DNA from: a bacterium
GTDB taxonomy: Bacteria > Thermotogota > Thermotogae > Mesoaciditogales > Mesoaciditogaceae
Direction: 5' to 3'
Length of the DNA: 64,000 nt
Assembly (NCBI GenBank): GCA_021800445.1
Contig: JAJYYZ010000006.1
Coordinates: 420-64,419 of the forward strand
Positions within the stretch are counted from its first letter, which is position 1. Each line of letters starts with the position of its first letter. The notes beneath the pieces are model-generated. The model was not told the origin of the DNA. It worked only from the letters and a program-made list of their open reading frames with translations, and did not search any database. Of this stretch, positions 1-64,000 are shown piece after piece. The position numbers were made by a program, and so were the translations under genes.

Positions 1-1619
1 GGTACAACAACTTTAGTCCATTCTGTGCCGGCATTAACGTAATAATATTCCACGCCGTTGTTTGGGCTTTTTAACTCTATTTTGAAATTCATATCCTGAG
101 AACTGCCCTTGACGTAAAAGACAAGGGCCGAATATCCAGACGCATCTAAGGTCTGGTTTAGATTGTTGTTGGCAAGATAAAGGTATGTACCGTTGTACGA
201 GCCATCTTTTTGGACATTGTAATTTATCTTCCATACGTGTCCGAATGTATCATCGGAGATGATATTTGCATTTACATCTGAGGCGGCCGATGTTCCTCCA
301 GTCCAGACACCGAGTCCATATCTTCCATAAGGACTTGAGAATCCTTCAACGACCGTATAATTCTGAGAAGATGTCTGTGGGGTTGCAGGTTCTGTGGTTG
401 TTTTCACCTTTGGCCCTATAAGATCAATTGCTTTTTGGACGTACGGAATTCGCATGAAATATTTCCATACCATGCCCGTGTAATAATTTTCTGTCATCAA
501 AACCTCAATTCCGACATCTATGCCTATGTAATCGAAATCTCTCCAGTTTTGATCGATGTTGAATGAATCTACAAATCCATATCGACCGTAAAGTTCATTT
601 TTAAGTGCCCACATCTTTAAAACCGCCGCTTTCGATCTGTTGGGTGTAAATGGAAGTGCTCCTATCATCGCATACGGTGCAACGGTTCCATCTGTTCCAC
701 CCATTATCGCTCCATATGCCTGATAGCCATTTGGCCCATCGGATGCGGATAATCCCCAAAAGCCATCTTTAAATGTTTTATACGGTTGTTCGCTCGCAAA
801 TTGCATGTCATACTCTATGGCTTTTTTTGAATTGTCCCACAGATTTCCCACGTATTTGAAGTTCAAGTCTTTGAAATTTATGTATGCCTGAGAATAAAGA
901 TAGGTAAACAAACTTTCATCGGGAGTTGCCCAGTGCTTCAAATTCCCGGAACCGTTTTGAGACCACGTTACTATCCAGTATCCCCAATCTTGAGGCGGCA
1001 TCGGATATGTAGGGGATCCTATGGCAAGGATGTACATCAATGCGGCCTCGCTGTATCCTGTCCAGTAGGATTTGGAAAATCCGCTTTCGGGATACCACGC
1101 CATGTCCAAATACGCCGTGTTGCTAGTCATCCATTGCCAATCTATACGCTCGTACAATTCATCGGCGAGTTTTTGAACCTCCGTTCTGGGAAAGTACTGA
1201 CCTGCAAAAAGCGCTCCGGCTATGAAAAGCGTTGTGTCTATCGGTGACACTTCAGATCCACTTGCCCTTTGGCCTGTCCACAGATTCAAAAAATGGTAGT
1301 AGAAACCATGCTCATTTGGCAAATTTTTGAAGTATTCAAGAGTTGTAAGGATCCTTTGATAAACATCCTGCTTTGGGATCCATCCATGCTCTGCGGCTAT
1401 ACACAAAGAAGTAAGTCCAAATCCAACTGCCGCTATCGATGAAGGTGAATCCCAAGTAGTTCTGTCTCTTATAAGGCCGTTTGATGGATTTGTTTCATTC
1501 CAAAAATAAAACATGGCATCTCTTTCGTTTTTTGTAAGAATTTCATCCGGATTGTCCTGTGCCATCGCAATGCCTCCGATTATCAAAAAAGCAAGAAATA
1601 ATATGAAAAATTTTTTCAT
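1..1619 (-). CDS. Secreted GH144/'glucoamylase-like' (PF10091-type) glycoside hydrolase with C-terminal CBM-like domain; runs off the left edge
   Basis: Absent from the ORF track because there is no stop in the window. Manually translated from ATG 1619: signal peptide MKKFFILFLAFLIIGGIAMA; family motifs SIAAVGFGL, HGFYYHF, SEVSPIDT, WGLSASDGPNGY, DGTVAPYA, YGRYGFVDSFN, YIGIDVG; a T/P linker (KTTTEPATPQT); then a domain similar to 1660..2244. Confidence 0.85.
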   Translation of the reverse strand, partial: MKKFFILFLAFLIIGGIAMAQDNPDEILTKNERDAMFYFWNETNPSNGLIRDRTTWDSPSSIAAVGFGLTSLCIAAEHGWIPKQDVYQRILTTLEYFKNLPNEHGFYYHFLNLWTGQRASGSEVSPIDTTLFIAGALFAGQYFPRTEVQKLADELYERIDWQWMTSNTAYLDMAWYPESGFSKSYWTGYSEAALMYILAIGSPTYPMPPQDWGYWIVTWSQNGSGNLKHWATPDESLFTYLYSQAYINFKDLNFKYVGNLWDNSKKAIEYDMQFASEQPYKTFKDGFWGLSASDGPNGYQAYGAIMGGTDGTVAPYAMIGALPFTPNRSKAAVLKMWALKNELYGRYGFVDSFNIDQNWRDFDYIGIDVGIEVLMTENYYTGMVWKYFMRIPYVQKAIDLIGPKVKTTTEPATPQTSSQNYTVVEGFSSPYGRYGLGVWTGGTSAASDVNANIISDDTFGHVWKINYNVQKDGSYNGTYLYLANNNLNQTLDASGYSALVFYVKGSSQDMNFKIELKSPNNGVEYYYVNAGTEWTKVVV

Positions 1620-1635
1620 CTTATCACCTCAAAAG

Positions 1636-1657
1636 AAAGGCACCTTTCGGTGCCTTT
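1636..1657 (-). terminator. Intrinsic terminator between the stand-alone CBM-like gene and the GH gene
   Basis: On the minus strand: AAAGGCACC-GAAA-GGTGCCTTT followed by CTTTTG, directly before the RBS of the GH gene. Confidence 0.7.
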
Positions 1658-1659
1658 TT

Positions 1660-2244
1660 TCATTTCATAAATCCTATGTCTGCGACGTATATATGGGCCG
1701 TGTTGAGAACATCGAGATTGTGTTCAAAGACAAAGGTACCTTGAGTCAATTGAGAAAAATTGGTATCTTTCGACCATGAATACTTTGTGAAATCTTTGAA
1801 TGGAATTTGCACAAAGGTCCAGTATTGTCCTATGCCGTGCACATAGAAATACTCTGCTCCGTTATTCGGGCTTTTAAGTTCCACTTTAAACGTTATCGGA
1901 GTTGACGAGTCTGATTTGACAAAAAACGCGTAAGATGAATAAGCAGAGGCATCAAACGACTGGTTTAGATTTTGATTTGCAAACAAAACGTATGTACCGT
2001 TGTAAGAACCGTCCTTTTCAACGTTGTAGTATATGTCCCATTTGTTTCCAAAAAGGGTACTCGGTAATATTTGTGCACTTGCATCGGTTGCAGATGATGT
2101 GCCACCAGTCCACGGACCAAGGCCAAAATGACCAAATGGACTTGAGAATGGCTCTATGATGTAGTAATTGAAAGTTACCTGTGCAAAGGCCATTCCGATC
2201 ACTAAAACCAAAACTGCCGAAAAAACCAGTGTTACTTTTTTCAT
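1660..2244 (-). CDS. Secreted stand-alone carbohydrate-binding-like (CBM11/CIA30-type) protein
   Basis: Signal peptide and GGAGG RBS; aromatic-rich beta domain (FKVELKSP...WTFVQIPF) paralogous to the C-terminus of the adjacent GH. Confidence 0.7.
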   Translation of the reverse strand: MKKVTLVFSAVLVLVIGMAFAQVTFNYYIIEPFSSPFGHFGLGPWTGGTSSATDASAQILPSTLFGNKWDIYYNVEKDGSYNGTYVLFANQNLNQSFDASAYSSYAFFVKSDSSTPITFKVELKSPNNGAEYFYVHGIGQYWTFVQIPFKDFTKYSWSKDTNFSQLTQGTFVFEHNLDVLNTAHIYVADIGFMK

Positions 2245-2278
2245 TTTGTTACCTCCTTATTTTAAAATTGTGGATCAA

Positions 2279-2470
2279 TATACTGAACAAACTTTAAATT
2301 TCTAATCATCGCTGCGGCAGGTGCCTCCTGATGGCGGGTAGGTTGTGGCTCGTAGCAATCTGTAATCAGAAAAACTCTTCACTACTCACTCGTCACTGTT
2401 CACTGATCGAGGCATCCTGCCTTCCGCTTAAAGTAAATGAGCATTCGGTTTTTAAAGTTAGTTAGGTATA
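2279..2470. mobile_element. MITE family 2, complete copy (TA-flanked, about 30-bp imperfect TIRs)
   Basis: Left end TATACTGAACAAACTTTAAATTTCTAAT; right end ATTCGGTTTTTAAAGTTAGTTAGGTATA; same scaffold as 53952..54103. Confidence 0.75.
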
Positions 2471-4795
2471 TCTTACCTTTACATTATGAATGCCCTTCAA
2501 ATAAGGTATAAGATCTCCATCTATCTTTTCGCCATCGATAAGGATCGTCCTTTCTTCGGTAAGACTTCTCATCTTTGAATTTTCAATTTCAAGCGTGTAT
2601 TCTCCATCTCTTACGGTGAATGTGAATTTCGCGCTTTTCCATTTTTTGTTTGTCGATGGACTAAAGAGAATTCCATCTTTGACGGGTTTTACCCCTATGT
2701 AATACTCTATTATCGCCCTGTAGAACCATCCTGCCGATCCTGAATACCATGTCCACCCAGCCCTCCCGCTTTTTGGAGACAATGGGCCATCGCTATTTCC
2801 AGGAGTTAGGTAAGGTTCGACCATGTAAGTATCTGGATCCTTTGTGGAACGCTTTATTGGAGACAAAGATTCGTAAACTTTGTCAGATAGGTTAGAGTCT
2901 TTCATCTTCCACGCAGACCACAAAGTCCAGACAGCCGCATGGGTGTAAACGCCCCCATTCTCTCTTGAACCTGGAGAGTACCTACTTAGATATCCTATCT
3001 TTGGATCTGGTTTGGTAAAAGGGGGTGTGAAAAGCAATGGCCCATAATCGGTTATAAGTCTTTTTTTTACGTTTTCCATTGCTTTTTGCAATTTATCTTC
3101 ACCACTTATTTCAGAGAGCACGGCCCAATTTTGCGCATTCAAAAAGATTCTTTCATCGTTTTTCCCACCAAGGACAAGGCCATCATCTGATGTTGCCCTG
3201 TCAAACCAATTTCCATTCCATGCGTATGAATTGAATGAGTCTTTGATCTCCTTTGTGGATTTTGTGATGGAATCCTTTTCAGTTTTGCCGAGTTTAAAAG
3301 TTTCCTGAACTTTAGAGAGAATGTAATAAAGAAATTCGCTTACCCAAAAACTCTCTCCCTTCCCTTCGCGTCCAAGACCATTAAGTCCATCATTCCAGTC
3401 GCCGTTGAATATAAATGGTATTCCCCTTTGCGATCTGTTGGACAAAACGCTTTTTATACTCCTTATGGCATGGTCTTTGATAGTTCCCTCTTCTCCGTCA
3501 AGAAATGGCACTTTCTCTTTTAATATGCTTTTGTCTCCTGTATGTTCTATGTATTCAGCTATTGCAAATGGAAGCCAGAGCAGATCATCTGACCATCGTT
3601 CCGATGGGTGCCAGTTTGTAAGAGGTAGCCACCAGTGTTGGACCGTTCCGTCCTGCCTTTGGTGGGCGGCGTGAAGTTTTATCTGATCTTTTGTGATTTT
3701 TGGATTGAGCCATAGGGCGGCCAAGCTGTCTTGAAGTTGATCTCGGAAACCGTAAGCTCCTCCCATTTGATAATATGCGGTTCTGGCCATAAGTCTTCCT
3801 CCTATTGCCTGGTATGGAAGCCATTTGTTTATTAAAAATTCGATGTCTTTATTCGGAACGCTAACTTTGAATTTGCCAAGAAAATTTCCCCAGTGTGCTT
3901 TTACCATCTTTTTCACGTTATCAAAATTAACTTTGTTGTATTTTTTGGCAAGAGAAAGTGCCTCTTCTTCATTTTGGCCAACCCCTATAAAAAAGTTGAG
4001 TTCTTTCGTGGTTTCAGGCTTCAATTCAACCTTAACATGGAGGGCATTTATTCCATCTATATGTCTGTCCTGATTCATATCGCATATCCCGTTTTTAACG
4101 GCCTGCGGCTTTTGAACATCTCCGTACATTCCAATGAATGACCTTTTATCCGTGTCAAATGAAACAACCTTTCCCGATGTGGAATGGACAAGCACGTAAG
4201 GGTAAGAATCATTCCAGTTAAGCCAGAGATATTTTTTGCTTAATATGGCCGAATGGGTTTTTATGAACTTCGTTTCAAAGAAAAGTTTGTGAAATTCATG
4301 GTGAAAATCGGCATTGGTGCCCATGTTAAGTTCAAAGTAAGAAAAGATCGAAAAATGTAAAGTATTTTTGCTTTTGTTCTTAAAACTCAAATTTATTATC
4401 TCGCCGTCATCATCCAAGGGTATCGCGACTCTCATCTCAACATCGAATTTTGAAAATTTGGTATCGAATTTCACAAGACCGGGAGAGAAGGTAATCTTGT
4501 ACTTTCCTTTATGCTGGACGGGTTGAAATGTCGGAGAATAAATCTCGCCCGTGTCATCGTTACGGATATAGATGTACTTTCCGTAATCATCTTTTACAAG
4601 GTCTTGAACCCACCTTGTCAGCAAACTCTGAGATGCGTCAATGTAAAAAGCATATCCGCTTCCGCTTTGCGAATATACGGATCCATACCTTCCATTTGTA
4701 AGTATATTGACCCATGGCATAGGAGTCTTTGGATCTGTTATAACGTAATCTCCTTTTTCATCGAAATATCCGTATTTTGTTTTGAAGTATTTCAT
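2462..4795 (-). CDS. GH94 family glycoside phosphorylase
   Basis: 777 aa; TPMPWVNIL, GGAYGFRDQLQD, GDWNDGLN and ENGGVYTHAAVW motifs. Confidence 0.92.
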   Translation of the reverse strand: MKYFKTKYGYFDEKGDYVITDPKTPMPWVNILTNGRYGSVYSQSGSGYAFYIDASQSLLTRWVQDLVKDDYGKYIYIRNDDTGEIYSPTFQPVQHKGKYKITFSPGLVKFDTKFSKFDVEMRVAIPLDDDGEIINLSFKNKSKNTLHFSIFSYFELNMGTNADFHHEFHKLFFETKFIKTHSAILSKKYLWLNWNDSYPYVLVHSTSGKVVSFDTDKRSFIGMYGDVQKPQAVKNGICDMNQDRHIDGINALHVKVELKPETTKELNFFIGVGQNEEEALSLAKKYNKVNFDNVKKMVKAHWGNFLGKFKVSVPNKDIEFLINKWLPYQAIGGRLMARTAYYQMGGAYGFRDQLQDSLAALWLNPKITKDQIKLHAAHQRQDGTVQHWWLPLTNWHPSERWSDDLLWLPFAIAEYIEHTGDKSILKEKVPFLDGEEGTIKDHAIRSIKSVLSNRSQRGIPFIFNGDWNDGLNGLGREGKGESFWVSEFLYYILSKVQETFKLGKTEKDSITKSTKEIKDSFNSYAWNGNWFDRATSDDGLVLGGKNDERIFLNAQNWAVLSEISGEDKLQKAMENVKKRLITDYGPLLFTPPFTKPDPKIGYLSRYSPGSRENGGVYTHAAVWTLWSAWKMKDSNLSDKVYESLSPIKRSTKDPDTYMVEPYLTPGNSDGPLSPKSGRAGWTWYSGSAGWFYRAIIEYYIGVKPVKDGILFSPSTNKKWKSAKFTFTVRDGEYTLEIENSKMRSLTEERTILIDGEKIDGDLIPYLKGIHNVKVRYT

Positions 4796-5316
4796 TCGCT
4801 TGCCTCCTTGTGCAACGTATCGTAATATTTCGCTATTTCGTTTGTCTTTCCACCGAGTAAAGAGAAGATATTCTCATACATGCTTACCTTTGATGAATCT
4901 CCCGATGATCTGTGTATGAGTTCGGCCAGTACGTAAAGTATATATGGATTTTTGTTTCTTACCGTGTTTTGAAAGTAAACTTCAAGGTCATCTGTTGGCA
5001 TAGTTACTATTAACTTCATGACTTCTTTTTTTGCTTTTTCAACGATCGAAGGTATACCAAAAATGGGATGTCCTTCGAACATCGTTGAAATTTGTGTAAA
5101 ACCAACGTAAGTTACGTATTTTTGAAGTTTAGTGTCAAAGATTTGATATCCATTAAGGGCATCGAGATATTTTCCGGCCTTCAACATTTCTTCGGCTTTT
5201 TTGTAATTTTCTATGGCAAAATTATTTGTCTGCATCCATGCCGCTACATATCCTGCAAAGAAGATTATCAAAACCACCAAAGCGATTACAGAGTACAAGA
5301 TGATCTTTTTATTCAA
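4792..5316 (-). CDS. Hypothetical membrane-anchored protein
   Basis: 174 aa, one N-terminal TM helix; its stop overlaps the GH94 start (ATGA). Confidence 0.75.
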   Translation of the reverse strand: MNKKIILYSVIALVVLIIFFAGYVAAWMQTNNFAIENYKKAEEMLKAGKYLDALNGYQIFDTKLQKYVTYVGFTQISTMFEGHPIFGIPSIVEKAKKEVMKLIVTMPTDDLEVYFQNTVRNKNPYILYVLAELIHRSSGDSSKVSMYENIFSLLGGKTNEIAKYYDTLHKEASE

Positions 5317-5325
5317 ATCGATCGC

Positions 5326-6153
5326 CTACTTGAAAGAGACATTTGTGAAAGCCCTAATGAAATATTTTTGCAAGAATAGAAAGACTATAAGTATAGGCAA
5401 AGTTATCACAACTTCTCCCGCCCACAACACCTGTATATTTTGGCCTGGAATCGTACTTGAGAACATTTGAAGTCCGAGTTGCACAGTCCACATGCTCGGA
5501 CTTCTTAAATAAAGTAAAGGTCCGAAAAAGTCATTCCATGCTCCCATAAATGTCAGTATCGCTATCGTTGCCATAACGGGTATACTCATCGGAACTATTA
5601 TTCTTGCGTATATAACAGGATCGCTTGCACCATCTATGCGGGCTGCTTCTATGACTTCATCAGGGATTTGTTCCATGAATTGTTTCATAAGGAAAATACT
5701 GTAAAATTGTACAAAACTCGGAATTATAAGGGCTCTGTAATGGTTAACCCAGCCCCAGTTGTACAGCATTGTGTATGTTGGTATGAAAAACAAAACGCCA
5801 GGGATCATAAGTGTAAAAAGCATAAAGCCAAAAAGCGCGTTTTTGCCGGGAAATTTTAACTTGGCAAGTGCGAATGCCGCCAAAGAATCAAAGAATAAGT
5901 TCAAAAGCGTTACAGATCCGGCTATTATGATCGTGTTTTTGAAAAGCAGCAAAATATTGAGATCTTTGAATAACCCTGTATATCCAGACCATGTCCATGG
6001 CATAGGGATTATCATCGATGGATTGTTCAAAAGTTGAGATGGAGTCATGAATGAACTCATTACCATGAGTACGAATGGATAAAGTGTTATTATCAGACCT
6101 ATGCTTAAAAATATGTATGCCCTTGTTCTTTCATTTCTTTCCTGCTTTAGCAT
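5326..6153 (-). CDS. Carbohydrate ABC transporter permease (CUT1, MalG-like)
   Basis: EAA loop EAARIDGAS; multiple TM helices. Confidence 0.93.
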   Translation of the reverse strand: MLKQERNERTRAYIFLSIGLIITLYPFVLMVMSSFMTPSQLLNNPSMIIPMPWTWSGYTGLFKDLNILLLFKNTIIIAGSVTLLNLFFDSLAAFALAKLKFPGKNALFGFMLFTLMIPGVLFFIPTYTMLYNWGWVNHYRALIIPSFVQFYSIFLMKQFMEQIPDEVIEAARIDGASDPVIYARIIVPMSIPVMATIAILTFMGAWNDFFGPLLYLRSPSMWTVQLGLQMFSSTIPGQNIQVLWAGEVVITLPILIVFLFLQKYFIRAFTNVSFK

Positions 6154-6161
6154 TTAATCAC

Positions 6162-7064
6162 CTAACTTCTTTCTTGGAGCACTTTAAGCGTTGCGACAGT
6201 TGCTATAATTATCAAAATGCTGAGAATAAAGCCGAGTGTTGACGAATATCCCATCTGAAATTTACTCAATCCTTCGCTGTATATGTAAAGCACGGGAGTC
6301 ATTCCGGCCTGATCCGGTCCGCCGGTAACACCGAAATTCACGTAAACCTGCGTGAACATCTGGAGCCCTCCTATTGCGTTCATAACCATTATGAAAACTA
6401 TCTGTGGCCTTAAAAGCGGGAAAATTATCCTCCAAAATATCGTGCCTTCCTTTGCACCATCTATTCTTGCCGCTTCTGTGAATTCTGTCGGAATTGTACC
6501 CATTCCGCCAAGTAAAATTATCGCTTGAATTCCAAAAGACATCCATGAAGTTATGACCGCTATAACCGGCATTATAAGTATTGGCGTTAAATTCCAAACG
6601 ATAGGTTGAGTTAAAATATGCCATTTCACAAGCAAAGTTTGAATAGGGCCGTACGGTGCCGTTATATTTCCAAGCACAAGCATCACGACGACAACCGAGG
6701 TTATGGTAGGTACAAAATAAGCACTCCTAAAAAATGCATTCCAGAATTTGTTTCCGTTAGAAATTTTGAAAAGTAAATATGCAACGAGTAATGCTATGAA
6801 AAAAGTTAAAATGATGAATATGGCTTGATTGTAAAGGATATTGACGAGACTTTTCCAAAAAAGCGGATCTGTAAAACCATTTATCCAGTTTTGAAAACCA
6901 ATGAATTTTATCGATTGCGGCGCTACAAGGTTGTAATTCAAAAAGGTCATCTTTATGCCGAGCCATAAAGGGTAAACGCTGAAAACCAAAAAACCAACGA
7001 TCCATGGAGCCACAAAGATGTAGCCCCATTTGGATCGTTTAAGCGTTCTTAAAAAATCTTTCAT
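6162..7064 (-). CDS. Carbohydrate ABC transporter permease (CUT1, MalF-like)
   Basis: EAARIDGAKE motif; TM helices. Confidence 0.93.
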   Translation of the reverse strand: MKDFLRTLKRSKWGYIFVAPWIVGFLVFSVYPLWLGIKMTFLNYNLVAPQSIKFIGFQNWINGFTDPLFWKSLVNILYNQAIFIILTFFIALLVAYLLFKISNGNKFWNAFFRSAYFVPTITSVVVVMLVLGNITAPYGPIQTLLVKWHILTQPIVWNLTPILIMPVIAVITSWMSFGIQAIILLGGMGTIPTEFTEAARIDGAKEGTIFWRIIFPLLRPQIVFIMVMNAIGGLQMFTQVYVNFGVTGGPDQAGMTPVLYIYSEGLSKFQMGYSSTLGFILSILIIIATVATLKVLQERS

Positions 7065-7071
7065 AGTTCTC

Positions 7072-8331
7072 TCATAGGCCTGATGAGTTCAAAGCGGATT
7101 GAGCGTTTTTGGCTGCCGTTTGAAATGCCTGCTCAGCAGTCGGAATTGAATTACTTACAACGTACTGGCCCCATGCATTTAAGACGGCTTGTGTAACGGC
7201 TGTATTTTCATCAAAAGGATTTGTGACAACAACATGCGCAAGTTGATCAACGTAAGGTTTTACATCAGGTCTTGAAAAGAACGGATTATTGGCGTTCTCT
7301 TTAACGGAAGTTAGCCATCCTATTTCTTCGCACGCCTGAAGTTCATTTTGTGGTTCCATTAAAAATTGGATGAACTTCCATGAGGCCATGTCTTGTTGCG
7401 GTGTCGTTTTAAAAACTATCAAAGGTCTTTGTGCAAGTGTTGACCAATGAATAGCCGTTGCTGAATCTGAATTTGTAGGTATCGGAGCGAGACCGTAATC
7501 TTTGCCGTAAACCATAGGGCCTCCTGTTGAATTCTGAAGGTTAAAAGTCCATCCATAGGCGAATTGCAACCACATTCCAACGTTTCTTCCAAAGATAGAA
7601 GCCTGTTGCATACCGGACGAACTGTACTGCTGAACCGCTTTACAGAATTTTAAGAAATCAACAAAATGTGCATTGGGATTCGTGAAATCAAGTGAAAGCC
7701 CATATTGACCTATTAAATGCGGATATTTTGCATCGTTAAAATTGTAGTATATTTGCTCCAACATACCCCAATACCACGAAAAAGAAAGTTCTTCATTCCA
7801 AAAAAATTGGCCATAATATTTTCCATAAGGCCCAGGCTGAAGTTCACTTATCTTTTTTGCATCGTAAAGGTACTGAGCAAATGTTTGAGGCGGATCGTCG
7901 GGGTTAAGTCCTGCAAGTTTAAAAATCGCCTTGTTGTAAAACATTACCTGTGTGGTTACCATCCATGGTATGTTGTAAACGCCACCATTGTAAGGGAAAA
8001 CGCCGGTTATGAGTTCTGACGCTATTTGGTTGTATCCAGGCATCTTGGTAAAATCAAGCAAAAGACCATTTTGAACGTAATTCATGGAAACGGGTCCTAC
8101 AAAGATATTTGGAGCATTACCTGCCGCAACCAGCGCCGCTATCTGACTTCCATTTGGCTGTGCGACTACCTGAACCGTGATGTCGGGATTTTGCTTTTCA
8201 AAGACTGGAATTACACTTTGCAGATAGTTAAAAGATTGTGCATCCGGTGGCGCAACGGTTATCGTAACGGCCATCATCGATCCGACTGTAAAGATCAACA
8301 TAATTGAAAAGACCAAAAGATACTTTTTCAC
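7072..8331 (-). CDS. Sugar ABC transporter substrate-binding protein (family 1)
   Basis: GTG 8331 follows a GGAGG RBS (track start 8340); signal peptide; adjacent to CUT1 permeases. Confidence 0.88.
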   Translation of the reverse strand: MKKYLLVFSIMLIFTVGSMMAVTITVAPPDAQSFNYLQSVIPVFEKQNPDITVQVVAQPNGSQIAALVAAGNAPNIFVGPVSMNYVQNGLLLDFTKMPGYNQIASELITGVFPYNGGVYNIPWMVTTQVMFYNKAIFKLAGLNPDDPPQTFAQYLYDAKKISELQPGPYGKYYGQFFWNEELSFSWYWGMLEQIYYNFNDAKYPHLIGQYGLSLDFTNPNAHFVDFLKFCKAVQQYSSSGMQQASIFGRNVGMWLQFAYGWTFNLQNSTGGPMVYGKDYGLAPIPTNSDSATAIHWSTLAQRPLIVFKTTPQQDMASWKFIQFLMEPQNELQACEEIGWLTSVKENANNPFFSRPDVKPYVDQLAHVVVTNPFDENTAVTQAVLNAWGQYVVSNSIPTAEQAFQTAAKNAQSALNSSGL

Positions 8332-8363
8332 GAACTGCACCTCCTCAAGATTTCACTTTTATC

Positions 8364-8397
8364 AAACAGGATGTCTCCTCTTGAAGACATCCTGTTT
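8364..8397 (-). terminator. Stem-loop between the two SBP genes
   Basis: AAACAGGATGTCT ... AGACATCCTGTTT, 13-bp stem. Confidence 0.65.
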
Positions 8398-8408
8398 GTC
8401 TAATACTT

Positions 8409-10064
8409 TTATCTCAAGTGTATATTCAAAACTATCATTTCACCTTCGGCCGATCCTATTCCGGCTCCCGTTGCGTAAGGATTGGAATCAGACGGCCATC
8501 CGACAAAATGACTTTCGCTGAAGACATCGAACTCTGTTCCGTAAACGATAGGAACGAAAGGCATCTCTTCAACAAAGATCCTTTCAATGGAATACATTGC
8601 CTGTTTTTGAAGACTCAAATTACTCGTTTGTGCGTAAGTATTCAATGCCGATGTTATCAAAGGATTAGTGTATCCGGACCAGTTAGATGTGGCTGTCTGC
8701 CCAAGCGGTGCGGCGAATGAGGGATTAAGTTCCTGATTGAAGTAGAAATAAGGAGTTGGCCCGCTTCCGGTCGCCCACGCAAAGGCCATATCGTACATTC
8801 CCTTTGTTATAGTTGACCACCACGATCCAAAAGATTCCTGATCTATTATCGCGTTTATACCAATTTCTTTAAGGTTTTGCGCTATTATTTGGGAAATCGT
8901 TAGATAATCTGTCCAACCGGCAACGACTGGTAATTTGTAGGTTGGAAGTACTTTGCCATCCGGACCGACAAGATTACCATCTGCGTTTTTCTTAAATCCT
9001 ATTGATGCGAGCAGTTTCTGTGCTTTTTGTGGATCGTACCGCGAAAGAGACGAATTCAAAGCGGTTAAAGTGGGATCAAGCCATTCAGACTGCTGGGCTG
9101 GCAGTAATCCAATAGCGCTTGAAGGACCTCCGGCATTAAAGTAAGCCTTTTCTTCAGCCGCTGATCTGTCTATTGCCATTGATATTGCCTGTCTGAAAAT
9201 CGGATTGTTGAAAGGATATTTTTGCGTGTTCAAATAAAGTATCAAAGTGCTGTTCATCGGCCACCATATTTTGTTTGTAGACGGATTTTTACTTACCCAT
9301 GTTTTTTGAACATCAGGAATGTAGACGTAACTCCAATCCGCGGTACCTTTTAATAATTCAAGCATTACGGTCGTATTCGATTCAACGGACCTTACGACTA
9401 TTTTGTCTATGTAAGGTCTTCCTGTCATCCAGTAATTTGGATTTTTAACCAAAGTTATCGTGTTGGTCGTTGGATTAAACGAGTCAAGCAAAAACGGACC
9501 AGTTCCAACCGGATTTTGATTCGGATAAGTTGCCGGATCGGATAACTTTGACCAGATATGTTCCGGTACTATGAGTTGTCCAAGAAGCGCGTAAAGTAAA
9601 GGTGTGTTTGGCTTCGAGAAGGTGAATATCACGTTGTCACCGCTTGCGGAAACGCTTTGAAGATAATTGTCTTTGGCCCACAACGCTCCCAAATCGAGGG
9701 CTGGATATTTTTTGATCAGATTAAACGTAAAAGCAACATCATTGGCAGTGAATGGTGTACCATCCGACCATTTAATCCCATTTCTAACCGGAACAGTTAA
9801 AGTGAGATTATCATCTGACCATTTGTAAGAGGTGCCAAGCATAGGCGTGAGTTGACCTGTCAGACTGTTGACATAGAAAAGACTTTCATAAATCATGTTT
9901 TGCATTTGTAAAGTTTGAGAAGTTGGCAAAAACGGATTAACACTGTTCGTCAATTGCCCCCATGGCATGACGACATTCAAAGTTCCTCCGTAATTAACGC
10001 CTGCAGCAAAGATTGTGACTGAAAGAGCCAATGCAAAAATCAAAAACAAACTGACCTTTTTCAT
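8409..10064 (-). CDS. OppA/DppA-type (family 5) substrate-binding protein, probably oligosaccharide-binding
   Basis: ATG 10064 after an AGGAGG RBS; WSDG.PFTA.DV.FTF, GTGPF and NP.YW motifs. Family 5 SBPs bind sugars in Thermotogota. Confidence 0.9.
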   Translation of the reverse strand: MKKVSLFLIFALALSVTIFAAGVNYGGTLNVVMPWGQLTNSVNPFLPTSQTLQMQNMIYESLFYVNSLTGQLTPMLGTSYKWSDDNLTLTVPVRNGIKWSDGTPFTANDVAFTFNLIKKYPALDLGALWAKDNYLQSVSASGDNVIFTFSKPNTPLLYALLGQLIVPEHIWSKLSDPATYPNQNPVGTGPFLLDSFNPTTNTITLVKNPNYWMTGRPYIDKIVVRSVESNTTVMLELLKGTADWSYVYIPDVQKTWVSKNPSTNKIWWPMNSTLILYLNTQKYPFNNPIFRQAISMAIDRSAAEEKAYFNAGGPSSAIGLLPAQQSEWLDPTLTALNSSLSRYDPQKAQKLLASIGFKKNADGNLVGPDGKVLPTYKLPVVAGWTDYLTISQIIAQNLKEIGINAIIDQESFGSWWSTITKGMYDMAFAWATGSGPTPYFYFNQELNPSFAAPLGQTATSNWSGYTNPLITSALNTYAQTSNLSLQKQAMYSIERIFVEEMPFVPIVYGTEFDVFSESHFVGWPSDSNPYATGAGIGSAEGEMIVLNIHLR

Positions 10065-10078
10065 AAAACTTCCTCCTT

Positions 10079-11104
10079 TCAATTCGTGAAAATTATTTCA
10101 CAACCGCATGAATTTCTTACAATCAATCTTGTACTTAGAACGATTCTCATCGGAGATTTAACGACATCATTGGAATTCATCCTGTCGAGAATCATCTTTG
10201 CCGCCATTTTCCCAATGCTGTGCATGGGTTGATGTATGGTCGTTAAAGGTGGTTGAATGTACCTTGACCAAAATGTATCATCAAAACCAACGACGGCAAT
10301 TTCTTTTCCAACCTTTATCTTCCTTCTTTCGAGTTCTTCTATAACTCCGAGGGCCATTTCGTCGTTGGCGGCGAAAATGGCCGTCGCGCCGTTTTTGAGA
10401 CAACTCTCGACTGCATTTTTACCACTTTCTTTTGTAAAATCTCCCCGACATACTAAATTGACGTCGAATTTTATGTCATTGTTTTCAAGAGCGGATTTGT
10501 ATCCGCGAAGCCTTTCAACACTGTCAAAACTTTTCGCCGGTCCTGTTATAAATGCGATTCTTTCGTGTTTGTGGATCTTTATCAAATGTTCTGTCATCGA
10601 ATAAGCACCGTTAAAATTGTCAACAAGAATTGTGTCTACATTCATTCCATGGATGTCCTCACCAAGGTACACGATCGGTATTTCAAACTTCATAACTTTA
10701 TCGACGGTTGATTTATTTACTTCCGGATCAAAAATTATCATGCCATCGACCCTTCCTGAACTTATAAGGGAAATGTACATTTCACGGTTTTTTTCCGATG
10801 AATTTTCATCGAAAGTCATAAAAATTGTGAAATATCTGTTAGCGCTTAAAACCTCTTCAACTCCCTGAATTACCTCACTGTAAAAAGGTCCTGCCACCGA
10901 AGGCAAAACAAGACCTATGATCATGGTCTTCTTTTTACTTAAATTTATGGCCTTAGAATCTGGAACGTAATTATGAATTTTGACAAGTTCAAGAATCTTT
11001 GCTTTTTTTTCTTTGGAAATGTAACCGGTACCATTCAAAGCACGCGACACTGTTGATTTAGACACTCCGGCCATTTTAGCGATATCATCTATTGTGGTTT
11101 TCAA
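10079..11104 (-). CDS. LacI family transcriptional regulator (LacI-1)
   Basis: HTH TIDDIAKMAGVSKSTVSRALN; TTG 11104 with GGGAG RBS (the track start at 11176 is probably too long). Confidence 0.93.
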   Translation of the reverse strand: MKTTIDDIAKMAGVSKSTVSRALNGTGYISKEKKAKILELVKIHNYVPDSKAINLSKKKTMIIGLVLPSVAGPFYSEVIQGVEEVLSANRYFTIFMTFDENSSEKNREMYISLISSGRVDGMIIFDPEVNKSTVDKVMKFEIPIVYLGEDIHGMNVDTILVDNFNGAYSMTEHLIKIHKHERIAFITGPAKSFDSVERLRGYKSALENNDIKFDVNLVCRGDFTKESGKNAVESCLKNGATAIFAANDEMALGVIEELERRKIKVGKEIAVVGFDDTFWSRYIQPPLTTIHQPMHSIGKMAAKMILDRMNSNDVVKSPMRIVLSTRLIVRNSCGCEIIFTN

Positions 11105-11124
11105 GGTAAAATCACACTCCCGTA

Positions 11125-11176
11125 TGAAACCGATTCCACACAAAAATAGCATACAATCTCTTTTAAAAAATGTCAA
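11125..11176 (-). promoter_or_regulatory. Sigma70 promoter plus LacI-type operator
   Basis: TTGACA (11171-76), 17 nt, TATGCT (11148-53); then TGGAATCGGTTTCA (11125-38), which fits the TGWAAnCGnTTWCA pattern of LacI sites. Confidence 0.65.
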
Positions 11177-11264
11177 AAGCTATTTTAGAGATTTACAAAC
11201 CAAATTTAGCCGAAAACGGTTGATTTATGCAAATTGCTTCGTTTATCTCAAGATACCTGCTTTT

Positions 11265-12146
11265 TTATCCTTTAACCGCACTTGAAATATCAGTTTCAAC
11301 AAAATACCTTTGGAATGAAAGGAAGATCACAATCATAGGGATGGTCATAAGTAATGATGCGGCCATCATGAGTTGCCAGAAGGTGTAATATGATGTTCTG
11401 AAGTAATTCAATCCCATTGCTAACGTGAACATGTTTTTGTTTGATGTAACAATCAAAGGCCAGAAAAAATCGTTCCACATTCCCATGAATGTGTAAATTG
11501 CAAGTGTTGCAAATGCCGGCAATGCTACCGGAGAATCTATTTGCCAGAATCTTCTGAATATTCCGGCTCCATCTACCTTTGCCGCTTCATCAAGTTCATC
11601 AGGAACTGACATGTAGAATTGTCTCATGAGAAACAAACCGGTAACGGAAGCTATTTTAGGGAAAATAAGGCCTGCATAAGTATTGACGAGATTAAAATTC
11701 ACAAGCAAATTGTAAACCGGTATGATGGTAACTGGAAATGGCACCATCAAAGTTCCAAGGAGTATGGTGAAAATGATATCTTTCCCTGGAAATTTCAACT
11801 TTGCGAATGCGTAACCGGCCATCGCATCAAAGAAAAGGTTTCCGATGGTAACAAAACCAGCATATATAACCGTGTTTAAAATCCATCTCGCATAAGGTGT
11901 TACCGTGAAAACTTGATCATAATTTGAAAGCGTTGATGGTGCGCCAAAGACTTCAGGGGGTAATTTGAAAATGTTTATTTCTGGCGGCCATTGCATTATA
12001 TTTACTCCTGTTGATTTTCCATTTAAAAGATAATTCATAGGGGCAATTGAAACAAGTAATGCCCATATGAAAGGTGTCAAAGATACTATGGCGTAAACTA
12101 TCAAAATTATGTAGGAAATTTTTCTTGCCAGTTGCCATTTTCTCAT
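11265..12146 (-). CDS. Carbohydrate ABC transporter permease
   Basis: ELDEAAKVDGAG EAA motif. Confidence 0.93.
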   Translation of the reverse strand: MRKWQLARKISYIILIVYAIVSLTPFIWALLVSIAPMNYLLNGKSTGVNIMQWPPEINIFKLPPEVFGAPSTLSNYDQVFTVTPYARWILNTVIYAGFVTIGNLFFDAMAGYAFAKLKFPGKDIIFTILLGTLMVPFPVTIIPVYNLLVNFNLVNTYAGLIFPKIASVTGLFLMRQFYMSVPDELDEAAKVDGAGIFRRFWQIDSPVALPAFATLAIYTFMGMWNDFFWPLIVTSNKNMFTLAMGLNYFRTSYYTFWQLMMAASLLMTIPMIVIFLSFQRYFVETDISSAVKG

Positions 12147-12156
12147 TATTCACACC

Positions 12157-13311
12157 TCAAAAGTAATTTTCTTCTTTGACAAACCGTCTTTGAATTAGCG
12201 TCAAAATCATTATAAATGCCAAGAAAAACACCGCTATCGCCGATGCGTATCCCATTTGATTGTAATTAAATGCGTTGACATATATGTACATTGCCGTTGT
12301 GTAATTTTGTTGATTTTGTATGAGAAAATATATCTGATCAAAAACCTGCAAAGTTCCTATTAGACCAAGAGTTACAACGTAAGAGATCTGAGGTCTCATG
12401 AGAGGCATTATTATTTTCCAGAACCTGGTCCATCCAATTGCGCCATCAAGTTCTGATGCCTCTATCAGATCCCTCGGTATATTTTGAAGCCCTGCGAAAA
12501 AAACTATCATGAAATATCCCGCGGTCGTCCATATATTCATAGCCATTACGGCGGGTAAAGCCGTTGAGGTGTTTGAAAGCCAATTTATTGGTGGAATCCC
12601 AATGAACCCAAGGATTCTGTTGATAAGCCCCGGCTTTGAATAAAGTAACATGAATAACATCGATATTGCCGCTGAAGAGGTAACCGAAGGGATGTAAAAA
12701 CTCAATTTAAAGAATTTAATCCCTTTTATTTTTTGGTTAACGGCAACCGCAAGTATAAGTGCAAGAAAAGTTTGAATCGGAGTAACAACAATTGCAAAGA
12801 AAACTGAATTCCAAAGTGTTGTCCAGAAAAGGTTATCGTTTATCATATGTGAAAAATTTTGAAAGCCAACCCATGCCGGAATATATCCTGCAAACATATT
12901 TTTATCTTTTGTCATATATCTTGAAAATAATTCTGTACCGTTTATTCTTTCGTTGGTCTTCATGGTGACGAAGTCATCGATCAACTTTTTAGAATCGAAG
13001 TATTTTTCAATGGTCGATTTTTGAGAAGTATCAATTTTTATTCCCAACTGGGTTTGAATAAAATCAACAGGATCAAATTGAGAGAGTAGATACCGAGTAT
13101 TAAGATCTTTCATATTGAAAACAAGTAGATATTGTTCAAGTTGATCTTGCAAATTAAAAGTATTTTTATATTCCATCTGCCTTAAAGGATTATAATTTGT
13201 AAAACTGTAATAAACAGATGCAACTATGGGATATATTATAAAAGTACCTATAATCGCGATGATTGGAAGTATTAAAAGATAACCGGCAATCCATTCTTTT
13301 GCACGCTTCAA
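12157..13311 (-). CDS. Carbohydrate ABC transporter permease with large extracytoplasmic insertion
   Basis: EASELDGA EAA motif; about 100-aa hydrophilic insert after TM1. Confidence 0.9.
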   Translation of the reverse strand: MKRAKEWIAGYLLILPIIAIIGTFIIYPIVASVYYSFTNYNPLRQMEYKNTFNLQDQLEQYLLVFNMKDLNTRYLLSQFDPVDFIQTQLGIKIDTSQKSTIEKYFDSKKLIDDFVTMKTNERINGTELFSRYMTKDKNMFAGYIPAWVGFQNFSHMINDNLFWTTLWNSVFFAIVVTPIQTFLALILAVAVNQKIKGIKFFKLSFYIPSVTSSAAISMLFMLLYSKPGLINRILGFIGIPPINWLSNTSTALPAVMAMNIWTTAGYFMIVFFAGLQNIPRDLIEASELDGAIGWTRFWKIIMPLMRPQISYVVTLGLIGTLQVFDQIYFLIQNQQNYTTAMYIYVNAFNYNQMGYASAIAVFFLAFIMILTLIQRRFVKEENYF

Positions 13312-13347
13312 ATTATCACCTCGAAAGGGGGCATAAAGCCCCCTTGT

Positions 13348-14583
13348 TCATTGCTGAGAAGCCCAGGTATTCCAGTTGTTAACTATGTAATCGACGGCTT
13401 GCTGAGTTGTAACCTTCCCTTGCCAGATGTTGTAAAGTTCATTGTTTATGTTATCAAGTAGTTTGGAAGAATTTCCATTTGCCGTTGGAATAAACCATGC
13501 ATGACCATAATTGACTTGATCTACGAAAACCTCATCTGCCGGATTGTTAAAAATGTTCTCTGATTGTTGGACAGAAATTCTTGTTGGAATTACGCCGAGT
13601 TTCTCTGTGAATACCTTCATGCCATCGTTAAGTAAAAATTCCATGACCTTCCATGCCGCATCTTTATCAGGCGTACTCCTTGACATCGCATAACAAACTG
13701 TGTATATCATAGTTGCACGCGCTTTTTCCATGGGCATAACTGTCATCCCAAAGTTTATCTGAGGATAGGTTTCCTTAAGGAAAGAATACGCCCAGGGTCC
13801 TTCCATTATCATTGCGACTTTACCGCGTCCGAAAGCATCTCCGTTCCATCCCGCACCTACGTCAGATGGCTGAATTGCGACATGATATTTGTTGTGAAGA
13901 TCGAAGTAAAATTGGATTGCCCGAATTGCCTGAGGGGATTCGAGTTCAGGTTGCATCTGAGAATTGACAACCTCTCCACCATTCTGGAATATAAATGGCA
14001 TCACACGATCGAGGGCATTTGGGCTAAGAGAAAGGCCGTAAACTCCATCTTTATGATGATTCAATTTTTGTGCGACGTTAAGCATATCTTGCCATGTCCA
14101 GTTATTTGTTGGATATGGAACATTGTACTTGTCAAACAGGGCTTTGTTGTAAAAAAGTGCCAAAGTTGAAAAATCTTTTGGGAATCCGTAGATGTGACCG
14201 TTGTATTCAAATGGTTGAAGTAAAGATGTTGCGAAATCTGATACTGGGAAATTGTATTTCTGAACAAAATAATCAAGTGGATATATAGCACCAGATCTTA
14301 TAAACTGTTGTGCGTAAGATGAATCAAGATAGAAGATATCCGGAGCCGTACCGGCAGAAAGTTCACTTGTTAATTTGACCAGATAATCACCTGGTATAGG
14401 TTGGTATTGCAATTCAATCTGACCTGCATATTTTTGATTAAATGCCTTAACTACATTTTCCATTGCCTGCTGTTCAACTGGAGATGAAACCCAGCCGCCA
14501 AGAGTTACCACGGTTATGGCAAAAGTCCCGATCGAGAAGATCACTGCCAATCCGATGACCAACAGAAATACTTTGCTTTTCAC
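13348..14583 (-). CDS. Sugar ABC transporter substrate-binding protein
   Basis: GTG 14583 with AAAGGAGG RBS overlaps the upstream stop; APDIFY, PKDFSTLALFYNK and GKVAMIMEGPW motifs. Confidence 0.92.
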   Translation of the reverse strand: MKSKVFLLVIGLAVIFSIGTFAITVVTLGGWVSSPVEQQAMENVVKAFNQKYAGQIELQYQPIPGDYLVKLTSELSAGTAPDIFYLDSSYAQQFIRSGAIYPLDYFVQKYNFPVSDFATSLLQPFEYNGHIYGFPKDFSTLALFYNKALFDKYNVPYPTNNWTWQDMLNVAQKLNHHKDGVYGLSLSPNALDRVMPFIFQNGGEVVNSQMQPELESPQAIRAIQFYFDLHNKYHVAIQPSDVGAGWNGDAFGRGKVAMIMEGPWAYSFLKETYPQINFGMTVMPMEKARATMIYTVCYAMSRSTPDKDAAWKVMEFLLNDGMKVFTEKLGVIPTRISVQQSENIFNNPADEVFVDQVNYGHAWFIPTANGNSSKLLDNINNELYNIWQGKVTTQQAVDYIVNNWNTWASQQ

Positions 14584-16373
14584 TTTGATCCCTCCTTTAA
14601 AATTTTTGATATTACAAACCCCGCTCCGACTGACCAGAGTTGAGGAGAACAAGCAACAGGATATGGAATTATATTTTTTCCTTTCTTTTGGTTACCTCCA
14701 AAAAGTTCTGGCAGGCGCCATTCAAAATATTTTGCAACGTCAAGCAAAGATTTGCCTAACGTTTTTGCTTCCCTTTTGAAATTTTTATCCCACATTCCAA
14801 TCATTATGATGGAAGTATCATGCGGCCATACAGATCCGTTATGATAAGAAATAGGATTATATGAAATCATTCTTGATGACATCGTTCTTATTCCAAAGCC
14901 AGTAAACATATCAGGCTTCATAAGTCTGTCAACGATGAATTTGGATCTTTCGTCGTTGATAATGCCTGTCATGAGGCAATGGCCTGGATTTGAAGTTATC
15001 GAATCAACCCGCCTTCCATCTTTATCAAGCGCAAGCGCAAAAAATTTCTCTTTTTCCATCCAAAAATCTTCGTTGAAATTTTTTTTCAAAAGTTCGGCTT
15101 TTGATAGATATCTTAACGATCTTTCGCCGTCGTAAAATTGTGAGAGTGTTTGATAAGCCTCATAAAGATAACTTTGAACTTCAACAAGTTTTACCGGTGG
15201 TTGTGCCATCCTTCCATCAGAAAACACCATCGAGTCGCCAGAATCTTTCCATCCTTGATTTGAGAGACCATTTGAAGATTTTGATTTGTAGTATAAATAT
15301 CCACGAGAATCGATATTTTCATCTATATATCGAGCAGAAAGTTCAACGGCATCTTTTAACTCTTCAAAAACAGATTTGCCATATAATTTTGAGTATTTTC
15401 CAATTGCCATTAAAAACAGTGGTGTTGCATCGATACTGCCATAATATGTTGAAAATGGGACCTTACCTGAAAGCGCATCTTCCCCAACCCTTATCTCATG
15501 AATAATTTTTCCGGGTAGAGCATCTTTTTGATCATCCACAAAATTAGATTGAGTCATGGCAAGCACTTTAAGGATGTTATAAGAGATCTCGGGAAACATA
15601 TCCATAGTTTGCAATGTAAAAATAAGTGAATCTCTTCCAAAAATCGTTGCAAACCATGGAAGACCTGCCGCAGGGAATTTCCCGTATTTTGTATCGAGTA
15701 AAAGCATTTCGAGATCTTCAGTGGACTTTTTCACAAGTCTCATAATTTTTCCTTTAAAATGAGGCATATTCAAATTCACATTTGAATTTACGATGTTATC
15801 AAAAAGCATCGTTCCTTTTGTCTGAATTTTAAAATGAACAGAAGGGGTAATTGAAAATTTTACCGAATTTAAAATATGAGGCTTAAGATTAACTTTGTTT
15901 GAAATCGATCCGTGAATTTTAGTCTCAATTTGAAGATGTTGACTTTCATATTTTACGGACTCTTTTTGATTTTTTGTTATTTTGTTCTTCTTGTCTTCAA
16001 ATTTTCCACTTCTTATTTCAAATATATCGTTGAAAGTGTAATCGATTACAAAATTTTCAAAAATACAAATTTCTTTTTTCGAATAGTTAAAAAATTCTGA
16101 TTTAACAGTGAATTTATCCTTGTCAATGCTATAACGAAGTTTTAAAATTAAATCCATGTCATGCAAACTATCCGGAGATTTGGATATGAACCAAAAGAAC
16201 ACAGAGTTAGTTCTGTATTCCCCAAGACTCAGCAAGTTGAATTTTAAAGATAACCGTGGTACCATCTTGCCGATGATTCTTGTATCCATGAAATACAGTC
16301 CACAGGTATTTCCTTCGATAAAACCATTATCTCCAATCAAAGCCATGATATTTCCGGATTTTATAGTGTACAT
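14580..16373 (-). CDS. Amylo-alpha-1,6-glucosidase / glycogen-debranching family protein
   Basis: AGLPWFATIFGRDSL, PGKIIHEIR, YYGSIDATPLF, NQGWKDSGDS, YHNGSVWPHD and YPVACSPQLW motifs. Confidence 0.88.
   Translation of the reverse strand: MYTIKSGNIMALIGDNGFIEGNTCGLYFMDTRIIGKMVPRLSLKFNLLSLGEYRTNSVFFWFISKSPDSLHDMDLILKLRYSIDKDKFTVKSEFFNYSKKEICIFENFVIDYTFNDIFEIRSGKFEDKKNKITKNQKESVKYESQHLQIETKIHGSISNKVNLKPHILNSVKFSITPSVHFKIQTKGTMLFDNIVNSNVNLNMPHFKGKIMRLVKKSTEDLEMLLLDTKYGKFPAAGLPWFATIFGRDSLIFTLQTMDMFPEISYNILKVLAMTQSNFVDDQKDALPGKIIHEIRVGEDALSGKVPFSTYYGSIDATPLFLMAIGKYSKLYGKSVFEELKDAVELSARYIDENIDSRGYLYYKSKSSNGLSNQGWKDSGDSMVFSDGRMAQPPVKLVEVQSYLYEAYQTLSQFYDGERSLRYLSKAELLKKNFNEDFWMEKEKFFALALDKDGRRVDSITSNPGHCLMTGIINDERSKFIVDRLMKPDMFTGFGIRTMSSRMISYNPISYHNGSVWPHDTSIIMIGMWDKNFKREAKTLGKSLLDVAKYFEWRLPELFGGNQKKGKNIIPYPVACSPQLWSVGAGFVISKILKEGSK
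16037..16050. promoter_or_regulatory. Intragenic copy of the LacI-2 operator
   Basis: TGTAATCGATTACA, identical to 17403..17416. Confidence 0.6.
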
Positions 16374-16377
16374 AAGA

Positions 16378-17394
16378 TCATTTCCTAAAAGTTGATGCTC
16401 TTTTTACAAGAGAGACACTCAGAATTTGTGATTCGACTTTCTTACCATTCAACATGTTTATTAGAATACTTGCTGCTGTTTTGCCAACATCATGAATTGG
16501 TTGTTTTACAGTTGTCAGCGATGGGTTAACCATTGATGCAAGAGGCACATCATCAAAACCAACAATGGGTATATCTTTTCCCACTTTTAAACCTGATTCT
16601 TCTATGGCTGCTATGGCACCTGTTGCCATTAGATCGCCCGAAACAAATATTCCATCGAAATCCATCGAAGCCAAAGATTCTCTTGTTATCGCATAACCAT
16701 TTTCTCTGTCAGAGTTTTTTTCAACATATTTCACGAGTTTCTCATCATAACGGATACCCATATTTTTGTGTGCTTTGATGTATCCGTTAAGTCTAAACCT
16801 TGTTGCGGCATGGCCCTTCGGACCGTTTATGAAGAGAATTTTTTTGCACCCAACATCAAAAAGATGCTGAGTTGCCAACATACCACCGCTTTCATTATCG
16901 GTATCAACAAAAATATAATCACCGACATCTTTGGGCCTTCCAATTACAACAAAGGGAATTCCACATTTTTTTAGTGAGAAAATTCTCTCATCGCCGTCTT
17001 TTACGTCAAAAATTATCATTCCGTCTACAATGCCCTTTTTTGCAACTTCAAGGTATGGATTTATTCCATTTTTTTTGGCAGTTGATATGACGAGATGATA
17101 ATTGAGATCTGAAAGTACAACGCTCATTCCGTGGATGAATTCCACAAAATAAGGAAAAGATATGAAATAATCGAGATCGTGAGAAATAACTACACCTATC
17201 CCATCACTCGAATTCGTTCTCAAACTTTTTGCAGAATGATTAGGAAAATAATTCAATTCTTTTATCGCTTCGAGAACTTTCTTTTCAGTTTCTGGTTTTA
17301 CATTTCCAAAAGCATTTATAACCCTTGAGACAGTTGCAACGGAAACATTTGCGGTCTTTGCGACGTCTTTGATCTTCACAGTCAATTCACACAT
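16378..17394 (-). CDS. LacI family transcriptional regulator (LacI-2)
   Basis: HTH IKDVAKTANVSVATVSRVIN; VGFDD motif; the true start may be TTG 17385. Confidence 0.94.
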   Translation of the reverse strand: MCELTVKIKDVAKTANVSVATVSRVINAFGNVKPETEKKVLEAIKELNYFPNHSAKSLRTNSSDGIGVVISHDLDYFISFPYFVEFIHGMSVVLSDLNYHLVISTAKKNGINPYLEVAKKGIVDGMIIFDVKDGDERIFSLKKCGIPFVVIGRPKDVGDYIFVDTDNESGGMLATQHLFDVGCKKILFINGPKGHAATRFRLNGYIKAHKNMGIRYDEKLVKYVEKNSDRENGYAITRESLASMDFDGIFVSGDLMATGAIAAIEESGLKVGKDIPIVGFDDVPLASMVNPSLTTVKQPIHDVGKTAASILINMLNGKKVESQILSVSLVKRASTFRK

Positions 17395-17402
17395 CTCCTT
17401 TG

Positions 17403-17444
17403 TGTAATCGATTACATTTTAAAATATTAAAAAAATTTTTTCAA
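17403..17444 (-). promoter_or_regulatory. Sigma70 promoter overlapped by a palindromic LacI operator
   Basis: TTGAAA (17439-44), 17 nt, TAAAAT (17416-21); perfect palindrome TGTAATCGATTACA at 17403-16. Confidence 0.8.
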
Positions 17445-17807
17445 ACCTTTTTTAAGCCCTTTTTTACCTATTTATCGTCAAATATCATGATTAAAACTAA
17501 TTACATTCAAAATCCTCAAATTAACTCAAAATATATTCAATTTACGATGGCAGATTCCGAATGGGCGTTTACCATCGCTACGATTCGAAATCTGAATTTT
17601 GTTTGGTATATGATAATCTTTTCTTTCGTGGTAAAATATCTTTGTCATATAAAACAACGATATTTTTTAAAGAGGTGAATTTTTTGAATTTATTTGAAAA
17701 ATGGAAGATGAAGTGTCCAATTATAAAGTTCATTGAAAGGCACAGAATGAAACACACAAGATTAGTTGTTAAAAGATCGAATAAAGAATGACATGGAGGA
17801 AAAGATA

Positions 17808-18041
17808 ATGGCGAAAGAAAGTCTTCAGGACAGTTTTTTAAGTTACCTTCAAAACAACAAAATGGAGGTAAAGATATATCTCACAAATGGAGTTCAGATA
17901 AGAGGCATCATAAAAGATTTTGATCCTTTTGTTGTACTTGTAGATTCAGAGGACCAAAAACAAAGCAACATGATATACAAAGCCGCCATAAGTACCATAA
18001 TACCAAATGAAAAATACATTCCAGAGAAAAAAGAAAGGTGA
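17808..18041 (+). CDS. hfq: RNA chaperone Hfq (divergent)
   Basis: SLQD.FL, IYLTNG and MIYKAAISTI Sm1/Sm2 motifs; ATG 17808 after GGAGGA. Confidence 0.88.
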   Translation: MAKESLQDSFLSYLQNNKMEVKIYLTNGVQIRGIIKDFDPFVVLVDSEDQKQSNMIYKAAISTIIPNEKYIPEKKER

Positions 18042-18095
18042 CATGCTTCCACCACTTATAGAAGAGGAAGAATGCTTGTTCAAAAAAGGTTAAAA
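18038..18095 (-). mobile_element. Minimal IS200/IS605-derived palindromic element (family 1, copy A)
   Basis: GTGACATGCTTCCACCACTTATAGAAG...CAAAAAAGGTTAAAA, similar to 18992, 25272 and 37230; its end overlaps the hfq TGA. Confidence 0.7.
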
Positions 18096-18099
18096 TTTA

Positions 18100-18128
18100 A
18101 TCTTCCGGCTTTAGCCGGAAGATTTTTT
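18100..18128 (+). terminator. Intrinsic terminator after hfq
   Basis: AATCTTCCGGC-TTTA-GCCGGAAGATT followed by TTTT. Confidence 0.8.
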
Positions 18129-18235
18129 GGTTTAAGTAAAAGTTGTGAAAGAAATGTGAAAAAATAGAACTCATTCTTTTTTTTAATGTCAAAATTATTG
18201 AACGACTAAATTTGTTTTGAAAGGAGTGTTTTTTC

Positions 18236-18940
18236 ATGAAAAAGTTTCTTGTTCTTCTGTTCATACCGTTACTTGTAACAGGAATCTTTGCCGCATCAGC
18301 AAGTTCTGCGCAGCCTTCTGTTGGAGGTTTACTTTCTATGAATGCACTGCTTGTGGGATCTCAAACCGTTCAACTTCAGGTCCAAATTGGGATGCTTAAA
18401 GTCTTCAACGCCATGAAACTCACATCTGCACAGGCATCTGCTCTTGAAAGTTACCTCAAAGATTTTAAAACGCAGGTGAACGCACTTCAGGATCAAAGAA
18501 TAAAAGCACTTAAAACTTTGAGGAAGGCGCTTGTCACAAATGACAGTACAAGCATAAAGACGGCAAATCTTGAAGTTGCAAAACTGAACTCTCGATACGC
18601 GAAATTAACTGAGAATTTGATAACCAACATCAAATCAACGATAACCCTCGAGCAGTTGTCTTTGCTTCAGAATTATTTTCAGCAATCAGCAATGCATATG
18701 CAACGAAAGTTTCTTGGACCTAAAGCGAGGAATGAAATTGGAAAGGCTTTGCCAAACAGAAATTTCAATTTTAACGTTACCGTAAACCCTCAAGAGATGT
18801 ACAACATGATGAATCTTTTCCAGAATTTTGGGAAAAATGCCAGAATGCAAATGTTGAGATCACCTGACTTGATATACGCAGCTGTCAATTTCCCGATTTA
18901 CGATCTTGTTATAAACACGCTTCAACTTAAAGCGCAGTAA
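18236..18940 (+). CDS. Secreted helical protein, Spy/CpxP-like
   Basis: Signal peptide; LTSAQ and ITLEQ (LTxxQ-like) motifs; Met/Gln-rich; AAGGAG RBS. Confidence 0.55.
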   Translation: MKKFLVLLFIPLLVTGIFAASASSAQPSVGGLLSMNALLVGSQTVQLQVQIGMLKVFNAMKLTSAQASALESYLKDFKTQVNALQDQRIKALKTLRKALVTNDSTSIKTANLEVAKLNSRYAKLTENLITNIKSTITLEQLSLLQNYFQQSAMHMQRKFLGPKARNEIGKALPNRNFNFNVTVNPQEMYNMMNLFQNFGKNARMQMLRSPDLIYAAVNFPIYDLVINTLQLKAQ

Positions 18941-18960
18941 AACTCATCCCCTTCAGAAGG

Positions 18961-18991
18961 AAAATGCGTGTGGCATTTGTCACACGCATTT
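18961..18991 (+). terminator. Stem-loop after the Spy-like gene
   Basis: AAATGCGTGTGGC-ATTT-GTCACACGCATTT. Confidence 0.6.
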
Positions 18992-19167
18992 GTGACATAC
19001 TCCCACCACTTATAGAAGTGGGGGCTTCTCGCTCAATAGCACCTCTGCGCTAAGTATCAACGAGCTATCCCCGTGTGCCCCACGGTTCTCAAATTCATGA
19101 CTAATCATGATACTGAATATATTTTAGCACCGTAGAAAGAAGATGAATTGCTTAAAAAGGGTTAAAA
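18992..19167 (-). mobile_element. Internally deleted IS605 (tnpB) element: left end, tnpB 3' tail/omegaRNA scaffold, right end
   Basis: Minus strand: TTTAA, left end, then AGAACCGTGGGGCACACGGGGATAGCTCGTTGA (RTVGHTGIAR*, a TnpB-like C-terminus), then hairpin GAAGCCCCCACTTCTATAAGTGGTGGGAG, ending in TCAC. Confidence 0.78.
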
Positions 19168-19176
19168 GGAGGCAAC

Positions 19177-20190
19177 ATGAAAAGATTTTTGATATTGATT
19201 TTATTCGTGATCCCAGTTTACGCATTTTCGATGACTCTGCCACAACTTTTCCAAAACGCACAGGCAAGCAACACGACATTTGCGATAGCGAACATCATGC
19301 TAAAACAGGCAAGCATGACATATCAGATGAACATGATTCAATCTTCAGTTCCTGTCATCAATCAAGGCGGACAGATATCGGCTCAAATTGCATACACATC
19401 GAGCCTTCAGACCTATCAAAATGATATCAAAAGTTATTACTCCAACGTTGTAAATGCTGCATTTGGAGTGAAAATAGCGAGCATAAATGTCGAGTTTGCA
19501 CAGATGAATTTAGACGTTGCAACAATGAATTATGCAAGTACTTTAGCACTTTTTCAAAAAACAATGGCATCGACCACCGCTTTACAACAGGCATCTGTTA
19601 CAGTTGCAACGGATCAAAATAGCCTCAAGAACGCTGTATGGAATTACAATTTTGACCTTTCTAATTTTCAAAACGTAACAGGATCAAAATGGCAAGAAGT
19701 CACATTTTCCGTTCCAGATCTTTCAAAGATACCCCAAAATATGACAACATGGACAAACAACGATTTAAATCTAAAACTTGCAAATCTTAACCTTCAAAAC
19801 GCGCAGTACAATTTGAACACAACGCCGTCGAATTCATCACAATACACAATTGAAATGGCAAAAATGGCAGTTCAGCAGAGTACTCTTAATCAAAGTAGTG
19901 CACTTCTGTCGTCACAAAACAACTATTCGTCATCGATTCAAAAACTTGAGTACGATTATCAAAGCGTTTTAAATGCAAAAGCAAATCTTGATATTTCAAC
20001 GAACAACCTTGTTTTTTACACTAATGAATACAATTCAGGACTTATATCTACGGTAAACTATCTCAGTCAATATAAGATACCTTATCTTAACGCTCAACTC
20101 TCTTACTACAATTCTCTTGAAACTTACTGGAGCGATCTCGTGCCTTACATGGTTTCAATTGGGTTGAAGCCGGAGGTGGCATTGCGGTGA
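19177..20190 (+). CDS. TolC-family outer membrane efflux protein 1
   Basis: Signal peptide; coiled-coil OEP pattern (Y.SGLIS..NY); first gene of a MacAB-type operon. Confidence 0.72.
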   Translation: MKRFLILILFVIPVYAFSMTLPQLFQNAQASNTTFAIANIMLKQASMTYQMNMIQSSVPVINQGGQISAQIAYTSSLQTYQNDIKSYYSNVVNAAFGVKIASINVEFAQMNLDVATMNYASTLALFQKTMASTTALQQASVTVATDQNSLKNAVWNYNFDLSNFQNVTGSKWQEVTFSVPDLSKIPQNMTTWTNNDLNLKLANLNLQNAQYNLNTTPSNSSQYTIEMAKMAVQQSTLNQSSALLSSQNNYSSSIQKLEYDYQSVLNAKANLDISTNNLVFYTNEYNSGLISTVNYLSQYKIPYLNAQLSYYNSLETYWSDLVPYMVSIGLKPEVALR

Positions 20191-21488
20191 TGAAATACCT
20201 TTTGATACCTCTACTCGTTTTGCCTGTGATGATCTTTGCTTCATCAAATTCATTTTTGGATCTTTACAATTCCGGTTTAAACCAGAATCCAACCTATCAA
20301 AGTGCAAATATCAATTTTCTACAGGCACAAAATAATTTGAATTCACTTACATCTTTTTTTGTACCTACACTAAGCCTAACAACGCCGTCCGTTGGACTGA
20401 CTTTTAACGCAACTGGCTTAGAAAATTCAACATCTTTTTTGGATATAAATCTTGGTATATTGAATTTGTACTCAACTACAATTGGATTTTCTTTGCCTCT
20501 TAACGTTAGCAACATGAGTTTTCAAACTCCAGAATTCAGCGTCTCAAGAAGTCTCATCGTTGAAGATCAAGCAGACATAATGTATGCAAAATATGCATAT
20601 TCAAACGCATTATGGTCTATACAGAACACAAAATGGTCGTACCTTACGACACTCGTTCAAAATGTATTCAACTGGTATTACTACGATCAAATGGCCAATC
20701 TTTATACGCAACAGGTTAACGCGCTTAAAAATGTTTACAATTCCATAAATCCTGAAAATTACACCCAGCAAAACGCGGCTTACCAACAATTACTTTCATC
20801 CCAATCCGCTCTTGCAAATTATCAAAATTCTTTGCAGACCATTCAGCCACTCCCAAACTTCACTCCATATTCGACACAACTTTACCAAGATACCATAACC
20901 TTTGTCTCTTCGATAACATCTGATTTTTCAACCGATATAAACGTAAACAACGTTATATCAAACAGAAATGACGTAAAAGCACTTCAATATCAATATCAGG
21001 CCTATCAGGCACAAGGAAATTTGTGGTTTTTACCTTTTATTCCAAATCCCACCATCACCTTTGCCGTGCCCTTGAATAACATTTCAAAATGGTCGATATC
21101 TTTAAGTCTTAATTTTTCATTGCTTAACGGTGGATCAAACGTAATTCAGTCTCAGCAAAGGTTGACAAATGTGCAGATCGGTCAGGAAGAACTTCAAAAT
21201 GCCACAACTACGGATATCTTATCTCTGGACGGCTTGATTTTAAAGCAAAGATCTCTTCAAATAAGTCTAACGACTGCCCAAAACAACGTGCGAACAGCGT
21301 TGCAGGCATTTCAAACGGCTGGAGCACTTTACAAAGAAGGACTTGAAAATCAAGATAATTACGCACTTGCCAATTTAAGTTATCAGGAATCGTTGTTAAA
21401 CGAACAGCAAGTGCAACAGCAAATACTTTTAAATGAAATTCAAATAATGCAAATGGAAGGAATCTCCTTTGGAGGTGAAGGAATTTGA
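20187..21488 (+). CDS. TolC-family outer membrane efflux protein 2
   Basis: Signal peptide; WSISLSLNFSLLNGG and LYKEGL OEP motifs. Confidence 0.78.
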   Translation: MMKYLLIPLLVLPVMIFASSNSFLDLYNSGLNQNPTYQSANINFLQAQNNLNSLTSFFVPTLSLTTPSVGLTFNATGLENSTSFLDINLGILNLYSTTIGFSLPLNVSNMSFQTPEFSVSRSLIVEDQADIMYAKYAYSNALWSIQNTKWSYLTTLVQNVFNWYYYDQMANLYTQQVNALKNVYNSINPENYTQQNAAYQQLLSSQSALANYQNSLQTIQPLPNFTPYSTQLYQDTITFVSSITSDFSTDINVNNVISNRNDVKALQYQYQAYQAQGNLWFLPFIPNPTITFAVPLNNISKWSISLSLNFSLLNGGSNVIQSQQRLTNVQIGQEELQNATTTDILSLDGLILKQRSLQISLTTAQNNVRTALQAFQTAGALYKEGLENQDNYALANLSYQESLLNEQQVQQQILLNEIQIMQMEGISFGGEGI

Positions 21489-22528
21489 AAAAATGGATTG
21501 TCATTATAGTCATAATAGCGATTGTCGTTGTTGGAGTTGGTGTATGGTACTTTGGATTTAGAAAACCTGCCGCGAGTGCAGCCTCAAGTGCAAATCCAGA
21601 TCTTGCCGTTGTAAATGGAGCCCATGTCTTATACACCGTGAGTGCGACAAGTATAGGAAATTATTTGCCACTTGTAGGCGCTGTTACAGGCAACACTTAC
21701 AACATAGGACCGTACATTTCCGGACAGATAACGAATGTCTACGTTTGGCAAGGTCAACTTGTGGGCATGAATCAGCCTCTTGCAAAACTGAATTCAACTC
21801 AATACCAACTTAATTACATTCAGGCTTTAAACAATTATTACAATGCACTTTTAAGTCAGGATGCGTCTTCTGTTATACAACAATACAAACTGGCATTGCA
21901 ACTTGCTAAGGAAAATTTAAATTACACGACGATCACCTCTCCAGCCACAGGATTTATCGAGCATTTGAACGTCGCAACGGGTGATTTTGTGAATGCTCAG
22001 ACATCATCTTCAAATTTGATAACCATAATACAAAATACAGGCATGTGGGTAACTGCCGATGTTAACGAGGTGGATCTTGCCGACATCAAAGTCGGTCAGA
22101 CCGCTTTGATAACCTTTACGCAACTCAACAATTTGACGTTAAAAGGAAAAGTTTCTTTTGTTCAACCATTTGCAACGACTCAAAGCGGTTTAACGGTGAT
22201 ACCTATAAACATAACCTTCGATCAGGATCCTCTAAAATACGGCGTTATTTATGGTCTTGATTGTAACATAAATCTTCTGCTCGGAACTTCAAAGGGAGTT
22301 TTGATTCCATATCAAGCTGTTTTCACGGGATCAAACGGTCAGAAATATGTGCTCTTGCAAACATCTTCAGGATATCAAAGATCTCCTGTCACACTTGGAA
22401 GTCAAAGCGGAATGATGGTTCAGGTTACGAGCGGAGTTAAAGATGGTGATGTGCTTATAATGAAAGTGCCTTCTGAATTTCAGCAAACGGGTAACGCATT
22501 TCGTGGCGTATTTAGAGGTAGACGATAA
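21485..22528 (+). CDS. Efflux periplasmic adaptor subunit (HlyD/MacA family)
   Basis: N-terminal TM; lipoyl half-motifs (ITSPATG..EHLNV..GDFV); VNEVDL..IKVGQ. Confidence 0.9.
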   Translation: MKKWIVIIVIIAIVVVGVGVWYFGFRKPAASAASSANPDLAVVNGAHVLYTVSATSIGNYLPLVGAVTGNTYNIGPYISGQITNVYVWQGQLVGMNQPLAKLNSTQYQLNYIQALNNYYNALLSQDASSVIQQYKLALQLAKENLNYTTITSPATGFIEHLNVATGDFVNAQTSSSNLITIIQNTGMWVTADVNEVDLADIKVGQTALITFTQLNNLTLKGKVSFVQPFATTQSGLTVIPINITFDQDPLKYGVIYGLDCNINLLLGTSKGVLIPYQAVFTGSNGQKYVLLQTSSGYQRSPVTLGSQSGMMVQVTSGVKDGDVLIMKVPSEFQQTGNAFRGVFRGRR

Positions 22529-22531
22529 AGC

Positions 22532-23227
22532 ATGGCCCTTTTAGAGTTGAGAAATGTTAAAAAAATATACGATATGGGGCGAGATATACAGGTAGAGGCT
22601 TTAAAGGGCGTATCTTTTTCCATAGAAGAAGGATCTTACACCGCGATAATGGGTCATTCCGGAAGTGGTAAATCGACTTTGTTGCAGATAATGGGATGTC
22701 TTGACAGGGCAACTGACGGTGATATCATAATAAACGGTACGGCTGTCAAGAACATGAATGATTTTCAACTCGCAAGATTCAGAAACAAAACAATAGGCTT
22801 TGTCTTTCAAAGTTTTAATCTCATAGGTAATCTTAGCGCGCTTGAAAATATCGAACTGCCGATGATATACGCTGGCGTTCCAAGAGCAGAAAGGCGAAAA
22901 AAATCTATGGAACTTTTAAAAACAGTTGGACTCGAGGAACCGGCAGAAAGAGGACATCACAGGCCAAACCAACTTTCAGGCGGTCAGCAACAAAGGGTGG
23001 CGATAGCGCGGGCGCTCGCGAATGATCCGGCCGTCATCCTTGCCGATGAACCTACCGGCAACCTCGCAGTCAATCAGTGGAGAAGGATCCTCGATATATT
23101 CAAGAAATTAAACGAATCTGGAAAGACGATCATAATAGTCACCCACGATCCTCTTGTAGGTGAAGAAGCCACCCGTACGATAATTTTAGAGGATGGAAGC
23201 ATAGTAAACGACGAGAGGATAAGGTGA
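22532..23227 (+). CDS. ABC ATP-binding protein (MacB/LolD type)
   Basis: GHSGSGKS Walker A; LSGGQQQRVAIARAL; ILADEPTGNL. Confidence 0.95.
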   Translation: MALLELRNVKKIYDMGRDIQVEALKGVSFSIEEGSYTAIMGHSGSGKSTLLQIMGCLDRATDGDIIINGTAVKNMNDFQLARFRNKTIGFVFQSFNLIGNLSALENIELPMIYAGVPRAERRKKSMELLKTVGLEEPAERGHHRPNQLSGGQQQRVAIARALANDPAVILADEPTGNLAVNQWRRILDIFKKLNESGKTIIIVTHDPLVGEEATRTIILEDGSIVNDERIR

Positions 23228-23231
23228 TCTT

Positions 23232-24449
23232 ATGGAAATTTTGATGGAGGCTTTCAGATCTCTTGGAAAAGATAAGGTAAGAACCTTCCTTTCGATGCTT
23301 GGAATAGTCATCGGTGTTATAGCGGTTATAATTGCAATTGCCATAGGAGCGGGTACAACACAAAATGTTACTGCAAGAATTTCTTCTTTGGGATCGAATG
23401 TCATAATAGTAACACCTGGATTTTCCGGAGGTTTTGGTGGAAGAGCAGCATCCGTATTGACAAGTGTACTCCAAGAAACGGATGTTCAAAATATCCAAAA
23501 CATGGCTCCAGACGTTGGAACCGTAACGCCGATACTCCAAAAAAGTTTTAACATCCTGTATCAAGCCACGAATACCGTGGCCACCGTATTTGGAGCCTAT
23601 CCGGATGCATTCTCGATTCTTGACCTTCCACTTCTGTCAGGAAGACTCATAACCCAACAGGATGAGCAAAATTACGCCAACGTTGCAGTCATAGGCAACA
23701 CGATAGCGACAACGCTTTTCGGGAATCAAGATCCTGTTGGACAAACAGTTTACGTTACGGCAGGAAATATTAAGGTCGCTTTTACCATAATAGGGGAATT
23801 GCAGGAGACTGGAGGCAAACTCACTTTTAATCCGGATAACATGCTTATGATTCCATACACAACGGCTTCGGCAAGATTAATCCAACTTAATGGAGGCGTA
23901 TCGCAAATACTTGCATCCGCAAAATCTGCGAATACCGCATTAGACGCGGTATCTGAGATCAACAACATCCTTTACATGAGACTTCAAAATTCCAATCAGT
24001 ACCGTATCATAAGTCAAAATCAGATTTTGTCAACTATTAGTCAGACAACAGACGTTTTAACATTGTTGCTTGCTTCTATAGCAGCCATTTCAATGATAGT
24101 CGGTGGTATAGGAATAATGAACATCATGCTCGTATCGGTTACCGAAAGGACGAAAGAGATTGGTGTCAAAATGGCTATGGGAGCGACAAGAAGAAGAATT
24201 TTGGGAGAATTTCTTGTGGAAAGTATGTTTATAACGATAGTTGCCGGAGCAATAGGGGTGGGTTTTAGTTTCCTCATTGCCATGATAGTGACATATCTTG
24301 CCAGTGGATTGGGACTTACGGTAATCATCACGTGGCCAAGTATAGCGCTTTCATTTGGAGTATCAGTTGCCATAGGTTTGTTCTTCGGATTGTATCCGGC
24401 TTACATGGCGTCTAAAAAGAGTCCTGTTGAAGCGCTAAGGTACGAATGA
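23232..24449 (+). CDS. MacB/FtsX-type ABC permease
   Basis: RTFLSMLGIVIG; GGIGIMNIMLVSVTERTKEIG; PVEALRYE. Confidence 0.95.
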   Translation: MEILMEAFRSLGKDKVRTFLSMLGIVIGVIAVIIAIAIGAGTTQNVTARISSLGSNVIIVTPGFSGGFGGRAASVLTSVLQETDVQNIQNMAPDVGTVTPILQKSFNILYQATNTVATVFGAYPDAFSILDLPLLSGRLITQQDEQNYANVAVIGNTIATTLFGNQDPVGQTVYVTAGNIKVAFTIIGELQETGGKLTFNPDNMLMIPYTTASARLIQLNGGVSQILASAKSANTALDAVSEINNILYMRLQNSNQYRIISQNQILSTISQTTDVLTLLLASIAAISMIVGGIGIMNIMLVSVTERTKEIGVKMAMGATRRRILGEFLVESMFITIVAGAIGVGFSFLIAMIVTYLASGLGLTVIITWPSIALSFGVSVAIGLFFGLYPAYMASKKSPVEALRYE

Positions 24450-24455
24450 GTTTTT

Positions 24456-24499
24456 ACGATCAATCGCAGTCTGACATCTGTCAGACTGCGATTGATCGT
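24456..24499. repeat. Perfect 21-bp inverted repeat with 2-nt loop
   Basis: ACGATCAATCGCAGTCTGACA-TC-TGTCAGACTGCGATTGATCGT. Confidence 0.95.
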
Positions 24500-24540
24500 G
24501 GTATAATCAAAGAGATCGCGTCATGTCTGGAGGTGATACT

Positions 24541-25266
24541 TTGGATTATAGACGTGAGTCGCAAAGAATATCTGAAATATCTGAAGGTGCAATTCTTGGT
24601 GGTTTAACGGCTCTGATTTATACCATGCAATTGATCGCGGGAATTGGCACGGTCGTAAGTTATTTAAGCCTTATACCTCTCGTTTATGCGGGAGAACGAT
24701 CATTTTCAGAATGGATAAAAGTTATCGTTGTCTCGACTATTTTTGTTTTTGCCTTCAATGACCTAGGAGGGGCTTTGTTTTTTGTGCTTTTCATTGTTCC
24801 GCTGTCGTTGTCTTTGATCTTAAGGTTTAACAATCAGTCTCTTTCTATATCTTCAAGCCCGATCTTTGTCGCAATTGTCTTAATTCTTTCCAGATTTCCG
24901 TGGATAGTTGGATTTACGATTTCCAGATATCTTAACGATTTTTGGGCTAATTTCTGGGTTATATTTGCTTTTATATTTGTAACTCTCACGGTGGAGATTT
25001 TTTCAAGATTTATACATAACATAATAGAAAAATTCGAGGTTAAGTCCAACGAAAATCCTAAAATTCCAGACGTGATTCTCTTATTTCTCGACACAGTTAT
25101 CATAATTACGGTTTATGGTCTTTCACTTCCATTTGTTTTCACCGTTTCAACTATTTTTTTGACGTTTTTATTTGAATTGACATATACAGCAATCAAAAAG
25201 GAAAGTATTCGCGTGGCCGGCAAAATATTAGAATACATAGTTAGCATCATAAAACATGTATACTAA
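24541..25266 (+). CDS. Hypothetical polytopic membrane protein (DUF2232/YybS-like N-terminus)
   Basis: TTG 24541 after GGAGGT (track start 24523); I.EGAIL..L pattern; 7-8 TM helices. Confidence 0.6.
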   Translation: MDYRRESQRISEISEGAILGGLTALIYTMQLIAGIGTVVSYLSLIPLVYAGERSFSEWIKVIVVSTIFVFAFNDLGGALFFVLFIVPLSLSLILRFNNQSLSISSSPIFVAIVLILSRFPWIVGFTISRYLNDFWANFWVIFAFIFVTLTVEIFSRFIHNIIEKFEVKSNENPKIPDVILLFLDTVIIITVYGLSLPFVFTVSTIFLTFLFELTYTAIKKESIRVAGKILEYIVSIIKHVY

Positions 25267-25271
25267 AAAAA

Positions 25272-25328
25272 TTTAACCTTTTTTGAGCGAGAATTCCCCC
25301 ATTTCTATAAGTGGTGAAAACATGTCAT
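25272..25328 (+). mobile_element. Minimal IS605-derived element (family 1, copy C)
   Basis: TTTAACCTTTTTTGAGCGAGAATTCCCCCATTTCTATAAGTGGTGAAAACATGTCAT. Confidence 0.7.
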
Positions 25329-25402
25329 ATTCTGAATCTTTGCTCTGTCAGATCTCTCCGTGATGGTAAATAAATGTTCGGCTTTGAAGTAAGTTTGGTA
25401 TA
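25328..25402. mobile_element. MITE family 2, short degenerate copy
   Basis: Right end GGTAAATAAATGTTCGGCTTTGAAGTAAGTTTGGTATA resembles the ends at 2470 and 54103. Confidence 0.55.
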
Positions 25403-25626
25403 TGTATTTATGATTTATGATGGATGTTTTTATAATTACATTCATGACTTTTATTGCATTCACGATTCATAAAGAATAATCTTTGAATAATTGTTGGTAA
25501 AATGATTGTAAATTTTTGTAGCAAAATCTTGATTTTTTCAATTTTCAGATCACGCAATCCATTATGTAGCAAGTTTTCCCAGCATTTCGCTCTAAAATCA
25601 CCACATTTTTACTTTTGGACACCCTT

Positions 25627-25642
25627 GGGTATGATCATACCC
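25627..25642. repeat. Perfect 16-bp palindrome
   Basis: GGGTATGATCATACCC. Confidence 0.8.
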
Positions 25643-25773
25643 ACCCCCGTCTTACCCCCCTAAAAAACGCGATCTTGGAAGTCACAATTTTCCTTATTTT
25701 ATTGTGAATTTACGTTTAAAGATGCGCTCCAGCATCGGCTGCGGGATGACATTGTTTTGTTTTTTACCTGCTA

Positions 25774-26784
25774 TTGGCCATTATACATTTCACTTTTAAA
25801 AAAGATTTAGTATATAATATCTTTGTATTTGTTGAAGGGCATGTGATTTTTTTGAACGATATTGAAGTTAAAAATTTAAAGAAGAAGTTCGGCGATCTTG
25901 ATGTTCTTAAAGATATTTCCATCGAAATAAAAAGTGGTGAATTTCTTGCAATACTTGGCCCAAATGGGGCGGGAAAGTCAACACTTTTGAAAATAATGAC
26001 GACACTTTTAAAGCACTACGAAGGAAAAGTTGAAATTTGTGGATACGATATAGAAAAATATCCCAAAAAGGTTAGAGAGCAGATAGGTGTCGTTTCTGAG
26101 AGTTTCATCCTCTACGATAGGCTAACGGCTATGGAAAATATGATTTTCTTTGGAGAATTGTATCATTTATCAAGAAAAACAGCGCTAAAAAGAGCCGAAA
26201 AATTTTTGAAAGATGTCGAAATGTGGGAATGGAGAAATAAAAAAGTAGGCAAGTTTTCCTTCGGCATGAAGCAAAGGGTCAACATCGTACGTGCTTTGAT
26301 GAACGATCCAAAGGTTATATTTCTCGATGAACCAACGGCTTCACTCGACATAAAAAGTGCTCTAACCGTTAAGAAACTTTTGAAAGAGATTAACGCTTCA
26401 AACAAGACTATTGTATTTACAACTCATATTCTCAGCGAAGTTGAAGAATTAGCGACAAAAATAGCGATCCTTAATCTTGGGCAACTTGTTGCTTTTGGAG
26501 CACCTGATGAACTTTCCATCATGGCAGAAGATCAAAAAGATCTTATCGTTGAAATAGAGAAAAATGATTCAAAAGATTACAAGGCTTTTTTCGATAAAAG
26601 TGGAATTAAACTTGATATGACGGGAAACACGATGAAATTTTTCTATTCGGACGGGAATGAACTTGAAAAGATAATAAAACTCATCTCCGAATCTAAAATT
26701 CCGGTTAGATCCATAAACTCTTCGGACAAAAATTTTGACAGAATATTCTTAAAATTGACGGATAAAGGCAGGGATAAAAATTGA
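25774..26784 (+). CDS. ABC-2/multidrug-type ATP-binding protein (no adjacent permease)
   Basis: GPNGAGKST; FSFGMKQR; FLDEPT; the true start is probably near TTG 25852. Confidence 0.9.
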   Translation: MAIIHFTFKKDLVYNIFVFVEGHVIFLNDIEVKNLKKKFGDLDVLKDISIEIKSGEFLAILGPNGAGKSTLLKIMTTLLKHYEGKVEICGYDIEKYPKKVREQIGVVSESFILYDRLTAMENMIFFGELYHLSRKTALKRAEKFLKDVEMWEWRNKKVGKFSFGMKQRVNIVRALMNDPKVIFLDEPTASLDIKSALTVKKLLKEINASNKTIVFTTHILSEVEELATKIAILNLGQLVAFGAPDELSIMAEDQKDLIVEIEKNDSKDYKAFFDKSGIKLDMTGNTMKFFYSDGNELEKIIKLISESKIPVRSINSSDKNFDRIFLKLTDKGRDKN

Positions 26785-27866
26785 CAAGGGAAGAAGATGT
26801 TACAAAAAAGATAGAAAAAGTGAGATCATACATACATTCACGGGGTAAAAAAGGAGCGGTGATTTCGTCAATTGAAAACTTCGCGTGGTTAACATCTGGA
26901 GCGCGATCTTACATAGCTTTAACCGATTCAACGGGTTCCGCGTGGTTGCTTGTTACGGCTGATGATACTTACGTGATCACAAAGAATATAGAGGCAGCAA
27001 GATTGAAAAAAGAGGAACTGCCGGGCAATTTAAAAGTTATAGAATTTGAATGGTTTTCAGATCCCAACGGTGCAATTAGAAAAATTTTAGATGATCAAAA
27101 CATACTCTTCGAAGCGGATCCGCAATTTGCCGAATTTTTGATCAATTCAAGGATAAAATTAAGTGAATATGAAATTCAGAGATATGCTGAGGTTGGCAGG
27201 AAAAGCGCTATCGCACTTGAAAGTGCTATGAAAAAGGTCACACCGCAGATGACAGAACTCCAGGGGAAAGGCCTTATAGAACAAGCACTTGCAAATGAAG
27301 GCCTCGATTCTTTACTTGTGCTTGTTTTTGGTGATGAGAGCAGGACTACTTACCGGCATAATCTTCCGAGGAATGTGAAAATCGGAAAAAGATGTTTTGG
27401 GTCAATATGCGCAAAAATGTATGGTTTAATAATTTCTTCGACGAGAACGATCGAATTCGAAAGGGACGAAAAATTCGAAAAACAATACATGGTAAACATG
27501 CAAGTTGAAAGTGAAATTTTGGATGCAACGTACAGATCAAATTCGATTGGACAGGTTTTCTTTGAAATAGAGAAATCTTATTCTTCTCATGGTTATCCAG
27601 ATGAATGGAGATTGCATCATCAAGGAGGAGTCGCAGGATATAAAACGCGTGAAATTGTTGCGACACCTCACATGACATTTGAGATATCAAACGGAATGTC
27701 TTTTGCGTGGAATCCGACCATAACGGGGACAAAATTGGAAGATACTTACGTAAGAACAGAATCAGGAATGAAACTTCTCAGTGTGGATGAAAACACCACA
27801 TGGCCTTATCAAGATGTGCAAATAAATGGAAGAAATTACAAAAGATCTCAAATATTAAAACTTTGA
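26781..27866 (+). CDS. M24 (pita-bread fold) family protein
   Basis: Creatinase-like N-domain; HHQGG, WNPT and KLEDT motifs. Confidence 0.8.
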   Translation: MTREEDVTKKIEKVRSYIHSRGKKGAVISSIENFAWLTSGARSYIALTDSTGSAWLLVTADDTYVITKNIEAARLKKEELPGNLKVIEFEWFSDPNGAIRKILDDQNILFEADPQFAEFLINSRIKLSEYEIQRYAEVGRKSAIALESAMKKVTPQMTELQGKGLIEQALANEGLDSLLVLVFGDESRTTYRHNLPRNVKIGKRCFGSICAKMYGLIISSTRTIEFERDEKFEKQYMVNMQVESEILDATYRSNSIGQVFFEIEKSYSSHGYPDEWRLHHQGGVAGYKTREIVATPHMTFEISNGMSFAWNPTITGTKLEDTYVRTESGMKLLSVDENTTWPYQDVQINGRNYKRSQILKL

Positions 27867-27874
27867 TTGAAAAA

Positions 27875-27902
27875 AAACAGGCTCTCAATTGAGAGCCTGT
27901 TT
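27875..27902. terminator. Bidirectional terminator
   Basis: AAACAGGCTCTCAATTGAGAGCCTGTTT between convergent genes. Confidence 0.85.
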
Positions 27903-27903
27903 T

Positions 27904-28803
27904 CTAAAATTCCTTCATTGCTTCATCAACGCTTTTACCTTCTACCGTTATATCATAAATTGCGTTACACATCTTTATGGCTTCGTCAAGAGATTTTTGG
28001 TGAATATTTCTTCCCGTCGCATTTCCGGATGCCCCACTTATGAAGATTTGATCGTGAAGTCTTTGAAGAAATGCTTTGATATCTATACTTGGACCTCCTG
28101 CACACAAAACCTTTGTCCTGCCGGCGGCCATAACCGCTTCTTTGAACAATTCTGCTATATTTCCTCCATCTTTAACTTCTGGATAATTGACTTTGGCAAA
28201 ATCACTTCCAAGAGTTGCCACTATACCTGTCGCTCCTGCCACAAGATGGGGATCGAGTTCATCTGTTACGGATATTCCGCGTGGATATGCCCATATGACG
28301 GTTACAAGACCATTTTCATGAGCCTTGTACACAATCTGGGCTGCTTGCCTTAAAATATCTCCTTCATATTTACTGCCAGGGTATATCGTGTATCCAACGG
28401 CTAATATCTTTAATCCCGTTTCTTTTTTGAATTTAACAACCTGATCGACATCTATCCATTGATTGCTAAAGGGATCCATTTGATCCGTTTTAACGATGTT
28501 TGTCTTCGAATTCAACTTCACAAGATACGGGACTTCCATGTAATCCATTCCGTATCTGGCTATCAGACCGAGTTGTGTTGCGAAAACTCCAATTTTAGCC
28601 TTACTGGCAATTTTAAAAAGATGTTCTGGATCCGCGTCGTCTATGGATATACCTTTGCCATAGAAATCTTTGTTTAGATGCTCAACCTTTTGATCTCCGG
28701 CAAAAAGCATCAATCTGCCAACGCCATGTGTCATTTCTTCGTAATTTTTGGTGTATTCTATACGTTTATTTTTCGGAACATCAAGAGGAACTTTGATTTC
28801 CAT
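27904..28803 (-). CDS. Class I fructose-bisphosphate aldolase (DhnA/archaeal type)
   Basis: FAGDQKVEH, VIWAYPRG, AKVNYP (Schiff-base Lys) and GRNIHQ motifs. Confidence 0.88.
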   Translation of the reverse strand: MEIKVPLDVPKNKRIEYTKNYEEMTHGVGRLMLFAGDQKVEHLNKDFYGKGISIDDADPEHLFKIASKAKIGVFATQLGLIARYGMDYMEVPYLVKLNSKTNIVKTDQMDPFSNQWIDVDQVVKFKKETGLKILAVGYTIYPGSKYEGDILRQAAQIVYKAHENGLVTVIWAYPRGISVTDELDPHLVAGATGIVATLGSDFAKVNYPEVKDGGNIAELFKEAVMAAGRTKVLCAGGPSIDIKAFLQRLHDQIFISGASGNATGRNIHQKSLDEAIKMCNAIYDITVEGKSVDEAMKEF

Positions 28804-28829
28804 ACCTGATCACTCCTTTCATAAAATTA

Positions 28830-28943
28830 TATAACAATTCGGCCTTAAAAGCCGAATGTTTATTTACCGTCACAGAGGACAGAATACCCTTGAAACGGCT
28901 TCCGCAGCGCAGCGAAGGCCAGATATTGAGGGGTCTAGCATAT
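28830..28943. mobile_element. MITE family 2, degenerate copy
   Basis: TTAAAAGCCGAATGTTTATTTACCG (28845-69) matches the family terminal motif; the far end is uncertain. Confidence 0.45.
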
Positions 28944-28945
28944 AC

Positions 28946-30256
28946 TTAAACATTTTCAAAGTATTCTCTTATTTCCCAATCTGTAACTGCCGTAGAAAAT
29001 TTCTTCCATTCCGTTTCTTTCATCCTCAAAAAGATTTCAAAGGCTTTTTCTCCAAGGGTTTCTGCTACTAACTTATCCTTTTTCGAAAGTTCGAGTGCTT
29101 CAATAAGATTTGAAGGAAGAGATTTTATCTTATTTTCTGTTTTTTCTGAATCACTCATTTTGAATATATTTTGATTTATCGGCTTTGAAGGTATAAGATT
29201 TCTTTTTAAGCCATCAAGTCCGGAGGCGAGAATGACGGCAAAAGCCAAATAAGCGTTGCACGAAGAATCAGGACTTCTGTACTCAAGCCTTGTTCTTTCA
29301 CCTCTTGCCTGAGGAATTCTTACGAGTGCGGATCTGTTGCTCACCGCCCACGCAACATTTACGGGTGCTTCATAGCCGGGGACAAGTCTTTTGTAAGAAT
29401 TAACGGTTGGATTTGTTATGGCCGTTATAGCCCTTGAATGTTCAAGAAGACCTGCGACAAAATGTGTAAAAGTTTCGCTTAACTGGTATTCCCCGTTTGG
29501 ATCGTAAAAAGCATTTTGTCCGTCTTTAAAGAGACTTATATGTACATGCATTCCAGAACCATTTATACCTTCTATGGGCTTTGGCATAAAAGTTGCACGT
29601 AACCCATTTTTTATCGCTATTGTTTTAACTGCAAGTTTAAATGTTTGAACCCTATCCGCAGTTGTTAAAATATCCGCATATCTGAAATCTATTTCATGTT
29701 GTGAAGGAGAAACTTCATGATGATCCGCTTCAACCTGAAATCCCATTTCTTCAAGCGTTTGAACTATTTCACGTCTTGCAAGTTCGCTTCTGCTTAGAGG
29801 CAACATATCAAAATAACTTCCGGAATCGACAAAAATATTCTTAAGATTAAGCCCGTCTCCTTCGAAGATGAAAAATTCTGGTTCCGGTCCGGCATGGGCA
29901 TCAAAACCCATTTGACGTGCCTGATCGACGACCTTTTTTAGAATGTACCTTGGAGATTCTTCACAATTACTTCCATCTGGCTCCATGACATCGCATATGA
30001 TCCTTGCCGCTTTTGAATCTTCCCATGGAATTAAAGTAAAAGTTGATAAATCCGGTTTCAGATACATGTCTGATTCGTTTATTCTCGCAAAACCTTCGAT
30101 GGAAGAACCATCAAACATTACCTTGTTATCGAGCACACGGTTGATATCCGAAGTGGGAACGCTTACCTGCTTTAGCGTACCATCCAAATCCGTAAATTGA
30201 AGTCTCACGATCTTTACATTTTTTTCTTTGATGATTTTAAGTAATTCTTCTTTCAT
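28946..30256 (-). CDS. glnA: Glutamine synthetase type I
   Basis: MFDGSSIEGF, GPEPEFF, HHEV..SQHEIDF, NGSGMHVH, SYKRLVPGYEAP and RLEYRSPD motifs; ATG 30256 is properly spaced from the AGGAGG RBS. Confidence 0.97.
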   Translation of the reverse strand: MKEELLKIIKEKNVKIVRLQFTDLDGTLKQVSVPTSDINRVLDNKVMFDGSSIEGFARINESDMYLKPDLSTFTLIPWEDSKAARIICDVMEPDGSNCEESPRYILKKVVDQARQMGFDAHAGPEPEFFIFEGDGLNLKNIFVDSGSYFDMLPLSRSELARREIVQTLEEMGFQVEADHHEVSPSQHEIDFRYADILTTADRVQTFKLAVKTIAIKNGLRATFMPKPIEGINGSGMHVHISLFKDGQNAFYDPNGEYQLSETFTHFVAGLLEHSRAITAITNPTVNSYKRLVPGYEAPVNVAWAVSNRSALVRIPQARGERTRLEYRSPDSSCNAYLAFAVILASGLDGLKRNLIPSKPINQNIFKMSDSEKTENKIKSLPSNLIEALELSKKDKLVAETLGEKAFEIFLRMKETEWKKFSTAVTDWEIREYFENV

Positions 30257-30273
30257 CCGCATACCTCCTATAC

Positions 30274-30308
30274 AAAAATTAAGGCCGGTGATTCTATCTC
30301 ACCGGCCT
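30274..30308 (-). terminator. Attenuator terminator in the glnA leader
   Basis: AGGCCGGUGA-GAUAGAA-UCACCGGCCU followed by UAAUUUUU, immediately before the glnA RBS. Confidence 0.88.
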
Positions 30309-30332
30309 CTTGGGAATTTCTTTTATCAAAAA

Positions 30333-30395
30333 TCAACCCCATCGACCAGTGTCGATCGGATTATTATTGTTATTTGTCTTAAAAAAAATGAACAT
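30333..30395 (-). CDS. Asn-rich leader peptide MFIFFKTNNNNNPIDTGRWG (below ORF-track cutoff)
   Basis: GGAGG RBS at 30402-06, 6 nt before the ATG; codons AAT AAC AAT AAT AAT at 30360-74; TGA at 30333. Confidence 0.82.
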   Translation of the reverse strand: MFIFFKTNNNNNPIDTGRWG

Positions 30396-30423
30396 GCTTT
30401 GCCTCCAAAAATCCTTTTGGAAA

Positions 30424-30452
30424 ATCATAGCACAAAAAACTTATGTTGTCAA
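30424..30452 (-). promoter_or_regulatory. Sigma70 promoter of leader-glnA
   Basis: TTGACA (30447-52), 17 nt, TATGAT (30424-29). Confidence 0.88.
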
Positions 30453-30500
30453 TACGCACGCACAGACGTACCTAAAATTCTTTAAGAAAATGTAAACAGT

Positions 30501-30668
30501 TATACTGAATTCACTTTAAAAGTCGAATGCTTATTTACCGAAACGGAAAACATGATGCCGAGAGGTGGCTTTTTCAAAAAAACTACCCTCTGCTGCGGTT
30601 AACTACTCCCTATAGACGAGGGGGTCTTCTTTGAAAGAAATAGATAAATAGACATTCAACTTGATATA
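30501..30668. mobile_element. MITE family 2, degenerate copy
   Basis: TATACTGAATTCACTTTAAAAGTCGAATGCTTATTTACCG at 30501-40; possible eroded other end near 30645-68. Confidence 0.55.
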
Positions 30669-30735
30669 TATCACAAAGGCCGTTTTTGTGATATCATACT
30701 TTATGTGTAAATTCGATCGGGAGGAAGTGTAAACG

Positions 30736-31251
30736 TTGTTAGACTTGAAATCTTACATAAGGGACATTCAGAATTTTCCGAAGGATGGAGTCGCATTTAA
30801 AGATATAACGCCACTTTTAAAGAGTCCAGAAGCTTTTGCCTTTGCGATTGAAGAAATGTCAAAAATTGTCGCCGAATGGAGTCCAAATAAAATTGTCGCG
30901 GCTGAAGCAAGAGGATTCATCTTCGCGGCGCCCATAGCGTATAATCTAAAGGTTGGATTTGTTCCGATAAGGAAACCCGGTAAATTACCTTACTTTACGG
31001 TAAACGAAGAATATTACCTCGAATACGCCAAAGCAAAGATCGAAATGCACGTTGATGCCATCGATCCGAATGAAAAAGTTGTCATAATAGATGATATACT
31101 TGCAACAGGCGGAACCTCGCTTGCTATGGCACATCTTGTTGAGAAATTGGGAGGCATCGTTTGCGGTATGGCTTTTCTTGGCGAACTCTCTTTCCTTGAA
31201 CCAAGAAAAAATCTTAGAAATTACGATGTTAAAAGTCTTTTGACATATTGA
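30736..31251 (+). CDS. apt: Adenine phosphoribosyltransferase
   Basis: EARGF, RKPGKLP and VIIDDILATGGT motifs. Confidence 0.96.
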   Translation: MLDLKSYIRDIQNFPKDGVAFKDITPLLKSPEAFAFAIEEMSKIVAEWSPNKIVAAEARGFIFAAPIAYNLKVGFVPIRKPGKLPYFTVNEEYYLEYAKAKIEMHVDAIDPNEKVVIIDDILATGGTSLAMAHLVEKLGGIVCGMAFLGELSFLEPRKNLRNYDVKSLLTY

Positions 31252-31260
31252 AAGGAGGAA

Positions 31261-32637
31261 TTGATTTTGAAATTCGACTTCACCAACGCTCTTGGTGAGA
31301 ATTTGCTTGATGGCATAAAATACGAAGGCATAAAAGGTATTACGGGTAGGTTGCATGCTTTTTTGGAAAATTTTAGGCAAAATCCTCCAGGCTTTGTAAA
31401 GGTTTTTAAAGATTCTTCGCATCTTGAACAAATTCTCAAGGTAGCAGATAAATGCAAAAAATTTGAGAATTTCGTGCTCGTCGGTATAGGTGGATCGGCT
31501 TTAGGCAATCAGGCTGTCTTTGGCGCATTGTTTCATCCTATGTGGAACAGTTTGCCAAAGAATAAAAGAAATGGATTTCCAAGATTTTTTGTGATGGATA
31601 ACGTTGATCCGGAACACATAGCATCAATTTTGGATATCGTAGATCCAGCCGAAAGCGTCTTTAACATCGTCAGCAAATCTGGTTCAACCTCTGAAACTAT
31701 GGCGAATTATCTCGTCGTAAGAGGTATCCTTGAGGCGCGCGGTCTTGATCCACGGGAACACCTTGTTTTCACGACAGATCCAAATGAAGGCGTGCTGAGA
31801 AAAATTTCAATAGACGAAAATATTCCGGCACTTGAGGTGCCTTCAAATGTTGGCGGAAGATTCAGCGTCTTAACCGCCGTTGGCCTTTTGAGTGGGGCCT
31901 CAACGGGCGTTGACGTAAAAAAAATGCTTGATGGTGCACAGGAAGAAGTTGACAGATTTAAAAACGAGGATGATACCTTCAAAAACCCTGTATTGCTTAA
32001 TGCGGCAATTCATTACCTTTATTCCCGCGGTGGCAAATCCATTTCCGTCATGATGCCTTATTCCAACGCACTTTACACGCTTGCGGATTGGTACAGGCAG
32101 TTATGGGCAGAATCACTTGGAAAAGAAAAGTCTTTGACTGGAGAAACAGTTAATGCCGGACAAACTCCTATAAAATCTCTTGGAACGATAGATCAACACT
32201 CACAGGTTCAACTTTACATGGAAGGACCAAATGACAAAGTTATAACTTTTTTGCGAGTAGAGTCATTCAGAAGAAATTTGAAAATTCCTGTCGTTCATCA
32301 GGATAGAAAAGAACTTTCTTATCTTTGCAACAACGAAATGAAAGATCTCATAAATTATGAGCAAGAGGCAACCTCTCTTGCACTTTTAGAACATGGAAGA
32401 CCAAATCTCACCATTTCCTTCGATTCAATAAATGAAACTGAAATTGGAAGATTTTTTGGCTATTACGAATTGCTTGTGACTGCCATGGGCTTTCTTTACA
32501 ACATAAACACTTTCGATCAACCCGGAGTAGAACTTGGAAAACAAAACACTTACGCTCTGATGAACAGAAAAGGTTACGAAGCACAAAAACAACACATTGA
32601 GGATGTAAAGAAAAACTTGAAAATATTCAAAATTTAA
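31261..32637 (+). CDS. pgi: Glucose-6-phosphate isomerase
   Basis: GIGGSALG, SKSGSTSET, VGGRFSV, QLWAESLGK and FDQPGVE motifs. Confidence 0.96.
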   Translation: MILKFDFTNALGENLLDGIKYEGIKGITGRLHAFLENFRQNPPGFVKVFKDSSHLEQILKVADKCKKFENFVLVGIGGSALGNQAVFGALFHPMWNSLPKNKRNGFPRFFVMDNVDPEHIASILDIVDPAESVFNIVSKSGSTSETMANYLVVRGILEARGLDPREHLVFTTDPNEGVLRKISIDENIPALEVPSNVGGRFSVLTAVGLLSGASTGVDVKKMLDGAQEEVDRFKNEDDTFKNPVLLNAAIHYLYSRGGKSISVMMPYSNALYTLADWYRQLWAESLGKEKSLTGETVNAGQTPIKSLGTIDQHSQVQLYMEGPNDKVITFLRVESFRRNLKIPVVHQDRKELSYLCNNEMKDLINYEQEATSLALLEHGRPNLTISFDSINETEIGRFFGYYELLVTAMGFLYNINTFDQPGVELGKQNTYALMNRKGYEAQKQHIEDVKKNLKIFKI

Positions 32638-32651
32638 GGAGATGAGATATC

Positions 32652-33956
32652 TTGATAGTCTGGAAGTTCAAGGGAGGAATCCATCCACCAACGAAAAAAT
32701 TGGCAAAAGATTCCAAAATTGAGAAGATGGAGTCATCAAAACGTTTTTATCTCTTTCTTGCCCAGAATTCCGGTAATCCTCCAAAGTTGATCGTTCAAGC
32801 AGGAAGTGAGGTTAAAACCGGCCAGCGAATTGCCGATGCCGATGGTTTTGTTTCCGTCCCGCTCCATTCTCCGGTTACCGGAAAGGTTGTGGAAATAAAG
32901 AAAGAAAAACATCCCGTTACTGGAAGACCAGCGGATATGGTTGTGATAGAAAAAACCAAAGCAGATGAATGGATCAAACTCGATCCTGTAAAGCCATACA
33001 CCGATTACACGCCTGATGAGATCAAGAAACGTGTCGTCGAAGCAGGCATAGTTGGACTTGGTGGTGCGACCTTCCCAACCCATGTTAAACTTGCTCCTTC
33101 CAAAAAAGTTGATACCGTTATTTTAAATGGAGCGGAATGTGAGCCTTATCTTACGATAGATCATCGCATGATGGTCGAGTATGCCGATGAAATCTGTAAA
33201 GGTGGGGTTGCAATAGCAAAGGCCATTGGGGCAACGAAGATATTCGCAGGCATAGAAGAAAATAAACCTGATGCCATAGAGGCAATGAAAAAGGCTGGGA
33301 ATCCGATGGGGATAGAAATCGTTGTGCTTCCGACGAAATATCCTCAGGGATCTGAAAAGCATCTCATATACGCGATAACAAAAAAAGAGGTACCATCAGG
33401 TGGGCTGCCGATGGATGTGGGTGTTGTCGTGGATAACGTTTCCACAGCAAGGGCCATTTACAGGGCACTTGAATACGGCGAGCCTTTGATAGAAAGAGGC
33501 CTAACTATAACGGGAGAAGGCGTTAAAGCGTCTAAAAATGTTTTTGCAAGAATAGGCACTCCTCTGTCAGATCTCGTGAATTATGCTTCTCCAACCGAAG
33601 ATGCACAAAGAGTTATACTTGGAGGGCCTATGACCGGTGTGGCAGTTGATTCGCTTGATATTGGCATATCCAAAGGTACCTCCGGCATAACCGTTTTACC
33701 CGAAATGATTGTGAAAAAAGCCTCAGAGACAAATTGCATAAGATGTTACAGGTGCGTTGACGCATGTCCAACGAACCTTGAACCTTACTTGCTTTACAAG
33801 CAATTCAAGAAGAAAATGTTCAACGAAATGAAGGAAACACATCTTATGGATTGCATAGAATGCGGATCATGTGCCTACGTGTGTCCTGCCAACATAGATC
33901 ATGTCAAGGCTTTCAAGACGGCAAAACTCGTCGTCAGAACATTGGGGAGGCGATGA
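32652..33956 (+). CDS. rnfC: Rnf complex subunit C
   Basis: GGIHPP, GLGGATFPTHVK, NGAECEPYLT; two CxxCxxCxxxCP motifs. Confidence 0.96.
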   Translation: MIVWKFKGGIHPPTKKLAKDSKIEKMESSKRFYLFLAQNSGNPPKLIVQAGSEVKTGQRIADADGFVSVPLHSPVTGKVVEIKKEKHPVTGRPADMVVIEKTKADEWIKLDPVKPYTDYTPDEIKKRVVEAGIVGLGGATFPTHVKLAPSKKVDTVILNGAECEPYLTIDHRMMVEYADEICKGGVAIAKAIGATKIFAGIEENKPDAIEAMKKAGNPMGIEIVVLPTKYPQGSEKHLIYAITKKEVPSGGLPMDVGVVVDNVSTARAIYRALEYGEPLIERGLTITGEGVKASKNVFARIGTPLSDLVNYASPTEDAQRVILGGPMTGVAVDSLDIGISKGTSGITVLPEMIVKKASETNCIRCYRCVDACPTNLEPYLLYKQFKKKMFNEMKETHLMDCIECGSCAYVCPANIDHVKAFKTAKLVVRTLGRR

Positions 33957-33960
33957 TCGA

Positions 33961-34950
33961 ATGAAACTTTTGACAGGGCCGGCTCCTCACATCCACGATA
34001 ATATATCGACAAGAAGGATAATGCTGGATGTGTTGATAGCTCTAACCCCAGCAGCCATCTTGGCAGTTTTGATGTGGGGATGGTACATGCTGCTTTTGGA
34101 AATCGGATCTATGGCTTTTGCAGAATTTTTGGAACTTTTTGTGATGAGGGTTTTCAGAAAGAAAAAAGATTTTGTTCCGGATCTTTCGGCTTCGGTTACT
34201 GCGCTTTTGCTTGTTTTCAACGTACCGGCTGGAATATCATGGTGGACAATGGCCACGGGTATTCTTGTTGCGATAATAATAGGTAAAGAGATATTCGGAG
34301 GCATTGGTAACAACCCGTTCAATCCAGCACTGGTTGGACGTCTTTTCATGTACATCTCCTTTCCGGTCGCCATGATAACATGGCCTGAAGTCAACTGGCT
34401 TCACTTCTGGGCACCGGCATACGATGTGGCGACAACGGCAACTCCTTTGGGAGAAGCAAAATTGCACGGCGTTGCGGCTGCAACTCAACTTTTTCATGGC
34501 TTGACCTGGACTTCATTTCTTGGAATAATTCCTGGATCTGCAGGTGAAACAAGTGCTTTGCTTTTGATAATAGGTTTCCTTTATTTATGGTGGAGAAAGG
34601 TGGTATCTTACGAAATACCCGTGGCATACATAGGAACGACATTTGTGCTATCGGCTATTTTCTGGATGGCCAATCCTTCCGCTTATTACGATCCTTTAAC
34701 TTCGATAATGGTTGGTGGTTTAATGTTAGGTGCTCTCTTTATGGCGACAGATCCGGTCACAAGCCCTGTTACATCACGTGGAAAGTGGATTTTCGGAATA
34801 GGGGCAGGTGTTATAACTGTACTTATAAGATACATAGGTGCATATCCGGAAGGTGTCAATTTTGCCATAATTCTTATGAATGCACTTGTGCCATTCATAA
34901 ACCAGTTCACCAAAAGAAGAGTTTTTGGGGCGGTGAAAGAAAATGGCTAA
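33961..34950 (+). CDS. rnfD: Rnf complex subunit D
   Basis: ATG 33961; NPFNPALVGR, TTATPL (FMN Thr), GETS and FMATDPVTSP motifs. Confidence 0.95.
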   Translation: MKLLTGPAPHIHDNISTRRIMLDVLIALTPAAILAVLMWGWYMLLLEIGSMAFAEFLELFVMRVFRKKKDFVPDLSASVTALLLVFNVPAGISWWTMATGILVAIIIGKEIFGGIGNNPFNPALVGRLFMYISFPVAMITWPEVNWLHFWAPAYDVATTATPLGEAKLHGVAAATQLFHGLTWTSFLGIIPGSAGETSALLLIIGFLYLWWRKVVSYEIPVAYIGTTFVLSAIFWMANPSAYYDPLTSIMVGGLMLGALFMATDPVTSPVTSRGKWIFGIGAGVITVLIRYIGAYPEGVNFAIILMNALVPFINQFTKRRVFGAVKENG

Positions 34951-35662
34951 TCACGTCAAGATCGCTTTAATTTTGACTGTTGTAATGGTTGTAATAGGAG
35001 TCATACTTGCCGGCGTTTACCTTATGACATACACTCCTATTGCCAAGGCCGACCTGAACGCCAAGTTTAAGGCTATAAAGTTTGTTCTTACAGATCAAAC
35101 GACCGGCCAACTGCTTGTGAATCAGGATCAGATTCCTGAAACTATGGCCGAACTTAACGCTAAAATATGGAAATCAAATTCTTCCGGCGTGCTTTACTCT
35201 AACACAAAATTACCGGGGTACGTACTTTCTCCCGCTTACATTTTCAAAGGAAAGAACGGAAGCAATATCTATATCTTAACAGGTTACGGTATAGGATTTG
35301 GTGGGAGAGTTGTAACTGTGGCATCTTTTATTCAGCAAAAAAACGGAGGATTTCTTGAAAGTGCCATAGATGTGATAGATTATTCAACTGAAACACCGGG
35401 CCTTGGCGCAAAGATAAACGATCCGGATGTCAGAAGCAGATTTTTTGATATACCAAATTCAGGTCTCAAAGATGGTGTAAAGGTAAACAAAGATGCAGAT
35501 ATTTTTCCGTTGCCATCAAATTACGAATCTGAAATTCCCACTTACAAAAAAGAAGGAATTGTAGTTACAAGCGACGTTATGACCGGAGCGACGATAACTC
35601 CGCGTGCTGTCGCAAATACATTGAATGCCATGTATGAATTCCTTGAAAGGGAGGTAAAGTGA
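34943..35662 (+). CDS. rnfG: Rnf complex subunit G
   Basis: ETPGLG and TGATIT FMN-binding motifs. Confidence 0.93.
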   Translation: MANHVKIALILTVVMVVIGVILAGVYLMTYTPIAKADLNAKFKAIKFVLTDQTTGQLLVNQDQIPETMAELNAKIWKSNSSGVLYSNTKLPGYVLSPAYIFKGKNGSNIYILTGYGIGFGGRVVTVASFIQQKNGGFLESAIDVIDYSTETPGLGAKINDPDVRSRFFDIPNSGLKDGVKVNKDADIFPLPSNYESEIPTYKKEGIVVTSDVMTGATITPRAVANTLNAMYEFLEREVK

Positions 35663-36300
35663 TGGCTAATCAAAATGGCGAAACGAGTTTATCCGTATTA
35701 ACATCTGGATGGATAAAGCAAAATCCCACCTTCGTTCAGGTGCTTGGTCTTTGTCCTGTGCTTGCCGTTTCAACGAACGCTGAAAACGCGCTTGGTATGG
35801 GATTAGCAACACTTGGAGTACTTGCAATTTCGAATTTGTTCATCTCATTTGTAAGAAATATAATTCCGAATGAGATAAGAATACCTGTCTATATATCAAT
35901 AATAGCGGCATTTGTGACGATGGTTAACCTCCTAATGCACGGATACACTTACAATTTGTGGGTAAGCCTTGGAATATACATACCACTTATAGTTGTTAAT
36001 TGTATACCACTTGGTCGAGCCGAGGTTTTTGCTTCAAAACATGGTCCGTGGAAATCTTTCTTGGATGGCCTTGGCATGGGTATAGGTTTTCTTGGAGCCA
36101 TAATGCTACTGGGAATAACGCGTGAACTTTTCGATGCCGGAACGATTTTTGGTTATAGAATATGGCCAAGTGCTTACAACGTCTTTGTCGTGGCGCTTCC
36201 TCCAGGGGCCTTTTTGGTCATAGGACTTTACATGGGACTTTTTAGATACATAGGAAAGATGAGAAGCCAGAAGAAAGTTGAAGGAGATGAAAGCAAATGA
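35662..36300 (+). CDS. rnfE: Rnf complex subunit E
   Basis: LGLCP.LAV and LIVVNC..LGRAE motifs. Confidence 0.95.
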   Translation: MANQNGETSLSVLTSGWIKQNPTFVQVLGLCPVLAVSTNAENALGMGLATLGVLAISNLFISFVRNIIPNEIRIPVYISIIAAFVTMVNLLMHGYTYNLWVSLGIYIPLIVVNCIPLGRAEVFASKHGPWKSFLDGLGMGIGFLGAIMLLGITRELFDAGTIFGYRIWPSAYNVFVVALPPGAFLVIGLYMGLFRYIGKMRSQKKVEGDESK

Positions 36301-36887
36301 ATGCAAATTTTGGTGAACTTTTTGCTTTGATGTTTTCTGCAATGCTTGTTTACAACTTTTTACTTTCAAGATTCCTTGGTATGTGTTCTTTCTTTGGAGT
36401 TTCTCAAAAGATAGACACGGCAGTTGGAATGTCGATAGCCGTTATATTCGTCATGGTCGCTTCTGGCATATCCGCATGGGTGCTTAACCTTTTGCTTATT
36501 GCATGGAATTTGGAATTTTTACAAATACTTGTCTTTGTGCTTGTCATAGCCGCACTTGTGCAATTCATAGAGATCTTCGTTAAAAAGACAAATCCTGTGC
36601 TCTACAACGCACTTGGGATATATTTACCTTTGATAACGACGAACTGTGCCGTGCTTGGCGTTGTACTCTTGAATCTCAATCAAAGTTATGATCTCATGCA
36701 GACGATCTTTAACACGGTCGGTTCGGCCCTCGGTTATGCTCTTGCGATAATTCTATTTGCATCCATAAGAGAAAGGCTTAGCATAGACGAACTTCCGCCT
36801 GTTTTTGAAGGTATGCCGGCCGCGTTCATAACGGCTTTTGTGCTTTCGATGGGGTTCATAGCATTTAGTGGCATGATAAAGGTGTGA
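36297..36887 (+). CDS. rnfA: Rnf complex subunit A
   Basis: FLGMCSF and YLPLITTNCAVLG motifs. Confidence 0.95.
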   Translation: MNANFGELFALMFSAMLVYNFLLSRFLGMCSFFGVSQKIDTAVGMSIAVIFVMVASGISAWVLNLLLIAWNLEFLQILVFVLVIAALVQFIEIFVKKTNPVLYNALGIYLPLITTNCAVLGVVLLNLNQSYDLMQTIFNTVGSALGYALAIILFASIRERLSIDELPPVFEGMPAAFITAFVLSMGFIAFSGMIKV

Positions 36888-36892
36888 TCGGT

Positions 36893-37216
36893 ATGATGAC
36901 CTTTGTTTATTCTATTTTGGTACTTGGAATAATGGGTTTTGGAATAGGCGTAGCGCTTTCGGTGGCCGCAAAAAAATTCGAAGTGAAAGCAGATCCCAAA
37001 GTTGAAGAAATAATCAAAGCTTTGCCGGGAGCGAATTGCGGTATGTGTGGTTATGCAGGATGCGCAGCGTATGCACATGCAATAGTCGAGCAGCACGTTT
37101 CATTTGATCTTTGCGTTCCGGGCAGAAAAGGCGGAGTCGGCGAGAAAGTAAAAGAGATAATGACCAAAGCCAGTTCTGAAAATGCAAATACACAAAAACA
37201 AACAGCCTCTCATTGA
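36893..37216 (+). CDS. rnfB: Rnf complex subunit B, short form (TM anchor plus one FeS domain)
   Basis: LPGANCGMCGYAGC...CVPG; no ferredoxin domains follow. Confidence 0.88.
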   Translation: MMTFVYSILVLGIMGFGIGVALSVAAKKFEVKADPKVEEIIKALPGANCGMCGYAGCAAYAHAIVEQHVSFDLCVPGRKGGVGEKVKEIMTKASSENANTQKQTASH

Positions 37217-37226
37217 GAGGCTGTTT
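37200..37226 (+). terminator. Terminator after rnfB
   Basis: AAACAGCCTCTCA-T-TGAGAGGCTGTTT plus a T tract. Confidence 0.8.
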
Positions 37227-37229
37227 TAT

Positions 37230-37286
37230 TTTAACCTTTTTTGAGCAAGCATTCTCCCACTTCTATAAGTGGTGGGGGCATGTCAC
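37230..37286 (+). mobile_element. Minimal IS605-derived element (family 1, copy D)
   Basis: TTTAACCTTTTTTGAGCAAGCATTCTCCCACTTCTATAAGTGGTGGGGGCATGTCAC. Confidence 0.72.
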
Positions 37287-37360
37287 TGTCGAATCCTGCT
37301 TTTCAGCCGCATTTTCTATTTGTCATGTGCCATATGCCGTTTTTCCTGACTGTTCACCCG

Positions 37361-38884
37361 TCACTTTTTACTTTTTATGACTATCAATTCAAGGATTACA
37401 AATCCGATTGAAAGCCAAAGCATGAGGTTTCCAAACATATCGTAAAATGTTTTCACTTTGTTTGGATAAATATCGAATATCGACGCTATCTTTTGATGAA
37501 TCGGCAATTGATCGACTATCTGACCGTAAGGATTGATCGATCCCGTTATTCCCGTATCCGCAACTTGTATTATCCATTTTCTGTTTTCCACGGCTCTTAC
37601 AACGTCCTGAGAAAAGTGCTGTATAAGGGCAGTTTTTTGATCGAACCAACTGTCATCGGTTATCGTGACTATAAATTGTGCCCCTTCATTCGTGAATTTC
37701 CTTGAAAGCCATCCAAAGTAACTTTCAAAGCATATATCCGTTGAAAAATTTAAATCATCAAAATTAAAAACGGTGAATTTGTTTCCCGGAGTAAAAAACT
37801 CGCTGAGTTTTAAGAAACCAAAGATACCAAATATTTGAGGATATGGTAAGGTTTCGGTGAATGGAACGAGGATGTGCTTCGAATAAATTTCGTTAAGTCC
37901 ATTTTCATCAAAAAAACCTGCCGAATTGTAAATTTTACCATTCTTAGATGACGGATATCCTATAATGGCATGTACATTTTCGTTTTTCAGAAGTGTTTTT
38001 AAATTCGAATAAATGCTTGTTCCAGATATCTCGTATTCAAAAGTACCTTCCGGGAAAAAGATGATCTTCGTCTTTGTTGCAAGGGAAGTTATGCCCCATT
38101 TGACTTCTTTGAAGATCTGTTCTGAACTCATCGAATATCTTTGCGAAACGGAAAGATTTGGTTGTACAACTCCTATTGAGATTTTTCTACCTTGATCTGG
38201 CTTTATCATGTAAGGGTAAAAAGCCGAGAAAACATATGAAAATGCTATAACGATCAAAACCATGAGAAGACCTTTTAAATTCTTCTTCGATAGAAATCTG
38301 TAAATTAAGTAATTGGATAAAAAAATGAGAAATGTAAGTCCAAGACCTCCCACAAATGATACTATCTGTAAAGTACCTATTTCGTTGTAAAGTGCTTCTG
38401 AAAGCATAGAGCCTGTAAAGCCTGTCGCACCGTATCCTCTTAAAAATTCTAATATGATGTAAATTCCTGCCATTGAAAGCATATGGATAACCCATGGGAC
38501 ACGCTTCGATTTCTTTTGAAGTAAAACGTAAAAAAAGGCAAAAGCGCCAAAAAATAACCCTTCTATGATGGCAAACATCACAAATGCCAATACACCAAAT
38601 ATGGCGGGAAAATTATTGAAAAGCGCTATGTTTTTAACAAGAGTCGGCAAAATCCAGTACATCGACAGGCCCATATAAAGTATTCCGAAGTACCAGCCCA
38701 GCAAAAATGAAACGTGCAATTTAAAATCACGATCGTCTTTTAAGGCAAAAAACAGCGGAACAAGACCAAACCAGACGAAAACAGAAGAAACCATCCCCGG
38801 CATGGAGATGGCCGTTATGATAGACGCTAAAGAAGCAAAAATTAGTCTTTCTTTAAGTTCGATTCTTCGTACTCTTTCTTGCAA
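37361..38884 (-). CDS. lnt: Apolipoprotein N-acyltransferase
   Basis: FPEG / YSKHILVPF / ICFES catalytic E-K-C; start uncertain (TTG 38884; track start 38953). Confidence 0.92.
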   Translation of the reverse strand: MQERVRRIELKERLIFASLASIITAISMPGMVSSVFVWFGLVPLFFALKDDRDFKLHVSFLLGWYFGILYMGLSMYWILPTLVKNIALFNNFPAIFGVLAFVMFAIIEGLFFGAFAFFYVLLQKKSKRVPWVIHMLSMAGIYIILEFLRGYGATGFTGSMLSEALYNEIGTLQIVSFVGGLGLTFLIFLSNYLIYRFLSKKNLKGLLMVLIVIAFSYVFSAFYPYMIKPDQGRKISIGVVQPNLSVSQRYSMSSEQIFKEVKWGITSLATKTKIIFFPEGTFEYEISGTSIYSNLKTLLKNENVHAIIGYPSSKNGKIYNSAGFFDENGLNEIYSKHILVPFTETLPYPQIFGIFGFLKLSEFFTPGNKFTVFNFDDLNFSTDICFESYFGWLSRKFTNEGAQFIVTITDDSWFDQKTALIQHFSQDVVRAVENRKWIIQVADTGITGSINPYGQIVDQLPIHQKIASIFDIYPNKVKTFYDMFGNLMLWLSIGFVILELIVIKSKK

Positions 38885-41067
38885 GTTTGACAAAAGAGAA
38901 CCTCGGATCCTTTTTTCTTTTTGTAATATAGCACTTCTCCGTCTTTGGGGCATCTGTAATCCGAAGGCTCATACCAACTTATAAAATCACAAATGGTAGG
39001 ATTGTTTTCGCAAATGAAGAAAGTTTTCCCTTTCTTGCTTTTCCTCTCTACAACATTTCCACCGCACTTTGGACATTTGCCACGGGCATATTTTGGTATT
39101 GCCCTTGTGTAATCACATTCTGGATATCTGCTGCAAGATATGAATTCTCCGTATCTGCCCATCCTTTTAACAAGAGGAGCGCCACATTTGGGACATTTTT
39201 CATCCAAAATTTCTGGTTTAGCCATTTCTATATTGGCTTTTTGCCAGTCATAATCTATTTTTGATCCGGATGGTATGCTCATTTTGTGATCGCCGTTTTT
39301 TGATTCAAGATAAGGTCCGTACCTTCCGTATTTGAGATACATGTAAGTACCGTCCGGTGCTTTGACATTTGTTTCTATTGAAATAAATGAATCCTTCAGG
39401 TTTGCCTTCACGTTATTGAGATTCAATTCGAAGTCCGTGTTGAAATTCTTGAGTACTTTTTGCCAGTTCTCTTTCCCTTTTTCTATGAGATCGAGTTCCT
39501 CTTCCATAGTCGCCGTGAATTTAAGATCAACTATCTTTGTGAACTCTTTGGATAAAAATTCACTCACGATTATGCCAAGGAAAGTCGGGATAAGTGTTTT
39601 TTTATCTCGGACGACGTATTTTCTGTCAAGTAAAGTTTGTATTATAGTAGCATAAGTACTTGGCCTGCCTATTCCAGCCGTTTCAAGTTTTTTCACAAGT
39701 GTCGCTTCGGTATATCTTGGTGGAGGAGAAGTCATCTCTTCTTCAAGAGAAAGGTCTTCAACGTTGACATTCTGTCCTTTCTTGACCTCGGGAAAATTTT
39801 TTGTCTCTCCCTTTGTGTCATCCACACGTTCAAAACCATCGAAGATTCTTTTTCTAAATTCGACTGTGAAGATCGCACTATTTTGTTCGTCAGATACGGT
39901 AATCGTACTTTTCTTGTAAACAGAATCGGACATCTGAGAGGCCATAAATCTTTTCCATATCAACGAGTAAAGCGCCAAAAGATCTTTTGAAAGTTTACCC
40001 TTTAATTTTTCCGGAGTCATATCCGGATACGTTGGTCTTACGGCTTCGTGAGCATCTTGAGCATTTTCGGCGTTTTTGATGACTCTGTTTAAACCAATGA
40101 AATCTTTGCCGAAATGCTTTTCTATGTACTTTTTCGATTCTGCTTTGGCCAAATCAGATATTCTGTAAGAGTCTGTTCTCATGTACGTTATGAGAGCCGT
40201 CATTTCTCCGTCCAAATCAACGCCTTCGTAAAGTTCCTGGGCAAGTTTCATGGTTTTAGAAACCGTAAAACCCAGCACTGAAGAAGCGGTTTGTTGAAGT
40301 GTGCTTGTTTTAAAAGGAAGTGGTGCTTTTACCTTTACCTCTACATTTGCGACATCGATGACTTTAAATTTTGATTTTGAAATGTAATCAAAGGCTTTTT
40401 GGGCTTCATCTGCTTTTTTGAAAGGTTTTTTATCGAGATCCTCTCCATCAAAACTTTTTAGTTTTGTCTTCTCTCCAAAGATCTGTGCTTTAATCTCGTA
40501 ATACTGTTGTGGTTTGAATGTGCGCACTTTCTTTTCTTGATCGACGAGCATCCTTAAGGCTGCCGATTGTACCCTTCCCGCACTCAACTTACCCTTAAAA
40601 ACTCTCCAAAGGATGGGACTTACCTTGTATCCGACGATTCTATCGAGAATTCTTCTTGTCAATTGAGAATCGACCATCTTCAGATCCACATTTCTTGGGC
40701 TTTTAACGGATTCTTTTATGACTTTTTCAGTTATTTCGTTGAAGACTATTCTGTTTTCATCTTTTACGGAAAGTCCAAGGATCTCTGCAAGATGCCATGC
40801 TATGGATTCTCCTTCTCTGTCGTTATCCGTTGCAAGCAGTACTTCTTTATCTTTCGAAAGGGTTTTTAATTCCTTTACTATTTTTTCTTTTCCCTCAATT
40901 ATCTCAAATTCCGGTTCTATTTTACCGTTTATCTTAACACCGAATTTTGATTCCGGCAAATCTCTCACATGACCTTGAGAAGAAGAAACCTCGTAATCCC
41001 TTCCGAGGTATTTTTGAATCGTTTTGGCTTTTGCCGGAGATTCGACAATCACGAGTTTTTTTGTCAT
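38842..41067 (-). CDS. topA: DNA topoisomerase I
   Basis: IVESPAKAKTI, ATDNDREGE, LSAGRVQS, ITYMRTDS and GIGRPSTYA motifs; C-terminal Zn ribbons. Confidence 0.97.
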   Translation of the reverse strand: MTKKLVIVESPAKAKTIQKYLGRDYEVSSSQGHVRDLPESKFGVKINGKIEPEFEIIEGKEKIVKELKTLSKDKEVLLATDNDREGESIAWHLAEILGLSVKDENRIVFNEITEKVIKESVKSPRNVDLKMVDSQLTRRILDRIVGYKVSPILWRVFKGKLSAGRVQSAALRMLVDQEKKVRTFKPQQYYEIKAQIFGEKTKLKSFDGEDLDKKPFKKADEAQKAFDYISKSKFKVIDVANVEVKVKAPLPFKTSTLQQTASSVLGFTVSKTMKLAQELYEGVDLDGEMTALITYMRTDSYRISDLAKAESKKYIEKHFGKDFIGLNRVIKNAENAQDAHEAVRPTYPDMTPEKLKGKLSKDLLALYSLIWKRFMASQMSDSVYKKSTITVSDEQNSAIFTVEFRKRIFDGFERVDDTKGETKNFPEVKKGQNVNVEDLSLEEEMTSPPPRYTEATLVKKLETAGIGRPSTYATIIQTLLDRKYVVRDKKTLIPTFLGIIVSEFLSKEFTKIVDLKFTATMEEELDLIEKGKENWQKVLKNFNTDFELNLNNVKANLKDSFISIETNVKAPDGTYMYLKYGRYGPYLESKNGDHKMSIPSGSKIDYDWQKANIEMAKPEILDEKCPKCGAPLVKRMGRYGEFISCSRYPECDYTRAIPKYARGKCPKCGGNVVERKSKKGKTFFICENNPTICDFISWYEPSDYRCPKDGEVLYYKKKKGSEVLFCQTCKKEYEESNLKKD

Positions 41068-41097
41068 TTTTGAGTCTCCAACGGACAATTCTCTCTC

Positions 41098-42132
41098 TCA
41101 CTCTTCATTTTCCCAGTTGAGTTTAATTTTCCTTCCAAGATATCTATCGTAATCACTCCAATCATTTTCAGATTTTTTTTCTTTTAAAGCCATTATTTGG
41201 CCCATCTTCGAGTCAAGATCATCAGCGCTGTGAAGTATTATCGCTTCAGTTGTCTTCGGGATTGTCGGTGAACCGAGTTCAATCTCACCGTGATGAGAAA
41301 GAATAAGATGTTCAATGTGCTGAAGCGAATTTGAAGAAAGTCCCGGAATTTTTCTTGACCATTCACGGACCATCTCAACGCCAAGCACTATGTGACCTAT
41401 CAATTCGCCATCGGTCGTTCTCTCTATACCGTAGGGTTTTATCTCGTATTCTTTTATCTTTCCCAGATCGTGAAAAGCACCTCCCGCAACAAGAATGTCC
41501 ATATTCACATCATGATAAAGTTTTGCCATTTCGACACACAACTTCATAACGCCGAGCGTGTGTTCGAGAAGGCCACCCTTGTAGGCATGATGAACGATGA
41601 TTGCGGCAGGGGCAATGAGGAAAGATTCTACAAATTTTTCATCTTGAAACGGAAAATTCAAAAGTTCTCTGATCTCTTTATTCGATACATTTGAAAGCAT
41701 GTTCTGAAATTCGCCATACATGGTCGACACATCTTTTTTGGTAATCGACAGGAAAAGATTCGGATCGTACTCTCCTTCTTTCAAGATCATTATGGCATCC
41801 CTGTCTTTGTCTATTGCTATTTGAAGTTTATCCGAGTAAACACTTGCACGCCCTTTTATTCTTACAATGGAATTGATCTTTATCTTCGAATCATTTTCTC
41901 CGGCGTTGTACCAATCTATAGCCCTTAATTCACCCGTTTTATCTGCAAGAGTGAGTAGAAGGAATTTTTTCCCATCTTTTGATTCCTGCAATCTTTTGCT
42001 TATAACCTTGAGATCTATCTCAACGTTGTCATTTTCGATAACGTCGGCGACCATCTTACGGCCCATCGAATTTTTGTTTGAAAATCCAAGTTTTTCAAGA
42101 TATTCTTCGCTAAACAGGTCTCCTAATTTCAC
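41098..42132 (-). CDS. yhaM: 3'-5' exoribonuclease YhaM/Cbf1 family (OB-fold plus HD)
   Basis: APAA..VHHAY.GGLLEH, HDLGK, ILSHHG, LHSADDLD; GTG 42132 chosen as start. Confidence 0.88.
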   Translation of the reverse strand: MKLGDLFSEEYLEKLGFSNKNSMGRKMVADVIENDNVEIDLKVISKRLQESKDGKKFLLLTLADKTGELRAIDWYNAGENDSKIKINSIVRIKGRASVYSDKLQIAIDKDRDAIMILKEGEYDPNLFLSITKKDVSTMYGEFQNMLSNVSNKEIRELLNFPFQDEKFVESFLIAPAAIIVHHAYKGGLLEHTLGVMKLCVEMAKLYHDVNMDILVAGGAFHDLGKIKEYEIKPYGIERTTDGELIGHIVLGVEMVREWSRKIPGLSSNSLQHIEHLILSHHGEIELGSPTIPKTTEAIILHSADDLDSKMGQIMALKEKKSENDWSDYDRYLGRKIKLNWENEE

Positions 42133-42146
42133 AAATTCACCACTTT

Positions 42147-43238
42147 TCAAATGTAAATTCTTGGCACTCTTTTTGAAATTCCACAAACTATTTCGTAATT
42201 TATGGTTCCGACAAGTTCGGCAATCTCTTCAGATGTTATTTCATCTTTGCCACTCTTTCCAATTATAACAATATCATCTCCGATTTTAACATCTTCTATG
42301 TTTGAAACGTCAACTACAATTTGATCCATGCTTATTCTTCCAAGAATTTTTGCGCGTTTACCGTTTAAAAGTACGTGTCCTCTGTTCGAAAGCGATCTTG
42401 GAAGGCCATCCGCATATCCAAAAGGTACGGTTGCAACTTTCATCTTTTTATCAGCCGTAAAAGTATGTCCATACCCTATCGTTCTGCCTTGATCTATCGA
42501 TTTCATGAAAGCCACAGTTGAATGAACGCTCATAACAGGTTTCAGGTAATCGATTTTTACCCTTCCGGAAGGTTGAAGTCCGTACGCCGCTATACCGATT
42601 CTCGAAAAATTTCCAATCTTTATGTCAAGGCACGTTGCCGCCGCACTGTTTGAGATGTGAACATATTTTGGTTTCCTAATCTTTTTGATGAATTCGTTGA
42701 ATTCATCAACCTGATGCGCGTTTAACAGATCCGAAGGATCATCGGCGGCGGAAAAGTGTGTGTAAATTCCTTCAAAAATGAATCTTTTGTCTTTTTGTAT
42801 ATCATCGTAAAGTTCAAAGGCCTCATTTGTCGTTAGACCGAGCCTTCCCATGCCAGTATCTACTTTCAGATGTACCTTAAGTCTGTCATTTTCATCGAGA
42901 TAAGCAGAGATTGCATCTTTTTGATCCTTAGAAAATATCGTAACGCTTAGATCATTAAAAAGCGCCGTTTTTGCGTATTTTGGATTGAAATAATTAAGTA
43001 CGAGTATCGGAAGCAGCACACCACTTTCACGTATTTCTATGGCCTCTTCCAAAAAAGCAACTATCAGAAAACCTATTCCATTTTGTTCGCAAACTTGTGC
43101 GAGTTTCACGGCGCCATGACCATAGGCATCGGCCTTTAAAACAGGTGCAACATGTATGCCGGATCTTTTTGATATCTCAAAAATATTGCGGAGGAAAATG
43201 CCCGTATTTACCTCCGCATAAGTATCTCTGCTTTTCAT
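42147..43238 (-). CDS. alr: Alanine racemase
   Basis: VLKADAYGHG, KVDTGMGRLG, GYADG, GRISMDQ and TINYEI motifs. Confidence 0.96.
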   Translation of the reverse strand: MKSRDTYAEVNTGIFLRNIFEISKRSGIHVAPVLKADAYGHGAVKLAQVCEQNGIGFLIVAFLEEAIEIRESGVLLPILVLNYFNPKYAKTALFNDLSVTIFSKDQKDAISAYLDENDRLKVHLKVDTGMGRLGLTTNEAFELYDDIQKDKRFIFEGIYTHFSAADDPSDLLNAHQVDEFNEFIKKIRKPKYVHISNSAAATCLDIKIGNFSRIGIAAYGLQPSGRVKIDYLKPVMSVHSTVAFMKSIDQGRTIGYGHTFTADKKMKVATVPFGYADGLPRSLSNRGHVLLNGKRAKILGRISMDQIVVDVSNIEDVKIGDDIVIIGKSGKDEITSEEIAELVGTINYEIVCGISKRVPRIYI

Positions 43239-43258
43239 GTTTTAGATTACATAAAAGG

Positions 43259-43450
43259 TCAAACACGCTGAACTTTTCCGGCTTTCAAACACCGCGTGCA
43301 GACCATTAAACGTTTCACCCTTCCATCTTTGTCCTTAACGCTAACGGGTTGAAGATTAGGTTTAAATGTTCTCAGCGTTTTTCTGTGAGAATGGCTTATT
43401 CTGTGACCTGTTTCAATACCTTTACCGCAAACATCGCACTTCCTTGACAT
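43259..43450 (-). CDS. rpmB: 50S ribosomal protein L28
   Basis: CDVCGK...SHSHRKT.R.FKPNLQ...[11 protein letters not shown]. Confidence 0.96.
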
Positions 43451-43531
43451 CTCTTGTACCCCTTTCTGTTGGTAAACAATCTAAAATTAATTATAACATA
43501 TACCAAATAATTTTAAAAAGTGGAAATTAAA

Positions 43532-43551
43532 AGGCGGGTTTTATCCCGCCT
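43532..43551 (-). terminator. Terminator after the ferredoxin gene
   Basis: AGGCGGG-TTTTAT-CCCGCCT with a U tract on the minus strand. Confidence 0.7.
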
Positions 43552-43566
43552 CATGTATTTAAAAAT

Positions 43567-43779
<213 letters not shown>

Positions 43780-43793
43780 TTATACCATCTTTT

Positions 43794-44957
43794 TTAACTA
43801 TCGGCAACATTGGTTTCATGAGTTGATCTAACGGTGACTTCGTCCAAGAAAAGCGCGTAAGGCCCCTCGATTCCGTTGAAGTGTGTCTTGTAATCAAGTG
43901 TGTACGCGCCGGCGTTGACGAAATAAACTATATCCCCAAGTGTTACATCTTCTGGCAGTTCAACCTCATCGTAAACAACGTCTATGCTATCACAGGTAGG
44001 TCCTGCAAGGGTGAAAGTTTTCTTTGGATGATCATCTTTCCCATCGACAACGACCGTATATCTGAGATTTTCTATCGTTTCCATCAAACCATGGTAAACA
44101 CCGGCGTCTATGTAAACCCAGTCTTTTTTCTCTTTTGAAGATCTTAAAAGTACTCTTGAAACCAAAATTCCGGCGTTACCAACCATGGATCTTCCCGGCT
44201 CTATGAAAAGTGTAGGTCTTTCCGTGAAATTAAAATATTCATCTATGCTTTCATTTATAACATTCGCTATTTCGGCAACGGTTGGAATATCTCTCACGTA
44301 TTTCACCGGAATGCCACCGCCAAGATTTATAGTCGTCATCTTTATGCCTTCAAGTTTTGCAAACCAGAATATATCCGCAACCTGCATCAAAGCATCTTTC
44401 CAACTGTATTTGTCGTAGCACTGTGAACCGACATGGAAAGAAACGCCTATCGGTGCAAGACCAAGATCATTTGCGTAAACGACGAGTTTTTTGACATGAT
44501 CGATGTTAGTGCCGAATTTTCTCGAAAGTGGCCAATCGCTGTCTGAACCGTTCATCGCAAGTCTGAGATAAACTTGGGCGCCAGGTGCATTTCGTGCGAT
44601 CTTTTCAAGTTCCATTTCCGCGTCGGCGGCAAAATAGTTTATTCCCTTGTTAAAGGCGAAGCGAATGTCCTCTTCCTTCTTTATCGTGTTTCCAAAACTC
44701 AACCGTGAACCCGGGATTCCCATGTTAAGAAGCATTTCTATCTCTCCACGGGAAGCAACATCAAAAGAAGAACCTAAATCGTAAAGCCTTTTGATTATTT
44801 TCGGATGAGAATTGGCTTTAACGGCATAAAACACCCTTACGCCACTTATGTCTTTAATCAACTGATCGTAATTATCCTCGACTATATCGAGATCCATCAC
44901 CACAAAAGGACTTTCATTGGAACGTGCGATATCTCGCACACGCTCTGAAATGTCCAT
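43794..44957 (-). CDS. Fold-type III PLP ornithine/lysine decarboxylase
   Basis: FYAVKAN, SFHVGSQ, NLGGG, EPGR and GPTCDS motifs; ATG 44957 after GAGGTG. Confidence 0.92.
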   Translation of the reverse strand: MDISERVRDIARSNESPFVVMDLDIVEDNYDQLIKDISGVRVFYAVKANSHPKIIKRLYDLGSSFDVASRGEIEMLLNMGIPGSRLSFGNTIKKEEDIRFAFNKGINYFAADAEMELEKIARNAPGAQVYLRLAMNGSDSDWPLSRKFGTNIDHVKKLVVYANDLGLAPIGVSFHVGSQCYDKYSWKDALMQVADIFWFAKLEGIKMTTINLGGGIPVKYVRDIPTVAEIANVINESIDEYFNFTERPTLFIEPGRSMVGNAGILVSRVLLRSSKEKKDWVYIDAGVYHGLMETIENLRYTVVVDGKDDHPKKTFTLAGPTCDSIDVVYDEVELPEDVTLGDIVYFVNAGAYTLDYKTHFNGIEGPYALFLDEVTVRSTHETNVADS

Positions 44958-45127
44958 ATCACCCCACCTCTTTCGTTTGAAGATATCGAATAATGATAGA
45001 ACCAAATATGTTATGAATATAAGTACTGAAAAGTTAAGATTTTCTTTTATACAAAGCAGGATATAATTTGCTACTTGACAAAACACCTTGTGTTAATGTA
45101 AGATATTTCCGTCGAACATATGAAATT

Positions 45128-45203
45128 GCCCTCATCGTCTAGAGGCCTAGGACATCGGCCTTTCACGCCGGCAGCTGGGGTCCGAATCCCCATGAGGGCG
45201 CCA
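45128..45203 (+). tRNA. tRNA-Glu(TTC)
   Basis: Cloverleaf with acceptor GCCCTCA/TGAGGGC and encoded CCA; atypical T-loop TCCGAAT. Confidence 0.93.
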
Positions 45204-45211
45204 AGTATTTT

Positions 45212-45286
45212 GGGAATGTAGCTCAGTGGGGGAGCGCTTGCCTTACAAGCAAGAGGTCGCAGGTTCAATCCCTGCCATTCCCACCA
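45212..45286 (+). tRNA. tRNA-Val(TAC)
   Basis: GGGAATG/CATTCCC acceptor stem; encoded CCA. Confidence 0.96.
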
Positions 45287-45292
45287 CAGTGT

Positions 45293-45370
45293 GGGGACGT
45301 GGTGCAGCCTGGTTAGCATGCCGGTCTGTCACACCGGTGGTCGCGAGTTCGAGCCTCGTCGTCCCCGCCA
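45293..45370 (+). tRNA. tRNA-Asp(GTC)
   Basis: GGGGACG/CGTCCCC acceptor stem; encoded CCA. Confidence 0.96.
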
Positions 45371-45372
45371 TT

Positions 45373-45445
45373 GCCAAGATAGCTCAGGTGGTAGAGCAGT
45401 GGACTGAAAATCCTCGTGTCCCTGGTTCGACTCCAGGTCTTGGCA
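45373..45445 (+). tRNA. tRNA-Phe(GAA)
   Basis: GCCAAGA/TCTTGGC acceptor stem; no encoded CCA. Confidence 0.95.
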
Positions 45446-45456
45446 GATCAAAAAAC

Positions 45457-45481
45457 AGGGGACTCTTGTGGAGTCCCCTTT
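45457..45481 (+). terminator. Terminator of the tRNA cluster
   Basis: AGGGGACTC-TTGTG-GAGTCCCCT-TT. Confidence 0.75.
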
Positions 45482-45510
45482 ATAATATGTTATAATTAAC
45501 CAAAGAGAGG

Positions 45511-46719
45511 TTGATCATTTTGGCTTTATACGTTTATAAGGTCATAACGCCAGCGGGCAAAACTGTTATGGGTCATCTTGAGGCCGAAAGCGAGGTAGGA
45601 CTTGTAAGCAAACTTCTGCAGCAAGGGTACGTTGTGCTTGGTGTGAAACCTGCAAAAGAAAAGAAAAGACGTATTTCTTTGCGTGCTAAACTTCCAGATC
45701 TTGTGCTTTTTACCCGTCAACTTGCCACGATGATGGATGCCGGGGTAAGAATAAAAGACGCGATTACCTTACTTTCAAAGCAAAATGCTTTTACCCAATC
45801 GTTTAGAAAAATCCTTATCAGTATATTAGTCTCCATAGATGGAGGAATGTCTTTGTCTGAGGCGATAGATGAAACTGGAGCGTTTGATCCTATTTTTGTC
45901 AACCTCGTTAGGGCCGGAGAAAGCGGCGGTGTCCTCGATAACACGCTTAACAAAGTCTCGGATTTTTACGAGCACGTCAAAAAAACCAGAGATGAGGTCA
46001 GATCCGCAATGGCTTATCCGCTTTTCGTTTCTCTTTTTGCAGTTGTCATTCTCATGATCATAAGCCTTTTCATATTACCCAGTTTGTTCAGAGCCTTTGG
46101 AAATGCCAAAGTTGGTGGCATTGTCGCGTTGCTTATGAACACGAACAATTTTCTCGCAGACAATTGGTTTTACGCTGTTGTTTTCATTGTTATAGTTTTG
46201 ATCTTCTTTGTCTATTTTTTCAGAACTGCTTATGGTGCGGCTACAAAAGAATTTGTTGGAAATTTAATTCCACCTATAAAAAGTTTGAAACACCTTCAAG
46301 ATTCATCTAATTTCAGCAAAACTTTGGCAACTCTCATTTCAAGTGGTGTTTCCATAATAGAAGCCGTCGATATGGCTGCGCGATCAACTGGAAGCCGTAG
46401 ACTTATAAGAAAAGTGCCTATAATGACCGACATTTTGAAAAATGGCGGGACTCTCAAATCGGCAATGGAAAAAATTAAATTTTTCCCACAATTGTTGGTT
46501 GAGATGGTTGGTACGGGTGAAGAATCCGGAAGGGTAGATGACATGCTTTCAAAAGTTGCCGATTTTTACGATCAGGAATCTTCCGTCAAATTAAAACAAC
46601 TTGTTTCTATGATAGAGCCGGCAATGATAGCCATAATAGGACTTTTTGTCGGCATACTTGTTTTCAGTCTTTATCAGACTATGTTTAACCTCGAGCAAGG
46701 TGTCGGTCAACATTTCTGA
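45511..46719 (+). CDS. pilC: Type IV pilus/T2SS inner-membrane platform protein PilC/GspF
   Basis: FTRQLATM.DAG, AGESGG.LD, AMAYP, GEESG.VD.ML and IEPAMI motifs. Confidence 0.95.
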   Translation: MIILALYVYKVITPAGKTVMGHLEAESEVGLVSKLLQQGYVVLGVKPAKEKKRRISLRAKLPDLVLFTRQLATMMDAGVRIKDAITLLSKQNAFTQSFRKILISILVSIDGGMSLSEAIDETGAFDPIFVNLVRAGESGGVLDNTLNKVSDFYEHVKKTRDEVRSAMAYPLFVSLFAVVILMIISLFILPSLFRAFGNAKVGGIVALLMNTNNFLADNWFYAVVFIVIVLIFFVYFFRTAYGAATKEFVGNLIPPIKSLKHLQDSSNFSKTLATLISSGVSIIEAVDMAARSTGSRRLIRKVPIMTDILKNGGTLKSAMEKIKFFPQLLVEMVGTGEESGRVDDMLSKVADFYDQESSVKLKQLVSMIEPAMIAIIGLFVGILVFSLYQTMFNLEQGVGQHF

Positions 46720-47126
46720 TGAAAAATGGATGGAGTTTTGTTGAACTTTTAGTTTTGATGATTTTTTTATCAATTCTCTTTTCAATTATCTTTCCTGTTT
46801 CAAAAAAATGGATTGATGGGATGATTGTTCATTCGGAAATACAAAAAATCGTCTCTTTTATCAGATACACCAAATATCTTTCTTATAGTTTAGAAGATAA
46901 GGTTAAAATCGACTTTTCAAAAAACATAAAGATCATAACTTCGGATGGATCAAAAGAGAAGGGGTATTTGTCTTTTGTGAATGTCAATGGATGTCAAAGT
47001 TTTGCTTTTTCAAAAGGAGTTTCATACATATCCGGTACGATGAAAGTTTATTTCAGAGGATCGAGAATTGCGACGATCACCGTTATGCCTGTTACCGGCC
47101 TTATCAAAGTTGAAGAAAGATGGTAA
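46719..47126 (+). CDS. Prepilin-type (FimT/ComGD-like) minor pilin
   Basis: MKNG|WSFVELL class III signal peptide with Glu5 and a hydrophobic helix. Confidence 0.75.
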   Translation: MKNGWSFVELLVLMIFLSILFSIIFPVSKKWIDGMIVHSEIQKIVSFIRYTKYLSYSLEDKVKIDFSKNIKIITSDGSKEKGYLSFVNVNGCQSFAFSKGVSYISGTMKVYFRGSRIATITVMPVTGLIKVEERW

Positions 47127-48067
47127 AGATGAATTTGGGAATTTTTTCAACTTTTTACGTTGGAATAGATATTGGAAGATACAAAATTGAAGGCGTTAAG
47201 ATCAAAAAAAGCGGAAAAAATGTACAACTCATAAATCAAGTGTCGGTGCCGTATTCGACAAAAGTTTTTGATGGCGATGAAATAGTCGATGAAAATGAGA
47301 TCATCTTATCGCTTGGAAAGGTTGGGAAAACGCTTAAAGTTGATGTGGAAGATTTCATAGTAACTTCTATTTTCAACGATAAAGTACTTTTCAGACAGAT
47401 GAAAATGCCAAAGATGACCAAAAAAAATCAGATAATAGATGCGGCCAAGTTTCAGATAGTAAAGGAACTTTCAATATCTTCTGCAAATATAACCGTAGAT
47501 GTCGATGTTTTAGAAGAAACCGATAATTTAAGCGTTTCTGCTTTCATAGTAAGAAATGAAGACATTGAAAAATTTAAGAATTTCTTCTTTAAAGCCGGTC
47601 TTCCGATGCTGGATATTTTGGATGCCGGGTATTTCAGATTCAATTATCTTGTCGAGAATAAGCTGGGACCCGGGATTTCCGTTCTTGCCTTTGAAGATAA
47701 CGCTTCCACTTACATACAACTTTTTAAAGACGGAAAGTTCATCGCAATTGATAGCATACCCATAGGTACTGCCGAATTCGAAGAAAATAATCCAGCGGCT
47801 GAAAATATTCATTATCTTCAACTTTCCGATGAAGTTCAACGTCTTGTAAGGATGTTGATCTCGAGAAAATCTTTGCAGGTACCTGTGAATAACGTTATAT
47901 GTGTATCCGAAAAAATGGAGTATGTCGATGAATGGGTTAAAAATTTGAAAGAAGCAGACATCGGAAATGTAAGTAGTTACTGTGATTTTGCCGGTTTAAA
48001 AAAAGATGTGCCGGCAGGCGCTTACAGTTTGGCCATGAGAGGAGCAATCCAAAATGCCAAGAGTTAA
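47120..48067 (+). CDS. pilM: PilM-like actin-fold protein
   Basis: VGIDIG..KI; position in the operon. Confidence 0.8.
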   Translation: MVKMNLGIFSTFYVGIDIGRYKIEGVKIKKSGKNVQLINQVSVPYSTKVFDGDEIVDENEIILSLGKVGKTLKVDVEDFIVTSIFNDKVLFRQMKMPKMTKKNQIIDAAKFQIVKELSISSANITVDVDVLEETDNLSVSAFIVRNEDIEKFKNFFFKAGLPMLDILDAGYFRFNYLVENKLGPGISVLAFEDNASTYIQLFKDGKFIAIDSIPIGTAEFEENNPAAENIHYLQLSDEVQRLVRMLISRKSLQVPVNNVICVSEKMEYVDEWVKNLKEADIGNVSSYCDFAGLKKDVPAGAYSLAMRGAIQNAKS

Positions 48068-48620
48068 TTTTTACCACCAAAAACATAGAAAAATGAAATT
48101 ATCTAAATTCATAATTCTAATGGTGGTAATAATCGGCATTGGCTTTTTATCTTACGAATTTATAGATGTATTCATAAACGATCTTTACACCCACGCGATA
48201 TCGGCTGACAGAAATTTACTTGAGAATGTCAGCATACCTCTTTCAATGTCAAAAGGACAGATTCAAAGCAGACTTGATGAAGTTATAAAAAATTACTCAA
48301 ATAACCTGAACATCCAATCTCAGTTACTCCTCAAAATGAAGGATGATTTGAATGAAGTTAACAAATTTCATTCATCAATTGATGTGCTTGATAAGATAAG
48401 CGGACAGTCAACTTTTACCATCTCGGCACTTTCTTACGCGAGTAATTCGGCAACTCTTTTAACTTTTTACCAGATATCGTTCTCCGATGATTCGGCAATT
48501 CTCAATCTTGAACGGCAAATAATTGAAAATTTAGGCTATACTTTTTCGATTTCCTATCCGCAATCTCAAAATTGGTATAAGGCTTCCGAAGAAATCATTT
48601 CAGTAGGAGGTTATAAATGA
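48054..48620 (+). CDS. PilN-like protein
   Basis: MPRVNFY N-terminal INL-like motif, TM and coiled coil; synteny. Confidence 0.65.
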   Translation: MPRVNFYHQKHRKMKLSKFIILMVVIIGIGFLSYEFIDVFINDLYTHAISADRNLLENVSIPLSMSKGQIQSRLDEVIKNYSNNLNIQSQLLLKMKDDLNEVNKFHSSIDVLDKISGQSTFTISALSYASNSATLLTFYQISFSDDSAILNLERQIIENLGYTFSISYPQSQNWYKASEEIISVGGYK

Positions 48621-49094
48621 ATGAACAGACGTATGGCAATCGTCGTAATTTTTTCGGTCATAGTTTTGATAGGCGTGGTTGATTTCATAGAACTACTGTC
48701 TTTTTCTGACACTTTAAACAAAACTGTGAGTTCCATTTCTAAATTTCAGAATCTTTATTCTCAAAATGCCGAAATGAAAAAGCAACTTTCCGAATACGGT
48801 AACCTTCTAAATTCCAAAAACATATCCATTCAAAATTTGAGAAATGCCCTATTGAAAATATCTCCGGATGCGAATTTTAAGATCTCTGGGGATACCATTG
48901 TACTTCAAAGTCCGGTTAAAATAGATCCTTATGAATTTTTGAATTTGATAGGTGCTTACACAAACGTCGCCGTCGTAAAAATAAATTTCAGTTCAAATGT
49001 ACCGATTTTTTACGCATATCAAGGGACAAATTACGGTAATTCTGGCATGAAATACGTTCTTGATAGTTTTGTCGTAACTGTCTATGGAGGATGA
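48621..49094 (+). CDS. PilO-like protein
   Basis: N-terminal TM and coiled coil; synteny only. Confidence 0.5.
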   Translation: MNRRMAIVVIFSVIVLIGVVDFIELLSFSDTLNKTVSSISKFQNLYSQNAEMKKQLSEYGNLLNSKNISIQNLRNALLKISPDANFKISGDTIVLQSPVKIDPYEFLNLIGAYTNVAVVKINFSSNVPIFYAYQGTNYGNSGMKYVLDSFVVTVYGG

Positions 49095-49095
49095 T

Positions 49096-49602
49096 ATGAA
49101 AAACATCGTCGTCGTTATCCTTATAATCTTTATAATTGGGATTTTTGCTTACCTTGGATACGTGCTTTTCTTCCCGAAAAATCAAAGTTATAGATCTCCC
49201 GCAACTGTGAATTTGACGGCCGAAGTTTCTTCTGTGCTTCAAAAGAAAGTCAACACAGAAAAAGTGAAACCAGTTTCTCTTGATTTAAACGTATTCTCAC
49301 CGCTTGTGATAAAATTAGATCAAACCGCTTTTGAAGAACTCATAAAAAACTTTGATCTTTCTACAATCGTAAATAACAACATATATGTTGTTGGAATGGC
49401 AAAGGGTGTAACTAACATGGTAACGCTTTACATAAGTGGAAATATCACAACATTGAATCTTACCGATAATTCGATTTTTAATTTTCAGGGGAAAATGTAC
49501 CTTGTAACTTATATAGCACCGTCTTTTGGGAGTGTGGTTATTATGGATTTGTCAACGGGAAACCTTTACGTTGTTAATTCAAGAGGTCTTATTTCAAGAT
49601 GA
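49096..49602 (+). CDS. PilP-position hypothetical protein
   Basis: TM anchor; GGAGG RBS; lies before the secretin. Confidence 0.5.
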   Translation: MKNIVVVILIIFIIGIFAYLGYVLFFPKNQSYRSPATVNLTAEVSSVLQKKVNTEKVKPVSLDLNVFSPLVIKLDQTAFEELIKNFDLSTIVNNNIYVVGMAKGVTNMVTLYISGNITTLNLTDNSIFNFQGKMYLVTYIAPSFGSVVIMDLSTGNLYVVNSRGLISR

Positions 49603-49616
49603 AAGGGGATAGATTC

Positions 49617-52427
49617 ATGAAAAAAACAGAAATTATAAGTCTTATTTTGTTGATAGGCTTTATTTCACTTTCCTTTGGATCAACTTTGATAAATATTTCC
49701 TTTTCATCCACGAGTAATGAGATAATTACCGCTTTATCTTTTGATTCTATACCTTCGTGGAATTTTTCAGGCACACTTGGAAATACTTTAAAACTTTCTT
49801 TTCCCGGAAAGATCTCACAGAAATTTTCCGGAAGCATGTCTTGGAATTCCATGAACTTGACATCATCTGCCACAGACGGTACATCGATCTTAACATTTAG
49901 TTTCCCATTCATAGTAAGCGCTTCAACTGCCCAGAGTGGAAATGTTTTGACGATCAAGTTCGTTACATTGGGTCTTTCTCAAAATTTACCTCTTACCGGT
50001 CCATCGTCGAGGATATCGATAGATTTTTCAGGTCAGCAAGGTTCTAACTTCAGTCTCGCCATAAAATATCTTTCAAGAATTCTAAAAAGAAATTTGATAA
50101 TAGATCCTTCAATAGCGAATAATCCGGTTAACATAACGCTCAGTAATGTTACGCCGGCAGAAGCATTTTACGATATCATGATCTCCTCTCCTGGAGTAGG
50201 ATACGCAATTTTGCCAGACGGTACTTACTACATAGCACCTGTTACACAATTGATTCAAAATTTTGGAAAATTGGGAACCGGAACTTACAACAATTTCGTT
50301 AGTTTTTACAATCTTTCGACCACAAACATAAGCGCACAGGATTTCAAAACACTCATCGAAGGCCTTTTTGGTCAAAACAAGATCATAGGAAGCATAGGAT
50401 CTTACCAGATAGTTAACGCAAATGCGGAAGAACAGAAAACGATAGAAAGTCTTATGGATTTCTTGAAAGAGAGTGAAAGTTTTAAAACGATAACATGGGA
50501 CGATCAATCGTCCGTTCAAGACCTTGAGAATTTGATAAACATGATGTATCCCAACACGAAATTCACCTACCTTAAGAGTTTTTCCACCATTGTTTTGAGT
50601 GGAAGCAAAAGTGACATCAATAACGTTTCGGAGATTATTTCCGAGTATCAGAAGATCATTGAAAACAGTGGCCCTCGGATAACGACATCTTTTGTTGTAC
50701 CAAGCCAAAATGTTCAGGCCTTTACCCAATTTGCAAAGCAATTTTCTGGGATAACAGTTTACGGATCTCCGACTTTAGCATCTTCTGAAATTGTTTATCT
50801 TGCAATTGGCCCACAAAATAGAATTTACGATTTTTCAAAATCCGTTGAATCAATAGCAAGTACCCTTGTGAAAGTAACTCCTCAGGTTTTACATTTCAAC
50901 TTCGTTGCCATCTCCAATTCGAATGTCTTTTCGGACCTTTCTAAAGTTATCTCCATCATGTACCCGGATGTTCAAATGACGTATTTACCCACTCTTGGAG
51001 AAGCACTTTTGTATGGACATAATTCTCAAACGGTTGATAGTGCGGCAAAATTCATAGATCAGAAATCATATTCTTCAACATCCACATCGATAACTTCGAT
51101 TGTCACTATTAGAAATTCAGATTACCAAACTGTCAAATCGATCGTTGAGTCAAAAGGTTTAACGATGTTAGGACCTTCAAAACCTTCAACTTCATCGACT
51201 ATCACCACTATTGCAATAGTAGGACCTGATAAGAATGTCAACGATCTTACGGCCTTACTTATGACATCAGGTCTCATTCAGAAAAGTATTCAAAGTTTAT
51301 CATCCAAAGATCAAATCGTTGAAGTTAAAAATGGTTTGATAAACGTGAATGTGAAAGATTACTCTCTTTACAGCGTTATCCAAAAAGTCTACGCTGCTCT
51401 TTCTAAGAATGTCGTTTTCATAGATCAGAACCTTCCAAATGTGACCATGAATTTATCTAACGTAACGCTTGATCAATTCGATCAGGCTGTTGGAAATTCT
51501 TATGGTATATCTTTTTCCGGATCAAGTGTTGTCTTTGTCGATAAAAACACCTCCGGCATAACAAAAGTTTACAACGCCAGTGGGAATGTGGATCAGATAA
51601 TCGCACTTGCGAAATTTTTGGGCGCAAATGTTTACTCCGATCCAAATACGGGTCTTATCGTTGTGAATGGCTTAACACCGTATTCAGAAAAAGCACTCGA
51701 TGATGATGTTCAAAGTCTGCTCAGTTCGAGGAAAAATGTTCAAATAGAGGCCAAGATTTTGGATGTGACTGATAACAACAACGTTAGCAACAGTTTCAAC
51801 ACAAGCGTCGTAACGCCGCAACTCATATTCAACAACGGCCTTACGCTTACGTTCGGCGTTTTAAGTGCCACAAATCCTTCGAATTTGATCTCAAATCTCG
51901 CAAATCAGGTTTTGTCTTCAAACGCAACGATAACGGCGAATCTTTCTCAAACAACCGGCAGCGGATCGGTGCTGTCTACCCCAACTTTGATGACTCAAAG
52001 TGGCGAACCAGCCCAAATTACCGTTGGGGAACAATATCCTTACCTCGTAACGACAGTCGTTAACAGTCAGACAAGCCAGCAACTTCAATTTTTGACAACC
52101 GGAATTCAACTTAGCATATTGCCGGTCGTGCTTCCAAATGGCCAGATATCTTTGACCGTAACCATACAGGTAAGCGATGCCGATTGGGCGCATGCGGTTA
52201 ACGGCGTGCCGGCGGTTGTGACACGAAACGCGAGTGTTAAAGTTGTCATACCAAGTGGTCAAACGCTTATGATAGGTGGGCTTACACAGCAAAACAGATC
52301 TCAAAATGTCACGAAAATACCTTTCTTAGGTGATCTTCCTTTCATAGGTCAATTCTTCACATCGACGACTTTTCAGAATTCGACAGACAATCTTGACATA
52401 CTTATAACGGCTTCGGTGGTGAGGTGA
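49617..52427 (+). CDS. pilQ: Secretin PilQ/GspD with multiple N-terminal repeat domains
   Basis: QIEAKILDV, VLSTPTLMT.SGEPA.I.VG, TGIQL.ILP, GQTLMIGGL and KIPFLGDLPFIGQFF motifs. Confidence 0.95.
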   Translation: MKKTEIISLILLIGFISLSFGSTLINISFSSTSNEIITALSFDSIPSWNFSGTLGNTLKLSFPGKISQKFSGSMSWNSMNLTSSATDGTSILTFSFPFIVSASTAQSGNVLTIKFVTLGLSQNLPLTGPSSRISIDFSGQQGSNFSLAIKYLSRILKRNLIIDPSIANNPVNITLSNVTPAEAFYDIMISSPGVGYAILPDGTYYIAPVTQLIQNFGKLGTGTYNNFVSFYNLSTTNISAQDFKTLIEGLFGQNKIIGSIGSYQIVNANAEEQKTIESLMDFLKESESFKTITWDDQSSVQDLENLINMMYPNTKFTYLKSFSTIVLSGSKSDINNVSEIISEYQKIIENSGPRITTSFVVPSQNVQAFTQFAKQFSGITVYGSPTLASSEIVYLAIGPQNRIYDFSKSVESIASTLVKVTPQVLHFNFVAISNSNVFSDLSKVISIMYPDVQMTYLPTLGEALLYGHNSQTVDSAAKFIDQKSYSSTSTSITSIVTIRNSDYQTVKSIVESKGLTMLGPSKPSTSSTITTIAIVGPDKNVNDLTALLMTSGLIQKSIQSLSSKDQIVEVKNGLINVNVKDYSLYSVIQKVYAALSKNVVFIDQNLPNVTMNLSNVTLDQFDQAVGNSYGISFSGSSVVFVDKNTSGITKVYNASGNVDQIIALAKFLGANVYSDPNTGLIVVNGLTPYSEKALDDDVQSLLSSRKNVQIEAKILDVTDNNNVSNSFNTSVVTPQLIFNNGLTLTFGVLSATNPSNLISNLANQVLSSNATITANLSQTTGSGSVLSTPTLMTQSGEPAQITVGEQYPYLVTTVVNSQTSQQLQFLTTGIQLSILPVVLPNGQISLTVTIQVSDADWAHAVNGVPAVVTRNASVKVVIPSGQTLMIGGLTQQNRSQNVTKIPFLGDLPFIGQFFTSTTFQNSTDNLDILITASVVR

Positions 52428-53252
52428 ATGGATAGAAAACCTATCGCTGCGGGAAGCTTTTATCCGTCGGATCCTGAAGATCTAAGAGATTACATAAGAG
52501 ATCTTTTCACATCTAAAAGAGGGCCCGGAGAATTGCCCGATCCAGATGGATTTAAAAAAAACGTTGGTCTTATAGTGCCACACGCTGGTTACGTCTACTC
52601 TGGCACCACTGCCGCTTACGCGTATTTGGCAGCATCCGAATTTGGCAAACCAGATCTTGTCGTTATAATGGGGCCGAATCACACCGGCTATGGTAAACAA
52701 CTTTCAGTATGGCCAATGGGATCGTGGAAGACTCCGCTTGGAAGTGTCAGCGTCGATGAAAGTGTTGCAAATTCACTTGTTGACACCTTCCATTCATGCG
52801 CTCTCGATTACGAAGCACATATTTTTGAACATTCGATAGAAGTACAAATTCCATTTCTTCAGTTCACACTTGGAACTGGATTCAAGATACTTCCAATTTG
52901 CATGATGGATCAGAGAAAAGACGTGGCGCGTGAACTTGGAAATGCGTTGAGAAAAGTTTTAAGCGGGAAAAGATTTTGGATAGTCGCATCGACAGATTTA
53001 AATCACTACGAAGATCACGAAATGACCCTATACAAAGACAAATTGATAATTAAGGCCGTTGAATCCAATAACATCGCGGAAATTTACGATGCGATAGACA
53101 AAGAAAATGTAACCATGTGTGGCTTTGGTTGCGTAACAACTTTACTATCGACAGAAATAGGAACACCGGAAATTTTAAAACATTCCACAAGTGGAGAAAT
53201 ATCCGAAGATTTCGATCAGGAAGTCGGTTACATGGCCGCATGCGTGTGTTAA
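52428..53252 (+). CDS. Memo1-like / AmmeMemoRadiSam protein B
   Basis: R.P..AGSFYP, IVPHAGYVYSG, GPNH, EHSIEVQIPF, STDLNHY and TMCG motifs. Confidence 0.93.
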   Translation: MDRKPIAAGSFYPSDPEDLRDYIRDLFTSKRGPGELPDPDGFKKNVGLIVPHAGYVYSGTTAAYAYLAASEFGKPDLVVIMGPNHTGYGKQLSVWPMGSWKTPLGSVSVDESVANSLVDTFHSCALDYEAHIFEHSIEVQIPFLQFTLGTGFKILPICMMDQRKDVARELGNALRKVLSGKRFWIVASTDLNHYEDHEMTLYKDKLIIKAVESNNIAEIYDAIDKENVTMCGFGCVTTLLSTEIGTPEILKHSTSGEISEDFDQEVGYMAACVC

Positions 53253-53905
53253 AAGATACGCTGGATTTGTTTTTTCCTAAAACCTGTCCTGTTTGTGGAA
53301 ATGTCATTTCATACGATGAACTGATTTGTTTTCGATGCAGAAACGAAATTCCTCCCGTTGAGATGGAAAATAATCTTAAAGGCAACTGGCATTTCGATGC
53401 TTTTTTCCACAGATCAAAGTACGAAGGCATTATATCTGAACTTATAGGCGCTTACAAATATTCCCAGCATTCATCTTTGGCAACTCTTTTTTCCGAATTG
53501 CTTTCGGAACTTTTTCAAATCTTTCCGCCTCCACCGCATTCCGTCATAACCTCTGTTCCGATAACTTTTGATTCTTTTAAAGTGAAAGGATTCGATCATG
53601 TGAAACTTGTGGCGAAAAAGTTCTCAAAAGAAACAGGGCTGCCATTTTTGAGCATGTTGGAAGTTATAAGCCAAAGAAAACAACAGGTTGGATCCGCAAA
53701 GCATGAACGTCAATCGCTTGTTGAAGGAAAATATGGAGTAAGAAAAGAGACGCTTTACAAAACATCTGGCAACATCATTTTGATAGATGACGTTTTTACA
53801 ACTGGTTCTACCATCAACGAATGCTCAAAGGTACTAAAATTGGCCGGAGCAAAGAGTGTTTTCGTGTACACAATTGCACTGGCTAAAGGCAAAAAATATA
53901 CTTAA
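53240..53905 (+). CDS. comF: ComF family competence protein
   Basis: FFPKTCPVCG...CFRC Zn ribbon; ILIDDVFTTGSTI PRT motif; ATG 53240. Confidence 0.92.
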   Translation: MRVLKDTLDLFFPKTCPVCGNVISYDELICFRCRNEIPPVEMENNLKGNWHFDAFFHRSKYEGIISELIGAYKYSQHSSLATLFSELLSELFQIFPPPPHSVITSVPITFDSFKVKGFDHVKLVAKKFSKETGLPFLSMLEVISQRKQQVGSAKHERQSLVEGKYGVRKETLYKTSGNIILIDDVFTTGSTINECSKVLKLAGAKSVFVYTIALAKGKKYT

Positions 53906-53951
53906 ATATGAATTATCGTTGGCTCAGGCATTCGCCTGCCGGAGTTGATGG

Positions 53952-54103
53952 TATACTGAACCAACTTTAAATTCCGAATCATCGCTGCGGCAGGTGCCCC
54001 ACTCGATGTCTGGTCCTCGCGCTGCAGCGTCGGCCATCTCGGAGGCATCCTGCCCTCCGCTTAAAGTAAATGAGCGTTCGGCTTTTAAAATAAGTTAAGT
54101 ATA
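53952..54103. mobile_element. MITE family 2, complete copy (a short tandem relic may precede it at 53897..53955)
   Basis: TATACTGAACCAACTTTAAATTCCGAAT ... GTTCGGCTTTTAAAATAAGTTAAGTATA; same scaffold as 2279..2470. Confidence 0.75.
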
Positions 54104-54167
54104 AATAAGACAAACAGTCACAAGTAACGCCTGAAAGTCATCGGTAAAGGGCAAAGGTGGAACATTT

Positions 54168-54734
54168 ATGTCTGTCAAAGAAGTAATAGAGCGACTTAAG
54201 GTAAATCCGGTTATTCCTGCGATAAGAAGAAGTGAAGATGTAAAAATAATCTGTCATTTGCAAGACAGGGTTGTTTTTTTGCTTGAAACCTCTCTTAACG
54301 AATATCGCGATCAGATCGATACGCTCAAACAATCTGGTCATAAAGTTTTTGTACATTTGGATCTCATAAAGGGATTAAAAAGCGATCCTGCGGGGTTGGA
54401 TTTCATCTTAAAAGAAAACAAACCTGACGGTATAATAAGCACCCACAAAACCATCCTTGACATTGCCAAAAAATATGGTTTGATCCGGATACACAGGATT
54501 TTCATGATCGACTCTGAGGCGCTAATTAGCGGCCAGCAATTGGTGCAATCGGTGCACCCTGATTTTGTTGAGATCTTACCGGGACTTGCCTTGATTGCCA
54601 TTGAAGAAGATGAATTGAAAAGATTTTCTTTTCCTTTAATTGCAGGCGGGCTTGTCACGACAAAGGCACAGGTCAATGCACTTACGGCACGCGGAGTAGT
54701 GGCCGTCTCGACAAGCAAAAATTTTCTTTGGTGA
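54168..54734 (+). CDS. glpP: Glycerol-3-phosphate-responsive antiterminator
   Basis: PVIPAIR, VHLDLIKGL, DGIIST, VEILPG and LIAGGL motifs. Confidence 0.93.
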   Translation: MSVKEVIERLKVNPVIPAIRRSEDVKIICHLQDRVVFLLETSLNEYRDQIDTLKQSGHKVFVHLDLIKGLKSDPAGLDFILKENKPDGIISTHKTILDIAKKYGLIRIHRIFMIDSEALISGQQLVQSVHPDFVEILPGLALIAIEEDELKRFSFPLIAGGLVTTKAQVNALTARGVVAVSTSKNFLW

Positions 54735-54747
54735 TCTTGCCAATGAA

Positions 54748-54822
54748 TGATATAATTTAAAAAGTACGTACGGCAGAGAATAAGAGAGAGCCACGCACAT
54801 TTTTGTGTGTGGCTTTATTTTT
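54748..54822 (+). promoter_or_regulatory. Extended -10 promoter and GlpP-type leader terminator
   Basis: TGATATAAT (54748-56); GAGAATAAGAGAGAGCCAC purine tract; stem AGCCACGCAC/GTGTGTGGCT plus T tract just before the RBS. Confidence 0.72.
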
Positions 54823-54834
54823 GGAGGTGGTACC

Positions 54835-56208
54835 TTGAAAATAGCCGTCATAGGTGCTGGCGTTGTGGGTTCTCTTATCGCAAGAAACCTTACAAGGTAT
54901 AAAGATGTCGATGTCGAGATATTCGAAAAACTTCCAGATGTTGGCTGGGGAGTGACAAAAGCCAATTCCGGTGTGATTCATGCTGGGTACGATGATGAAC
55001 CGGAAACCGTAAGGGCAAAGTATTGTGCCCATGGAAATGCACTTTACACGAAACTCTCCGAAGAACTCGGCTTTCCTCTTAAAAGGACAGGATCGCTTGT
55101 TGTGGCTTTTAACCAAGAAGACATTAAAATTCTTGAAGAGTTGGTCGATTATGGAAAGAAAAACGGTGTTGAAGGTTTGAAGATACTTTCAAAATACGAA
55201 TCTCTTGAGAAAGAGCCTAACCTTTCAAGAGAAGTTGTTGCATCGTTATGGGCGCCGTCGACAGGCATAGTCGGACCATGGGAAGTTGCACAATCTGTAG
55301 TGGAAAATGCCGTTAAGAATGGGGCAAAGTTGCACCTTTCTACTGAGATAAAATCGCTTAGAGCACTTCCTTTCGATTTTGTCATCAACGCATCGGGTTT
55401 ATGGGCTGATGAACTTGCAAAATCGGCTGGGGTAAAAGTTACGCCCTTACATCCTAGAAAGGGCGAATATATACTTTTGGATCAACCGCAACTCGTTAAA
55501 ACCGTTGTTTTCCCGGTACCTAGCAAGGCTGGAAAAGGCATACTTGTGCTTCCAACGATTCACGACACTTTATTGCTTGGACCCACATCTGAAGATCTTC
55601 CTCCCGATTACAAAGAAAGAACCGAAACGACCATCGAAGGACTTGCAAAAATTGTTGAAAATGCGAGAAAACTTGTTCCTTCCATAAATCTTTCCAAATC
55701 CATAAGAACATTTGCGGGTTTAAGACCTGAAAATGAATTGAAAGATTTCGTCATAGTTAAAGACGATAAAATGGTCAACATCGTGGCCACGAGATCCCCC
55801 GGTTTAACATCTGCTCCGGCAATAGCGGAAGATGTTGCCTTATGGGTCGCTGATATCAAAAAACTCAAATTGAGATCTGATTTTGATCCTTACAGAAAGC
55901 CAATTCCACGGCCTTACGAGATGGAAGACGATGAAAGAAATGCGCTCATAAAGAAAGAACCTGCTTTTGGAAGGGTCATATGCAGGTGTAACAAGGTAAC
56001 AGAAGGTGAAGTTGTCGAGGCCATAAGAAGAGGTGCAAGGACCCTTGACGGTGTTAAGTTAAGAACGACAGCCATGTTTGGGAGATGTCAGGGATCCTTT
56101 TGCACGGTTAACATAATGAAAATAATGAAAAAGGAACTTGGAGAAGAATTCGAAGAGATGGAAAAAAATCTTCTTGGATCCCAAGTTGTGGATGGTGTTT
56201 CAAGATGA
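54835..56208 (+). CDS. FAD-dependent glycerol-3-phosphate dehydrogenase-like subunit with BFD-like [2Fe-2S] domain
   Basis: IGAGVVG, TKANSG.IHAG and SPGLTSAPAIA motifs; ICRC...GRCQG.FC; TTG 54835 after GGAGGT. Confidence 0.88.
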   Translation: MKIAVIGAGVVGSLIARNLTRYKDVDVEIFEKLPDVGWGVTKANSGVIHAGYDDEPETVRAKYCAHGNALYTKLSEELGFPLKRTGSLVVAFNQEDIKILEELVDYGKKNGVEGLKILSKYESLEKEPNLSREVVASLWAPSTGIVGPWEVAQSVVENAVKNGAKLHLSTEIKSLRALPFDFVINASGLWADELAKSAGVKVTPLHPRKGEYILLDQPQLVKTVVFPVPSKAGKGILVLPTIHDTLLLGPTSEDLPPDYKERTETTIEGLAKIVENARKLVPSINLSKSIRTFAGLRPENELKDFVIVKDDKMVNIVATRSPGLTSAPAIAEDVALWVADIKKLKLRSDFDPYRKPIPRPYEMEDDERNALIKKEPAFGRVICRCNKVTEGEVVEAIRRGARTLDGVKLRTTAMFGRCQGSFCTVNIMKIMKKELGEEFEEMEKNLLGSQVVDGVSR

Positions 56209-57425
56209 AGATGAAATATGATGTCGTTGTACTTGGAGGAGGAGCCGCCGGAATGGGAGCCGTTTTGGGTGCAAAAGAAAATGGTGCATCTGTACTTTTG
56301 ATAGAGCGTGAAGCATCCACCGGTGGGGTACTTAACCAATGCATACACACAGGCTTCGGTTTGCATGTATTCAAAACGGAATTGACAGGACCGGAATATC
56401 ATGAGATTTATAAAGATAAAATGGGTAATTTCGACGCACTTTACGAAACCATGGTTTTGTCCATAGATTTCGATAACGACAGAATGAAAGCGATGAATTC
56501 TGACGGCATTCACGATATAGAATACGAGGCACTTGTGCTTGCAACGGGAGCACGTGAAAGACCGTTTGAATCTTTAAGAATTCCCGGTACGAGACCGGCA
56601 GGCATTTTCACGGCGGGTCTTGCGCAAAAATTCGTGAATCTTGAGAATCATCTCCCGGGTCACAGGGCTATAATAGTTGGATCGGGAGACATAGGAATGA
56701 TAATGGCGAGAAGGCTGACACTTGAAGGCGTTGAGATCGAGGGTGTTTACGAGATAATGCCTTATCCCGGAGGTCTTACGAGAAATATAGCGCAATGTTT
56801 GGAAGATTTCAACATACCATTGCATCTTTCTACGAGTGTCATAAAAATTCACGGTAAAAGGAGGCTTGAAGGTGTAACGGTTTCAAAATTTGAAAATGGC
56901 GTTCCTTTAAAAGAATCAGAGAGATTCGTTGAATGTGATACACTCGTGGCCTCTGTCGGGTTGATACCGGAAAACGATCTTGTCAAGAGAAAAATAGAAA
57001 TGGGTAGCGATGAAGGTATATTCGTTGATGATCTCATGAGGACAAATTATGAAAATGTGTTTGCCTGCGGAAATAACGTCTGTATCCACGATCTCGTTGA
57101 TTTCGCAACGGTAGAAGGAGAAATGGCAGGACGAAATGCAGCGGTGATTGCCAAAGGAGGAAGTTTGCCGCCGAGAATTGGCTTTTTGTCTCCCAAAGAA
57201 GGTATAAGGATTGTGAGTGCGAGATACACAACGGCGACGGCACCTTTCAAAATTTACATACGCGTTGACAGGCCTATGGAAATAGCAACCGTGAATGTTA
57301 ACGGTAAGGCTATAAAGGCTGCCGTTAACGCGAAGCCGAGTGAAATGATAGAAGTAACGCTTGATCCTAAAAAACATGATTTGAAGGGTAAAGTTGAATT
57401 ATCGGCAAAAGGGGTGAAACGATGA
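56205..57425 (+). CDS. NAD(P)/FAD-dependent oxidoreductase (partner subunit)
   Basis: GGGAAG, GGVLNQCIHTGFG, ATGARER and VGSGDIG motifs. Confidence 0.9.
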   Translation: MKMKYDVVVLGGGAAGMGAVLGAKENGASVLLIEREASTGGVLNQCIHTGFGLHVFKTELTGPEYHEIYKDKMGNFDALYETMVLSIDFDNDRMKAMNSDGIHDIEYEALVLATGARERPFESLRIPGTRPAGIFTAGLAQKFVNLENHLPGHRAIIVGSGDIGMIMARRLTLEGVEIEGVYEIMPYPGGLTRNIAQCLEDFNIPLHLSTSVIKIHGKRRLEGVTVSKFENGVPLKESERFVECDTLVASVGLIPENDLVKRKIEMGSDEGIFVDDLMRTNYENVFACGNNVCIHDLVDFATVEGEMAGRNAAVIAKGGSLPPRIGFLSPKEGIRIVSARYTTATAPFKIYIRVDRPMEIATVNVNGKAIKAAVNAKPSEMIEVTLDPKKHDLKGKVELSAKGVKR

Positions 57426-57793
57426 GAACGGTTGAAATGACCTGCATAGTTTGCCCGATAGGATGTGATCTTAAAGTTACCTTAGACGATGAAGGACATT
57501 TTGTATCTGTCAAGGGAAACAGATGCCCAAAAGGAGAGATATACGCACGTGATGAAGTGGTTGATCCTAAAAGAATTCTGACCTCAAGCGTTAAAGTTGT
57601 TGGCGGTAAAATGCCACTTGTTTCGGTTAAAACGAACAAAACAATTCCCAAAAGACTTATAAGGGATACGATGTCAATCATCAAATCAAAGAAGGTTAAG
57701 GCTCCCGTAAAAATTGGAGATGTAATCGTTGAAAATATCCTTAACACCGGATCAAATGTTGTGGCAACAAGAACAGTCAAAAGTGACGAGTGA
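57422..57793 (+). CDS. DUF1667 family protein
   Basis: CIVCPIGC...GNRCPKG; P.RILTSSV. Confidence 0.9.
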   Translation: MRTVEMTCIVCPIGCDLKVTLDDEGHFVSVKGNRCPKGEIYARDEVVDPKRILTSSVKVVGGKMPLVSVKTNKTIPKRLIRDTMSIIKSKKVKAPVKIGDVIVENILNTGSNVVATRTVKSDE

Positions 57794-57862
57794 AGATCGA
57801 TTGACGCAAGTGATAATGCGCCTGCGGGGGTCGAAGAAATTACCCGATTGCAAAAGAACGTC

Positions 57863-57922
57863 TTGACAGACATTTTGATTCATGGTAGAATATGTTTGAT
57901 TCGAGGGCTGAAGCCCTCGAAT
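57863..57922 (+). promoter_or_regulatory. Sigma70 promoter and rimP-leader hairpin
   Basis: TTGACA (57863), 17 nt, TAGAAT (57886); ATTCGAGGGC-TGAA-GCCCTCGAAT hairpin matches the known GGGC/GCCC rimP leader. Confidence 0.8.
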
Positions 57923-57942
57923 TTGTTTTCACAATTTGAGAG

Positions 57943-58410
57943 GTGTTTATTTTGGAAACTGTTGATACCATACGCAAGATCGCCGATGATGTTGCCAAAC
58001 GGATGAAACTCGAGATATTCGATGTTAATTTTAGAAAACAAAAGGGTAGGTTTGTGCTCAACATCGTGATAGATGATCCAATGGATTACATCAGTGTGGA
58101 ACAATGTGAGAAATTTTCAAGGGAGATAAATCCAATTTTGGATGCCGAAAGCGATATAGAAAATTACATTTTAGAAGTTTCTTCTCCTGGTCTTGACAGA
58201 CCATTGAGAAGGATAGAAGACTTTGAAAGATTCAAAGGAAAACTTGCAAAGATAAGATTCGTCGATGAAGGCGGTAAAAACGTTTCGGTCATAGGCAGGA
58301 TAAATGGTTGCGATATTGATACGGATACCTTTTCGATAGAGATCGAAGGGAACACAAAATCTTATGAATTTTCAAAAATAATTTCGGCTAATCTTGTAGT
58401 TGAATTTTAA
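57943..58410 (+). CDS. rimP: Ribosome maturation factor RimP
   Basis: LEVSSPGLDRPL motif. Confidence 0.95.
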   Translation: MFILETVDTIRKIADDVAKRMKLEIFDVNFRKQKGRFVLNIVIDDPMDYISVEQCEKFSREINPILDAESDIENYILEVSSPGLDRPLRRIEDFERFKGKLAKIRFVDEGGKNVSVIGRINGCDIDTDTFSIEIEGNTKSYEFSKIISANLVVEF

Positions 58411-58424
58411 GGAGGACATAAAGT

Positions 58425-59423
58425 ATGTTAAATTTAAACCTTTTAGAGGCGTTGGAACAACTCCAAGGCGAAAAAAACATGAGCCGGGACGAAGTGATCG
58501 AAATTCTTGAGAGGGCTCTCACAACGGCCTACAAGAAAAATTTTAACGTTCAGAATGACAATTTGACGGTTAAAATAGATTCGATAACTGGAGAAATAAA
58601 TGTTTTCGAAAACGTCGAGGAGAAAAATGAAGATGGACTCATACAGACAAAGGTCGTCAGAGAAACTCTCAACACCAAAAAATTTGGAAGAATAGCCGCA
58701 CAAACCGCCAAGCAGGTTTTAATACAGAAATTGAAAGAAATAGAAAGAGAAAATCTCTTTCAAGAGTACATGGATCTTTACCATACAGTAGTATCGGCGG
58801 AGGTTATACGTCCATCAAATGGGGACGTGGATCTGAGATTGAATAAAGTTGATGCCGTTTTGCCTGCTAAAGAAAGAATACCCGGGGAGAAATTTTACGC
58901 TGGACAATTTGTTAAATCTTACGTTATAGCCGTTGAAAAGAAAAACAAAGGGCCAGTTGTAATTTTAAGCAGAATTGCAAATGAACTTGTCCAGAAGTTA
59001 TTTGAGAAATACGTTCCCGAGATAGAGGGCGGAATTGTTAAAATCGTTGCTATTGCCAGAGAGCCCGGATCAAGAACAAAAATGGCCGTCATTTCAACCG
59101 ATCCGAACGTCGATCCGGTTGGATCGTGCATAGGAGAAGGTGGAAGTCGTGTTGGCCAGGTTATAAAAGAATTGAACGGAGAAAAAATAGACATAGTTTC
59201 ATTTTCTCCCGAACCTGTGCAATTTGTATCAAATGCGCTTTCTCCGGCAAAGGTTATGGATATTTCTTTGAGTGAGAACGATCACAGGATGTACATAACG
59301 GTTTCTCCGACTCAGATATCTCTTGCCATAGGGAAAGACGGTCAAAATGTAAGATTGGCCTCTAAATTAACAGGCTGGAAGATAGAAATACGCCAATTCA
59401 TGGGAGAAGGTTTTAAAAATTGA
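58425..59423 (+). CDS. nusA: Transcription factor NusA
   Basis: FGRIAAQTAKQV, AREPGSRTK, GSCIGEGG and LAIGKDGQNVRLA motifs. Confidence 0.97.
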   Translation: MLNLNLLEALEQLQGEKNMSRDEVIEILERALTTAYKKNFNVQNDNLTVKIDSITGEINVFENVEEKNEDGLIQTKVVRETLNTKKFGRIAAQTAKQVLIQKLKEIERENLFQEYMDLYHTVVSAEVIRPSNGDVDLRLNKVDAVLPAKERIPGEKFYAGQFVKSYVIAVEKKNKGPVVILSRIANELVQKLFEKYVPEIEGGIVKIVAIAREPGSRTKMAVISTDPNVDPVGSCIGEGGSRVGQVIKELNGEKIDIVSFSPEPVQFVSNALSPAKVMDISLSENDHRMYITVSPTQISLAIGKDGQNVRLASKLTGWKIEIRQFMGEGFKN

Positions 59424-59758
59424 TGAAAGTGCGTTACGAAGAAAGAATATTGAGTATACTTGGAATTGCTTCGAAAACTGGTAAAATTGTTTTGGGACAA
59501 AAGGCACTTAAAACTTACATTTCTGGTTTTCAAGTTAAAAAGTTTCTTGTTTTTGCGTCAGATCACGGTGAAAGCGTTAGTGCTTTGATTCAGAAGTGTA
59601 AGACTCAAGGTGTTCCGTTTGTCGAATTGAAGGTTAACAAAGCGGATTTGGGAAAAGCCATAGGAAAATCCGAAGCATCAGCGGTTGGAATAATTGAGGA
59701 CACTTTTATAGAAGGAATTAAAAAGATAATTAAAGAAAGTTCAATTGGAGGGATTTGA
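59423..59758 (+). CDS. L7Ae/YlxQ family RNA-binding protein
   Basis: LGIASKTGKIVLG and LGKAIGK motifs; canonical position. Confidence 0.85.
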   Translation: MKVRYEERILSILGIASKTGKIVLGQKALKTYISGFQVKKFLVFASDHGESVSALIQKCKTQGVPFVELKVNKADLGKAIGKSEASAVGIIEDTFIEGIKKIIKESSIGGI

Positions 59759-61854
59759 TGGATAAAAAGATAAGAGTTCATGAACTGGCTAAACGCCTGA
59801 ACATGAGCAGCAAGGATCTGCTTGCCGAACTTGAAGATCTTGGAGTTGAGGCAAAAAATCACATGTCGACGCTTGAAGATTCTATCGTCAACATGCTTGT
59901 AGAGATATACGCATCTGAAGAAGACGAAAAAGGCCTTTCTTTAAAAACGAAAAAGCCTTCAAAGCCAAAAGATCGCATCGAGAATAACGCCGAGTTCGAA
60001 GAGGAAACCCAGAAAACAGATGTTTACGTTGAAGACAAAACCGTTTCACACGTCGAAAGAACCGTGGAACTTGACGAGAATAAAAGTATAACTCTAAGAG
60101 AATTCTGCGATCTTACCTTAATCCCTCCGACAAAAATCATAAAAGATCTTTTCATGGAAGGAAAAGCACTGACTATAAACACGATTCTTGATCATCAACT
60201 TATTGAAGAAATAGCAAGTAAATATTCGATACATGTTGAATTCAAGACCCAAAAACCCGTTGAAGCGGCAGATCCTCTTAAAACAGAGTTTGACAAATTT
60301 TATCAGGAAAACAAAGACAAATTTTCTTTGAGACCTCCGGTTGTAACGATCATGGGTCATGTCGATCACGGTAAAACCACTTTGCTTGACAGGATAAGAA
60401 AAACTCACCTCGCAGAAAAAGAAGCGGGAGGCATAACGCAATCGATAGGTGCTTACAAAGCCGTGATAAACGGGAAAAACATAACTTTTATAGATACCCC
60501 AGGCCATGAAGCGTTCACGGAGATGCGTGCACGAGGTGCTCAGGCAACTGATATAGTCGTTTTGGTGGTTGCGGCAGATGACGGTGTCATGCCTCAAACG
60601 ATAGAGGCTTACGACCATGCTAAAAATGCTGGTGTTCCCGTGATAGTGGCTATAAACAAGGTTGATAAGCCAAATGCGAATCTTGAATTGACAAAACAGG
60701 ATCTTGTCAGCAAGTTGAACGTCATACCAGATGACTGGGGAGGAGACACGCCGGTAGTTCCCATATCCGCCAAAACGGGCAAAGGAGTGGATGAACTGCT
60801 GGAAATGATTTTGCTGGTCTCTGAATTGAAAGAGATAAAAGCGTGTTCCGTTGGCAGGGCAAGAGCGATAATCATAGAATCTAAACTTGATAAGTTCAAA
60901 GGACCCGTCGCAACGGTTATAATCAAGGATGGCGTTCTGAAACTTGGAGACAATTTCGTCGCCGGCAGAACTTGCGGAAAGGTCAGATCTATCTTTGATG
61001 ATACCGGCCGAAGTTTAAAGGAGGCCTATCCCGCAGATCCAATTGTGATAATGGGTTTTGAGGATCTACCCGACTCAGGATCTATACTCTACGTCATGCC
61101 TTCTCAAAAGAAAGCGCGTGAATACATAGAAAAATACAAGGTCGAACAAAATCAAGTACAACCAAAAAGGGTCAGACTTGAGAATATCTTTGAACTTTCC
61201 CAGTCCGAAGGTCAAAAAGTGCTTAACCTTATAATCAAAGCCGATACTTTCGGGGCTTTGGGCGCCCTCAAAATGGCGATCGAAAAGACCGAACCCGAAG
61301 AGATAAAGATAGAAATCGTTCATGCCGGAATAGGGAACATAAACATAAACGATGTCTTGCTTGCATCGGCAGATCAGGCCGTTATACTTGGATTCAGAGT
61401 TGGAATAGAGCCAAAGACAGAACTTAAGGCAGATCAACTCGGAGTACAGATAAAAACTTACGAGATAATTTTTGAACTTATCGAGGACATAAAGGCTGCG
61501 CTTGCAGGCATGATGGAACCTGAAATCATCGAGGAAACGGTTGGACATGCAAGAGTTTTACAGATTTTCAACATATCGAAAATCGGAAATATAGCGGGCT
61601 TTCAACTTTACGAGGGCCATGTGGAAAAACATTGCATGGCACGGATCGTGAGAAACAAAAACGTTGTCTTCGATGGCCAGATAGAGGCTTTAAAACACTT
61701 CAAAGATGACGTGGAAAACCTTGAAGCACCGCAAGAAGGCGGACTTAGACTTACAGGGTTCGAAACTTTCATGCCAAACGATGAGATAGAATTCTACATG
61801 AAAAAGGAGATAAGAAAATCTCCAACGTACAAAAAAGGCGAGGAAAAGAAATAG
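59758..61854 (+). CDS. infB: Translation initiation factor IF-2
   Basis: [24 protein letters not shown] and AINKVD motifs. Confidence 0.98.
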
Positions 61855-61996
61855 ATTTAACGCATATTTTACATTTGAAACATTGTTTGTTAATCTCCAT
61901 TTGGTAACATATTCTTCGGTTCGCATTTTTACGGAAGGCAGAATACCTTTTAGGTAACTGCCCGAGTAAAGAGTTCGTTTTAAATTTTGATTGACA

Positions 61997-62021
61997 TAGT
62001 TCATTGAAAAACGGGCAGCTA
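61997..62021 (+). other. 5' arm of the 16S processing stem (pairs with 63594..63618)
   Basis: TAGTTCATTGAAAAACGGGCAGCTA versus TAGCTGCCCGTTTTTGAATGAACTA (one mismatch). Confidence 0.85.
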
Positions 62022-62034
62022 TAAGAGTAAGGTT

Positions 62035-63587
<1,553 letters not shown>

Positions 63588-63619
63588 ATAAGGTAGCTGC
63601 CCGTTTTTGAATGAACTAA

Positions 63620-63693
<74 letters not shown>

Positions 63694-63694
63694 C

Positions 63695-63766
63695 GGGGAT
63701 GTAGCTCAGAGGGAGAGCATCTGCTTTGCAAGCAGGGGGCCGTCGGTTCGAATCCGATCATCTCCA
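63695..63766 (+). tRNA. tRNA-Ala(TGC)
   Basis: GGGGATG/CATCTCC acceptor stem; no encoded CCA; 1 nt after tRNA-Ile. Confidence 0.95.
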
Positions 63767-63794
63767 GCGGTCATTGAAAACTGAATAGAGCAAA

Positions 63795-64000
63795 GGTTAA
63801 GGTATGAAGGGCGCGCGGTGGATGCCTAGGAAACGGGAGGCGAAGAAGGACGTGGCAGGCTGCGAAAAGCGACGGTGAGTTGCGAGCGAGCGTTGACCCG
63901 TCGATGTCCGAATGGGGAAACCCACCCAACGAGAGTTGGGAGCGAAAGCGCGAACCGGGTGAAGTGAACCATCTCAGTAACCCGAGGAAAAGAAATCGAA
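63795..64000 (+). rRNA. rrl: 23S rRNA (5' part)
   Basis: GGTGGATGCCTAGG, CCGAATGGGGAAACCC and GAAGTGAACCATCTCAGTAACCC. Confidence 0.97.

Follow-up and report, generated by a model that had tools for sequence, protein, structure and literature searches.

A leader with asparagine control codons upstream of glnA in Athalassotoga: a probable transcription attenuator related to leaders of asnA in Thermotogota and Caldisericota

Introduction

In the window, by which we mean the whole 64-kb stretch of DNA that was analysed, the gene for a type I glutamine synthetase (glnA) is preceded on the minus strand by a short upstream open reading frame (uORF) in which five asparagine codons follow one another, and the question raised by this locus is why a gene whose product makes glutamine should stand behind a run of codons for another amino acid. 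An earlier note on this DNA had proposed an attenuator with the geometry of the trp and his leaders, in which the charging of tRNA(Asn) would decide between termination and read-through into glnA. We know of no glnA regulator in Thermotogota. The genome carrying the window has a size of 2.05 Mb and a G+C content of 39%, and among named organisms it is closest to Athalassotoga sp. KM4364-07, whose glnA is 98% identical, and to Athalassotoga saccharophila NAS-01, which places it in the family Mesoaciditogaceae. The host is a hot-spring bacterium (Athalassotoga, Thermotogota).

Results and Discussion

Anatomy of the glnA leader

Promoter, Shine-Dalgarno sequence, uORF, hairpin, antiterminator and terminator were all found where the earlier note had placed them on the minus strand, and the locus is laid out as follows (sequences are read on the minus strand).

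30424..30452 (-), promoter: -35 box TTGACA at 30452-30447, 17-nt spacer, extended -10 box TGcTATGAT at 30432-30424
30406-30402 (-), Shine-Dalgarno sequence of the leader peptide gene: GGAGG
30395-30333 (-), leader peptide uORF: 20 codons, MFIFFKTNNNNNPIDTGRWG and stop; ATG at 30395, UGA at 30335-30333
30374-30360 (-), control codons: five consecutive Asn codons, AAU AAC AAU AAU AAU
30341..30356 (-), hairpin 1 (regions 1:2): AUCGAC-ACUG-GUCGAU, 30356-30351 with 30346-30341
30300..30351 (-), antiterminator (regions 2:3): CACUGGUC at 30351-30344 with GGCCGGUG at 30307-30300
30272..30309 (-), intrinsic terminator (regions 3:4): GAGGCCGGUGA, 7 nt, UCACCGGCCUU, then AAUUUUUGU
30268-30264 (-), glnA ribosome binding site (RBS): GGAGG, outside the terminator stem and after the U-run
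28946..30268 (-), glnA including its RBS: type I glutamine synthetase (TIGR00653, 550 bits against a cut-off of 429)

The promoter, with TATGAT at 30429-30424 as its -10 box and the TG of the extension at 30432-30431, agrees with the consensus at 11 of 12 positions and is the top promoter-like site within 28500-31500. The ATG of the uORF sits 6 nt after GGAGG, and hairpin 1 begins 3 nt past the last Asn codon. The antiterminator additionally stacks on GGGG/UCCC (30340-30337 with 30315-30312) and on an apical A/U helix, and the UGA stop codon of the uORF falls inside its 5' strand. Between the uORF and the structural gene lies the terminator, which with its U tract abuts the glnA RBS as had been described earlier; its stem comprises 11 bp (30309-30299 with 30291-30281, 7 of them G-C). 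Translation of glnA probably starts at ATG 30256 rather than at ATG 30262, because the former is 7 nt from the Shine-Dalgarno sequence and coincides in the alignment with MKEE, the start in relatives. Downstream of glnA, at 28857-28837, a terminator-like hairpin suggests that the gene is probably monocistronic. On the upstream side, the gap of 473 bp separates glnA from apt, which is transcribed divergently from 30736 onward on the plus strand.

The leader is not a chance feature. Its folding energy has a z-score of -4.2 relative to 200 shuffles, and only three open reading frames of at most 45 codons with at least four consecutive Asn codons occur in the whole 2.05-Mb genome, two of which are the glnA leader and a paralogue before asnA (see below). 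The T8 run, a change in which would have removed the Asn frame, is safe, as a 98%-identical relative (G004) reads GTTTTTTCT there, with equal length and equal frame.

Conservation upstream of glnA

The upstream regions of 30 glnA orthologues were compared, the orthologues within the genus being 86-98% identical. Promoter, uORF, hairpins and terminator are kept in all five other Athalassotoga genomes whose upstream region is assembled, and are shared by a genome of the sister genus (G007); carriers of the leader include G004, G001, G003, G005 and G007, and in G006 the leader is cut inside the terminator by a contig end. The arrangement TTGACA/TGnTATNAT is likewise common to the glnA leaders of 6/6 relatives. 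Conservation of the Asn-run uORF upstream of glnA, to which the earlier note had looked as a check on its reading, thus holds in six further glnA leaders, together with the hairpins and the terminator. Among 80 glnA loci of other phyla (Bacillota, Acidobacteriota, Deinococcota and others) we found no Asn-run leader.

What is conserved within these leaders is uneven. The N-terminus of the leader peptide is not (MFVFSKT, MMFAFFRM, MNERYLIEKNFA and others), and the Asn run has 5, 6 or 8 codons in the other glnA leaders, so that its length changes in multiples of three; the nucleotides after the run are conserved. Where these do change, they change in a manner that spares the pairing. In one Athalassotoga leader (G001) GAC has become GGU, which turns D into G in the peptide and retains the pairing through G-U pairs, and in the sister genus (G007) UUGGG/CCCAA has been replaced by GAUUAG/CUAAUC, by which T becomes G and G becomes D in the peptide and the partner strand compensates. 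That residues of the peptide change while the pairing stays argues for selection on the RNA structure and not on the peptide.

A paralogous leader upstream of asnA

A second copy of the leader is present in the same genome on another contig (C7), before a gene of 317 aa that is asnA, the archaeal-type asparagine synthetase A (NF005054, 389 bits against a cut-off of 309). Its uORF ends in SKINNNNNSIDIGRLG before the stop codon, with the peptide tail NNNNNSIDIGRLG and the fold as in the glnA leader, and the sequence past the uORF runs from UUUUUGAUAUAAAAAUCCCAAAAGGCCGAUGAG to CUCAUCGGCC and UUUU, followed by an RBS and the gene. Compared with asnA leaders from the same family, the glnA leader shows 73-77% identity. 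Between the glnA and asnA copies, region 2 changes from CACUGGUC to CAUCGGUC, region 3 from GGCCGGUG to GGCCGAUG and region 4 from CACCGGCC to CAUCGGCC; that the three regions change together is as expected if region 3 pairs alternately with regions 2 and 4.

The spread of the family was followed with a covariance model (R1) built from seven leader sequences and run on 151 Thermotogae genomes. The model matched twice in each Athalassotoga-type genome and once each in the rest of the family and in members of at least five other families, and, with the glnA loci set aside, an asnA homologue (52-88% identity) lies downstream at 23 of the 24 best loci. We put the number of genomes with an Asn-run leader before asnA at no fewer than about 35 of the 151: some 33 genomes have matches at E <= 1e-4, the 30 of these genomes that were checked all have an Asn-run uORF, and two weaker matches proved true. 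The raw tally of 57/151 genomes overstates the spread, as it includes weak matches that are not leaders. Inspection of 12 weak matches (E 4e-4 to 0.009) identified the two true Asn leaders before asnA (L153 and L154), two leader-type attenuators with other control codons, and eight plain terminators without an Asn uORF (L151, L152 and L155-L160). The model also locates the leader before asnA in Caldisericota, for instance in Caldisericum sp. AR60 (MERVRLVVAINNNNNNNNSPGAGRFG and stop), and gave no match at the asnA loci of archaea (Thermoplasmata), Aminicenantes and Bipolaricaulota.

We conclude that the glnA element arose by duplication of the leader of asnA, the gene that was the original target in Thermotogota and Caldisericota and is the widespread one there, and that the two leaders together would make up a small Asn regulon of asnA and glnA. 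The Asn reading of the glnA leader is much the stronger for its being a paralogue of a widespread asnA leader. Both leaders are present in Athalassotoga saccharophila NAS-01, a cultured organism with a complete genome (AP019551), in which they occupy roughly 1948233-1948335 (glnA) and 1798567-1798678 (asnA) of the minus strand.

Mutually exclusive RNA structures

Region 2 (30351-30344) is able to pair with region 1 or with region 3, and region 3 is at the same time the 5' arm of the terminator. For the leader in the window, the energies at 37 C are -7.0 kcal/mol for hairpin 1, -16.3 kcal/mol for the antiterminator and -21.5 kcal/mol for the terminator. The terminator is thus more stable than the antiterminator once region 4 exists, so that the choice between them has to be made kinetically, as it is in trp. 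Leaving out region 4 or masking region 1 makes the antiterminator the minimum free energy (MFE) structure. In folds masked to represent a ribosome, its position at the Asn codons gave the antiterminator, and its position at the stop codon gave the terminator. At equilibrium, a leader that lacks region 4 and has region 1 unmasked already folds into the antiterminator in preference to hairpin 1, and consequently the branch in which absence of translation leads to termination depends solely on the order of folding.

The same alternatives were found in the relatives. Pair counts were taken from a model-based alignment of 32 leaders (A3), the fit of which favours the terminator-state structure (hairpin 1, apical helix and terminator), and in that structure 92.9% of the cells are paired, against 15-48% in slid controls. 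Eleven of its pairs have changed on both sides and none of 500 shuffles matched the observed covariation score, although such counts overstate independence because the leaders are phylogenetically related. By element, hairpin 1 is 87.9% paired over 31 distinct leaders, with three pairs that have changes on both sides, and the terminator is 96.5% paired, with four such pairs. The apical helix is wholly different in sequence between lineages and is still paired, all four of its pairs having changed on both sides.

For the basal helix of the antiterminator, 93.2% of the cells are paired, against 15-52% when slid. One of its positions covaries (UA 13, UG 8, CG 7 and a single mismatch), and wherever the alignment holds, an A in region 3 at this position is always accompanied by a U in region 2. 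When region 4 was left out and the 9 nt that immediately follow the Asn run were masked, the antiterminator fold was obtained in 32/32 leaders, with energies of -15 to -31 kcal/mol and a mean z-score of -3.8 relative to shuffles. Counting the terminator-arm bases that pair upstream in MFE folds was found not to discriminate, as shuffled sequences often pair there too, and the free-energy z-score was used in its place. Covarying stems, which the earlier note had named as something to look for, are therefore present in the terminator, in hairpin 1 and in the antiterminator alike.

Proposed mechanism

The glnA leader is likely to be a ribosome-mediated transcription attenuator of the leader-peptide type, with the supply of Asn-tRNA(Asn) as its signal and read-through into glnA as its output. 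It has the anatomy, the conservation, the open frame with its translation signals, the covariation and the mutually exclusive folds of such an element; its stalling response to Asn-tRNA charging, its termination efficiency and its physiological logic are what we infer. Transcription would start about 7 nt past the -10 box, and a ribosome would then translate the 20-codon leader. With ample Asn-tRNA, the ribosome would reach the UGA at 30335-30333 and cover region 2 (30351-30337), upon which region 3 would pair with region 4, the terminator at 30309-30281 would form, and a leader transcript of about 140 nt would be released near 30274. A ribosome short of Asn-tRNA would instead stall on the Asn codons at 30374-30360 and cover the 5' arm of hairpin 1; with hairpin 1 blocked, the antiterminator of regions 2 and 3 would form and RNA polymerase would enter glnA. 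If the leader is not translated at all, hairpin 1 would be expected to retain region 2, leading to termination.

In one respect glnA departs from the usual attenuated gene, in that the amino acid that its product makes is Gln and not the sensed Asn, a correspondence which is found in the asnA copy. The logic of classical end-product control therefore does not strictly apply and the glnA copy is a variant. Most likely, a lower charging of Asn-tRNA would report a shortage of amide nitrogen, and the additional glutamine synthetase would provide high-affinity capture of ammonium and a supply of Gln, to be used by AsnB, by other amidotransferases and possibly by GatCAB.

Why glutamine synthetase?

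The link from Gln to Asn had been suggested to run through AsnB or through GatCAB acting on Asp-tRNA(Asn), and the earlier note had pointed to asnS, asnB, gatCAB and aspS as the genes to look for. The genome encodes AsnRS, a Gln-dependent AsnB, GatB, a bacterial AspRS and AsnA. The link thus runs at least through AsnB; as AsnRS is present, transamidation by GatCAB is not needed to explain Asn-tRNA. We found no PII gene and no convincing large subunit of glutamate synthase in this genome, which has two glutamate dehydrogenases. It also has a second type-I glutamine synthetase paralogue without a leader, from which it follows that Gln synthesis is not governed by the glnA leader alone.

The coupling of glnA to the leader takes three forms. 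In Athalassotoga and its sister genus (g2), glnA has the leader of its own that is described above. Thermotogae bacterium AUK213 (G024) also has a leader before glnA, with a uORF that ends in SANAANNNWPGSACSMP before the stop codon and an antiterminator of 13 bp (GGCCUGUUCCAUG/CAUGGGACAGGCC); it is 64-67% identical to asnA leaders from outside Mesoaciditogaceae, including that of AUK213 itself, and at most 60% identical to the glnA leaders of Athalassotoga. In UBA12178 (G018), leader, asnA and glnA stand in tandem, with about 110 nt between the genes, and as we found no terminator-like or promoter-like site in this gap the three are probably an operon. Overall, glnA has acquired its own Asn leader at least twice, with a separate origin in AUK213.

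These data bear on how broadly the signal should be understood. It is possible, if somewhat doubtful, that the same switch serves a narrow purpose, with glnA acting as a supply gene for Asn-tRNA and the leader reporting the need for Asn only, a view that departs from our preferred explanation in physiological scope only. In its favour, AsnB draws its amide from Gln, as would GatCAB on Asp-tRNA(Asn), the leader was ancestrally that of asnA, both the Gln-dependent AsnB and GatB are encoded in Athalassotoga and genus g2, and glnA immediately follows asnA in UBA12178. Against this, the presence of AsnRS means that transamidation is not required, and in AUK213 and UBA12178, where glnA is also linked to the leader, no AsnB was found. 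The glnA link therefore tracks Gln-dependent AsnB only in part, glutamine synthetase feeding AsnB is not the whole story, and a broader reading in terms of amide nitrogen is favoured. That the charging of Asn-tRNA reports a shortage of amide nitrogen is nevertheless a proposal which we hold to be about evenly balanced with the narrow one.

We also considered whether the glnA leader is specific to genomes that lack PII. It is not; PII was found in only 4 of 41 sampled Thermotogae relatives and is rare with or without the leader. We tentatively raise the possibility that in Thermotogota, mostly without PII, the charging of tRNA(Asn), sensed by leader-peptide attenuators, is the main signal of nitrogen status, which would explain the repeated and independent recruitment of glnA in its three forms. 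If true, this would represent a translation-based alternative to nitrogen regulation by PII/NtrC and by GlnR/TnrA.

Translation of the leader

An attenuator of the kind preferred here requires that the uORF be translated, and it is on this point that it can be set apart from a terminator controlled in trans, by an RNA-binding protein or a metabolite, with the Asn run as an untranslated binding or spacer sequence. AAUAAC-type repeats are conserved at the nucleotide level, and the rarity of PII among the relatives would be in keeping with some other factor. However, the frame of the Asn run is open and has a start codon in 34/34 leaders, whereas the other two frames are so in only 7/34 and 1/34, and a Shine-Dalgarno-like motif precedes the chosen start codon in 32/34. 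The leader peptides are 20-34 codons long, and the frame of the uORF is conserved in the relatives although the N-terminal sequence is not. The run, of 4-11 codons in most relatives and only 2-3 in a few, varies by whole codons, and the third positions of its codons wobble (T 116, C 57) with AA kept. The stop codon is always 2-11 codons past the run, in or adjoining region 2, and the leader has no match to an Rfam family. We consider control in trans unlikely on these grounds, and the signals support a uORF that is translated, with the Asn codons as its control codons.

Least probable of all, to the point of being scarcely credible, is that the uORF encodes a functional small peptide or that the hairpins act mainly by stabilising the mRNA or controlling initiation of glnA translation, and not through termination of transcription, since the tail PIDTGRLG, conserved as it is within Mesoaciditogaceae, is encoded by the nucleotides of hairpin 1 and region 2, where substitutions alter the residue and keep the pairing, the tails of other lineages are unrelated (GPGSVG, WPIPVIFFV, KQRR) with the same RNA architecture, and a U-run follows the terminator stem, which does not include the glnA RBS. 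The trp/his-type geometry of the leader, as put forward in the earlier note, is accordingly upheld by its conservation, the open Asn frame, the covarying antiterminator and the masked folds.

Comparison with known systems

Glutamine synthetase genes are known to be controlled by GlnR/TnrA in Bacillota, by NtrC/sigma-54 and PII in Proteobacteria, and by the glutamine riboswitch (RF01739) in cyanobacteria. The leader described here shares with these systems its target gene and its presumed purpose, the adjustment of the glutamine synthetase level to nitrogen status, and differs from them in its signal, which would be the tRNA charging of another amide amino acid as read by a ribosome. A GlnR/TnrA operator (TGTNAN7TNACA) was not found in the 64-kb window. 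A cmscan search of 29900-31000 against Rfam 15, with E up to 10, returned only sub-threshold chance matches and neither a T-box nor a glutamine riboswitch; the best match was to P26 (19 bits against a threshold of 36) and lay mainly on the terminator stem. The earlier note, which knew of no described Asn-codon attenuator for glnA, agrees with Rfam and with the openly accessible full-text literature, where we found no description of any Asn-codon attenuator or of any leader-peptide control of glnA. As far as these searches reach, the Asn leader of asnA is likewise undescribed.

T-boxes with an Asn specifier, which are found in the asnS, asnA and asnB leaders of Bacillota, bind uncharged tRNA directly and without translation. 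They resemble the glnA leader in sensing the charging of tRNA(Asn), in choosing between terminator and antiterminator and in preceding Asn-related genes, but the glnA leader has a uORF where these have the T-box, to which it shows no match.

The closest likeness in mechanism is to the classical attenuators (trpL, hisL, leuL, thrL, pheL and ilvL of E. coli and Salmonella; Trp_leader and His_leader in Rfam). Shared with these are a short uORF led by a Shine-Dalgarno sequence and containing a run of control codons, the four segments that form a 1:2 hairpin, a 2:3 antiterminator and a 3:4 terminator with U-run, a stop codon placed such that a terminating ribosome masks region 2, and a terminator whose stability exceeds that of the antiterminator. 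In sequence the glnA leader shows no similarity to those of enterobacteria, and it further differs in that its control codons are for Asn, its phylum is Thermotogota, and its target makes another amino acid. The asnA leader of Thermotogota and Caldisericota, in contrast, is homologous, with the same fold, the terminator core GGCCGRUG/CAYCGGCC and the Asn run; there the control of asnA follows classical end-product logic, whereas the glnA copy is confined to Athalassotoga and one sister genus, with a further instance in AUK213.

The proposed mechanism is that of the textbook, and what appears to be new, as far as Rfam 15 and the literature searched reach, is an example that is specific to Asn and that would control glutamine synthetase. 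Comparative support for it is unusually good, comprising two paralogues in one genome, 34 leaders, two phyla and alternative helices that covary. The attenuator has been re-used more than once for a gene outside the pathway of the sensed amino acid, which suggests that the charging of Asn-tRNA can stand in for amide-nitrogen status and provides a testable handle on nitrogen regulation in Thermotogota.

Asn leaders preceding asparagine synthetase genes

The genome to which the window belongs (G000) carries a second, paralogous Asn leader, which precedes the gene for an archaeal-type asparagine synthetase A (asnA) and has its own promoter, TTGACA-17-CATAAT:

G000 contig C7, 26877-27039 (locus L119, 2878-3040), minus strand: paralogous Asn leader, peptide MIMCLTCMTSKINNNNNSIDIGRLG-stop

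The glnA leader of the window was probably derived from this asnA leader. The same leader is also found at the asnA loci of Caldisericum/Caldisericaceae (L175 and L177-L179; L175 is a 3-kb contig, for which misbinning is possible), where asnA has 63-70% identity to that of Athalassotoga. That a separate phylum, Caldisericota, has both the leader and an asnA of this similarity suggests transfer of a leader-asnA cassette between hot-spring lineages.

Four asnA leaders (L135, L142, L146, and L130) have Asp codons interspersed in a shortened Asn run (VDNDNP, VDNNRW, NNNDNS), which could represent either decay of the sensor or joint sensing of Asn and its precursor, Asp. At one further locus the Asn leader is clear and the gene downstream is not asnA:

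L136 (G062:C1:791976-792085), plus strand: Asn leader, peptide …SKDNNNNNRPGSVGYCFI-stop

Here a protein of >431 aa, with only a weak P-loop match, is encoded ~200 nt further on, and its gene may be an additional member of the Asn regulon.

Genomic context of glnA

Two further elements were noted around the glnA leader of the window:

Window 30670-30697, adjoining the apt start: perfect 10-bp inverted repeat, ATATCACAAA-N7-TTTGTGATAT
Window 30408-30423, minus strand, at the leader 5′ end: small hairpin, CCAAAA-GGAU-UUUUGG

The inverted repeat is kept in G004, the relative whose glnA is 98% identical, where ~15 nt separate it from the downstream -35 box of glnA; in the window this distance is greater by roughly 200 bases. 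A possible role is that of an operator, acting on apt alone or on the two divergent genes together. The hairpin, which covers the first G of the uORF Shine-Dalgarno sequence, is present in G004 and not kept in another Athalassotoga genome (G001).

There is no leader upstream of glnA in three sister genera of the Mesoaciditogaceae (g3-g5, loci L008-L014). In these, the glnA start coincides with the stop codon of the preceding gene or lies within a few bases of it. The product of that gene resembles PurE at its C-terminus (…GIPVATMGIGK…), and glnA seems to be part of a purine-synthesis operon, purine synthesis being another consumer of the glutamine amide.

Across the whole genome of G000 we found neither a PII gene nor a convincing large subunit of glutamate synthase. 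The genome encodes a pair of glutamate dehydrogenases and a pair of type-I GS paralogs. Among 41 Thermotogae relatives, PII was detected in just 4.

Leader peptides of possibly different specificity

Two leaders differ from the Asn leaders in their codons and resemble them in their terminators:

L150 (G026:C1:1634594-1634696), plus strand: leader with the same terminator core as the Asn leaders
L161 (G044:C56, ~2369-2475), minus strand: histidine leader peptide, MNNRIFSTLKWHHHHSNIYKSAPPDVLSLL-stop

The L150 uORF is aromatic-rich (…FYEKYFVMNMYWYIFGRDRPICRLV-stop) rather than Asn-rich. This leader lies upstream of a gene for a periplasmic amino-acid-binding (Liv-like) ABC protein and may be an attenuator with a different specificity. 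The L161 terminator is of the same GGUCGGUG/CACCGGCC style as those of the Asn leaders, and the product of the downstream gene resembles HisZ or a HisRS-like protein. As judged from this arrangement of a His leader peptide and a terminator, classical his attenuation is also employed in Thermotogota.
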